Source of the DNA: Verrucomicrobiota bacterium
Lineage (GTDB): Bacteria > Verrucomicrobiota > Verrucomicrobiia > Verrucomicrobiales > DEV007
Assembly (NCBI GenBank): GCA_045046875.1
Contig: JASFYY010000086.1
Span: 1-42,581, forward strand
Direction: 5' to 3'
Length of the DNA stretch: 42,581 bases
The notes under the pieces are model-generated. The model was not told where the DNA came from, searched no databases, and was given only the letters and a program-made list of their open reading frames with translations. The stretch's first letter is position 1. Each line of letters opens with the position of its first letter. The position numbers and the translations under genes were made by a program. Below, piece after piece: positions 1 through 42,581 of this stretch.

Positions 1-156
1 GAGTGGGGAAGTTAGCGAACCCTGTTGTAGGATTTTTGGTTTTTGTAATAATCCAGGAAGGCGGCCATATAAAGTTATAATTGACTGGTAGCTGAAAACG
101 GGTAGAAGGTCAGCTGCGCCGTTTTGTTGAGTTCCTGTTTAGGAGAATGTGAACGT

Positions 157-480
157 TTAATTTAAAAAGGTGCTGTATAAAGAATAGACGCCCAGTCCAA
201 AGTAAATTGGCGGATGAAAAATGAAAGGGATAAAACTTAAGTGGTGCTCCATTAGCCATGAGTCACCGATTTTTTCCTGTTCGCTCATTCTGGAGAAAAT
301 TCGTTTGCATAAAGAGAAGGACAGAAGAGCGGCGATGAAACAGGCAGTAGGCGGCGACCACCAAGGAACAGGAGGGCCTCCCATTGCTTTACTAATCAAT
401 TCGATTACCACCATTACAGCTATCAATGCTGCTAAGGTGATTTTACCGCCAGTGAGGAACCCTTTTAGAAATCCGAGCAT
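157..480 (-). CDS. Small hypothetical membrane protein (2-3 hydrophobic segments)
   Basis: The ORF track gives 157..582. ATG at 480 (MLGFLKG...) is preceded by AGGAAAAAA and avoids overlap with the upstream ORF. Hydrophobic stretches are present, and the region is AT-richer than its neighbours. Confidence 0.5.
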   Translation of the reverse strand: MLGFLKGFLTGGKITLAALIAVMVVIELISKAMGGPPVPWWSPPTACFIAALLSFSLCKRIFSRMSEQEKIGDSWLMEHHLSFIPFIFHPPIYFGLGVYSLYSTFLN

Positions 481-514
481 TTTTTTCCTGCGCCTTGTTC
501 GTAACAATCGATTG

Positions 515-940
515 CTAATGGGGGATAATGTCAAGTCGTCGATAGATGTTGTCGTAATCACCTTGGCTAGAGTAAATCCCATTTTCTCTCAGATTTCCAA
601 AATAATGGTATTCCTCCTGAAGATAGGGTTGCACCACAATGGCGTCAGGCGGTTCAATTTTCCATCTCTGGATCGGGGTAAACCGGATTTCCCGCATTGT
701 GTGGTCGGGCTTAAATAAAACCAGGCCTGGGTATTCTTCACTGCCCTCTAGAAGATAATATCCGAGCGGTGACTCCCCAGTCGCTTCACCTTCCGGGGTC
801 TTCAAAATCTCGGTAAGAGCGTGGGCTAGAACGTCCTCGTTCAAGTTTCTCGAACGCCTACTAAAAAAATCATATGCAAGACAAGCGTTGCTGAAAAGTG
901 AGAACACAAGGACCGTCTGAAAAACTCGATGTCGCCTCAT
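515..940 (-). CDS. Hypothetical protein with probable signal peptide
   Basis: 141-aa ORF with basic N-terminus, hydrophobic core and ACLA-like cleavage site. Co-oriented with 157..480. Confidence 0.5.
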   Translation of the reverse strand: MRRHRVFQTVLVFSLFSNACLAYDFFSRRSRNLNEDVLAHALTEILKTPEGEATGESPLGYYLLEGSEEYPGLVLFKPDHTMREIRFTPIQRWKIEPPDAIVVQPYLQEEYHYFGNLRENGIYSSQGDYDNIYRRLDIIPH

Positions 941-1307
941 AACTACTGGATAGATAAACTAACGGATTTTTCAACGCTTCGAGACAGGTGATTCCTGGAA
1001 CGAAGCCCTGCCACTTTTGAATTAAATTGTGACGTAATCGAAGCCAGAATGCAAGAGAACTAATGATGGGGAAGGAATTACCTGTTCTCGTTTGTTAAGT
1101 GTTTTTTTAGTTTTGATTGTCATCGAGTGCTGAGTCAGGGAGCTTCTTTTTTTTTTGTTTTAGAATATAGGTGATTAGAAAACCATATAGGGCAACGATG
1201 CAAATCACAGTTAACGGTGCGTTGAATGGAGTGTTGATAGAACCGAAAGGGTCAAAGCATATGGATGATCCTATTTTTTTTTTACGCTTAGTGCTTTGCC
1301 GTGGCCT

Positions 1308-3218
1308 TTAGCTATAAATCGCGATGCGGCAGATGCGGGCGTGGTCGAGGCCGTTGGTGGCGGTGAGGGTGATGCGTAATGCGGAGCAGTGGCAGGGGGT
1401 TGTTAGCAGGTGCTTTTGCAGGCGTTGGTAGTTGTCGCGGACGTTGAACAACTGGGTCCACTGTTGACCGTCGAAGGCTTCGATCAGGTAGTCCTTGATG
1501 GTCTCGGTCTGGGCTTTGCCCCAGAGCATGGATTCGCTGTAGGCGTCGAGTTGGCTGAGGGTGAGGTGGCGGTGCAGACCAGTGTCGAAGACCAGGTGGA
1601 TTTGGCCTATCTCGATGGTCTGCGGCCAGGTGATTTCGAGGGTGGCGGGCAGCGCTTGCCTGGGATCGGACATCCAGCGGTGACTGCCGGCTTGACAGCG
1701 GTCGGGCGGGGCGCCGCGCTCTCCATGCACACTGCGGGTGGGGGGGCTGCACAGGTTTTGTGCTTCACCGCCGATTTGCTCACTGGAGGCGTGGATGCGG
1801 GCTTGATGGATCAGGTTGTCAGCGAGCTGGTCAGAGTTGGGATCGGGCGGGCTGATGAGAAAGGCGTCATCTTCAATCAGCTGCTGTTGGATGGTGTGGA
1901 TCAGCTCTGGCTGGGAGGAGATCCTGGCGGGTTTGGTTTGAGCTGTGATGGCGGCGGCGGCGGCGGTGCCGATGCCTTGCCCCATCACGGCACAGGTGGC
2001 CATCACACGGGTGGAGGAAAAAGCGACGTGGGTGGCGGAGTGATTGCGGCCGGCAAACATCAGGTTGTCGATGTCGCGTGAGACGCAACTGCGCAGCGGG
2101 ATGTCGTAGAGGTGGGGCAGGGGGTGTTGTTCGCAGGGTTGTAGGCCGGGGGCGTCGATGCCCTGGGGAGGATGCAGGTCGAGCGACCAGCCGCCGTAGG
2201 CGATGGCGTCATCGAAGTGACGCGATTCCATCAGGTCTTGCTGGGTGAGGATGTGTTGGCCGATGAAACGGCGGCTTTCGCGTTTGCCGGGGAGGAAACC
2301 GAACCAGTCGAGCGCCCAGTGGGAGGCGTCGTTGGCATTGGCGGCATTGGGGTCAGCAGGGGTGCCGGGTGGGCCGTTTTTGACATGATCCCAGATGCCG
2401 AGCACGATGGCGAGCAGTTGGTCGCGGATCTGTTCGTTGTCTTTGATGGTATCCAGCTCGCCGCCCCATTCTGCCCACCAGTAACCGTATTCGTGGGATG
2501 GGGTTTCGTCGCCGGGGGTGGCGTAAAGACGGAGGCGCAGTTCTTCGGCGGTGAAGGCACGGGCAAAAGATGGAGCGACAAAGGGCATCGGGCGATCATG
2601 TTTTTTTGCCTGCATCAGGATGGTCGATCCGAGGCGCAGCTGGTCGGCTTTTTCCGGGGCGAGCGATTCGTCAAACTGGGCGCGGCTCTCGCGTCCCTCC
2701 ATGAAGGGCGCGCTGGCTTCTGCGCCGAGGCGCCCGTCACCGGTGCAGTCGATGAAGATGTCGGCGGCAATGCGGAATTGATCTTCGCTGCTTGGGCGGT
2801 CGGCGATGGCGTGGGTGATGGTCTGGTCCTGCATCTCTACGCCGGTGACGGTGGTGTTCAGCATCAGGGTCAGGTTTTTTTCGGCCTGGCATTTTTCGTA
2901 GAGGATGAGGTCGAACATCGAGGGGGATCGCTGCGGGTTGCGCAGGCAGTTTTCGAGCCGGATCTCTTCGATGATGCCGGATTCCCGAGCTTCGGTTGCC
3001 AATTCGCTGCCGCGATCGGTGCCGCCGGTGCCGTTGGCGCCGACAATGTGCATGCGCACTTCGCTCGAGGCGTTGCCGCCGAGCACGGGACGATCGTGGC
3101 AGAGGATGACCTTGGCGCCCCGGCGTGCGGCGGCGATGGCGCAGGGGACTCCGGCGGGGCCGCCTCCGGCGACGAGGATGTCGGTTTGGAGTGAGTGTTG
3201 GGTGCAGAGGGAAGACAT
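1308..3218 (-). CDS. FAD-dependent oxidoreductase (FAD_oxidored-type) with C-terminal discoidin/F5-8-like beta-sandwich
   Basis: Motifs DILVAGGGPAG, LGGNASSE, IDCTGDG, GKRESRRF, SSTRVMAT. Start moved to ATG 3218 (MSSLCTQH), 10 bp after the upstream stop. The longer ORF-track start overlaps the upstream gene. Confidence 0.85.
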   Translation of the reverse strand: MSSLCTQHSLQTDILVAGGGPAGVPCAIAAARRGAKVILCHDRPVLGGNASSEVRMHIVGANGTGGTDRGSELATEARESGIIEEIRLENCLRNPQRSPSMFDLILYEKCQAEKNLTLMLNTTVTGVEMQDQTITHAIADRPSSEDQFRIAADIFIDCTGDGRLGAEASAPFMEGRESRAQFDESLAPEKADQLRLGSTILMQAKKHDRPMPFVAPSFARAFTAEELRLRLYATPGDETPSHEYGYWWAEWGGELDTIKDNEQIRDQLLAIVLGIWDHVKNGPPGTPADPNAANANDASHWALDWFGFLPGKRESRRFIGQHILTQQDLMESRHFDDAIAYGGWSLDLHPPQGIDAPGLQPCEQHPLPHLYDIPLRSCVSRDIDNLMFAGRNHSATHVAFSSTRVMATCAVMGQGIGTAAAAAITAQTKPARISSQPELIHTIQQQLIEDDAFLISPPDPNSDQLADNLIHQARIHASSEQIGGEAQNLCSPPTRSVHGERGAPPDRCQAGSHRWMSDPRQALPATLEITWPQTIEIGQIHLVFDTGLHRHLTLSQLDAYSESMLWGKAQTETIKDYLIEAFDGQQWTQLFNVRDNYQRLQKHLLTTPCHCSALRITLTATNGLDHARICRIAIYS

Positions 3219-3228
3219 CGAGCGGGTT

Positions 3229-4305
3229 TTATTTTTTGCTCTTCCAGCCGGCGCCGCGGGTTTTGGTCTGGATGCGGCAGAGGTACATGTCGGAGGTGAG
3301 GTAGAGGGTGGAGCCGTCGTTGCCCCAGGCGCAGTTGGAGGTGCGTTCACCGGTGGAGATGCGGCCGAGCAGTTTGCCCTCGGGATTGAATATATAAACG
3401 CCTCCCGGGCCGGTGGCCCAGAGGTTGCCTTTTTCATCCACTTTGAGGCCATCGGGCAGGCCGGGTAGTTTTTCGACCACGGCCTGGGTGGCGTCGTAAA
3501 AGACTTTGCTTTTGCCGAGGGTGCCGTCGGCTTTGACGGGGAAGGATTTCCAAATGGCGGCCTGCGGATCGGACTGGGCGACGTAGAGGGTTTTGTGGTC
3601 GGGCGAAAAAGCGAGACCGTTGGGGCGGGTGAGTTCTTTGCTTAGCAGGGTGAGCTGGCCGTCCTTGGAGAGCCGGTAAACTCCGCAGAAATCGAGTTCG
3701 CGGCGCGGATCGTCGTAGCGTTGGGGCAGTCCGTAGGGAGGATCGGTGAAATACAAATCCCCATTGGGGTGATAGCTGAGATCGTTGGGACTGTTGAGGC
3801 GCTTGCCTTGATAGTTGTCCACCAGGGTGCGTTTGCCGCCTTTTTTGGTCAGCACTGAGAGGCGGCGGTCGCCGTGTTCGCAGGAGACCAGTCGGCCCTG
3901 GCTATCGAGCGCCAAGCCGTTGGAGCCGGGTTCCCCGCCGTATTTGCCGCGTCCGGTGTAACCGGAAGGTTTGAGGAAGGTTTTGGTTCCGATGCCTTCG
4001 TCCCAGCGCACCACCTGGTTGCGCGGGATGTCGCTGAACAGCAGGTAACCGCCATGCGGGTGTTTTTTTTCTGCGACCCAGACGGGGCCCTCGGTCCAGT
4101 CGAATCCGGAGGCGAGCACTTCGATTTCTGTTCCGGGTTCGATCAGGGCATCGAGCGCGGGGTCGAGTTTGATCACTTCACCGAGGCTCGGCAGGTTGGT
4201 GGTATCCTGGGCGGTGAGGGCGAGGCTGGTCACTTGGGCGATGAGCAGGGTGAGCAAGAGTTTTGCTGAGAGTCTTGATAAGAGTTGGGGGGAGTATTTC
4301 ATCAT
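3229..4305 (-). CDS. SMP-30/gluconolactonase family protein, secreted
   Basis: Motifs WTEGPVW, FSDIP, SNGL, LNSPND, YFTDPPYG, PNGLAFSPD, PDGLKVD. Signal peptide present. Confidence 0.92.
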   Translation of the reverse strand: MMKYSPQLLSRLSAKLLLTLLIAQVTSLALTAQDTTNLPSLGEVIKLDPALDALIEPGTEIEVLASGFDWTEGPVWVAEKKHPHGGYLLFSDIPRNQVVRWDEGIGTKTFLKPSGYTGRGKYGGEPGSNGLALDSQGRLVSCEHGDRRLSVLTKKGGKRTLVDNYQGKRLNSPNDLSYHPNGDLYFTDPPYGLPQRYDDPRRELDFCGVYRLSKDGQLTLLSKELTRPNGLAFSPDHKTLYVAQSDPQAAIWKSFPVKADGTLGKSKVFYDATQAVVEKLPGLPDGLKVDEKGNLWATGPGGVYIFNPEGKLLGRISTGERTSNCAWGNDGSTLYLTSDMYLCRIQTKTRGAGWKSKK

Positions 4306-4396
4306 GGGGAGAGTTTATCGCCTGTTCGCTGGAAGTCTCTTAAAAAAATAGCAAAACAGGATCCCCGGTCATGTTATTTGAGTTTTGTTGATTCCT

Positions 4397-4423
4397 CGCA
4401 TTTTGGGGTATCTATTAATTGCC
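4397..4423 (+). repeat. 27-bp intergenic repeat, copy 1 (CGCATTTTGGGGTATCTATTAATTGCC)
   Basis: Identical 27-mer at 8633-8659. Confidence 0.9.
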
Positions 4424-4526
4424 ACGGCCCTTATGTTCTGGGAGCCAGCGATACTTAGCTTGTGCTAGGTTGGTAGAAAATGCTCGAACACGAGGCGCAG
4501 GAGATATTACAGAAGTTGTGAGCAGG

Positions 4527-5576
4527 ATGAGAAATTTATTCGAAGGTGCCGGGAGGTATTTGATTAGAGGCTTGATGCTATTTTTATTATTCGCTCAGGT
4601 GTGCTGTGCGGACAATGGGAATAACACCCCGCCTCCGAATGCTGTAGTAGAATCGGTGCTGAAGGTTGATGGAAAAAAATATGAACTCATTAACGGCAAT
4701 CTATATGAGATTTTTTCATCAGATAAGAAGAAATTTATTTTGAAGATGTATGAGCCCCGACATATTGAGAAAACGTATAAAAAGGAAAAGGACGGAATTC
4801 ACAGAATGATCTCGCCGTCAGAGAAATACCTCGTTCCCGATAGTCATACAGAAAGTTTTGAAGGTGACGGGGATCTTGTTTCGCTTTTTGAGCAGCGGGA
4901 CTACTGGACCTCAATGACTTTACTCAGCCCGGCAACGCCCACAGTAAAGAGTTATGTGGAATTGAGAAAAAAAATTATGAACCGGGAAGCTGATTTCATA
5001 GATAATAGTTTGACCCTCACAAAGGAGCGTGCGCATCAAGGTGTACGATCGTTGAAATGCCTTTCGGTTGATCCGACAGGTCGGGGAAAAACATCATGGA
5101 TAACAAAGGCATCCCTTGATACAGGGTTGGTATATTATGAGAGAGGGGACACGGTGATTTTTTCCAGCTATTTTTATCTGGAGCAAGGGGTGCCAACGGG
5201 CATTGTGGATATTGAGGCATCGTATGTTAATGAGGGACCAGGGGTGAGAATACTTTTCTCTGAAGATCTTCGGCCCAGGGTTGAATTGAAGTGGGCGGAT
5301 AAACCTACCTGGCGTATTCCAAAGTCGGTAGATTACAAGTTTCCTCTCAAGAAGTGGGTTTTTGTTGAGTTGAAAGTGTTTTTATCAGAGGATCAACAGG
5401 GAACCGTCGAAATGAAAATAGATGGCAAGACCCTCATCAAAGGAAAGGGGCAGACTCTTCCGTTTGCAAAAGCCGTTTATGATAGAATGGAAGTAGGGAT
5501 CACAGCAAACGGCAGTGGCAGTGATTGCATTCTTTTTGTGGATGAGGTTCAAACTAAAAGATTATCGGAAAAGTAG
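4527..5576 (+). CDS. Secreted hypothetical protein, C-terminal part resembling a polysaccharide-lyase-like/ConA beta-sandwich
   Basis: Long AT-rich ORF. ATG 4527 (or 4575) is followed by a signal-like segment. The C-terminal FPLKKWVFVE...GTVEMKIDG...EVGITAN...FVDEV pattern is typical of jelly-roll folds. Confidence 0.6.
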   Translation: MRNLFEGAGRYLIRGLMLFLLFAQVCCADNGNNTPPPNAVVESVLKVDGKKYELINGNLYEIFSSDKKKFILKMYEPRHIEKTYKKEKDGIHRMISPSEKYLVPDSHTESFEGDGDLVSLFEQRDYWTSMTLLSPATPTVKSYVELRKKIMNREADFIDNSLTLTKERAHQGVRSLKCLSVDPTGRGKTSWITKASLDTGLVYYERGDTVIFSSYFYLEQGVPTGIVDIEASYVNEGPGVRILFSEDLRPRVELKWADKPTWRIPKSVDYKFPLKKWVFVELKVFLSEDQQGTVEMKIDGKTLIKGKGQTLPFAKAVYDRMEVGITANGSGSDCILFVDEVQTKRLSEK

Positions 5577-5695
5577 TGCTAATGCGGGAAGAGGTCGAAT
5601 CAGGTTGTTTTTCAGGATAAGGGGAAAAAGCAGCAATTGTGATGGGGGTAAGTCGTAATCCTGGCAGATAAAGTCCAATTAAAAGGTTAGAAAAC

Positions 5696-8569
5696 ATGGG
5701 AGAAACGGAAAACAAGCAGTCAGAGCAGATCGAGGGAGCGGGGAAGTCTGAGGGGAAAAACAAGTGGCGCGGGCGATTGAGGAAATTGCTGGTATTGGTA
5801 TTGGCTCTGGGGCTGATTGCTGCGGGTGTGGGTTATTTTGGGGGAAATTGGTTGATTGTCAAAACTGAGAAGTTAGTGGTGGCGACCTTGGCGCAAAAAG
5901 GGGTGTATCTGGGTTATGATGAAAGTTCCCGGGAGCCATTACGAGGAATGGTGTTTGAAAACCTGGCGGTTTACAGCAGTGAGAAGAGGGATGTGCCGCT
6001 GTTGGTGATCAGTGATATTGCTATTTTTCCGAGTCTCAGACATTGGCTGATGGAAGGGGGAATCTCGGTGCGGGTCACTTTGCATGATTCCGAGATCAGG
6101 ATGTTGGTCGAGGGCAAGGAGGTGGAAAAGGTCGAGAACGTGACTGCGCGGATCAAGGCGAGCATGGGAGGGCTGCAGATGGAAAGGATGTCTGCGCTGA
6201 TGAATGGTGTGGATTATCATCTGACGGGAGGGGTGAATTTCGGGAGTAGGAAGGGCAAGGGAGGAGAAGCGGTGGAGGACAAGGCTGTGGACAAGGCTGT
6301 GGACAAGGTGAAAAAGGGACCGCTGATCGATTTTGCTTTTTGGGAAAAATTTGCCCATTGGATAGAGGTCGATTCAAAAGGTGGGGAGGTGAAGATACGG
6401 GGTGAGTTTGACATCGATACCGGGGATTTGGCGGCGATGACGGTGAAGGCGGATTTTTCGGGTGATTCGTTTGGCTGGCATGGCTTGGATTTTGACCATT
6501 TGCGGGCGCAGGTTGACTACATCGCGAAGGACAAGCTGATCGATGTGACGGCACTGGATGTGTTGAGCAAAGAGGGCAAGATGAATGGCGACTTCAGTTA
6601 TCACTTGGCGAATAAGGTTCTGGAAGTCGGCAAACTGGATGGACAGACGGATGTTTTGACTTTGATCAATAATTATCTAGGGAAGCCGCTGGTGAATGAT
6701 GAGGTGTTTGTGATGGTGAAACCTCCTCATTTGGGGTTAAGCGGGATTTTGGATTTCAGTGATTTGATAAAAAGCGATATGAAGGTCGAGTTTTTGCCGG
6801 CCGACGAGGTGGTGGTGAAGGTGGCAGGGGAATTGATTTCGATGAAAAAATTGTCTGGAGCGGTGGTTTTTTCAGATGGGAGAGTGAGTGTGGTGCAACC
6901 GGAAGTGTTTGCCAAAATGAACGAAGGGGAATTTCATTTGAGTGGTTATCTTCAGTTGTTGTCGGAGGAATCTGGTCAGGAAAATGAGATAAGTGCTGAG
7001 CTCTCGCTGGCGGGCAAATCGATAGTTTGGAAGGGGCTGGTATTGGATCATGCAAAATCTAAAGTGATTTTTTCCGGGCGGGATCAATCGGTGATTTTTA
7101 AGGGCTTGGATGTGGCTCACCAAGGCAAACCGTTCGGCGGGGATCTCCATTATAGGATCGCGGATAAAACTTTGGAAATGGTCAAGATGGAGAGCCAGAT
7201 TGATTTTTTGCAACTGACCAATGATTTGTTGGCTGGAGGCAGCAGTGGAAAACGCCCGGAGGGGGCGTTGATACAAGCTCCGCATTTACAGGTGAATGGC
7301 CTGGTGGATTTTGGGGATTTGAACAAGAGTGATGTGAAAGTAAAATTTCTCAATCAGCGGGATGTGGTGGTGGAGGTCGGGGGACGGAGGATCGAAATGA
7401 AAGCGCTGAAGGGGGAGCTTGCCTTTAAGGGCGGAGCGGTGAGCACGGTGGAACCGGGTCTGGTTGCACGAATGGCGGACGGGGGCATTTCGCTTAGCGG
7501 CAGGCTGGAGGTGATGGGTGGGAACAAAGCTTATCAGGCGGCGTTGAAATTGGAGGATGTTTCCCTGGATGAACTGAAGGCGTTGGCTAGTGCACAAGGT
7601 AAAGAGAAAGACGACGTTAAGGTGGTGAATAACGAGGCGGTGAAGCAGGTCGAAGAAGGTGAAAAAGAAGAAGCTCAAGACGAAGGGGAGGACGCGACAA
7701 AAAAGCAGGTCGCGCAAGAGGAGGTGAAAAAAGAGGTTGGGGAAGGGTCGAAGGATGAAGACAAGACCGACGAGGGGAAAAAGGTGGTGGAAAAAAGTGA
7801 TGGCAACAAAGAGCCTTTGCAGGGACGCTTGTTTTTTGAATTTGATGGCAGCGGGGATGCCGGGACACCGCTCAGGCAAGGTAAGGGTCTGTTGAGGATT
7901 GATGAAGCCCAGTTTTATGCCATGCCGATGTTTGGAACTTTTTTTGATACGTTTAACAAAGTGATTCCGGCTTTTGGTCGACGCGAGGATGGCGAGACGC
8001 ATGGTACCCAGAAGCTGACGGGAACGTATCTAATAGAAGATGCGAAGATCAGGTCGGAAGACTTGCGTATCCGGGGGAATTTGAGCCAGGTCGAAGTGAA
8101 GGTGTCTTATGATGTGGCGAAGGATCATGCGGATATTGATGGTAAGATCGAGCTCACTGGAGCGGTGGGTGTGGTGACCACTTTAGCGAGCAATCTTTTG
8201 GAGATCGAGGGCAAGGGGCCGATGAGAAATCTGAAGTGGGGGCTGAAAAACTTAAGTGCAAGCGGCTTGGTTAAAGGCGGGGTGAAGGGGGTGGGGAAAA
8301 CCGGTGAGGGAGTGATCAAGGCTGGAGGTGCTACGGTGAAGGGGGCCGCTGCGATGACGAGCAAGGGCGCAGAAAAGATGATTGAAGGAGCCGGTAAAGT
8401 AGGGGAAGGGTTGATGAAGGCGCTGCCTTTTGGTATAGGTAAGAAGGGCAAGAAGGAGAAAAAAACCGCCGGGGCCGAGGCTGAGGGGGAAGATTTTAAG
8501 GCTGGCAAGGAGGGGGAAGCGGATAAAAAAAGCGAGCCGGAAAAAGTGATTCCCGTTCCAAAAAAATAG
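5696..8569 (+). CDS. AsmA-like (repeating beta-groove) protein with N-terminal membrane anchor
   Basis: 957 aa with a single N-terminal TM, a beta-rich body containing an internal ~185-aa duplication, an AsmA-like C-terminal region, and charged low-complexity linkers. Confidence 0.7.
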   Translation: MGETENKQSEQIEGAGKSEGKNKWRGRLRKLLVLVLALGLIAAGVGYFGGNWLIVKTEKLVVATLAQKGVYLGYDESSREPLRGMVFENLAVYSSEKRDVPLLVISDIAIFPSLRHWLMEGGISVRVTLHDSEIRMLVEGKEVEKVENVTARIKASMGGLQMERMSALMNGVDYHLTGGVNFGSRKGKGGEAVEDKAVDKAVDKVKKGPLIDFAFWEKFAHWIEVDSKGGEVKIRGEFDIDTGDLAAMTVKADFSGDSFGWHGLDFDHLRAQVDYIAKDKLIDVTALDVLSKEGKMNGDFSYHLANKVLEVGKLDGQTDVLTLINNYLGKPLVNDEVFVMVKPPHLGLSGILDFSDLIKSDMKVEFLPADEVVVKVAGELISMKKLSGAVVFSDGRVSVVQPEVFAKMNEGEFHLSGYLQLLSEESGQENEISAELSLAGKSIVWKGLVLDHAKSKVIFSGRDQSVIFKGLDVAHQGKPFGGDLHYRIADKTLEMVKMESQIDFLQLTNDLLAGGSSGKRPEGALIQAPHLQVNGLVDFGDLNKSDVKVKFLNQRDVVVEVGGRRIEMKALKGELAFKGGAVSTVEPGLVARMADGGISLSGRLEVMGGNKAYQAALKLEDVSLDELKALASAQGKEKDDVKVVNNEAVKQVEEGEKEEAQDEGEDATKKQVAQEEVKKEVGEGSKDEDKTDEGKKVVEKSDGNKEPLQGRLFFEFDGSGDAGTPLRQGKGLLRIDEAQFYAMPMFGTFFDTFNKVIPAFGRREDGETHGTQKLTGTYLIEDAKIRSEDLRIRGNLSQVEVKVSYDVAKDHADIDGKIELTGAVGVVTTLASNLLEIEGKGPMRNLKWGLKNLSASGLVKGGVKGVGKTGEGVIKAGGATVKGAAAMTSKGAEKMIEGAGKVGEGLMKALPFGIGKKGKKEKKTAGAEAEGEDFKAGKEGEADKKSEPEKVIPVPKK
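6277..6308 (+). repeat. In-frame 12-bp tandem repeat (GGACAAGGCTGT x2.7) encoding DKAV repeats
   Basis: Directly visible in the sequence. Confidence 0.85.
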
Positions 8570-8632
8570 AGCCTTTAATTGATGGAGAATTTAAAAAGTA
8601 AGAGCCAGTGAACGCGAAAATTAAAAATCCTG

Positions 8633-8659
8633 CGCATTTTGGGGTATCTATTAATTGCC
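8633..8659 (+). repeat. 27-bp intergenic repeat, copy 2
   Basis: Identical to 4397-4423. Here GGGGTA (8641-8646) can pair with TACCCC (8661-8666). Confidence 0.9.
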
Positions 8660-8882
8660 GTACCCCTAAGTCGTCGGACTAGGTTTAATCTGGAAAATAT
8701 TCGCTTGTGGATAAGTCTTTTATTTTACCATATTGACTTATAGTCTGTAAGCTTGATGTATCTGGCAAGTGCTGTTCCATTGTAAGGTGTTTGAGTTTTT
8801 TCTGGTTACATCGCGCTTTCACATTTTGCCAGGATTGGTAAAACTCATGAAAACTTGTTTGGGAATTCAAATTACAACATAA

Positions 8883-10820
8883 ATGAAATTTTTTTATATT
8901 CGATTCTGTCTGGCTGGGGCCGCTCTATTTTTGGCTTCATGTGCTGTGGTGCCGCACGTTAAGGAACTTAAAATTCCGATTTTGAATTCCGCTGCAGTCG
9001 GTCAATTGATAAATCCGGCCCGTCACACGGATGAAACCGAGGCTGTTTTGAAGGAGGAAGGGTTACAGGATGAGGAAAATACGGCGGTTATTGTGGCTGC
9101 CTTGCGAGCTAGTTTAAAGGGACGTCCGTCTTTGCAAAAAAGGTTGGCTTTGGTTGAAGTTTGTTTTGATGCGGGGGAGCTGGAAGCTGGGGGCGATTCG
9201 ATGAAGGCGGCAGGGTATTATCTGGCTGCAGCCGAGTTTGCCCTGCCGGGCGCTAAGCTGGATGGGGCGAGCGAAATTCAAGAAGACTTGCTGGAGATGT
9301 ATAATTTCAGTTGTGGTCTGGCGGCCCGTATACTTTTCAAGCATGGGCACGATTGGAGCAAAACGATCGTCGTTGAGGGGCCGGATCGGAGTTATCGTTT
9401 GCGGAGTCGAACCTCTGGGAAAGGTTATATCTCGCCCGCCTTTTTTGACCATTTGTGGGTGGCTAAAAGTCTTGAGTTTAAAGGTCTCGATCGCTTGAAA
9501 CGAACTGTGCGTGAAGGTTATGGGGAGATGATGGTGGGGCACCGGGAGTGGAGCGCCGAGCGTCTGAAAAAGGAGCCGCTTTTGTCTCCTGCTGGATTGG
9601 CTCTTCCTCTATCCGTTGTTATTTCCCCTGTGGATGCCAAGGGGGGGCTGGAAATGGCTTTTTATGACGTTACGCTTGCAGATGAAACTCGTCTGGCGGG
9701 AAGGACGGTTCCTTTGGCTGCTGATTTCACCGCGCCTCTGGCGATGTTTTATAACTACAAACCAAAGGGAAATATGGGCAAGCAGGGTTTGTTTCATCCG
9801 GGGCGTTATAGTCAACGCATGGGTTTGATTCAATTTGAGCCTTATCGCCGTAATGAAATCCCCATTGTATTTGTGCACGGTCTGGCATCCAGTCCGGGAA
9901 CCTGGATGGTCGCGGTGAACACTTTGCGGGCCGATCCTGAATTGCGCAAACGCTATCAACTGCTGGCTTTTTATTACCCGACCGGTTTTCCAATTGCTTA
10001 TAATTCGAGTGGTTTGCGGCAACATCTTGAAAATTTTCAGAAATTTTATGATCCTGGGAATACTAATCCTGCGATGAATAACATGATTATCGTAGGTCAC
10101 AGTATGGGAGGAATCCTGAGTAATGCACAAATCCGCAGCAGTGAGGATACTTTTACCAAAGCGATTTTCACCAAGCCTATTGACGAGGTAGACGGGCTTA
10201 GTGAGAGCCAGAGGACGATGGCAAAAAAGCGTCTTATTTACCAAGCTGATCCCGACATCACTCGTGCGGTGTTTGTGGCGGCACCCCATCGGGGCAGCTC
10301 GATCGCAACACATCCGATAGGAAATATTATCAAGAAGTTGATCAAATTTCCGGTTGAAATCCTCACCGGTGGGGAGGTTTTCCGAGTGGAAGAGCTTTCT
10401 GCTGACTTGACGGATTACGGGCGGTCTGTTGTGGACCGAGGTTCCAGTAGTATCAATAGTTTGGAGCCTGACAACCCTATGCTCAGAGCGGTGCTTGATC
10501 AGCCGGTGAAAGCCGGGGTGAAATACCACTCGATCGTCGGGCGTGCCAAGGCCGGCGATCCGCTGGAAGAAAGCAGTGATACGGTGGTACCGTATCCGAG
10601 CGCGCATCTGGATGGGGCGGTTTCTGAGAAAGTGATCAATGCCAAGCACACCGGGCTCACCGGACATGCCGAGGCAATCGAGGAATTGCGCAGAATTCTC
10701 TACTTGCATGCGGGTTTGCCATACCCCGGGCCTGTTGCGGCTGAGCCTGTCCAAGTTGAAGCTCCCTCAAAGAAGAAAAAATCCAAAGCGTTGTATTACG
10801 GTCATCGTAATGGGCGGTGA
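8883..10820 (+). CDS. Alpha/beta-hydrolase (esterase/lipase-like) lipoprotein
   Basis: Lipobox LASC; motifs VFVHGL, GHSMGG nucleophile elbow, AAPHRGS, SDTVVP and a late His. Confidence 0.85.
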   Translation: MKFFYIRFCLAGAALFLASCAVVPHVKELKIPILNSAAVGQLINPARHTDETEAVLKEEGLQDEENTAVIVAALRASLKGRPSLQKRLALVEVCFDAGELEAGGDSMKAAGYYLAAAEFALPGAKLDGASEIQEDLLEMYNFSCGLAARILFKHGHDWSKTIVVEGPDRSYRLRSRTSGKGYISPAFFDHLWVAKSLEFKGLDRLKRTVREGYGEMMVGHREWSAERLKKEPLLSPAGLALPLSVVISPVDAKGGLEMAFYDVTLADETRLAGRTVPLAADFTAPLAMFYNYKPKGNMGKQGLFHPGRYSQRMGLIQFEPYRRNEIPIVFVHGLASSPGTWMVAVNTLRADPELRKRYQLLAFYYPTGFPIAYNSSGLRQHLENFQKFYDPGNTNPAMNNMIIVGHSMGGILSNAQIRSSEDTFTKAIFTKPIDEVDGLSESQRTMAKKRLIYQADPDITRAVFVAAPHRGSSIATHPIGNIIKKLIKFPVEILTGGEVFRVEELSADLTDYGRSVVDRGSSSINSLEPDNPMLRAVLDQPVKAGVKYHSIVGRAKAGDPLEESSDTVVPYPSAHLDGAVSEKVINAKHTGLTGHAEAIEELRRILYLHAGLPYPGPVAAEPVQVEAPSKKKKSKALYYGHRNGR

Positions 10821-10877
10821 GAAGCAAGCGGCATAGTCGAGTGAATTTTTCAGAATTGAAAAGTCATCATTTTTGAT

Positions 10878-12074
10878 ATGAGCGTGGAACAGGGGCAAAG
10901 ATACGCGCCAGCTCCAAAAACCAGTGCTTTGGCAATTTGGAGTCTGGTCTTGAGTTTACTGGGGGCGTGCGGAGGTTTTTTTGCGGCCGGCGCAGTGATT
11001 TGTGGGCATTTGGCACTGGCTAATATCAAGGCCTCTGCGGGTAGGCTGGGTGGGCAGGGCCTGGCGATTGCAGGGCTTGTCATAGGTTATATTGTGCTGG
11101 CTGTTTGGGCGACGATTGTTCTTGGTTTGTTTTTTGCGGGATCGTTGGCGGGTAAGGTAAGCCATGAAAAGGATGCCGAGGCGCAATCTCTTTTTGCAAT
11201 CAGTGAAACGGTGGTGCCGACTTTCCCCGCATTACCGGAGTGGCAAAATATTGTGGATTCAAAAGTAAAGGTGATGCAGTTCTCCCTACCGGAAAGTGGA
11301 CCCGGAGCGGCAATGAGCCTGCGTGTGTATATGCCACCGGGAGATCATCCGGATGCGAGTTTGGCATGTGTGTTAACGGCTCCAGCGGGGACCAACTTGT
11401 TGAGTGGTGTCAATCTGGATCCTTTGAATGATCAAACTTATCACGATGAGTCCCTGCCTTATGCTGAAGCGGGCATGGCCGTGGTGATGTATTCGATAGA
11501 TGGCGAGTCGGATGAAACGGTGCAGGGGGAAGAGGCGGAGGCGGATGAAATGAAGCGGGCATATTTGGAGTTCAAAGCTGCGTCTGCCGGGGTCGTAAAC
11601 GGGCGCAATGCTTTGGAGTTTGCATGGGCTCATTTGCCGATGGTGGACAGAGGACGGATTTACTCTGCAGGCCATAGTTCGGCCGCTACCTTGTCTCTAC
11701 TGATGGCGGAGCATGAGCCTCGTTTGGCGGGCAGCCTGGCTTATGCCCCGGCTGCTGATTTGGAGGAACGGTTCAAAGAACTGACAGAGCAGCCGTTTGT
11801 CGACCTGGCATTGCCGGGGATCAAGTATTTCATCAGACGCAGCTCCCCGAAGACCCATGCGGCTGAGTTGACTCGCCCTTTGTTTGTGTTTTTTGCCGAG
11901 GATGACCAAATGGCATCTATTGACAGCACCCGGGCTCTGCTTGAAAAAATGCCATCAAAATCCAAACTGACTTTCAGAACCGTGGCTAAAGGAGGGCACT
12001 ATCAATCAATGATCGAGGTGGCCATTCCCGAGGGAATCGAATGGATTCGCGCTCAGGATGGTAATGACGAGTGA
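10878..12074 (+). CDS. DUF4190-like membrane domain fused to an alpha/beta-hydrolase (S9/dienelactone-hydrolase-like)
   Basis: N-terminal LAIWSLVLS...ICGHLAL...GLAIAGLVIG (DUF4190 pattern); GHSSA nucleophile; GGHY. Confidence 0.75.
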   Translation: MSVEQGQRYAPAPKTSALAIWSLVLSLLGACGGFFAAGAVICGHLALANIKASAGRLGGQGLAIAGLVIGYIVLAVWATIVLGLFFAGSLAGKVSHEKDAEAQSLFAISETVVPTFPALPEWQNIVDSKVKVMQFSLPESGPGAAMSLRVYMPPGDHPDASLACVLTAPAGTNLLSGVNLDPLNDQTYHDESLPYAEAGMAVVMYSIDGESDETVQGEEAEADEMKRAYLEFKAASAGVVNGRNALEFAWAHLPMVDRGRIYSAGHSSAATLSLLMAEHEPRLAGSLAYAPAADLEERFKELTEQPFVDLALPGIKYFIRRSSPKTHAAELTRPLFVFFAEDDQMASIDSTRALLEKMPSKSKLTFRTVAKGGHYQSMIEVAIPEGIEWIRAQDGNDE

Positions 12075-12085
12075 CGGGAGTGGTT

Positions 12086-13372
12086 TTATTCTGCCGTTAA
12101 TTTGACGTAGACTTTGACGATGGTGCGCAGGGTGAGCAGCAGGGAAAGTAGGAAACCGACCGAGCCCATGACGATCATCCATTTGGGAACTTTGCGTTCG
12201 CCGACGAGGTCGGGACGGGTGGCGAGGTAAACCAGGGCGGCGGCCAGTGCGGGCAGGCCGAGCACGGTAGAGGCCTGGGCGACGGTGATGACATTGACCA
12301 CAGGGAACTCCATTAGGATGGAGCCGATGGCAATCGCCATGCCAACAAAGAGGGCGAGCACGGTGCCGTTGCGAGCGCCTTTGTCGTTGATGGTGGCTCC
12401 CTTGCCAAAACCATCGGAGAGCATGTTGCCGCCGATCATGGCGTTGACCATGAAAGCGCCAAAACCACCGGCGAAGATACCGCAAGCAAAGACGTATTTG
12501 GCGGAGGAGCCAAAGAGGGGTTCCAAGGCGCGGGCGATGTCACTGACGGAATTGAGTTCACTGGGATCGACCTTGCCGTGTAGAGCCGCGGCAGCGGTGG
12601 ACATCACCACCAGTGATACGCCAAACAGCACCATGGTGCCGACCATGGAGTCGATCATGCCTTTTTTGGTATCGTTGATGCCCCAGCCCTTGGCACGCAC
12701 ACCGTAAGCTTGGTAAAAGGCTCCTGCCACGGAGAAGGTGGTGGCTACCAAAGCTTGTAGAACTAGAACGTTGCCGCCACCGGTAGGGTTGGAGATGAAA
12801 GATTTGTAACCACCTTCGGGAGGGGAGGGGATCAGGCCTTTGATCATGGCGATGAGATCGGGTTTGGCCATGATCATGTTGATGATGAAAGAAGTGACCA
12901 TCAACAGCACGATGGTTTTCATGATTTTTTCAATCGGATTGTAGAGGTCGCGGAAGCCGTAGAGTACGACGATGATGAAGGCGTTCAGCGCCAGTAACAC
13001 CCCCACCTTGGCGGCAGCTCTTAGATCATCGCCGATGATGGTTTCGACGGCGGCGACAATGGCGATGTTGTTACTGACCTGGAAACCCGCCACGATGAGA
13101 AATAGGGTGATGCCAATGAACATGCCAACCGGCCGTCCGAGGCGGATCGAGAGTTCTTCGATCAGAGTGTGTTTGTGCACCACTCCGAGACGGGCGGACA
13201 GCACCACCATGCACCACATCAATGAGGCGGAAATAGCGAGCACCCAGATCATGCTGTAGCCATAGATGGCACCGGTTTTGGAACTCATCAGGATACTGCC
13301 GGGGCCACAGACAACGGCGGCGATGATGATGGCAGGGCCAATGGATTTGAAAAATTCGACGATTTTGTTCAT
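12086..13372 (-). CDS. NRAMP-like (APC-fold) transporter
   Basis: About 11 TM segments. IGPAIIIAAVVCGPGS occupies the TM1 position where MntH has DPGN. Confidence 0.8.
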   Translation of the reverse strand: MNKIVEFFKSIGPAIIIAAVVCGPGSILMSSKTGAIYGYSMIWVLAISASLMWCMVVLSARLGVVHKHTLIEELSIRLGRPVGMFIGITLFLIVAGFQVSNNIAIVAAVETIIGDDLRAAAKVGVLLALNAFIIVVLYGFRDLYNPIEKIMKTIVLLMVTSFIINMIMAKPDLIAMIKGLIPSPPEGGYKSFISNPTGGGNVLVLQALVATTFSVAGAFYQAYGVRAKGWGINDTKKGMIDSMVGTMVLFGVSLVVMSTAAAALHGKVDPSELNSVSDIARALEPLFGSSAKYVFACGIFAGGFGAFMVNAMIGGNMLSDGFGKGATINDKGARNGTVLALFVGMAIAIGSILMEFPVVNVITVAQASTVLGLPALAAALVYLATRPDLVGERKVPKWMIVMGSVGFLLSLLLTLRTIVKVYVKLTAE

Positions 13373-13381
13373 GATGGGGGA

Positions 13382-13409
13382 ATTTGAGATTTAAAATGTA
13401 AAATTTGAG
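13382..13409. repeat. Degenerate heptamer tandem repeat (ATTTGAG ATTTAAA ATGTAAA ATTTGAG)
   Basis: Four 7-mers in an intergenic gap. The same unit type recurs at 30673-30778 and 41021-41062. Confidence 0.6.
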
Positions 13410-13509
13410 ATTGGGTGAAGGAAGGGTTTACGGGGTTTTTAGGGGGAAAACAAGCTTTTCCAGGCTGTTTTTTTACGAAGAAGGGGAGTTGGTGGGTTTG
13501 CCGGGTTGT

Positions 13510-14418
13510 TTACAGGCCGAGGGCTATTCGGGGGTTGTCATCGATGAGCTGTTTGATTTGCTGTTCATCGAGGTCCAGTTTTTGACTCAGGTTTTCACGG
13601 ATTTGCGGCATGGTGATGGTGGCACCGGCGAGATTGGGCGAGCCGGGTTTGCGCGCGACTCCGTGTTGATCCACTTCGATCTCCATGCCGGAGAGTTGGT
13701 AGCGGCCGGGGCCGAGTTTGGCGGCGGCGATGGCGTCGGTGACCATGATGCAGCGGTCGATTCCGGCGACCTGCAGGTAGTTTTTTAAAGCAAAAAAATC
13801 GACGTGAGCACCATCGGGGATGAAACAGCACCAGAGCTCGTCGGACAGGCTGAGCACTCGTTGGATGATGTTGTCATGGCGGTTCATGGTGACCGGGCAG
13901 CCGTTGCCGACGTGGGTGACCATGCTCAGGCCGGCATCGATGCCGGCTTTGAGTTGATCGAGTGACGGGTTGCAGTGACCGGCGGAAACGGTGATGCCTT
14001 GTTCGGCGAGGAAGCGGGTGGTCGCCATGTCCTGATCAAATTCGGGCGCAAGGGTGATCAGTTTGGTCAGTCCGGCGGTGGCGTCGAGCAGCCGTTTGCT
14101 GTCTTCGACATTGGCGGGCTTGACGCAGTCTGCGGGATGGGCGCCGACATAACCGACTTCGGGATTGATGAAGGGGCCTTCGATATGAAACCCGGCGATG
14201 ATTTTTTTCGCCAGATCATCCTGCTCTCGTAGTTCGACCAGATGGGAGAGCTTGTGGCACAGCGCATCGATGCTGTCGGTGATGACGGTGGCGAGGATGT
14301 TCTCAACGCCGTCCTCTTCAAGCGCGATGCAAGTGGTGTGCAGTTCTTCTGCGGTGATTTCCGGGTTGGTGAAGTCACCGCCGAAATAGCCGTTTACTTG
14401 GATGTCGAAAGGTTTCAT
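13510..14418 (-). CDS. nagA: N-acetylglucosamine-6-phosphate deacetylase-like amidohydrolase (short form)
   Basis: Motifs DIQVNG, GFHIEGPFI, GAH, TLAPE, SAGH, THVGNG, PDGAH, VTDA, LAGA. Start at ATG 14418 (MKPFDIQ). Confidence 0.8.
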   Translation of the reverse strand: MKPFDIQVNGYFGGDFTNPEITAEELHTTCIALEEDGVENILATVITDSIDALCHKLSHLVELREQDDLAKKIIAGFHIEGPFINPEVGYVGAHPADCVKPANVEDSKRLLDATAGLTKLITLAPEFDQDMATTRFLAEQGITVSAGHCNPSLDQLKAGIDAGLSMVTHVGNGCPVTMNRHDNIIQRVLSLSDELWCCFIPDGAHVDFFALKNYLQVAGIDRCIMVTDAIAAAKLGPGRYQLSGMEIEVDQHGVARKPGSPNLAGATITMPQIRENLSQKLDLDEQQIKQLIDDNPRIALGL

Positions 14419-14677
14419 TGGATAAGGAGGGTAGAGGGGGAAACAGGTGGGCAAAGTGGGAAGGTTACGCCTTCAGATGGTGGTGTCGAGCGTTTTTGAT
14501 GGGGGGAATGAGTGGATAGCTAATAGATGAAAAAGTTTAACGGCTTGGGTTAGATGGAGATCAACCACTGATCACACTGATAGAATCCGGGCTTCGCTTT
14601 ATTTGTGAGGGGGTGGATGATGGAAGCCGTAGCGGGATATCAAATGGGTAGGTGCTTGGGGGTGGTGACCTCGCCGA

Positions 14678-14959
14678 GGGTGTAAGATAGTTAAGCTGCT
14701 GACCATTATGTGTTTCGCCCTTTGCAGGGCTGGGAGAATTGGATTTTTTACCCAGCGCTTCGCACTGGGCTACATCATTGATTACCGTTGGTGCGAAAGA
14801 GATGAAAGCAAAATGTCCTGTAAGGACAAAATGAGATAGTCTAGTGCGAAGCGCTGGGGTTAGATCATTTTTATTGCCAGCCCTAAAAGGGCGGAATGAT
14901 GTTGATGGGTGATAAGGTAGCTTTCAATAACAAATGGTTATTTTTTTTGTCTTACACCC
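14678..14959. mobile_element. MITE copy 1 (282 bp) with internal REP-like palindromes
   Basis: Perfect 10-bp TIRs GGGTGTAAGA (14678-14687) and TCTTACACCC (14950-14959), flanked by the 9-bp direct repeat CCTCGCCGA (14669-14677, 14960-14968). Second copy at 32219-32504. Confidence 0.9.
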
Positions 14960-15073
14960 CCTCGCCGAACAGGACTGCGAACATTCTTGACTGTTTCTTT
15001 GTCCTCATGCAGGCTAGTAAACACAGCGTATATGTATGATGTTATTTAACTATTTTTAATCAGCAAAAGAGTT

Positions 15074-15865
15074 ATGTTTAGAGTTAAGGTTTTTTGGGTT
15101 TTTGTGATTGGGGTATTAGGAATCGGCTTGATGAGTGCGGAGGAGAAAAAAATGAGTGCTAAAATCATAGCTCATCGCGGAGCGAGTGCGGTGGCTCCGG
15201 AAAATACTTTGGTGGCGATCAAGGCGGCGGCGGAAGCGGGGGCGGATTGGGTGGAATGGGATACACGAGTGACGGCTGACGGGGTGTTGATCCTGCAGCA
15301 CGACGAGACTTTGGAAAAATACCTAGGCAAAAAGGGCCGGGTTGAAATCGAGAAGATGAAGTTTGAAGAGTCTCAGACTTATGATGTGGGGTGGTGGTTT
15401 GCCAAATCATTTGAGGGCGCACGGATGCCGAGTTTGCAACAGGCTATCGAAGCGAGTTTGCCAAAAATGCTGCCGCTGATCGAGCGCAAATCAGGTTCAG
15501 CGCAACAGCATGTCGAGGTGATCCGCAAAATGAAGGTGGAGGATCAGGTGGTGGTGCAGGCTTTTGATTGGAAGTTCCTCAAACAATTACGCCAACTGGC
15601 CCCTGAAATCAAAATGGGCGCACTGGGCAGCAAAGCGATCAAAGAAAAGCAGTTCAAACAACTGTTTGAGCTCAAGCCTGAATATGTCGGTTGGGGCAGT
15701 GGCGATCTCAAACGCAGTGATGTCGAACGCTTTCATGCAAAGGGGATCAAGGTGCTGGTGTGGACGGTGGATGCGGAGAAGGAGATCCGGAAGTTTATTG
15801 AATGGGGGGTTGATGGAATTATTACCAATGATCCGGCTAATACGCGGGAGGTGGTGGAGGAATGA
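15074..15865 (+). CDS. Glycerophosphodiester phosphodiesterase, secreted
   Basis: Motifs IAHRGAS..APENT, EWD, HD, WTVD, GVDGIITN. Confidence 0.92.
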   Translation: MFRVKVFWVFVIGVLGIGLMSAEEKKMSAKIIAHRGASAVAPENTLVAIKAAAEAGADWVEWDTRVTADGVLILQHDETLEKYLGKKGRVEIEKMKFEESQTYDVGWWFAKSFEGARMPSLQQAIEASLPKMLPLIERKSGSAQQHVEVIRKMKVEDQVVVQAFDWKFLKQLRQLAPEIKMGALGSKAIKEKQFKQLFELKPEYVGWGSGDLKRSDVERFHAKGIKVLVWTVDAEKEIRKFIEWGVDGIITNDPANTREVVEE

Positions 15866-16800
15866 AAAATGAGAGTTTTCGGATAGCGATTGTGGGGGCG
15901 GGGGCGGTGGGGTGTTATTACGGGGCGCATTTGGTGAGGGCGGGGGCGGAGGTGCATTTTCTGATGCGCAGCGATTTGCACCATGTGGCCGAGCATGGGG
16001 TGGTTATTGAGAGTGCTTTGCACGATGATTTTGCAGTGGCCGATGTTCTGTGCCATGCGAACACGGAGGAAATCGGGGAGGTGGATTTGGTGATCATTGC
16101 GCTCAAATCGACGCAGAATGCGGTGCTTGAAACGTTGATCCCCCCACTGTTGGGTGAGCATACGTGTTTGCTGACTTTGCAAAATGGTTTGGGCAACGGG
16201 GAATTTTTGGCGCAGCGTTTTGGGGAGCGGCGGGTGATGGGTGGTTTGTGTTTTGTATGTCTGAACCGGATTTCGCCCGGAGTGATCAAACATTTGGGTT
16301 TTGGTCTGATCATGATGGGAGAGCTTCACGCGATCGCGTCGGACAGGACCCGTCAGGTGGCTGATTGGTTTTCCCGTAGTGGGGTGGCCTGTGAAGTGGT
16401 GGATGATTTGATGTGGGCGGCGTGGCGTAAGTTGGTGTGGAATATTCCGTTTAACGGCTTGGCGATTCTTGGTGGCGGCATCGATGTGGCGGAGATATTG
16501 GAGGACGAGGATTTGCTGGTTTTGACTAAACAGTTGATGCGGGAAGTGATTCGCACGGCGGGGGTTTTGGGATACGAATTACCGGATACGCTGGTTGAGG
16601 AACAGGTGGAGAAGACTTTGAAAATGGGCCCCTACCGGCCATCGAGCATGGTGGATTTTGTCGAAGGGCGTGCGGTGGAAGTCGAAGCGATCTGGGGGGA
16701 GCCCTGGCGCCGGGGTGCCGAGGCGGGAGCTGAGGTCGGCGGGCTGGAGATGATGTATCGCTTGATCAATGAAAAAACAAAGTCGCTGAGGGAGCGCTAA
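15862..16800 (+). CDS. panE: 2-dehydropantoate 2-reductase (ApbA/PanE family)
   Basis: Motifs GAGAVG, LQNGL, WRKLVWN, SSM, EVEAI. ATGA overlap with the upstream gene. Confidence 0.85.
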   Translation: MKNESFRIAIVGAGAVGCYYGAHLVRAGAEVHFLMRSDLHHVAEHGVVIESALHDDFAVADVLCHANTEEIGEVDLVIIALKSTQNAVLETLIPPLLGEHTCLLTLQNGLGNGEFLAQRFGERRVMGGLCFVCLNRISPGVIKHLGFGLIMMGELHAIASDRTRQVADWFSRSGVACEVVDDLMWAAWRKLVWNIPFNGLAILGGGIDVAEILEDEDLLVLTKQLMREVIRTAGVLGYELPDTLVEEQVEKTLKMGPYRPSSMVDFVEGRAVEVEAIWGEPWRRGAEAGAEVGGLEMMYRLINEKTKSLRER

Positions 16801-16876
16801 AAACCTATAGCCTGAATCGCTACAGCCTAAAAAAAGCGTGTAATTGACAATTGAAAGGAGCCTATGACAATGAAGG

Positions 16877-18319
16877 ATGAAATTTAACTGCCTTCGGTAC
16901 TTATTAATTGCCGCATTCGTTTTTTCTTTGCATCAAGCGAAAGAACTGCACGCGGTCGAGGAAGAAGATTCGCGGCCGAATATTTTGTTCATTCTGTTGG
17001 ATAATGTTGGCAAGGATTGGTTTCGTAGTTACGGCAGTCAGGAGGATCAGACACCGACGATCGATGAGCTGGCACGCACGGGGGTCAAGTTCCGCAACTT
17101 TTATGTGACTCCGGTCTGTAGCACGACGCGGGTGATGTTGATGACTGGGCGTTACCCTTTCCGCACGGGGTGGCACACTCATCATGATCCGGCTATATAT
17201 GGTGGTGGATTTTTTGACTGGAAACGGGAGAAGAGTGTGGCGCGGGTATTGAAGGATGCGGGTTATGATACTTGTATTTCGGGCAAGTGGCAGATCAATG
17301 ATTTGTTTGATCCTGAACAGAAGGATGCGATCAAAAAACATGGTTTTGATGATTACTGTTTGTTTCCCGAAGGAAAAAAAGGGCATCCGGCTCACAAGAA
17401 GCGCTATTGGAATCCCTATGTGATCCAGAACGGAAAGCGTCTGGAGACGAAGGGCAAATATGGCCCGGATATTTTCACTGATTATTTGATCGATTACATG
17501 GCGAAACCTCGTAAGAAGCCGTTTTTTGCTTATTATTCGATGATTCTGACTCACATACCGGTGGGCTCCACTCCAGACAACCAAGGCGCTGAGCTGACAC
17601 CACGTGAGAAATTTGCTGATATGTTGTATTACGCAGATCAGTCGATTTTGCGCCTGACAGAGGCTTTGGACCGTTTGGGTCTGAGGGAGAATACGATTAT
17701 TTTTATCACTACGGATAACGGTACGGATAACGGGGCTTTCCACGGTTACGAAAATATGGGGGGGCGCTTTCAAGGCAGAAAGGCTTCGGTGGGATCCACC
17801 ATGCGCCCCAGTGAGGATGGTTATTATCCGATGAAAGAGTGGGGCATCAATACGCCGTTCATCGTGAATTCCCCGGCGCTGATCCAAGGTGGTTGGGAGA
17901 GTGATGATCTGATCGACGCAAGCGATGTGCTGCCAACCCTGGCGGATTTGGCTAGGGCTGATCTGCCGCAAGGGGTGGTGTATGACGGGCGTTCTTTTGC
18001 TGCTCAGTTATACGGGGAAGAGCCGCCGGAACCTTGGCGTCCTTGGTGTTTCACTCAGTATCACAATAAGAGGGTTATTCGCGGGCAGCGTTTCAAGCTC
18101 TATTCCGACGGCCCTTTTTATGATCTGTCCAGTGATCCGTTGGAGTTGCACGATTTGTCTGAAGCGGGTGTGGGTTCCGGGTTCAAAGATGAGAAGGTTC
18201 AAGCGGGCTATAAACAACTGAAAGGGGTGCTCGACACTCTACCGGAGAATAGCAAATTGCCTTGGCAGTTCAAGAGCATTTCGGCACGGGCTTTTGAGGC
18301 AAGTGAAGAAAAAAAGTGA
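16877..18319 (+). CDS. Sulfatase (S1 family), secreted
   Basis: Motifs RPNILFILLDN, CSTTR...LMTGRY, GKWQ, TDNG. Signal peptide present. Confidence 0.9.
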   Translation: MKFNCLRYLLIAAFVFSLHQAKELHAVEEEDSRPNILFILLDNVGKDWFRSYGSQEDQTPTIDELARTGVKFRNFYVTPVCSTTRVMLMTGRYPFRTGWHTHHDPAIYGGGFFDWKREKSVARVLKDAGYDTCISGKWQINDLFDPEQKDAIKKHGFDDYCLFPEGKKGHPAHKKRYWNPYVIQNGKRLETKGKYGPDIFTDYLIDYMAKPRKKPFFAYYSMILTHIPVGSTPDNQGAELTPREKFADMLYYADQSILRLTEALDRLGLRENTIIFITTDNGTDNGAFHGYENMGGRFQGRKASVGSTMRPSEDGYYPMKEWGINTPFIVNSPALIQGGWESDDLIDASDVLPTLADLARADLPQGVVYDGRSFAAQLYGEEPPEPWRPWCFTQYHNKRVIRGQRFKLYSDGPFYDLSSDPLELHDLSEAGVGSGFKDEKVQAGYKQLKGVLDTLPENSKLPWQFKSISARAFEASEEKK

Positions 18320-18436
18320 ACTGCAAATAAATACGAAGGCTGTTTGGCGCAAGGTTATTTTTCTTGCTCAGTCAGTGAGATGAAGGCTTTTTTGAGTTCA
18401 GCCGGATTGAGTTTTGACCAGCCTTCCAAGGTGGGG

Positions 18437-19387
18437 TCATTGCCTACAGTATTCGATTTTTTTTAACAGCTGGTAGGTTCTGAACATTTGTTCGAGGCCT
18501 TCAAGGTCATGGCTTTCGAAGTCCAGATTTGTTAGTTGGGCTTCGATATTACCGGCCATATAGGCAGCCACCAGACTATGCCCTGCTTTAAAATTTTCGT
18601 TTACCAGAAAAGGTAGATAAGCTGCGTTTAGCGATATTTTCACCAGCTCCGAGGCTTCGGCATAGGCTATGATGGCGCTGATGCTGTCATCTTCTTGCGG
18701 TTTTTCCTGGAAACTTTTGAGAGCATTCTTTATCTCCGGTCGAATTTCGGTGTCGGCGATCAATTGGCATAATGCGAGGCGAAACTCTTGTCGTTTTTTC
18801 CGCTGTTGCTCTAGCTGTTTTTTGTCAGCAGGGATTGAAAAAGAATGGCGAATTTTTATTAAATAATTGGCATAAATGGTGATGGCTACACTTGATTCCA
18901 GTTTATCTTGGTCAAATTTACCTGTTTTTGGATTGACCTGTCGGTAGCTCATCACTGACCGGATCATGGTGAGGTCGTCGGCATAATTGTAAATTTGAGC
19001 GCTGTCGCTGGTTTTGACCTCGCTGTAGGTTTTGCCCTTGGCGGCTAATTGAGTGATGACACTTAGAGTTTCTCCAATCTCATTGATGATCGCCTGATGA
19101 TTTTTGTCATCTTCGAGCTGTTTGTCGCCGCCTAGATAAAAGTAAACGTCGATTTTGGTATGGTCGTCAATGAAACGTAAGCTGATGTCATCTCCAGCAA
19201 AGTCGCTGTTGCCGTAGCGGCTTATCTCCCTTATTTTAAAATCGGCGATCTCACGTGGGAGGATCACGTCGGTTTGTTTATGATGAAAAGCCTTGTTCTG
19301 CTCTCGCCGGGAGAAATTTTGTTTTTCTGCCTGGCTCAAGCCAGTGGCGAGGATGCAAACGATGAAAATTAACCGAAGCGATGGCAT
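18437..19387 (-). CDS. Secreted hypothetical protein (C-terminus possibly frameshifted; see findings)
   Basis: 316-aa ORF with a signal peptide, 6 bp downstream of the Dabb gene. Confidence 0.7.
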   Translation of the reverse strand: MPSLRLIFIVCILATGLSQAEKQNFSRREQNKAFHHKQTDVILPREIADFKIREISRYGNSDFAGDDISLRFIDDHTKIDVYFYLGGDKQLEDDKNHQAIINEIGETLSVITQLAAKGKTYSEVKTSDSAQIYNYADDLTMIRSVMSYRQVNPKTGKFDQDKLESSVAITIYANYLIKIRHSFSIPADKKQLEQQRKKRQEFRLALCQLIADTEIRPEIKNALKSFQEKPQEDDSISAIIAYAEASELVKISLNAAYLPFLVNENFKAGHSLVAAYMAGNIEAQLTNLDFESHDLEGLEQMFRTYQLLKKIEYCRQ

Positions 19388-19393
19388 GTCTGG

Positions 19394-19786
19394 TTACTTT
19401 TTTATATCGTAAACGACAGTGCGTTTGATCAGCGGTTTGATTTCTTCGACAAAACGCAGATGGTCGGGGTGGGTGAGGTAATACTGCAAATCCTCTGCGG
19501 TTTCGAAAGTGATGTCGAGGCCGACATCAAAAGAGTGGTCGACGACGTTGCGGTTGCTGAACAAGGAACGTCCGGCGTTGACAGAAATAACACCGGGGAT
19601 TTTTTCGAGCCGCTGGGATTGTGAGATGATCTGTTGTCGGTAGCTGGGGTTGCCGGATAAATTCAGCCAGACCAAAACGATGTGATGAATGCCTGGTTCT
19701 GGCGCTGGAGGACCAAACTGGAGCCTGACACAGGAGGATGTGCTCAGCAGGGTTGTGGCGAGCAGCACAAAAACAAAGGCTTTCAT
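19394..19786 (-). CDS. Dabb (stress-responsive A/B barrel) family lipoprotein
   Basis: Motifs IHHIVLVWL, IPGV, FDVGLDITF, YLTHPDH. Lipobox-like TSSC. Confidence 0.85.
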   Translation of the reverse strand: MKAFVFVLLATTLLSTSSCVRLQFGPPAPEPGIHHIVLVWLNLSGNPSYRQQIISQSQRLEKIPGVISVNAGRSLFSNRNVVDHSFDVGLDITFETAEDLQYYLTHPDHLRFVEEIKPLIKRTVVYDIKK

Positions 19787-19807
19787 GGGTGTTGAGTTGG
19801 TTATGAA

Positions 19808-20710
19808 GTGGATTACAGTGCAGGGGTTGTGAAAGAGGAGAATATCAGAGAAGAGTGCAAGGAATCAACCAGAGAAAAACTCTGGAGGATTATTTTTCTT
19901 TCTGATACGCCGGCGGGTAAAAGCTTCGATGTGTGGTTGCTGTGGTTGATCGGTGCCAGTGTGCTGGTGGTGATGCTGGAGACGGTGGAAAGTCTGGAGA
20001 GCAAGTATAAGGGTTTGTTTAAATTTCTAGAATGGTGCTTCACCATTTTGTTTACGATCGAATACGGATTGCGCATTTGGATAGTCAGACGCAAAAGGCG
20101 TTATATTTTCAGCTTTTTCGGGATGATCGATTTGCTTTCGATTTTACCCTCTTATCTGGAACTTTTGTTGGTGGGCACGCATTATTTCACCGTGATCCGG
20201 ATTTTGCGCTTGTTGAGGATGTTCCGGGTATTGAAAATGGCGCGTCACATGAGCGAGGCCAACATTTTGATGAATGCCTTGGCAGCCAGTCGGGCTAAAA
20301 TCGCAGTGTTTCTGTTTGGGGTGTTGTCATTGGTGACCTTGGAGGGGACGCTGATGTATTTCCTTGAGAATGAGTTGAACCCTCAATTTTCGAGTATCCC
20401 GGAATCGATGTATTGGGGGATTGTGACGGTGACTACGGTTGGTTATGGGAATATCGTGCCAGTCACGGTGTTGGGAAAGATTGTCGCTTCGTTCATGATG
20501 ATGACGGGTTTTGCCATCATCGCGGTGCCAACGGGGATTGTGAGTGCCGAGCTGCATAAGGAGTTATCGAGTATTCGCATGGATACGCGCGAGTGTCAGG
20601 AATGCGGTTTGCTGGGGCATGACCCCAGCGCGCGCTATTGTAAAAGCTGCGGCACGGAATTGCAGAATGGTAGAGGCGTAAAGGGGGATAGGCCGATGAA
20701 TCAGGTGTGA
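19808..20710 (+). CDS. Voltage-gated-type potassium channel (ion transport protein) with C-terminal zinc ribbon
   Basis: S4-like RILRLLRMFRVLK, pore TVTTVGYGN, C-terminal CxxC...H...CxxC. Exact start codon uncertain. Confidence 0.88.
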   Translation: MDYSAGVVKEENIREECKESTREKLWRIIFLSDTPAGKSFDVWLLWLIGASVLVVMLETVESLESKYKGLFKFLEWCFTILFTIEYGLRIWIVRRKRRYIFSFFGMIDLLSILPSYLELLLVGTHYFTVIRILRLLRMFRVLKMARHMSEANILMNALAASRAKIAVFLFGVLSLVTLEGTLMYFLENELNPQFSSIPESMYWGIVTVTTVGYGNIVPVTVLGKIVASFMMMTGFAIIAVPTGIVSAELHKELSSIRMDTRECQECGLLGHDPSARYCKSCGTELQNGRGVKGDRPMNQV

Positions 20711-20762
20711 TGTATGGTTCTTTGTTCTTTGTGGGGGGATTCCCTGGAAAGTAGAGTATTGC

Positions 20763-20790
20763 TTGAAATCTGATAATCAGATTGTATGAT
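20763..20790 (+). promoter_or_regulatory. Sigma70-like promoter with operator palindrome for the TA module
   Basis: TTGAAA (20763-68), 16-bp spacer, TATGAT (20785-90). A perfect inverted repeat AATCTGAT-A-ATCAGATT (20767-20783) lies between them. Confidence 0.65.
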
Positions 20791-20796
20791 TAGAGC

Positions 20797-21072
20797 ATGG
20801 TTAATCGAGAAATGACGGTAACAGAAGCTTCTCGTCACTTTGCGGACTTGGTGAATCGCACTTATTACAAAGGGGAATCGACTATTTTGTTTCGTTCGAG
20901 AGAGGCGGTAGCTAAAATGGTTCCGCTTGGCGGGGGGAGTGAACTTGGCCGGGATTGGCTGGCGCGGTGGCGTTTGATGCCTCATCTGGAAGTGGCCGAT
21001 GCGGATGATTTTGCCTGTTCGGTGGAAGAGTCTCGGGAGAAAATTATCGATCCTATATCACCTTGGGATTGA
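20797..21072 (+). CDS. Phd/YefM-family antitoxin
   Basis: MTVTEASRHFADLVNR...GESTIL; acidic C-terminus ending PWD that overlaps the PIN gene start. Confidence 0.8.
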   Translation: MVNREMTVTEASRHFADLVNRTYYKGESTILFRSREAVAKMVPLGGGSELGRDWLARWRLMPHLEVADADDFACSVEESREKIIDPISPWD

Positions 21073-21472
21073 TTCTTGATAGCTCGGTGCTGATCAGCGC
21101 GGAAAGACGGCGTTTTGATATGCCGTCTTTTATTGAAGCTGAAGCGGCAATGGAGCCGGTGTATATCGCAGCCGTAACGGTCTCGGAGTTGTTGCATGGC
21201 GTTCATCGTGCGGGTGAAGTTTACCGTTGTCAGCGGCAGGCTTTTGTTGAAGCGGTGTTGAGAAATACTCCAATTTTGCCCTTCGATTTGATTTGCGCTA
21301 AAAATCACGCAAAACTGTGGGCGGATCTTGAAAGCGAAGAAAGACGGATAGGAGCTCTTGATATGCTGATTGCAGTAACCTGTCTGGCTTTTGGGCATCG
21401 TTTGGCCACTGTGAGTTTGAGCGAGTGGAGGGCTTGGAGCTGGCGAATGCTCGTAAGCATTTGGTGGGGTGA
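21063..21472 (+). pseudogene. PIN-domain (VapC-like) toxin, apparently frameshifted near the 3' end
   Basis: Motifs ILDSSVLI, SEL, DMLIA. After LAT (21410) the canonical EFERVEGL tail lies in another frame (21413-21472). Confidence 0.7.
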
Positions 21473-21597
21473 TGTTACTTAGAATTAATAGTTTGTTATT
21501 TGAGAGCTGGGCTTATATATCACAAGGTTTTGCGAGTTTGAAAAGTCGGGGTGTTCAGATCTCTTGGGCACTTTTCGAATAAGTGATTTTTTAAAAC

Positions 21598-22812
21598 ATG
21601 TTCAGGATAATATTAAAATCGATTCGGATTGTGGTGGCAATAGCCCTTATCACGGTGTCGCTGTGGGCCTTACTGTTGCCGCCCGCATTTCCCTACAGTG
21701 CGCATGCGATTGTGAATGCCAAGGCGGTAGCTATCAAGGCAGGAGATCGGGGGAATATAGTTTATATTCCAACGACACGAACGATGCTATTGCCTTCGGG
21801 CGGGACGATCGCCAGAGTGACACGCGACTTGTCTAAATTGCATCGTGACCTTGAAGAACGAAATTTCACTAAACTGAAGATTGAAGGGCGGATCAAAAAT
21901 CTGGATGAAGCGAATGACGAGCTTCAGCGGAAACGTCTTCTGGCAAAAAGTGAACTGGACAAAAAACGTATCAGTTCGGGGAAGCTTCTGAGGCAATCGA
22001 TAGTCGAAATAGAAGAAAAGGTGAAGCTTTATGCGGCTGATTTGGTTGAGAAAAAAGCCGACCAGGAAAGAGTAAAACCCCTGTTTGATGATGGTATTGT
22101 CACGGCAGCCCAATGGTCTGAGACCAGACAGTTGAAAATCATGGCGGAAAAATCTTTGAAGGCTGCCGAAGCGGAATTAACGACTATTAAGAACCGCTTG
22201 GAATCTTTTGAGCTGGGCGATGATGTAAAGGGTGGTATGGCGGCAAAAGTGGAGGCGTATGAACAGGGGGCTGGTAATCTTGAGGCTCAGCGAATGGAGT
22301 TGCGAGCTGAACTGGATGAAATAAAAAAGCAAATGGAAGCCGCCCGTAAATATAATAAAGCGGACAGTAGTTACACTTTGATAACTCCGATCAAAGGAGT
22401 GGTTTGGCATCGTTATGCGGTGGATGGAGAGCCTGTGACAGAGGATCAAGTGGTGGCGGAAATCGCAGATACGGAGTCTTTGTTTGTGGAGGCATATTTT
22501 CGGCGAGATTTCTTGAACCAAGTAGCGATAGGAGATCAGGCGACTATTTATTTATTGGGGGATCTTCGTTTTGTTAAAGGAAGGGTGGCGGACATTCAGG
22601 TGCAGGAGCATAGCGCTCGAGTGGCCAAGGTTATCAATACGGTTGAGTTGGATCGTTCATTGTTGAATGTAAAAATTGAGATTGAGGGTGAGGGGTTTGA
22701 GTCTGAAGATATCGGGCAACTCGCCAAGGTTCTTGTTTCCAATGGTCAGCCCGGACTAGGTGAGCGTGTGCAAATTTGGTTAAGTTTGCTGCTCCGCAGT
22801 CATAAAGACTAA
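21598..22812 (+). CDS. HlyD-family membrane fusion/periplasmic adaptor protein (BgsB-like)
   Basis: N-terminal TM, AIVNA, long coiled coil, TPIKGVV barrel-sandwich motif, beta-barrel region. TAATG overlap with the GT2 gene. Confidence 0.8.
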   Translation: MFRIILKSIRIVVAIALITVSLWALLLPPAFPYSAHAIVNAKAVAIKAGDRGNIVYIPTTRTMLLPSGGTIARVTRDLSKLHRDLEERNFTKLKIEGRIKNLDEANDELQRKRLLAKSELDKKRISSGKLLRQSIVEIEEKVKLYAADLVEKKADQERVKPLFDDGIVTAAQWSETRQLKIMAEKSLKAAEAELTTIKNRLESFELGDDVKGGMAAKVEAYEQGAGNLEAQRMELRAELDEIKKQMEAARKYNKADSSYTLITPIKGVVWHRYAVDGEPVTEDQVVAEIADTESLFVEAYFRRDFLNQVAIGDQATIYLLGDLRFVKGRVADIQVQEHSARVAKVINTVELDRSLLNVKIEIEGEGFESEDIGQLAKVLVSNGQPGLGERVQIWLSLLLRSHKD

Positions 22813-24500
22813 TGATTTCTGCTCAATATCCGGAGGTGCTGGCGACGATCCTGCTTTTTGCAGGTTTGTGGTTGATATCGCCCATGCTTTCCTGGTCAAA
22901 GGTTTCTGTCAGATTGGTGGTGGTCTCCCTTTTTGTGCTGTTGAACGCGCGTTACGTGTGGTGGCGCTTGGGAGCCACCCTAGTACCGGTTTCAGCTGAT
23001 CCGGAAGCTTTGTGGACGTGGTTGTTTGTCGTGCTGGAATTGTTGGCCACTGTGGTGTTGACCTGGCATTTCATTGTATTGATCAGACCTAGCAATCGAT
23101 CTCCTGAAGCTGATTTGGCCGAACGTGCGCTGCGCGCGCAGGACGAGGTGAAAGGGGTTGATATTTTTATTCCGACTTATAATGAACCCAAGGATATTCT
23201 TCGGCGGACGATTAAAGCAGCGTGCGAGATGGATTATCCGAATTTCAAGGTATGGGTATTGGATGACGGCGACCGGGATTGGCTGAGGGCTCTTTGCAAG
23301 GAGTTGCAGGTTTCTTATCTGTTACGTACCGAACGTAAGGGTTTCAAGGCCGGTAATATGAATCATGCTTTGAAAAACACACAGAATCCGTTGATTTGCG
23401 TGGTGGATGCGGATTTTGCCTTGGCTCCCAATTTCCTCTGGCGGACGGTTGGCTTGCTGGAGGATCCTCGAATTGGTATTGTGCAGACACCCCAGATTTT
23501 CATTAATCCAGATGCCATTCAGTATAATCTATATGGTGAGAAGGCGTGGCCGGAAGCGCAGTGCATGTTCACTGATGTGATGCAGTCAGGGCGTGATACC
23601 TGGGACAATGCTTTTTGTTATGGCACGGGTTTCGTCATCAAACGAGATTGCTTGGATCTGGTGGGTGGATTTCCGGAGGCCACCATCACCGAGGACTTGC
23701 ACACTTCCTACCTACTGGTATCACATGGTTTTAAAACTCGCTTTCTCAATGAGCCTTTGAGCTTTGGTTTGGCTGCGCAGGATGTGGAGGGTTTTGTCAC
23801 CCAGCGAACTCGCTGGTGCATAGGCACGCTGCAGTGTTTTGCAGTTGAGGATGGTGTTCTACGGGCTAGGCGCCTTTCGGTGATTGACCGCTTGTTCTTT
23901 TTGGATCCCGTGCTGTATCACATAGGCACGGTTTGGAAGTTTTGTGTGTTGATCGCTCCGGCTCTTTATTGGTGGTTTGGAATTTCGCCTTTTCACTCGG
24001 ATTTGGGGCATTTGTTGGTGGTATTTGCTCCGCGTATGTTGCTTAGTATTTATGGGTTTTATTGGTTGAGCAATCGTAAAACCATTCCATTGGTGTCTGA
24101 ACTGGATCGGGTGGTCAGCATTTTCAGTTTGGTGTCAGGTATGTTTAAATTACTTGTTAACCCCTTCCGGCAAACATTCTCTACCACAACCAAAGAATTG
24201 GATTCCACTAAAATACAAATTCATTGGCCGCTGATGCGCCCGCATCTGATTCTCATCGTATTGACGGTTGCAGGGATGGCATATCAGTATTTTGGCGCGC
24301 AGGGAGAGCAGTTTTTCATGCGCCCTAACGTAGGCTTGATGATTTCTCTGACGGTGTATGTTTTATGGTTGTTGTTTTTTGCCTGCCTGGTCTGCGTGCA
24401 GCGGCCGATACCGAATGGGTTGTTGGATACGGTGGAAAGCGTGCGGCAAGGGCGTATCAGGACGACCATCAAGGTTCTATTAAAAAGAATATTCTTATGA
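22812..24500 (+). CDS. Processive GT2 polysaccharide synthase (cellulose-synthase-like, BgsA-like)
   Basis: Motifs DIFIPTYNE, LDDG, KAGN, DAD, QTPQ, FCYGT, TEDL, QRTRW. N- and C-terminal TM helices. Confidence 0.9.
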   Translation: MISAQYPEVLATILLFAGLWLISPMLSWSKVSVRLVVVSLFVLLNARYVWWRLGATLVPVSADPEALWTWLFVVLELLATVVLTWHFIVLIRPSNRSPEADLAERALRAQDEVKGVDIFIPTYNEPKDILRRTIKAACEMDYPNFKVWVLDDGDRDWLRALCKELQVSYLLRTERKGFKAGNMNHALKNTQNPLICVVDADFALAPNFLWRTVGLLEDPRIGIVQTPQIFINPDAIQYNLYGEKAWPEAQCMFTDVMQSGRDTWDNAFCYGTGFVIKRDCLDLVGGFPEATITEDLHTSYLLVSHGFKTRFLNEPLSFGLAAQDVEGFVTQRTRWCIGTLQCFAVEDGVLRARRLSVIDRLFFLDPVLYHIGTVWKFCVLIAPALYWWFGISPFHSDLGHLLVVFAPRMLLSIYGFYWLSNRKTIPLVSELDRVVSIFSLVSGMFKLLVNPFRQTFSTTTKELDSTKIQIHWPLMRPHLILIVLTVAGMAYQYFGAQGEQFFMRPNVGLMISLTVYVLWLLFFACLVCVQRPIPNGLLDTVESVRQGRIRTTIKVLLKRIFL

Positions 24501-25540
24501 AAAATAGTTGTGATTTTGTTCAAGTGCTTTTGATGATGGTGTTTATGCTTTTTCCTTTGATGGCAAATGCGCAATCTAATGAGGGGGATCAGCGTTCTTC
24601 AGTGCTTTTCATCGCAGGGCAGAGTCGGGAGGAATTCAGGGATTATCTGAGGGATGTTTCTAAAAAAGGGCAGCAGTGCCCTTTGCCAGGAGGGGCTTCT
24701 TTTTATACGGCTTTAAATTCATCCGGATTTACCGAGCCGCATTCCAATTTTCCGGGAGACAATCATCAGGATCTTGAGTATTTACAAATGGTGCAGGATC
24801 CGTTGGTTATTCAGATTGGTCTATGGATGTCACGCGAACAGCTTTATCAAACCATTGCCGGCGATCAGGATGCTCAAATCAAGCAAATGTTTGAATCTCT
24901 GAAAGCCTTGCAACGACCGGTTCTTCTGCGCATTGGTTATGAGTTTGACGGGCCGCATAATCGTTATCCACCAGCGGCTTATGTGCAAGCTTATCAGCGA
25001 ATAGCAAAAGTCATGAGGCGCGCGCGCGATATCATGTTGGTTTGGCATTCGTATGCGATGATTCCTACTTATCAGGACTATCCGGTGACTGACTGGTATC
25101 CAGGAGATGAATACGTTGATTGGATTGGGATCAGTGTTTTTCAGATTGGGGATGAGGGATTCCATGAAACACCCAATCGCGATAAGTTGTTGGCGATGGC
25201 GCGCGCTAAGGGGAAGCCGGTGGTGATAGGGGAAGCAAGTGCGATCCGTTACACCCATCGACAAAAAAAACTCACCGGAAAAGAATACTGGGATTATTGG
25301 TATAAACCCTATTTTGACTTGATCGAACAACACCCTGAAATCCGCGCAGCCACGATGATTCACGTTGATTGGGATAATCAGCAGCAGCACCGGGAACTTG
25401 ATTGGGGAGATTGTCGAATTGACCGTGACCCTTATGTGCTCAAACAATGGCAAAAGCAGTTGGGAAAAGCATACTGGTTGTCAGCTGATAAATCATTGTA
25501 TTCGCAGGTGCAAAAATTTGTGAAGAAGGTTGACAAATAA
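24497..25540 (+). CDS. Glycoside hydrolase family 26-like protein, secreted
   Basis: LRIGYEFD (acid/base Glu), WYPGDEYVDWIGISVF, KPVVIGEAS (nucleophile Glu). ATG 24497 overlaps the GT2 stop (ATGA). Signal peptide ends ANA. Confidence 0.85.
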   Translation: MKNSCDFVQVLLMMVFMLFPLMANAQSNEGDQRSSVLFIAGQSREEFRDYLRDVSKKGQQCPLPGGASFYTALNSSGFTEPHSNFPGDNHQDLEYLQMVQDPLVIQIGLWMSREQLYQTIAGDQDAQIKQMFESLKALQRPVLLRIGYEFDGPHNRYPPAAYVQAYQRIAKVMRRARDIMLVWHSYAMIPTYQDYPVTDWYPGDEYVDWIGISVFQIGDEGFHETPNRDKLLAMARAKGKPVVIGEASAIRYTHRQKKLTGKEYWDYWYKPYFDLIEQHPEIRAATMIHVDWDNQQQHRELDWGDCRIDRDPYVLKQWQKQLGKAYWLSADKSLYSQVQKFVKKVDK

Positions 25541-25634
25541 GGGGCAAAGGGATAATGAGGGATCGTGCAAGAACTTGGTGAGCAGTGTCCACAAAGTTTA
25601 TCTTACTTTTTCTCCTTTAAATATTCTATATCCA

Positions 25635-26990
25635 ATGAAAAATTTTTTTTCCAATTTAGTGGGATCAAGTTTCACATTACCTGTTGTCGGGACCTTGTTG
25701 ATCTCATCACTTAATGCGCAAGCAGGTGTTTTGCTCGATATTTACTCAGAGGTAATCGAATCGGCTCCGATTAAGCAGTCAGGCGATCTGTTGTCTCAAG
25801 CGGCTAAACAGAATGTCACCACCAAAAAGCGCAATTATTTGCCTCGTCTATCCTTTGATGCTCGGGAGCTTTGGGTGGATCAGGATATCACAGTGAACGA
25901 TTCGCTTGGATCGCGGGGAGCAAGGAGTGATTACGAAAATACGCGCCTTAACTTGGAACTGGATCAGCCATTGTATGATCCCACGATCAAATCTAAAATT
26001 GAAGTCGCTAGAGCTAAAGGGCGCCAGGTGGAATCACAAGCCCAGTTGATTGTTGAAGCGAAAACGCGCAGGTTGATTGAGCAATTTCTTGAGACGGCAA
26101 AGTTGCAGCGGCTGATATTGTCCACCAACCGTGTGGTCGGTCGGCTAGAAAAAGAGTTACAGGAAGTTTCTAAGAGAAAGGAGGCTAATGTGGCTACTGT
26201 CAGTGAAGTGCAGAATATACGCCTCGCTTTGGCTTCGGTGAAACGTGACCGGAGTAATTTTTCGCTGAATCGAAATTACGCTTTGGTAAGCATGGGGCCA
26301 AGTGGTCAAGCTCTCAGGAAAAAGCAATTGCAATGGAGGGAAAGCAACGGGCCGTCGTCTTGGGGGAAGTCTGCGGATGAGGAGAACGTGGCTCCCGAAG
26401 TGAAAAACTTGCGCGCTGAGGTTGAGGAATTCCATCACCAATCCCGCGAAGTGAAACGGCGCTCATGGCCTGTGCTAAAGTTGGTAGCTCGTTACGGCAT
26501 CGATAACGGGGGGAATCCGGAATTTGGTGGGCTTCGCACTGGAGACCGTGACCTGAACTATTTCGAGGGTGGCTTAGCCTTGCAGTGGAATATCTTTGAA
26601 CGAGGCATGAACAATTCCGAAGCCAAAGAGCTTGAGTTGAAAAAAGAGGCGAAAAAAGCTGAGTTGCAACAGATGATGGAAGATCGCGATCAACTGGCGA
26701 CTTATAGCAAAGATCTATTAAAGTACTCAAGAACCAGTATGAATGAATTTGAGAGTCTGATGAAGGAATACAAGGTTCTCAAAGATGCTTCAGCTCGCGC
26801 TTATGAAGCAGGTAAGGGTTCTTATATGGACTCAATCACTGCATACATGGCTTATGAAGCGGCTTTGAGGGATTGGACAAATGCTCAGCATGAGTTGTTG
26901 CGTCGCCGGATCACTTTTTATGCGCAGTCAACGGGTTGGGATAAGTCTTTGGTTCAGAAGGTGGACGGGATGTTTAAAGTAGCGAAGTAG
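25635..26990 (+). CDS. TolC-family outer membrane protein
   Basis: Signal peptide from ATG 25635. Two OEP repeats (YLPRLS...LDQPLYD; WPVLKL...LQWNIFERG) and a YEAGK helix motif. Confidence 0.8.
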   Translation: MKNFFSNLVGSSFTLPVVGTLLISSLNAQAGVLLDIYSEVIESAPIKQSGDLLSQAAKQNVTTKKRNYLPRLSFDARELWVDQDITVNDSLGSRGARSDYENTRLNLELDQPLYDPTIKSKIEVARAKGRQVESQAQLIVEAKTRRLIEQFLETAKLQRLILSTNRVVGRLEKELQEVSKRKEANVATVSEVQNIRLALASVKRDRSNFSLNRNYALVSMGPSGQALRKKQLQWRESNGPSSWGKSADEENVAPEVKNLRAEVEEFHHQSREVKRRSWPVLKLVARYGIDNGGNPEFGGLRTGDRDLNYFEGGLALQWNIFERGMNNSEAKELELKKEAKKAELQQMMEDRDQLATYSKDLLKYSRTSMNEFESLMKEYKVLKDASARAYEAGKGSYMDSITAYMAYEAALRDWTNAQHELLRRRITFYAQSTGWDKSLVQKVDGMFKVAK

Positions 26991-27019
26991 TGCGGTTGAT
27001 ATTGGGATTCCCCCGATTG

Positions 27020-27916
27020 CTACAAACCATGCCGATAAGCCAGCGGTGAGCATTGCATTTGTCTGCGGAACATGCGGTTGAAGTGGGAGAGGTCGTTGAA
27101 GCCGGAATTTTCGGCGATTTGAGTGACGGACTTCTGAGTGGTGGTGAGCTCGCGGCAGGCGTTGGCGATGCGGATCTCTGTTAGGAATGTGATGAAGGAG
27201 CGTCCGGTGCTGCGTTTGAAATGGCGCGAAAAGGTGGGGCGCGAGACGGGTACGGCGTCAAGGATGTCGGAGAGCTTCAGCGGTTCGGAGAAATGAGCAG
27301 AGATCATGGCGACGGCTGCGGCGATGGCGCGTTCGTGGGGGTCGCCAGGTTCGGGTAGGTGGAAGTCACTGGAAGCCAGGCTTTGTTTATCTTGTTCGGG
27401 TGCCAGAGCGAGGGTGTTGAGTATTTCCAGTAAGGTGGTAAAACGCGGCAGCGCGGCGAGCTGGGTGAGCTGGGGAAGTAGGTTCTGTACTGCGCTCGCG
27501 GTGTCGCCGGAAATATGCAGGCCGAGGCGGGCGGCTTGTCGCAGCGGTTGTAATATGGCGGAAATCTCGTCACCGCTTTGCCATACGGAGAGCGGACTTT
27601 CGGGGTCGAACTGGATGCAGTAACCGTGGCTGGCTCCGTCCATGCGCCAATAGTGAGGCAGGTGACGATCGATGATCACCAGGTCGCCATCGGTGAAATT
27701 TTCGAGGTGGTTGCCGATCAGGCGCAGGCCGTGGCCTTGGCTGACACAGGTGATTTCCATCTCGGAATGGCGATGCCAGAGTGCCCCCGAGCCTTCAACC
27801 GGGGTGGATTGTCTGGCCTCGGTGTGCAGCCGCACTCGTTCGATGCATTGGTTCCAGGTCAACAAACGGAAAGACTGACCGGCGAGGGGTTTGATGGTTT
27901 CTACTGCGACGGCCAT
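27020..27916 (-). CDS. AraC-family transcriptional regulator (cupin + HTH)
   Basis: WHRHSEMEI and LPHYW cupin motifs; FSRHFKR...SGFNDLSHFNRMF...SPLAYR. Confidence 0.92.
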   Translation of the reverse strand: MAVAVETIKPLAGQSFRLLTWNQCIERVRLHTEARQSTPVEGSGALWHRHSEMEITCVSQGHGLRLIGNHLENFTDGDLVIIDRHLPHYWRMDGASHGYCIQFDPESPLSVWQSGDEISAILQPLRQAARLGLHISGDTASAVQNLLPQLTQLAALPRFTTLLEILNTLALAPEQDKQSLASSDFHLPEPGDPHERAIAAAVAMISAHFSEPLKLSDILDAVPVSRPTFSRHFKRSTGRSFITFLTEIRIANACRELTTTQKSVTQIAENSGFNDLSHFNRMFRRQMQCSPLAYRHGL

Positions 27917-28110
27917 GGGGGAGAGGGAGTGAGGAGGAAGAAGTTAGGAGATAGAATAAAATACCACTTTTTGAGTAAAATGAAGGGAGTGGACTGATAT
28001 TAGGGGAAGATTTTGAGATAATCCAACAAAAAAATGAGTCAAGGGGCGTAGCGGCCAAGGCTAGGGACGGGCAGAATGGGGGCACATTAATCAAAGCAGC
28101 ATTTAATATT

Positions 28111-29151
28111 ATGAAAGAGCAGACTGAATACCGATTTTCTTTTGGGCCGTGGAACATCAGTGAGGGGGAGGACCCTTTTGGACCGCAGGTGAGGAAACCC
28201 GGCACTTTTGAGGCGAAGTTGGATTTGTATCGTCCACTGGGATTTGAGGGGGTGCAGTTGCACGATGATGATGTGGTGGAGGGCATTGATGAGCTGACTG
28301 CTGAGCAGGCTTTGAAACGCGCAGCGGAGGTGAAGGTCTTATTGGATGATCGTGGATTGACTCCGGAATTTGTCGCTCCGCGTTTGTGGTTTGCGCCGCA
28401 GACGGTGGACGGGGGACTGACGGCCAACTCTGAATCTGATCGCACATATGCGATGGATCGTTGCAAGCGTACGATTGATATTGCGCGTGAGGTGGGCACC
28501 AGGAATATTGTGATGTGGTTTGCACGTGAGGGTTCTTATTGCCGTGAGAGCAAAAATGCCAAAGTCGCTTATGATCGTATCTTGGACGGACTGAATACGA
28601 TGCTCGATTACGATAAGGAGATTGAAATTTGGATTGAGCCCAAGCCAAACGAACCGACCGACCAGGCGTACGTGCCGACGATCGGTCATACCGTGGCATT
28701 GGCTTATGCTTCGAATGATCCGAAGCGGGTGAAGGGCTTGATCGAAAGTGCGCATGCAATTTTGGCAGGTCTGGATCCGGGGGATGAAATGGCTTTTGCG
28801 ATGGCGCACGATATGTTGGGCAGTGTGCATTTGAATGACCAGAACGGTTTGAAATACGATCAGGATAAAAATTTCGGTGCGGCAAATTTGCGCAGTGCTT
28901 TTAACCAGGTGCGGGTTTTGGAGCAAAATGGTTACGGCAAAAATGGCGAGTTTGTAGGTTTGGATATCAAGGTGATGCGGACCCAGCAGGGGGATTTGGT
29001 GACCAAACATTTGGAAACCAGTCGTGAGATTTTCCTCGCTTTGGTGGAGAAGGTTCGCTCTTTGGATTCGGCCAAAGAGCAGGCTTTTATTGATGCGCGT
29101 GACTATGAAGGTTTGGAGCGTTATTTGCTGTTACACCTGATGGGATTTTGA
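28111..29151 (+). CDS. Xylose isomerase-like sugar isomerase (class I-like)
   Basis: Motifs HDDD, AREG, IEPKPNEP, ESAH, HLNDQ..KYDQD, LDIK. Substrate not certain. Confidence 0.8.
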   Translation: MKEQTEYRFSFGPWNISEGEDPFGPQVRKPGTFEAKLDLYRPLGFEGVQLHDDDVVEGIDELTAEQALKRAAEVKVLLDDRGLTPEFVAPRLWFAPQTVDGGLTANSESDRTYAMDRCKRTIDIAREVGTRNIVMWFAREGSYCRESKNAKVAYDRILDGLNTMLDYDKEIEIWIEPKPNEPTDQAYVPTIGHTVALAYASNDPKRVKGLIESAHAILAGLDPGDEMAFAMAHDMLGSVHLNDQNGLKYDQDKNFGAANLRSAFNQVRVLEQNGYGKNGEFVGLDIKVMRTQQGDLVTKHLETSREIFLALVEKVRSLDSAKEQAFIDARDYEGLERYLLLHLMGF

Positions 29152-29232
29152 TGCGCAACCAAATATTGTTCTCAGAGAGAGATTTTGGCTTTGCCTTCAG
29201 GTGAAGTTGAGGTCAATTTGACTGAACAAGTG

Positions 29233-30615
29233 ATGATTCAGGATTCTATTAACAAACTAAGAGAACTGTTGGGTGAGAAGAATGTTCTCACCGAAAAGGA
29301 GGATTTGATCCCCTACGGTTTTGATGGCACGGCAGCATTGAAAAATGCTGCCGTTTGCGTGGTTTTTCCTGAGAACACGGAGCAGGTCGCCGAGGTGATG
29401 AAATTGGCCGCAGCGGAGAAGATTCCTGTGGTCACACGGGGATCGGGCACCGGGCTTTCCGGAGGCAGCATTCCGGTGGAAGGAGGAATCGTGCTTTGTC
29501 TGTTGAAGCTGAAGCAGATTCTAGAGCTGGACACTGCCAATTTGACGATGCTGTGTGAGTGCGGCGTGATCACTAAAGAGATCGACGAAGTGGCTGGAGC
29601 CAAGGGTTTGTTTTATCCACCTGATCCGGGCTCGATCAAGGTATCGACGATTGGTGGCAATGTGGCGAATAATTCGGGTGGCTTGCGTGGTTTGAAATAC
29701 GGGGTGACGAGGGATTATGTGATGGGCATGGAGGTGGTGACCGCTGCGGGGGAGGTGATCTGGTTGGGTTCGAAGTGTGTGAAGGATGTGGCGGGTTATA
29801 CGCTTAAGGATTTGTTCATTGGTTCGGAAGGCACGCTGGGCGTGGTGACCAAGGTATTACTGAAACTGTTGCCTCGTCCGCAAGCTCGCAAAACTTTGTT
29901 GGCGACTTATGATAGCATGGATGCGGCGGCACAGACGGTGGCGGCGATTATCGCTCGCCATGTGATTCCGTGCACCTTGGAATTTTTGGATCGCAAGACT
30001 TGTCAGTGTGTGGAGGATTTTGCCAAGGTCGGTTTGCCGACCGATGCGGCTTCGGTTTTGTTGATGGAGACCGACGGGCATCCGGTGGTGGTCGAAGAGG
30101 AGGCGAAGTTGATGGAGGAAATCGCTCGTGAGCACGGTGCGATGTCGGTGGAGGTTGCCAAGGATGAGGAGCAGGCGGTGAAACTGGCTTCGGCCCGGCG
30201 TAGTGCTTTTGCCGCTTTGGCGAGGATCCGCCCGACGACGATTTTGGAGGATGTGACGGTGCCGCGCAGTGAGCTGCCGAAGATGGTGAAATTTGTCAAC
30301 GAGGTGGCGAAGAAGTATCAATTGGAAATCGCGACCTTTGGGCACATGGGGGATGGTAATTTGCATCCCACTTTTTTGACCAACGAAAAGGATGAAGAGG
30401 AGATGGAGCGGGTCGAAAAAGCGATGGCTGAGATTTTCAAAGAAGCTTTGGATTTGAAGGGGACGATCACCGGGGAGCATGGGGTGGGGCTGGCGAAGAA
30501 GGAATTTTTGTCGGACCAATTCCAGGATGGAAGTTATGAAATGTTGAAGAAGGTGAAGGTGGCGCTGGATCCAGATGTGATTTTGAACCCGGGAAAAATA
30601 TTTGATGTGGATTAG
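29233..30615 (+). CDS. glcD: Glycolate oxidase subunit GlcD-like FAD-linked oxidase
   Basis: Motifs RGSGTGLSGG, YPPDPGS, TIGGNVA, LKYGVT, GSEGTLG, GHMGDGNLH, GEHGVG, LNPGK. Probable start ATG 29233. Confidence 0.85.
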   Translation: MIQDSINKLRELLGEKNVLTEKEDLIPYGFDGTAALKNAAVCVVFPENTEQVAEVMKLAAAEKIPVVTRGSGTGLSGGSIPVEGGIVLCLLKLKQILELDTANLTMLCECGVITKEIDEVAGAKGLFYPPDPGSIKVSTIGGNVANNSGGLRGLKYGVTRDYVMGMEVVTAAGEVIWLGSKCVKDVAGYTLKDLFIGSEGTLGVVTKVLLKLLPRPQARKTLLATYDSMDAAAQTVAAIIARHVIPCTLEFLDRKTCQCVEDFAKVGLPTDAASVLLMETDGHPVVVEEEAKLMEEIAREHGAMSVEVAKDEEQAVKLASARRSAFAALARIRPTTILEDVTVPRSELPKMVKFVNEVAKKYQLEIATFGHMGDGNLHPTFLTNEKDEEEMERVEKAMAEIFKEALDLKGTITGEHGVGLAKKEFLSDQFQDGSYEMLKKVKVALDPDVILNPGKIFDVD

Positions 30616-30635
30616 GATAGGGATTTGGAGAGAGA

Positions 30636-30804
30636 GAACCACGAATGGACACGAAGAAACACGAATGGGAGAATTTGAAATTTAAAATGGGAGCTCTTGC
30701 TATGAAAAAAGGGAACCACTAATAGACACGAAGAAACACGAATGGGGAGAATTTGAAATTTAGGATTTGAGATTTGAAATGGGAGCCCTTGCTGTGAAGG
30801 AAGA
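30636..30804. repeat. Two imperfect tandem copies (~77 and ~92 bp) of a composite micro-repeat unit
   Basis: GAACCAC.AAT.GACACGAAGAAACACGAATGGG...ATTTGAA...GGGAGC.CTTGCT.TGAA starts at 30636 and again at 30713. Copy 2 has two extra heptamers. Confidence 0.85.
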
Positions 30805-30921
30805 GAACTCACATGGGCCGAGACGGTGGGTGTGGCTCGAAGATAGAAGGGATTAAAGATGATGGAATTTGGATCTACGGCCTATAGCCTAAATTACTAC
30901 AGACTAACAAGCTAACTCCAT

Positions 30922-32226
30922 ATGACTTCTTATCTTAAAGATCTTGATTATTCGGTGGTGCAGCAGTGCATGCATTGTGGGATGTGTTTGCCTACTTGTC
31001 CGACTTATAGGGAGACGGGGATGGAGAAGAATAGTCCCCGCGGACGTATTGCGTTGATGCGGGCGGTGGCGGATGAGGAGCTGGAGGTGACGAAGGCTTT
31101 TGCGGATGAGATGTATTATTGTCTCGGTTGTTTGGCGTGCACCACGGCTTGTCCAGCAGGGGTGAATTATCCGGAGTTGTTTGAAATGGCGCGGGCAGAG
31201 GTGGAGGAGGCCGGGGTATTGGATCATCCTCAGCGGCGCTTTTGGAGGTGGTTGAGCCTGAAACTGATTTTTACCCGGCCGCGCTTGTTGCGTTTGATTG
31301 GTCGGATGCTGCGGCTTTACCAGGTGAGTGGGATGGAGGGTTTGGTGAGGAAGAGTGGGGTGTTATTTATTTTGCCTAAAAACCTGCGTGAACTGGAGCC
31401 GACCACTCCTAAGATTGGTCCGGCTTTTTCCGATGATTTGATCGCCGAGGTGGAGGAGCCGCAAGGGGGTGAAAGCAAATATCGGGTGGGCCTGCTGACC
31501 GGCTGTGTGCAGGATTTGATTCTGGCGGATGTGAATCGTGATACGGCGGATGTGCTGTTGCAGAATGGGTGCACGGTGGTGACGCTTAGGAATCAGGGCT
31601 GCTGTGGATCGCTGCACGGGCACAATGGTGCGGTGGACTTGGCCAAGCAGATGGCAAGACAGCATTTGGATCGTTGGGATTTGGATTGTTTGGATGCGAT
31701 TATCAGCAATGCGGCAGGTTGTGGTTCGCATTTGAAACATTACGGACCGCTGTTGAAAGATGATGCGGATTACTGCGAGCGAGCGCGGCAGTGGGATGAA
31801 AAAGCTAAGGATATCAACGAGTGGTTGGTGGAGATTGATTTTCGCAAGCCTGCAGGAGATGCAGAGGAAGCGACTCAGGTGACTTATCATGAGGCCTGTC
31901 ATCTTTGTCATGGGCAGAAGATCACTCAGCAGCCACGGGCGATTTTGAATAGCATCCCGGGTTTGAATTTAAATGAACTGAAGGACTCTACCTTGTGTTG
32001 TGGCAGTGCGGGTATCTATAATATCACTCAGCCAGAGCAAGCGGGAAAACTGCAGGACGAGAAAGTGGCCAATATTGTGGACACTTGCGCGACTGTGACT
32101 GCGGTGGCTAATCCTGGTTGTCACTTGCAGATTGAAAACGGTCTGAAGGACTGCGGAGCTTCGCAGGTGAGGGTGGCGCATCCGATCACGCTGTTGGCGG
32201 AGGCTTATCGGGCGGAGGGGGGGTAA
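30922..32226 (+). CDS. glcF: Glycolate oxidase iron-sulfur subunit GlcF
   Basis: CMHCGMCLPTCP and CLGCLACTTACP 4Fe-4S motifs; two CCG domains; ANPGC. Confidence 0.88.
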   Translation: MTSYLKDLDYSVVQQCMHCGMCLPTCPTYRETGMEKNSPRGRIALMRAVADEELEVTKAFADEMYYCLGCLACTTACPAGVNYPELFEMARAEVEEAGVLDHPQRRFWRWLSLKLIFTRPRLLRLIGRMLRLYQVSGMEGLVRKSGVLFILPKNLRELEPTTPKIGPAFSDDLIAEVEEPQGGESKYRVGLLTGCVQDLILADVNRDTADVLLQNGCTVVTLRNQGCCGSLHGHNGAVDLAKQMARQHLDRWDLDCLDAIISNAAGCGSHLKHYGPLLKDDADYCERARQWDEKAKDINEWLVEIDFRKPAGDAEEATQVTYHEACHLCHGQKITQQPRAILNSIPGLNLNELKDSTLCCGSAGIYNITQPEQAGKLQDEKVANIVDTCATVTAVANPGCHLQIENGLKDCGASQVRVAHPITLLAEAYRAEGG

Positions 32227-32504
32227 GACAAAAAAGTCAAGCTGCTGACGGTTATTCGTTTCACCCTTGCAGGGCTGGGAGAGTTGGATTTTTTACCCAG
32301 CGCTTCGCACTGGGCTATATCATTGAGCACCGTTGGTGCAAAAGAGATGAAAGCAAACTGTCCTGTAAGGACAAAATGAGATAGCCCAATGCGAAGCGCT
32401 GGGGTTAAATTGGTTTTATTGCCAGCCCTAAAAGGGCGAAATGATGTTGAGGTGTGATAGGGTAGCTTTCAATAAGCAGGGGCTAATTTTTTAGTCCTGC
32501 ACCC
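32219..32504. mobile_element. MITE copy 2 (286 bp), inserted in the 3' end of glcF
   Basis: TIRs GGGGGTAAGA (32219-28) and TCCTGCACCC (32495-504); 9-bp TSD GGGCGGAGG (32210-18, 32505-13). Interior is collinear with copy 1. Confidence 0.9.
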
Positions 32505-32631
32505 GGGCGGAGGAATAGGTTAAAGTTATGATTTCATAGAGATTGAAGGTAGGGCAGATTGCTGAGATTAGAGGCGGCATGAAATATTTCGTGAGGATGT
32601 TTTTTTGCCGTGAGGATGGGAATGTGATTAA

Positions 32632-33978
32632 GTGAAGCTTTACATGAGAACGGGAAGCAATACTTGGAAGTCTGTCAGTTTTTTTCTGATGATGTCTATA
32701 GGGGCGTGCTTGTTCTTGGGCAGGGTCGAGCGGGTGTTTTCTCAGGATTTGTCGAGCCCTCAAAAAATACTGGAGGTGCCTTTTGTGCGCAACCGGATTT
32801 CGGTGAACGGGATTTTGGATGAGTGGAAGGAGTATAAGGGGATAAGATTTTCTCCGTTGGACGTGATGTCAGGATCGTCATCGAGGGCTTGGGTGAGATG
32901 CACTTGGGATGAGGAAAAGCTGTATTTGGCTTTGCGGGTGAAAGACGATAGTTTGTTTGCGGCTGAAACAAGTGATGCGGGCACGCCTTGGCGAGATGAT
33001 GCGATTGAAGTCTATTTGAGTGTGGATCCAGCGGCGGCTCAGGAGAAAAAAATGTCGCCCAATGAATACCAGTTCATTGTGAACTTGAATGGGGCGGTGG
33101 GATCCTGTCGCGGCACGACATCGGGGGAACGTGATCACAGCTGGGATGCGGATATTCTCAGCGGGGTGCGGTGGCAAGGGAGTTTGAATGATTCGTCAGG
33201 CTCTGCGGACAAGGAATACACGGTGGAAATCGCGATTCCCTGGCGAGTAATGGGAGTGGAGCCACAGGCGGATTTGGAATTGTTGGTGGATTTTGCGGTG
33301 ACGGATCGCAGGCAGGAGGATACGGCGACGGCAGATCTTTTTTATTATGACTGGGCAGGATTGCCGAAATTTGGTGATCCGACCCGGTGGAATAAGTTGG
33401 TTTTGCGCCGGGCTCCCGGGGCTGGTGTTAATGAGGGAAAAAGAGAGCGATCGGCGGCTTGGATTTGGCTATTGTTTTTGGGGGCGGTGCTTTTGTTGTG
33501 GTGGATGTTTTCCCGTTTCAAAAAAGCGTGGCAAGAGGTGGAAGTGATGAGAAGTGAAAATAAAGGGGAAAGCCCGGAGGTGATGGATGAATTGGAAAAT
33601 AGGCAAGAGTCAAAAGGGGGGGAGGGCAGTGAGGAGATCAGTGATGGTTTGCGGGTTTTGGCACGGCGGGTGAAGCAAATTCTGGTGGAGGAGTATGCGA
33701 GTGATTTATCTGCCGCTTCGGTGGCGGAGCGATTGAGGGTGTCCGAGCGGCATATGCGCCGGGCGCTCAATGCGGCGGAAGGGCAGAATTTCAGCAAAAT
33801 GTTGCAGCAGATTCGCTTAAAAAAAGCCTGCGAATTATTGGCAAACAAGGAGCTGTCGATAGCCGAGGTGGCTTTGGAAGTGGGTTTCGGGGAGCAGTCT
33901 TATTTTTCGAAATTGTTCAAATCGAGTTATGGGGTGTCACCGACGGAATATCGAGTGAAGAGCGGCGAAGCGCGGTAA
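32632..33978 (+). CDS. Membrane-spanning regulator: CBM9/DOMON-like sugar-binding domain + TM helix + AraC HTH
   Basis: Signal-like N-terminus; ISVNGILDEW, WDEEKLYLALRVKDD, DAIEVYL, YTVEIAIPW (CBM9-like); TM AAWIWLLFLGAVLLLWWMF; RLKKACELL...VGFGEQSYFSKLFK...SPTEYR. Exact start uncertain. Confidence 0.85.
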   Translation: MKLYMRTGSNTWKSVSFFLMMSIGACLFLGRVERVFSQDLSSPQKILEVPFVRNRISVNGILDEWKEYKGIRFSPLDVMSGSSSRAWVRCTWDEEKLYLALRVKDDSLFAAETSDAGTPWRDDAIEVYLSVDPAAAQEKKMSPNEYQFIVNLNGAVGSCRGTTSGERDHSWDADILSGVRWQGSLNDSSGSADKEYTVEIAIPWRVMGVEPQADLELLVDFAVTDRRQEDTATADLFYYDWAGLPKFGDPTRWNKLVLRRAPGAGVNEGKRERSAAWIWLLFLGAVLLLWWMFSRFKKAWQEVEVMRSENKGESPEVMDELENRQESKGGEGSEEISDGLRVLARRVKQILVEEYASDLSAASVAERLRVSERHMRRALNAAEGQNFSKMLQQIRLKKACELLANKELSIAEVALEVGFGEQSYFSKLFKSSYGVSPTEYRVKSGEAR

Positions 33979-34034
33979 TGAGATGGACGCCCGTCCCGCT
34001 GATGGTCGGGGTGGCGGGATCTCGGGATGGAGAG

Positions 34035-34170
34035 ATCGGACATTTTGTGGATAAAACGGACATTCCGGAAATTTATTTTATGTATAAGTTACTTGTATAG
34101 AGTGCCTTATATTGTTTTGTCGATTTCGGACGGTTTTTTTGTCCGCTGTTTGCTATCGGATTAAAACGGA
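34035..34170 (+). promoter_or_regulatory. Putative regulator-binding boxes (CGGA/CGGAC repeats) upstream of the 34206 operon
   Basis: CGGACATT at 34037 and 34057; CGGAC-N9-GTCCG at 34127-34145; CGGA at 34157 and 34167; TATAAC at 34177. Confidence 0.5.
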
Positions 34171-34205
34171 TTCGTTTATAACTTAGGGCGTCTGTTACAA
34201 CGCTT

Positions 34206-35438
34206 ATGAAAAACTCCCTTCGATTGATTTACCAACTAGATTTGTGTGTTTGTGTGAGGGGGTGCTGGCCGCTTTGCCTGGTGATGGCGGGGCTGGTGCT
34301 GGTCGGGTTGGACAGGGCGGCGATGGCGGCAGACTGGAAGGAGCCTAGCTTTGAAGCGCAGCAGATTGGTTCTTTGGAAAAAGGTTACGGCCTGAGCACG
34401 GGGGATGTGGACGGGGATGGCAAATTGGATGTATTGCTGGCAGATCGCGAGACTTTTGTCTGGTTTCGCAATGGGGATTGGAAACGTTTTGTGCTGGCGG
34501 ATCGACTGGATGAGCAGGGGGCGATGTCGATCGAAGCGCGTGACATCGATGGTGATGGCAAGGTGGAGATTGTCATTTGCACCCGGGCACCCAAAGCGAG
34601 GATTTATTGGTTGGAGAGACCTGCGGATCCTACTCAGTTGTGGAAACCAGTGGGCCTGCCCAGTGAGCCGAATCAACACCGTATGCGTTGGGCGAAGGGG
34701 GCGGATGGACGTCACTATATCATCTCGGTGCCGATTCATGCGCGAGTGAAGGGGGAAGCTGTGAACATTTATGCTTATCCGATGCCGCCGGATGCGCAGG
34801 GGAAAGTTGAGCGCAAGTTGCTGATCGATAACATGAGCGACATGCATGATTTTTCAGTGGTGAAGGGAGACAAGGGGCAAGGGGAGAAGTTGTTTTTCAT
34901 TGGTTTTGAGGGAGTGGATCTGATGGGGAATTCGGCGGAAAAGTTTTGGCAGCCGGATGGAGTTCGACGTTTGCCGGGTATGATGGAAGGTTTGGGAGAG
35001 ATTGATGAGGGGCGGACGAAGGGTGGATCTTTCCTGGCGTTGGGTGAACCCAAACACGGGACGCGGGTGGTGGTGTATCCGGAGGATGACAAAGGGCAGT
35101 ATAGTCAGGGTAGGCAAGTGCTCGACGATACTTTGATTGCCTGTCACGCGTTGGAATGTGAGGATGTATTGGGATTGGGCTACGATCAGGTGATTGCAGG
35201 ATGGTGGGGCGACGAGGGCGTGGGCAATTACGGTATCCGCATTTATGTGCCGATGAACGATGAGGCTACCGAGTGGAAAACGGTCAGCGTGGATGAAGGC
35301 ACGATGGCCTGTCAGAGTCTGCAGATTGCGGATATGGATGGCGACGGGGATTTGGATCTGGTCGCTGCTGGATGGACAACCAAAAATCTGGTGATTTTTT
35401 GGAACCGAAGCGGGGAATCAAAATCTGCGAACAAATAA
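34206..35438 (+). CDS. FG-GAP/VCBS-repeat beta-propeller protein, secreted
   Basis: GDVDGDGKLD, DIDGDGKVEI, ADMDGDGDLD repeats. Several His (HRMRW, MHD, HG, CHA) suggest a metal-binding propeller. Confidence 0.8.
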   Translation: MKNSLRLIYQLDLCVCVRGCWPLCLVMAGLVLVGLDRAAMAADWKEPSFEAQQIGSLEKGYGLSTGDVDGDGKLDVLLADRETFVWFRNGDWKRFVLADRLDEQGAMSIEARDIDGDGKVEIVICTRAPKARIYWLERPADPTQLWKPVGLPSEPNQHRMRWAKGADGRHYIISVPIHARVKGEAVNIYAYPMPPDAQGKVERKLLIDNMSDMHDFSVVKGDKGQGEKLFFIGFEGVDLMGNSAEKFWQPDGVRRLPGMMEGLGEIDEGRTKGGSFLALGEPKHGTRVVVYPEDDKGQYSQGRQVLDDTLIACHALECEDVLGLGYDQVIAGWWGDEGVGNYGIRIYVPMNDEATEWKTVSVDEGTMACQSLQIADMDGDGDLDLVAAGWTTKNLVIFWNRSGESKSANK

Positions 35439-37960
35439 TGAGAACCCTATTTACCCCCCTGTTGATGAATCCGCGGTTGATTTGTATTTCCCTGGCTGCT
35501 TCAGCGGTGTTTAGTTCTGCTTTATATGCAGCTGAGTTGAACCAGCAACAGCGGGTGTTTTTTGAGAAAAAAATCCGTCCGGTGCTGGTGGATCATTGTT
35601 ACAAATGTCATTCGGAGAAAGCCGAGGAAGTGGAAGGTGGTTTGTTGTTGGATACACGTGAGGGGATTCGAAAAGGAGGGGATACCGGGCGGGCGGTGGT
35701 GCCGAACCGGATCAGCGAGAGTTTGTTGATGAATGCGATTCAGCATGGTGATTTTGAAATGCCGCCGGATAAAAAACGCTTGCCGGATGAAGTGATCGCC
35801 AATTTTGCCAAGTGGATCAAGATGGGCGCGCCCGATCCTCGGGAGAGCAGTGGCAAGGTCTCACGTCTGGCTGCCGATAAGGAAGCGGCGGGCAAACACT
35901 GGGCTTATCAGCCGCTGGCCATGAGCAAGATCCCGCTGGTAAAAAAGAAGGATTGGCCACGTGGTAACATTGATCATTTTGTTTTGGCGAAACTGGAAGA
36001 GACGGGGCTTGCTCCGGTGAGAGATGCGGATCGTTATACTTTGCTGCGTCGCGCCACTTACGATCTCACCGGGCTGCCGCCGACTTTTCAGGAAATTGAG
36101 AATTTTGTGAATGACAAGGATGTGGATGCTTTTGCCAACGTGGTGGATCGCTTGCTCAAGTCACAACGTTTCGGAGAGCGCTGGGGACGTCACTGGTTGG
36201 ATGTGGCGCGTTATGCGGATTCGAGTGGGGGCGGGCGTGATTTTACTTACACCAATGCGTGGCGTTATCGGGATTATGTCATCGATTCTTTTAACCAGGA
36301 CAAAGCTTACAACCAGTTCGTTCGTGAGCAGGTGGCGGGAGATTTATTGCCTTACAGCAATGATGATCAGCGAAGCGATCAATTAGTGGCCACGGGTTTT
36401 CTGGTGATCGGTCCAAAAAATCTAGGCGAGCGTGATAAGGAAGTCACACGATGGAATGTGATTGATGAGCAGATCGATACAGTGGGACGTGCTTTTCTGG
36501 GATTGACCTTGGGCTGTGCGCGTTGTCACAAACACAAGTTTGATCCGGTGTCACTGAATGATTATTACGCGTTGGCAGGAATTTTCTCCAGCACCCGAAC
36601 TTTGAAAAAACCGAAACCCAAGGATTCGATGTCGAAGTGGCAACCGGTTCCCTTGCCGGTGGGTGAAAAAGAGGCGCAGCGGCTGAAAGATGAATTTGCC
36701 CGGCTGAAAGCGGAGGCTGGCCAACACAAAAAAGAAGCCCTGGCGCATGTCGAAGAGTTGCAGCAACAGATGAAGGAGCTGCGGGAGCGGACGGAGCGCG
36801 ATGAGAAAGCGGAGGCTTTGTTGGTAAAAAAACTGGTCAAAGCAACGTTCGATGGGGACAGCGCTTCGGGGGAGGCGAGTGTGCTGGGTAACTACCTGAC
36901 CGCTTTGCCGATGGCTCTAGCGGTGAATGATATGGAACAAGCGGTCGATGAGAACATTCGCATACGAGGGCAGACGCATACCAAAGGGCAGCAGGTGCTG
37001 CGCGGTTTTTTGTCGGTCTTGATGAAGAGTGGAGCGGCGGGCATTCCCGAGGGGCAGAGCGGGCGTTTGCAGTTGGCTGATTGGCTGACGGATACTCAAT
37101 CACCGGCATCGGCTTTGAGTTCACGGGTGATGGTCAACCGGGTATGGAATTATTTGTTCGGTGCGGGCCTGGTGCGCACGGCGGATAACTTCGGCGCTCA
37201 GGGGGAGACTCCATCGCATCCGGAATTGCTCGATTATCTGTCACAGCAATTTATCGATGAAGCTTGGTCGGTGAAGAAGTTGGTGCGGCAGATCATGTTG
37301 TCACGTGTTTATCAACTGGCCGCCGAGCAGCGGGATCTGGCGGCAAAAATCGATCCGGATAATCGTTTGTTATGGCGCACTAACGGGCGGCGGATGGATG
37401 TGGAGGCGATCCGCGATTCGATTTTGACTATTAGCGGGTTGATTGATCATCAACAGGGGGGATCGACCCTGACGGTGGTGGGATCATTGGGGTCATCGCG
37501 GCGTGGATACCGCACGGTGGATATCAATCCCTACAATCGGCGTGGGGTGTATCTGCCGATTATTCGCAGTGGGCTGTCGTCATCGATGGACATGTATAAT
37601 GTGTTTGATTTCCCCGACTCGGGACTGGTGACTGGGCGTCGCAACTCGACCACAGTGCCGACCCAGGCGCTGTATTTGATGAACAGCAATTTCATGGTGA
37701 AAAACGCCCGAGCCACGGCGAAGGCTTTGTTGCAAGGTGATGAAGTCGCGAATGATTCGGGACGTGTTGAACGGGCTTTTCTGATGATGTTAGGCAGGGG
37801 AGTGACCGCGGATGAGAAAAAAAACTCGCTGGATTATATCTCCGACTTTGAAAAAGAAATGAGAGATCAGGGGCGATTGCCGCAGGTGGCAAGAGAGCAG
37901 GCTTGGACCAGTTTTTGTCAGAGTTTGTTCGCTAGTAATGAGTTTTTGTTTTTGAACTGA
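35438..37960 (+). CDS. Planctomycete cytochrome c + DUF1549 + DUF1553 domain protein
   Basis: FFEKKIRPVL..CYKCH, HWAY, IDHFV, LLRR..DLTGLPP, GERWGRHWLD, CARCH, RVMVNRVW, PSHPELLD, PTQAL. TAATG coupling at 35436-35440. Confidence 0.92.
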   Translation: MRTLFTPLLMNPRLICISLAASAVFSSALYAAELNQQQRVFFEKKIRPVLVDHCYKCHSEKAEEVEGGLLLDTREGIRKGGDTGRAVVPNRISESLLMNAIQHGDFEMPPDKKRLPDEVIANFAKWIKMGAPDPRESSGKVSRLAADKEAAGKHWAYQPLAMSKIPLVKKKDWPRGNIDHFVLAKLEETGLAPVRDADRYTLLRRATYDLTGLPPTFQEIENFVNDKDVDAFANVVDRLLKSQRFGERWGRHWLDVARYADSSGGGRDFTYTNAWRYRDYVIDSFNQDKAYNQFVREQVAGDLLPYSNDDQRSDQLVATGFLVIGPKNLGERDKEVTRWNVIDEQIDTVGRAFLGLTLGCARCHKHKFDPVSLNDYYALAGIFSSTRTLKKPKPKDSMSKWQPVPLPVGEKEAQRLKDEFARLKAEAGQHKKEALAHVEELQQQMKELRERTERDEKAEALLVKKLVKATFDGDSASGEASVLGNYLTALPMALAVNDMEQAVDENIRIRGQTHTKGQQVLRGFLSVLMKSGAAGIPEGQSGRLQLADWLTDTQSPASALSSRVMVNRVWNYLFGAGLVRTADNFGAQGETPSHPELLDYLSQQFIDEAWSVKKLVRQIMLSRVYQLAAEQRDLAAKIDPDNRLLWRTNGRRMDVEAIRDSILTISGLIDHQQGGSTLTVVGSLGSSRRGYRTVDINPYNRRGVYLPIIRSGLSSSMDMYNVFDFPDSGLVTGRRNSTTVPTQALYLMNSNFMVKNARATAKALLQGDEVANDSGRVERAFLMMLGRGVTADEKKNSLDYISDFEKEMRDQGRLPQVAREQAWTSFCQSLFASNEFLFLN

Positions 37961-37983
37961 AAATTTAATCAAAGGAGGTTTTT

Positions 37984-39453
37984 ATGAAAGAGTCGTTTTC
38001 ACGCAGAGAGTTTCTGAGTCGTAGTGCATGCGGTTTTGGTTCGCTGGCTTTGTCAGGTTTGTTGGCAGAGCAGGCCGTAGCCAATGCAGGAGCAGGGGGT
38101 AGAACCCTTAATCCGGCGCATCCGCTGGCGGCGCGGCTACCACATTTTCCAGCACGGGCGAAGCGGGTGATTTTTTTGTTCATGCGTGGTGGGCCGAGTC
38201 AGGTGGATACCTTTGATTACAAACCTGCATTGCAGCAGGCTGATGGCAAAACGAAACAACTGAAGGGCTTCGAGCTGCAGCAGGCGATTCGGGAGAAAGT
38301 GCCCAATGTGTTGATGGGCTCGCCTTTTCAATTCGCTCAACATGGAAAGTCGGGCATGTGGATCAGCGAGTTGTTTCCCCACCTGACCCGTCACGCTGAC
38401 GAGCTGTGCATGATCAAATCAATGCACACCGATGGTTTTGATCACGGCCAGGCGACGGTGCGTTTGCATACCGGAGCGGATACGGATGTGCGGCCGTCGA
38501 TGGGATCGTGGTTGGCGTATGGTTTGGGCACGGAGAATGAATCGCTGCCAGCTTTTGTGACGATATGCCCGAGCATGTTTGGCGGGGCGAGGAATTATGG
38601 CTCGGCTTTTTTACCGGCGATTTACCAGGGCACGCCAATCGGTGGTGCGGATGCGCTGGCAGCTGGAGCGGAAATCAGTAATCTCAAAAACAAACATATT
38701 TCGTCAAAGTTACAGCGTCAGCAGTTGGGTTTTATTCAAAAGCTCAATCGCGATCATCAACGGCGCGCCCCGGTGACTAACCAGTTGGAGGGTTTGATTC
38801 AGTCTTTTGAGCTGGCCTTTAAAATGCAGGCTGAAGCGCCGCTGGTGATGGATATCAAGAGTGAGTCACAGCGCACGCTGGATTTATATGGTATCGGTAA
38901 TGAGGCGACGGATGACTTTGGGCGTCAGTGTTTGTTAGCGCGCCGTTTTGCTGAATCAGGAGTGCGGTTTATCCAGGCATCCCATTGCATGCGCAAGCAG
39001 AAGCCGGGGATCTTGAACTGGGATCAACATGAGGACTTGGAGGAAAATCATCGTGAGAATGCGATGGGAGTGGACCAACCGGTGGCGGCTTTGCTGACTG
39101 ACTTGAAAGAGCGAGGTTTGCTCGATGAGACGCTGGTGGTGTGGGGAGGAGAGTTCGGTCGCACTCCGACGGTGCAACCGGTGAAGGGTAAAGTGGGCAC
39201 CGGACGTGATCATAATCCGCATGGTTTTACGGTGTGGATGGCGGGCGGAGGAGTGAAGCCGGGTTATGTGCATGGAGCGACGGATGAGTTGGGGATTCGG
39301 GCGGAGAAGGACAAGATGCACATTCATGATTTGCACGCGACGATTTTGCATCTGATGGGACTTGATCACGAAAAATTGACCTATCGTCATGGCGGAAGGG
39401 ATTTTCGATTGACCGATGTGGCGGGCAATGTGGCCTTTGATGTGATGGCTTGA
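37984..39453 (+). CDS. DUF1501 domain protein (Tat-exported, sulfatase-like fold)
   Basis: SRREFL Tat motif; AKRVIFLFMRGGPSQVDTFD, GEFGRTP, GRDHNP, DLHATILH. Confidence 0.92.
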   Translation: MKESFSRREFLSRSACGFGSLALSGLLAEQAVANAGAGGRTLNPAHPLAARLPHFPARAKRVIFLFMRGGPSQVDTFDYKPALQQADGKTKQLKGFELQQAIREKVPNVLMGSPFQFAQHGKSGMWISELFPHLTRHADELCMIKSMHTDGFDHGQATVRLHTGADTDVRPSMGSWLAYGLGTENESLPAFVTICPSMFGGARNYGSAFLPAIYQGTPIGGADALAAGAEISNLKNKHISSKLQRQQLGFIQKLNRDHQRRAPVTNQLEGLIQSFELAFKMQAEAPLVMDIKSESQRTLDLYGIGNEATDDFGRQCLLARRFAESGVRFIQASHCMRKQKPGILNWDQHEDLEENHRENAMGVDQPVAALLTDLKERGLLDETLVVWGGEFGRTPTVQPVKGKVGTGRDHNPHGFTVWMAGGGVKPGYVHGATDELGIRAEKDKMHIHDLHATILHLMGLDHEKLTYRHGGRDFRLTDVAGNVAFDVMA

Positions 39454-39460
39454 TAACAGA

Positions 39461-40144
39461 GTGGTTATGGTTTCGACGAGGTTGTTTTTTGGTTTTGCTT
39501 TTCTAGGTGTTTTGCTCTGGTCAGCTAGTGGCAGAGAGACTCGACTTTTGGGGTACTGGAATTTTGATGAAATTATTGGTGGGGTGGTGGAGGATAAATC
39601 AGGGCAAAACCATCACGGCCGTATTCATGGTGAAATTAGTTTGGAGAAAGGTATTCGAGGTTCGGGATTGCGATTCAGCAGTGATGAGGATTATGTTGAT
39701 TTTGGCGCGCCGGTGATTCCTCCAGGTGATTTTACAGTGAGTGTGTGGATCAAATGTGACGATGTGGAAAAGCAGTTTTTTCTAGGACAATATCGTTACA
39801 AAGATCCTAATCGTTTGGATCTGGTGATTCGCGAGGGGCGGGTGTTGATCCAGATTGCGGAAAAACTGAGCAGTGAAGTTTTGATCAAAAAAGATCGCTG
39901 GTATCATTTGGTGTATGCACGCAAAGGGAAGGTGATGAGCATTTTTGTTGATGGCGTATTGGTGAAAAAGGGAAAGCTGCCGATGGCTGTGATGCAGGAT
40001 GCCCCTTTGATCGCTGGTCGGATTGAGGTTCCCGGGCGTGATACTTTTCGTTTCACTGGAGTAATGGACGAATTGAGAATTTATGACGCGGCGCTCAACG
40101 TTGAGCAGGTGAAGGCTCTGTGTGCAGCAAGGCGGATTGATTAA
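39461..40144 (+). CDS. LamG/concanavalin A-like domain protein, secreted
   Basis: GYWNFDE, FTVSVWIK, WYHLV, IFVDG, FTGVMDELRIYD. Confidence 0.88.
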   Translation: MVMVSTRLFFGFAFLGVLLWSASGRETRLLGYWNFDEIIGGVVEDKSGQNHHGRIHGEISLEKGIRGSGLRFSSDEDYVDFGAPVIPPGDFTVSVWIKCDDVEKQFFLGQYRYKDPNRLDLVIREGRVLIQIAEKLSSEVLIKKDRWYHLVYARKGKVMSIFVDGVLVKKGKLPMAVMQDAPLIAGRIEVPGRDTFRFTGVMDELRIYDAALNVEQVKALCAARRID

Positions 40145-40202
40145 ATCTATTGATATTATCTCTTGAAATTATGGTATTTATGAATAGTATCGTAGTATAG
40201 AG

Positions 40203-41012
40203 ATGTATCGAGTTTTAATAGCGGATGCGGATCCTTTGCGAGCCTGTCATTTGGAGGTGGATTTGGAGGGTTTGCAGATGAAGGCGGTTTCCGTGGTGAG
40301 CGGGGAGATGGCTGTGGCTTTTTGTCGGGAGTATGATCTCGATTTGATTGTGCTCGACCTGCGCATGGGGGACGCGAGAGATGCTTTGCGTTTGCTCAGG
40401 GAGAATGAAACGACGGCGACGATACCGATCATGGGGATTTCCGTTGGGGGGGAGGATGTTGAGCCTGGGTGGGATGATTTGTGTGGGATGGTGGATGGGG
40501 CTTTGCCTCGTTTGGAATTGGCTCAGGAATTGCGCCAATGTTTGCAGAAGGGCAATCATTTGCCGCCTGAGGTGGAATTGACGGTGAGGGAGGATGCGTT
40601 GAATTTGGAAAGCTCGGCCAGTCTGGCAGATGGCAAGCCGGTAGAGATGTTACTGGTATTGAGTGAACGGATTTTGTCGCTGGCGGCAAAATTAAAAGGT
40701 TTTGCCAGTGAGTTTGGCCCGGATGGGCCGGAGATGTTTGAGTTTGTGGAAAAATCTTCGAATCAGATGTATCAACGTTTAACTGATATCGCCTTACATG
40801 ATGGGGAAGAGCAGGCTAGCCATCTGAGCGATCGTGAGGTCAGGCATGATTTTCGCAATATATTGGCTTCGGTGAGAGGTTTCACCGACTTGATTTTGAT
40901 GGAAGAGGGGATTCCTGAAGGGGCTTTGGAGGGCTTGCGGGAAATTTGTGATTGTTCGAATCAATTTGTCGAATGGTTGGATGCGGAGAAAGTGGCTGCG
41001 GTGGGGGTTTGA
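40203..41012 (+). CDS. Receiver domain fused to a HisKA/DHp-like domain, without ATPase domain
   Basis: N-terminal RVLIADAD...LIVLD...TIPIM receiver pattern; C-terminal RHDFRNILASVRGFTDLI H-box. The ORF ends shortly after the second DHp helix. Confidence 0.7.
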   Translation: MYRVLIADADPLRACHLEVDLEGLQMKAVSVVSGEMAVAFCREYDLDLIVLDLRMGDARDALRLLRENETTATIPIMGISVGGEDVEPGWDDLCGMVDGALPRLELAQELRQCLQKGNHLPPEVELTVREDALNLESSASLADGKPVEMLLVLSERILSLAAKLKGFASEFGPDGPEMFEFVEKSSNQMYQRLTDIALHDGEEQASHLSDREVRHDFRNILASVRGFTDLILMEEGIPEGALEGLREICDCSNQFVEWLDAEKVAAVGV

Positions 41013-41020
41013 GGGGGAGG

Positions 41021-41062
41021 ATTCTGAATTCAGGAGTCAGGAGTCAGGAGTCAGAATTTGAG
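41021..41062. repeat. Heptamer tandem repeat (ATTCTGA ATTCAGG AGTCAGG AGTCAGG AGTCAGA ATTTGAG)
   Basis: Directly visible just after the 41012 stop codon. Confidence 0.8.
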
Positions 41063-41116
41063 AGATTGGAAAGGGATTGTTGAAGTGGGGGCATTGGGTG
41101 CGAAAGTGAGGGCGAT

Positions 41117-42310
41117 ATGGAAATCGGTCATGGCATGCAACTGGGTTATTGTACGAATATTCATCGCGGGGAAACCTGGGTGGAGACTTTCGAGGCTTTA
41201 AAAAACTACACTTTGCGGGTGAAACAACAGGTGGCGCCTGATCAAGCATATGGCATTGGTCTGCGTTTGAGCGCGGAGGCTGCCAGCGATTTGCGTTGTG
41301 GCGAGGGGGAGTTGCAGCGTTTTCGATCCTGGTTGGATGAGAATGATTGTTATGTTTTTACGATCAATGGTTTTCCCTATGGGACCTTTCACGGGGAGCG
41401 GGTGAAGGAGCAGGTGTATCGTCCGGATTGGACGACCCAAGAGCGGTTGGATTACACCTGTTTGTTGTTCGATCTGCTGAGTGAGTTATTGCCGCAGGAA
41501 ATGAGCGGCAGTGTGAGTACTCTGCCGGGATCGTTTAAGGAGTTTATTGAGGATGATCGGCAACAGGGAGATCTGATGGTGGCCAATTTGTTAAAATGTC
41601 ATCAGCATATTCAGGCTCTGCGCGATAAAACGGGGCAGGATTTGCATCTGGGTTTGGAGCCTGAGCCGCTGGGCTATTTTGAGACCAGTAAGGAGACAGT
41701 GGATTTTTTCACCAGATTGGTGGAAGGGGCCAAGGCGGCGGGTTTGGATGAAGAGCAGATTTTGCGTAACATCGGGGTTAATTATGACACCTGTCATCTG
41801 GCGGTGGAGTATGAAAATGCGGACGAGGCTTTGGGGCGATTGAAAGCGGCAGGGATTCGGATCAGTAAGATTCACTTGAGCTCGGCTTTGTGTTTGCAGC
41901 CGACAGTGGAGGCGCGGGAGAGATTGAAGGCTTTTAAGGAGGATGTGTATTTGCATCAGGTGGTGATCCGGGAAGGGGATGAGATCACCAGAAGGTTTCG
42001 GGATTTGCCGGATGCGTTGGCTTTTGCCGATGAAGAGGGCAGTGCGATCGGTGATGAGTGGCGGGTGCATTTTCATGTGCCGGTGCATGCGCAACCTGAG
42101 AGTTGGTTTTCCGATACCCGTGATCACATTCTCGACACGGTGAAGGTATTGGCTCAGGATCCGGCTTTGTGTTCGCATTTTGAAATTGAGACTTACACCT
42201 GGGCGGTGATGCCGGAGGCGCTGCGAGCGGGGGATGTGGTGGATCAGATCGTGCGGGAGTATGAGTGGTGTTTGGGGCAGTTTATGGGGGCTTCACAGGT
42301 CATAAATTAA
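41117..42310 (+). CDS. eboE: Metabolite traffic protein EboE (TIM-barrel, xylose-isomerase-like)
   Basis: YCTNIH.GE, GIGLRLS, FTINGFPYG.FH, VKEQVY.PDW, LEPEP, YDTCH, YLHQV, WRVHFHVP, EIETYTW. Confidence 0.88.
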   Translation: MEIGHGMQLGYCTNIHRGETWVETFEALKNYTLRVKQQVAPDQAYGIGLRLSAEAASDLRCGEGELQRFRSWLDENDCYVFTINGFPYGTFHGERVKEQVYRPDWTTQERLDYTCLLFDLLSELLPQEMSGSVSTLPGSFKEFIEDDRQQGDLMVANLLKCHQHIQALRDKTGQDLHLGLEPEPLGYFETSKETVDFFTRLVEGAKAAGLDEEQILRNIGVNYDTCHLAVEYENADEALGRLKAAGIRISKIHLSSALCLQPTVEARERLKAFKEDVYLHQVVIREGDEITRRFRDLPDALAFADEEGSAIGDEWRVHFHVPVHAQPESWFSDTRDHILDTVKVLAQDPALCSHFEIETYTWAVMPEALRAGDVVDQIVREYEWCLGQFMGASQVIN

Positions 42311-42318
42311 AAGAGTTT

Positions 42319-42503
42319 AACCGCGGATAGCGCGGATGAACGCGGATAAGAAAGGAATGAAAATATTAAATCAAATAAGTAACGACTTTCATTTTATTCT
42401 GAGCTGAAAAATGCATAGTAAAAACCTCATTACAAAGCATCTCACCCGCGCCTATTTGCCTTCGAAGAATAGTCTCGTTGCACTCGGCTGCGCTATCTGC
42501 GGT
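42319..42503. repeat. 9/10-mer tandem repeat (AACCGCGGAT AGCGCGGAT GAACGCGGAT) with an inverted partner at 42488-42503
   Basis: The reverse complement of 42488-42503 (ACCGCAGATAGCGCAG) matches 42320-42335 with two mismatches. Confidence 0.7.
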
Positions 42504-42581
42504 CTAATCCAAAAAGAATTCGAAAGTAACTTGGAGAACACCTGAATAGTTACATTTTTTCATTATCAGTGTATATCAGTG

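Follow-up and report, generated by a model that had tools for sequence, protein, structure and literature searches.

A putative synthase-MFP-TolC module with a GH26 hydrolase in a Verrucomicrobiota bacterium, a candidate for making a beta-1,3-linked, xylose-containing glycan

Direct export of a polysaccharide through a tunnel formed by a membrane fusion protein (MFP) and TolC has been proposed but is unproven (PMC12430437, PMC8892547, PMC13438883). Part of the reason is that in the systems described so far TolC is encoded elsewhere in the genome and has pleiotropic functions. In S. meliloti, production of mixed-linkage beta-glucan by BgsBA requires TolC, a direct role of TolC being unproven (PMC13438883), and BgsA needs a 139-aa c-di-GMP-binding tail for activity (PMC13438883, PMC5567048). 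The cyanobacterial Xcs system (Maeda 2018, as reviewed in PMC12430437 and PMC8892547) has been proposed to be a tripartite exporter.

In S. meliloti the MFP gene bgsB stands directly before the gene for the cellulose-synthase-like GT2 BgsA, and the same order is found in the locus analysed here, which lies in a 42,581-nt stretch of DNA (the window) from a Verrucomicrobiota bacterium. Its four genes form a conserved module. We propose, with somewhat less than even confidence, that this module makes a linear beta-1,3-linked, xylose-containing glycan and exports it to the cell surface through a predicted MFP-TolC tunnel, probably without c-di-GMP control.

Gene organization and recurrence of the locus

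The operon spans 5.4 kb (Table 1). As the first-pass annotation had described, its genes are co-oriented and the first three are translationally coupled, the GT2 contains every element of the processive D,D,D,QxxRW set, and the GH26 protein keeps both catalytic glutamates (E149 and E246). The gap between the GH26 gene and the ATG of the TolC gene is 94 nt. Promoter and terminator scans remained at chance level (8 vs 7.0 and 5 vs 6.2, respectively). Two DNA runs compared with the locus contained strain-level copies only. A xylose-isomerase-like gene is located 1.1 kb downstream of the module in the window; it was considered as a component and left out of the system because it is missing from a 95%-identical locus (L002).

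Table 1. Positions of the four genes and their overlaps in the window.
Feature	Position	Strand	Remarks
HlyD-type membrane fusion protein (MFP)	21598..22812	+	404 aa; Pfam HlyD_D23, HlyD_3
Processive GT2 polysaccharide synthase	22812..24500	+	562 aa; without PilZ or C-BgsA domain
GH26 hydrolase, beta-1,3/mixed-linkage xylanase branch	24497..25540	+	347 aa; predicted signal peptide
TolC-family (OEP) outer-membrane factor	25635..26990	+	451 aa; locus-specific clade
TAATG stop/start overlap, MFP-GT2	22810..22814	+	sequence
ATGA start/stop overlap, GT2-GH26	24497..24500	+	sequence

The MFP matches the Pfam families HlyD_D23 (4.7e-9) and HlyD_3 (2.4e-8), is 22% identical to S. meliloti BgsB (E 3e-7), and has a single N-terminal hydrophobic anchor (residues 9-27) and a conserved C-terminal segment (alignment A3); it is the counterpart of BgsB, XcsB and CrdA. 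The outer-membrane factor matches Pfam OEP at 4.8e-27. That family has 29 matches in the same genome, and tblastn with this TolC found no other match there at 1e-4; a profile search returned 13 proteins at E<=1e-20. The factor thus belongs to a locus-specific clade, in agreement with its earlier description as a dedicated TolC.

A synteny survey found the MFP, GT2, GH26 and TolC genes together in other genomes and in metagenomes, which argues against a chance arrangement. Among 29 loci encoding a GT2 of the same short type, an MFP gene was adjacent in 25, a TolC gene in 17 and a GH26 gene in 10, and all four genes occurred in 8; the four loci without an adjacent MFP gene were those cut by contig ends. 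GH26 was plainly absent from seven loci (L004, L005, L011, L013, L015, L129 and L132), and MFP and TolC are retained where GH26 has been lost. Of the original view of a self-contained four-gene locus, the conserved module therefore stands, and GH26 becomes an accessory rather than a core component. The clade extends beyond PVC bacteria, with source names including Arenicella and Granulicella; cultured species named for its proteins are Synoicihabitans lomoniglobus, Arenicella xantha, Granulicella rosea and Sulfuriroseicoccus oceanibius. Its size comes from word-indexed searches, by which members may be missed, and the neighbourhoods of the Granulicella-type subclade come from short contigs only (L018, L020, L022 and L025).

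Pairwise identities of the partner proteins follow those of the GT2, with Spearman coefficients of 0.88 for MFP (11 loci), 0.86 for TolC (9 loci) and 0.79 for GH26 (8 loci); permutation p values were 0.0004, 0.0002 and 0.005, respectively, for kin that are not independent. Of the 50 closest GH26 sequences, 17 could be matched, indirectly, to the same source as a short-clade GT2, against one of 56 distant GH26 sequences, and none was matched with long GT2s. At eight distant GH26 loci (29-36% identity), six read across 8-16 kb and two across 3-4 kb, neither a GT2, MFP or TolC match nor a clue to the substrate was seen. A plasmid search with GH26 gave no match, and a viral scan returned a single GT2 match of 34% identity.

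A synthase clade beside CrdS and BgsA

The GT2 motifs are DDG (151), DAD (199), QTPQ (225), TED (293), QRTRW (331) and an FxxTxK gating loop (456). The protein shares 39% identity with BgsA, 32% with a CrdS orthologue and 29% with E. coli BcsA, and its predicted model (pLDDT 90) superimposes on BcsA with TM 0.83-0.85. In IQ-TREE phylogenies made from subsets of 47, 31 and 22 of 186 rows, the GT2s of about 560 aa form a fully supported clade of their own, related to CrdS (curdlan) and BgsA (mixed-linkage glucan), grouped with these two with support 100/99 and apart from BcsA. Placement within the BcsA group was rejected (AU p=0.0003), so that the synthase is distinct from ordinary BcsA, as the first-pass annotation had supposed. 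The clade also lies outside those of CrdS and BgsA (it and the BgsA clade are separate, with support 100/100 and 100/98). A sister relationship to BgsA is neither shown nor rejected (p-AU 0.053), and one to CrdS is still compatible with the data (p-AU 0.25). The likeness to BgsBA noted at the outset thus extends to the gene architecture and the superclade, but the window GT2 is not a BgsA orthologue and is without the c-di-GMP domain.

At the channel entry, the clade differs from all three groups of glucan synthases, with T/S254 in place of F/Y, Y270 in place of C/V, and D365, R408 and R433. These differences speak for a sugar other than glucose. On the other hand, one subclade has F254 with H/V270, and at 254/270 the aromatics may simply have traded places with no effect on function.

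Several features bear on regulation. After position 530, the short-clade enzymes have 28-63 residues vs 116-138 in the clades of CrdS and BgsA (118-138 in the comparison with BgsA); the C-terminal c-di-GMP-binding domain of BgsA (R599 and H615, by which the reference was verified) is missing, and Pfam gave no PilZ match in the GT2. The autoinhibitory glutamate (R. sphaeroides E371) is a glutamine in all 55 members of the window's subclade. No GGDEF match was found in the 94.7% complete host genome or in the single-contig genome G444, whereas at four of five long BgsA-type loci in the same phylum a GGDEF gene lies no more than about 3 kb away. On the other side, GGDEF genes are present in four of the five other module carriers that were tested, which counts against independence. 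Taken together, these features indicate that GT2 output is likely to be free of c-di-GMP control.

The GH26 hydrolase and the candidate polymer

E149 (RIGYEF) and E246 (IGEA) of the GH26 protein align with the catalytic E147 and E243 of AlXyn26A. Its start codon is supported by orthologues, and it has an N-terminal hydrophobic signal. A PDB search retrieved Xyl4 (8e-31) and AlXyn26A (5e-29), and in profile comparison these scored 1e-52 and 3e-51 vs 1e-8 for the lichenase CtLic26A, a difference of more than 40 orders of magnitude. The fold agrees (TM 0.83 to Xyl4, 0.75 vs 0.65 for the lichenase). Thus, in sequence and in fold, the protein is nearer to Xyl4 and AlXyn26A than to lichenase or mannanases, which settles the clade question raised earlier in favour of the beta-1,3/mixed-linkage xylanase branch. 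Its identity to the solved Xyl4 and AlXyn26A structures is only 24-25%, under the 35% cut-off validated for xylanase assignment (PMC12125979). The nearest named outside relatives are GH26 proteins of Flagellimonas and Winogradskyella, two genera with Xyn26A beta-1,3-xylanase homologues (PMC12125979 supplements), a match at the genus level only. ESM Atlas confirmed the GH26 identity and added nothing further.

Like Xyl4 (2DDX) and AlXyn26A (7XJR), the window protein has equivalents of Q43, Y67, Y146, F215, W285 and W299 in a by-eye alignment, in addition to the common fold and catalytic residues. W152 of AlXyn26A is replaced by histidine, and F294/W296 are not retained. Xyl4 and AlXyn26A are catabolic enzymes, whereas the window GH26 lies in a biosynthetic operon. 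Loop 1 is short as in Xyl4, and the long D108 tunnel loop of MLXases is absent (alignments; PMC10470212).

The placement of GH26 in the xylanase branch and its divergence in step with the synthase point to a beta-1,3-linked, xylose-containing product. A beta-1,3 linkage is favoured by the position of the clade next to CrdS and BgsA and away from BcsA, and because GH26 and GH16, the two hydrolase types found at these loci, act on beta-1,3-containing chains. Candidate products are beta-1,3-xylan, a mixed-linkage xylan or a glucoxylan; we regard xylan itself as having a little under an even chance. It is plausible, if slightly more doubtful, that the GT2 clade is a single-subunit, c-di-GMP-independent bacterial beta-1,3-xylan/glucoxylan synthase with a pentose donor and its own MFP-TolC tunnel. 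The host has a Uxs enzyme, unlinked to the operon; we rejected its presence as evidence for xylan because Uxs occurs in 180 of 201 genomes of the class. The literature searched, which took in few subscription papers, yielded no bacterial xylan synthase.

The strongest competitor, possible but somewhat less probable, is that the same c-di-GMP-independent machine makes a beta-1,3- or mixed-linkage glucan from UDP-glucose, the GH26 sub-branch having shifted to glucan. The nearest characterised synthases, CrdS and BgsA, use UDP-glucose, as does BcsA, which counts against xylan. Comparison with the CrdS orthologue L136, in which all eight CrdS residues from the literature are found under their original numbering, cuts both ways: only four of Q237, Q259, F262, K270, H374, W422, E439 and H442 are kept in the window GT2, which has Q228, Q250, F253, E430 and the CxGTxF motif in common with CrdS, but K270, H374, W422 and H442 are replaced, as is the aromatic at 254. 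At the G444 locus, GT2, MFP and TolC genes are followed 34 nt on by a GH16 laminarinase-like gene; that genome gave no GH26 match, and its subclade also carries T254, Y270, D365, R408 and R433. This GH16 is, however, a single case vs ten loci with GH26, and similar GH16s occur in a same-genus genome without the cluster. A glucan would also fit the absence of uxs from every short-clade locus examined, the lack of a Uxs orthologue (best match 31%) in G402, a carrier of all four genes whose completeness is not given, and the acceptance of glucose by Xyl4 at subsites -3, -1 and +1 (PMC13351767). Against it stands the distance of the window GH26 from lichenase described above.

It is improbable that the GT2 makes a glycan to which MFP and TolC contribute only indirectly, by exporting GH26 or another protein, or that GH26 is a catabolic xylanase travelling with the locus. 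An indirect role of TolC is left possible in S. meliloti (PMC13438883), and the xylose-isomerase-like neighbour would suit catabolism but for its absence from L002. The ORF lists read contain no ABC, RND or MFS pump gene conserved beside MFP, the GH26 signal would direct that protein through Sec, and MFP and TolC persist without GH26. An unusual cellulose synthase system like the cyanobacterial XcsABC-TolC is very improbable: the architecture is the same, the best solved-structure matches of the GT2 are BcsA, and many clade members are named cellulose synthase in their sources, but BcsA grouping was rejected, F202, Q228 and FCYG stand where BcsA has H, H and FFCG, the host genome has no tblastn match to BcsB, BcsC or BcsZ (E. 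coli queries, 1e-5), and the locus hydrolases are not cellulases.

For a xylose-containing product, the GT2 would take UDP-xylose from the host's Uxs enzyme and, like BcsA, pass the growing chain across the membrane through a channel of its own. The MFP would bind the GT2 where it would otherwise bind an ABC/RND pump, and span to the co-encoded TolC, and the exported GH26 would clip or clear stalled or mislocalised polymer, a role that would explain its losses. Output would be governed by transcription or substrate supply.

Comparison with described systems

The locus had been put forward as a candidate for a new system, but it is not a new kind: a synthase-MFP-TolC tunnel with a hydrolase has already been proposed for cellulose in cyanobacteria (PMC12430437, PMC8892547) and for the S. 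meliloti mixed-linkage glucan (PMC13438883). The bgsBA operon is bicistronic, whereas the window operon adds its own TolC and GH26. The Agrobacterium crdASC curdlan system (PMC6821405, PMC10819609) has a CrdA counterpart with an HlyD_3 match, like the window MFP; none of the four window proteins shows significant resemblance to CrdC, and TolC and GH26 are co-encoded only in the window. XcsA-XcsB-XcsC with TolC shares the set of synthase, HlyD-like MFP, hydrolase and TolC; in the reviews' description, XcsA is a cellulose-making enzyme with a PilZ domain, which the window GT2 lacks, the hydrolase XcsC is an endoglucanase and TolC is unlinked. The ApsS/ApsE system is a precedent for a GT2 with a GH26 making a pentose-containing polymer. 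ApsE is 26% identical to the window GH26, but ApsS is remote from the window GT2 (21%), no MFP or TolC match was found there, and that system carries its own uxs1 and uxe, unlike the window operon.

If the product is beta-1,3-xylan, the synthase would have an activity new to GT2 enzymes and could supply a polymer that is at present obtained from algae; some bacteria would then produce what has until now been attributed to the cell walls of seaweeds. With its own TolC and no c-di-GMP domain needed, the locus makes the export question testable with one construct. The architecture is not new, BgsBA with TolC and XcsAB-TolC having been published; what is new is the synthase, an uncharacterised lineage beside CrdS and BgsA even if its product is a glucan.

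The module and its synthase

The four genes proposed by the first-pass annotation were found at their positions by sequence and by Pfam, together with the TAATG and ATGA overlaps between the first three genes, a complete D,D,D,QxxRW set in the GT2 and both catalytic glutamates of the GH26; the GT2 also carries a gating-loop motif.

Features of the window and of compared loci
Feature	Position	Strand	Note
ORF, 957 aa	window 5696-8569	+	no match in Pfam or NCBIfam
ORF, 316 aa	window 18437-19387	-	no match in Pfam or NCBIfam
Small ORF and PIN-domain gene	window 20797-21482		directly upstream of MFP; inferred VapBC-like
MFP	window 21598-22812	+	HlyD_D23/HlyD_3
GT2, 562 aa	window 22812-24500	+	GT2
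GH26	window 24497-25540	+	Glyco_hydro_26
TolC	window 25635-26990	+	OEP
AraC regulator, xylose-isomerase-like gene, glcD-like and glcF-like genes	window 27020-32226		isomerase under equivalog cut-off
Two short-clade GT2 copies	L003:2875-4566, 6001-7695		on either side of MFP
GH16 laminarinase-like gene	L129:5989-6834 (G444)		34 nt past TolC
crdASC-like operon	L136:2255-7186		Agrobacterium plasmid NZ_CP123840.1
ORF matching SpvB, TcdB-midN, FG-GAP	L154:13138-15999		neighbouring ORF, unrelated genome

Among the best 120 of 1090 GT2 homologues, 72 full-length proteins of 540-592 aa and two fragments share 42-100% identity, and below this break the proteins are mostly of 630-670 aa at 35-42%. References were E. 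coli BcsA, S. meliloti BgsA (L010, confirmed by R599 and H615) and the plasmid CrdS orthologue of L136, with 8/8 published CrdS residues at their published positions. The short GT2s form a single clade (100/100, 31-row tree). In trees of 31 and 47 rows, BcsA falls outside the larger group (100/99) that unites this clade with CrdS, BgsA and further MFP-linked clades. Grouping with BcsA was rejected (p-AU 0.0003), and grouping with BgsA (p-AU 0.053) or CrdS (p-AU 0.25) was not. The expected separation from BcsA stood; the short GT2s are relatives of BgsA but form a clade apart from it (100/100). At columns discriminating CrdS from BgsA, the short clade is CrdS-like at 11, BgsA-like at 9 and like neither at 9. 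Its specific channel-entry residues are T/S254, N266, Y270, F362, D365, R408 and R433; the R. sphaeroides BcsA equivalent of position 254, Tyr302, is described as bonding acceptor glucose (PMC6821405). The AlphaFold2 model of the window's GT2 (pLDDT 90; TM 0.83-0.85 to BcsA) stops about 35 residues past the final membrane helix.

The short clade lacks the 116-138-residue C-terminal tail of CrdS and BgsA, which in BgsA is reported to bind c-di-GMP and to be required for activity (PMC5567048). GGDEF searches gave no match in the host genome or in carrier G444; one or two GGDEF genes are present in 4/5 carriers tested besides the host, and a neighbouring one in 4/5 long BgsA-type loci of the phylum. 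Because the tail is absent, the host has no GGDEF match and long relatives have GGDEF genes nearby, the GT2 is likely independent of c-di-GMP. Other lineages of the phylum also carry full-length bgsBA-like pairs (L102-L106, in G166, G349, G388, G262 and G264), that of L105 being followed at about 2 kb by a distant GH26. Genome G428 carries a short-clade module plus a BcsA-type synthase with an adjoining GGDEF gene (contigs C2 and C9; L117, L122).

Conservation and spread

We counted 29 short-clade loci (L001-L009, L011-L025, L129, L132-L135), omitting L130, which repeats L005; L002 and L009 come from separate contigs of a single genome, L004/L005/L015 are near-identical and L007/L014 are close. 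The MFP adjoins the GT2 in 25/29; in the remaining four the contig ends on the side where it would lie. A neighbouring TolC is present in 17/29 and a neighbouring GH26 in 10/29; the complete foursome, present in 8/29, is conserved elsewhere, as had been anticipated. Gene order varies (TolC-MFP-GT2-GH26 in L017; GT2-MFP-TolC in L024 and L129), as do flanking genes. Pairwise identity tracks that of the GT2 (rho 0.88 for MFP, 0.86 for TolC, 0.79 for GH26, kin loci not being independent). G428, from the window's own family, is 61% identical, below several other-family loci at 68-72%, and the identity pattern therefore fits transfer of the module as one unit.

The module is rare: the short clade occurs in 1/401 genomes of the phylum (the window's own), in 5/61 relatives, the window's genome counted, and in 5/351 and 1/251 genomes of two further sets, each including its centre genome. 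Of 7995 proteins scored with a TolC profile, 13 reached E<=1e-20; by indirect genome matching, five of these apparently co-occur with a short-clade GT2 and a sixth with a linked GH26. None of the 29 OEP domain matches in the host resembles the module TolC by tblastn, which makes the label "dedicated" fair for it. Judged from these comparisons, the module is a real, conserved and mobile unit.

The whole locus recurs at about 96% identity on two long contigs of hydrothermal vent metagenome run X1 (window 20500-28000 compared). Contigs from two runs omit 364-365 nt at 20714-21078 and add 10 letters at 21410, so the end of the window's PIN gene may be frameshifted. The stretch from the AraC regulator to the glcF-like gene is a possible pentose catabolic unit; its genes are not kept beside the module in L002.

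The hydrolase and the predicted product

Hydrolases co-encoded with synthase-dependent systems usually cut their own system's polymer. The close GH26 clade (above about 50% identity; support 99) is synthase-linked: by indirect genome matching, 17/50 close GH26s apparently co-occur with short GT2s vs 1/56 distant ones, and a synthase lay beside distant GH26s in 0/8 loci drawn from 401 class genomes. Of the activities first considered for the GH26, grouping with the xylanases Xyl4/AlXyn26A held up, whereas sequence, profile and fold place it far from lichenase CtLic26A and the mannanases. Its short loop 1 resembles that of Xyl4, unlike the MLXase tunnel loop (PMC10470212), and its nearest named outside relatives belong to genera listed with beta-1,3-xylanase homologues, a genus-level match (PMC12125979).

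We tentatively predict a xylose-containing beta-1,3 glycan as the product; our gradings of product and export are judgements, not computed values. Uxs1 has an orthologue in the host (68%, contig C153) and in the other carriers tested except G402, the genome holding L003, where the search found none. Because 180/201 class genomes have Uxs, its presence in the host says no more than that xylan could be made.

A beta-1,3 or mixed-linkage glucan is a plausible but somewhat weaker candidate. Against xylan as the GH26 target stand low identity to xylanases and replacement of W152 by His, and the reported glucose tolerance of Xyl4 counts against a xylan-specific reading (PMC13351767). The GH16 gene of L129, a GT2-MFP-TolC locus without GH26, likewise counts against xylan. 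Loss of the GH26 from seven short-clade loci and from two fully searched genomes, G403 and G444, weighs on the same side. Cellulose is very improbable for a synthase placed apart from BcsA.

Export and known systems

The xylose-containing glycan, or whichever polymer the GT2 makes, would very probably leave through a synthase-coupled export tunnel. In S. meliloti, TolC is reported as required for MLG, and a BgsA-BgsB-TolC complex is proposed there, with an indirect TolC role left open (PMC13438883). Cyanobacterial XcsAB-TolC with endoglucanase XcsC is presented as unvalidated (PMC12430437, PMC8892547). Other background was taken from PMC10374906 and PMC7902896. A title and abstract search, with subscription papers mostly outside it, gave no relevant literature on a bacterial or GT2 xylan synthase. 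Beside these systems, the module is a new form within the synthase-MFP-TolC type. In the crdASC-like operon of L136, the CrdA counterpart (484 aa) matches HlyD_3, barely above the cut-off; CrdA is described as being of unknown function (PMC10819609), and curdlan export may likewise run through MFP-TolC.
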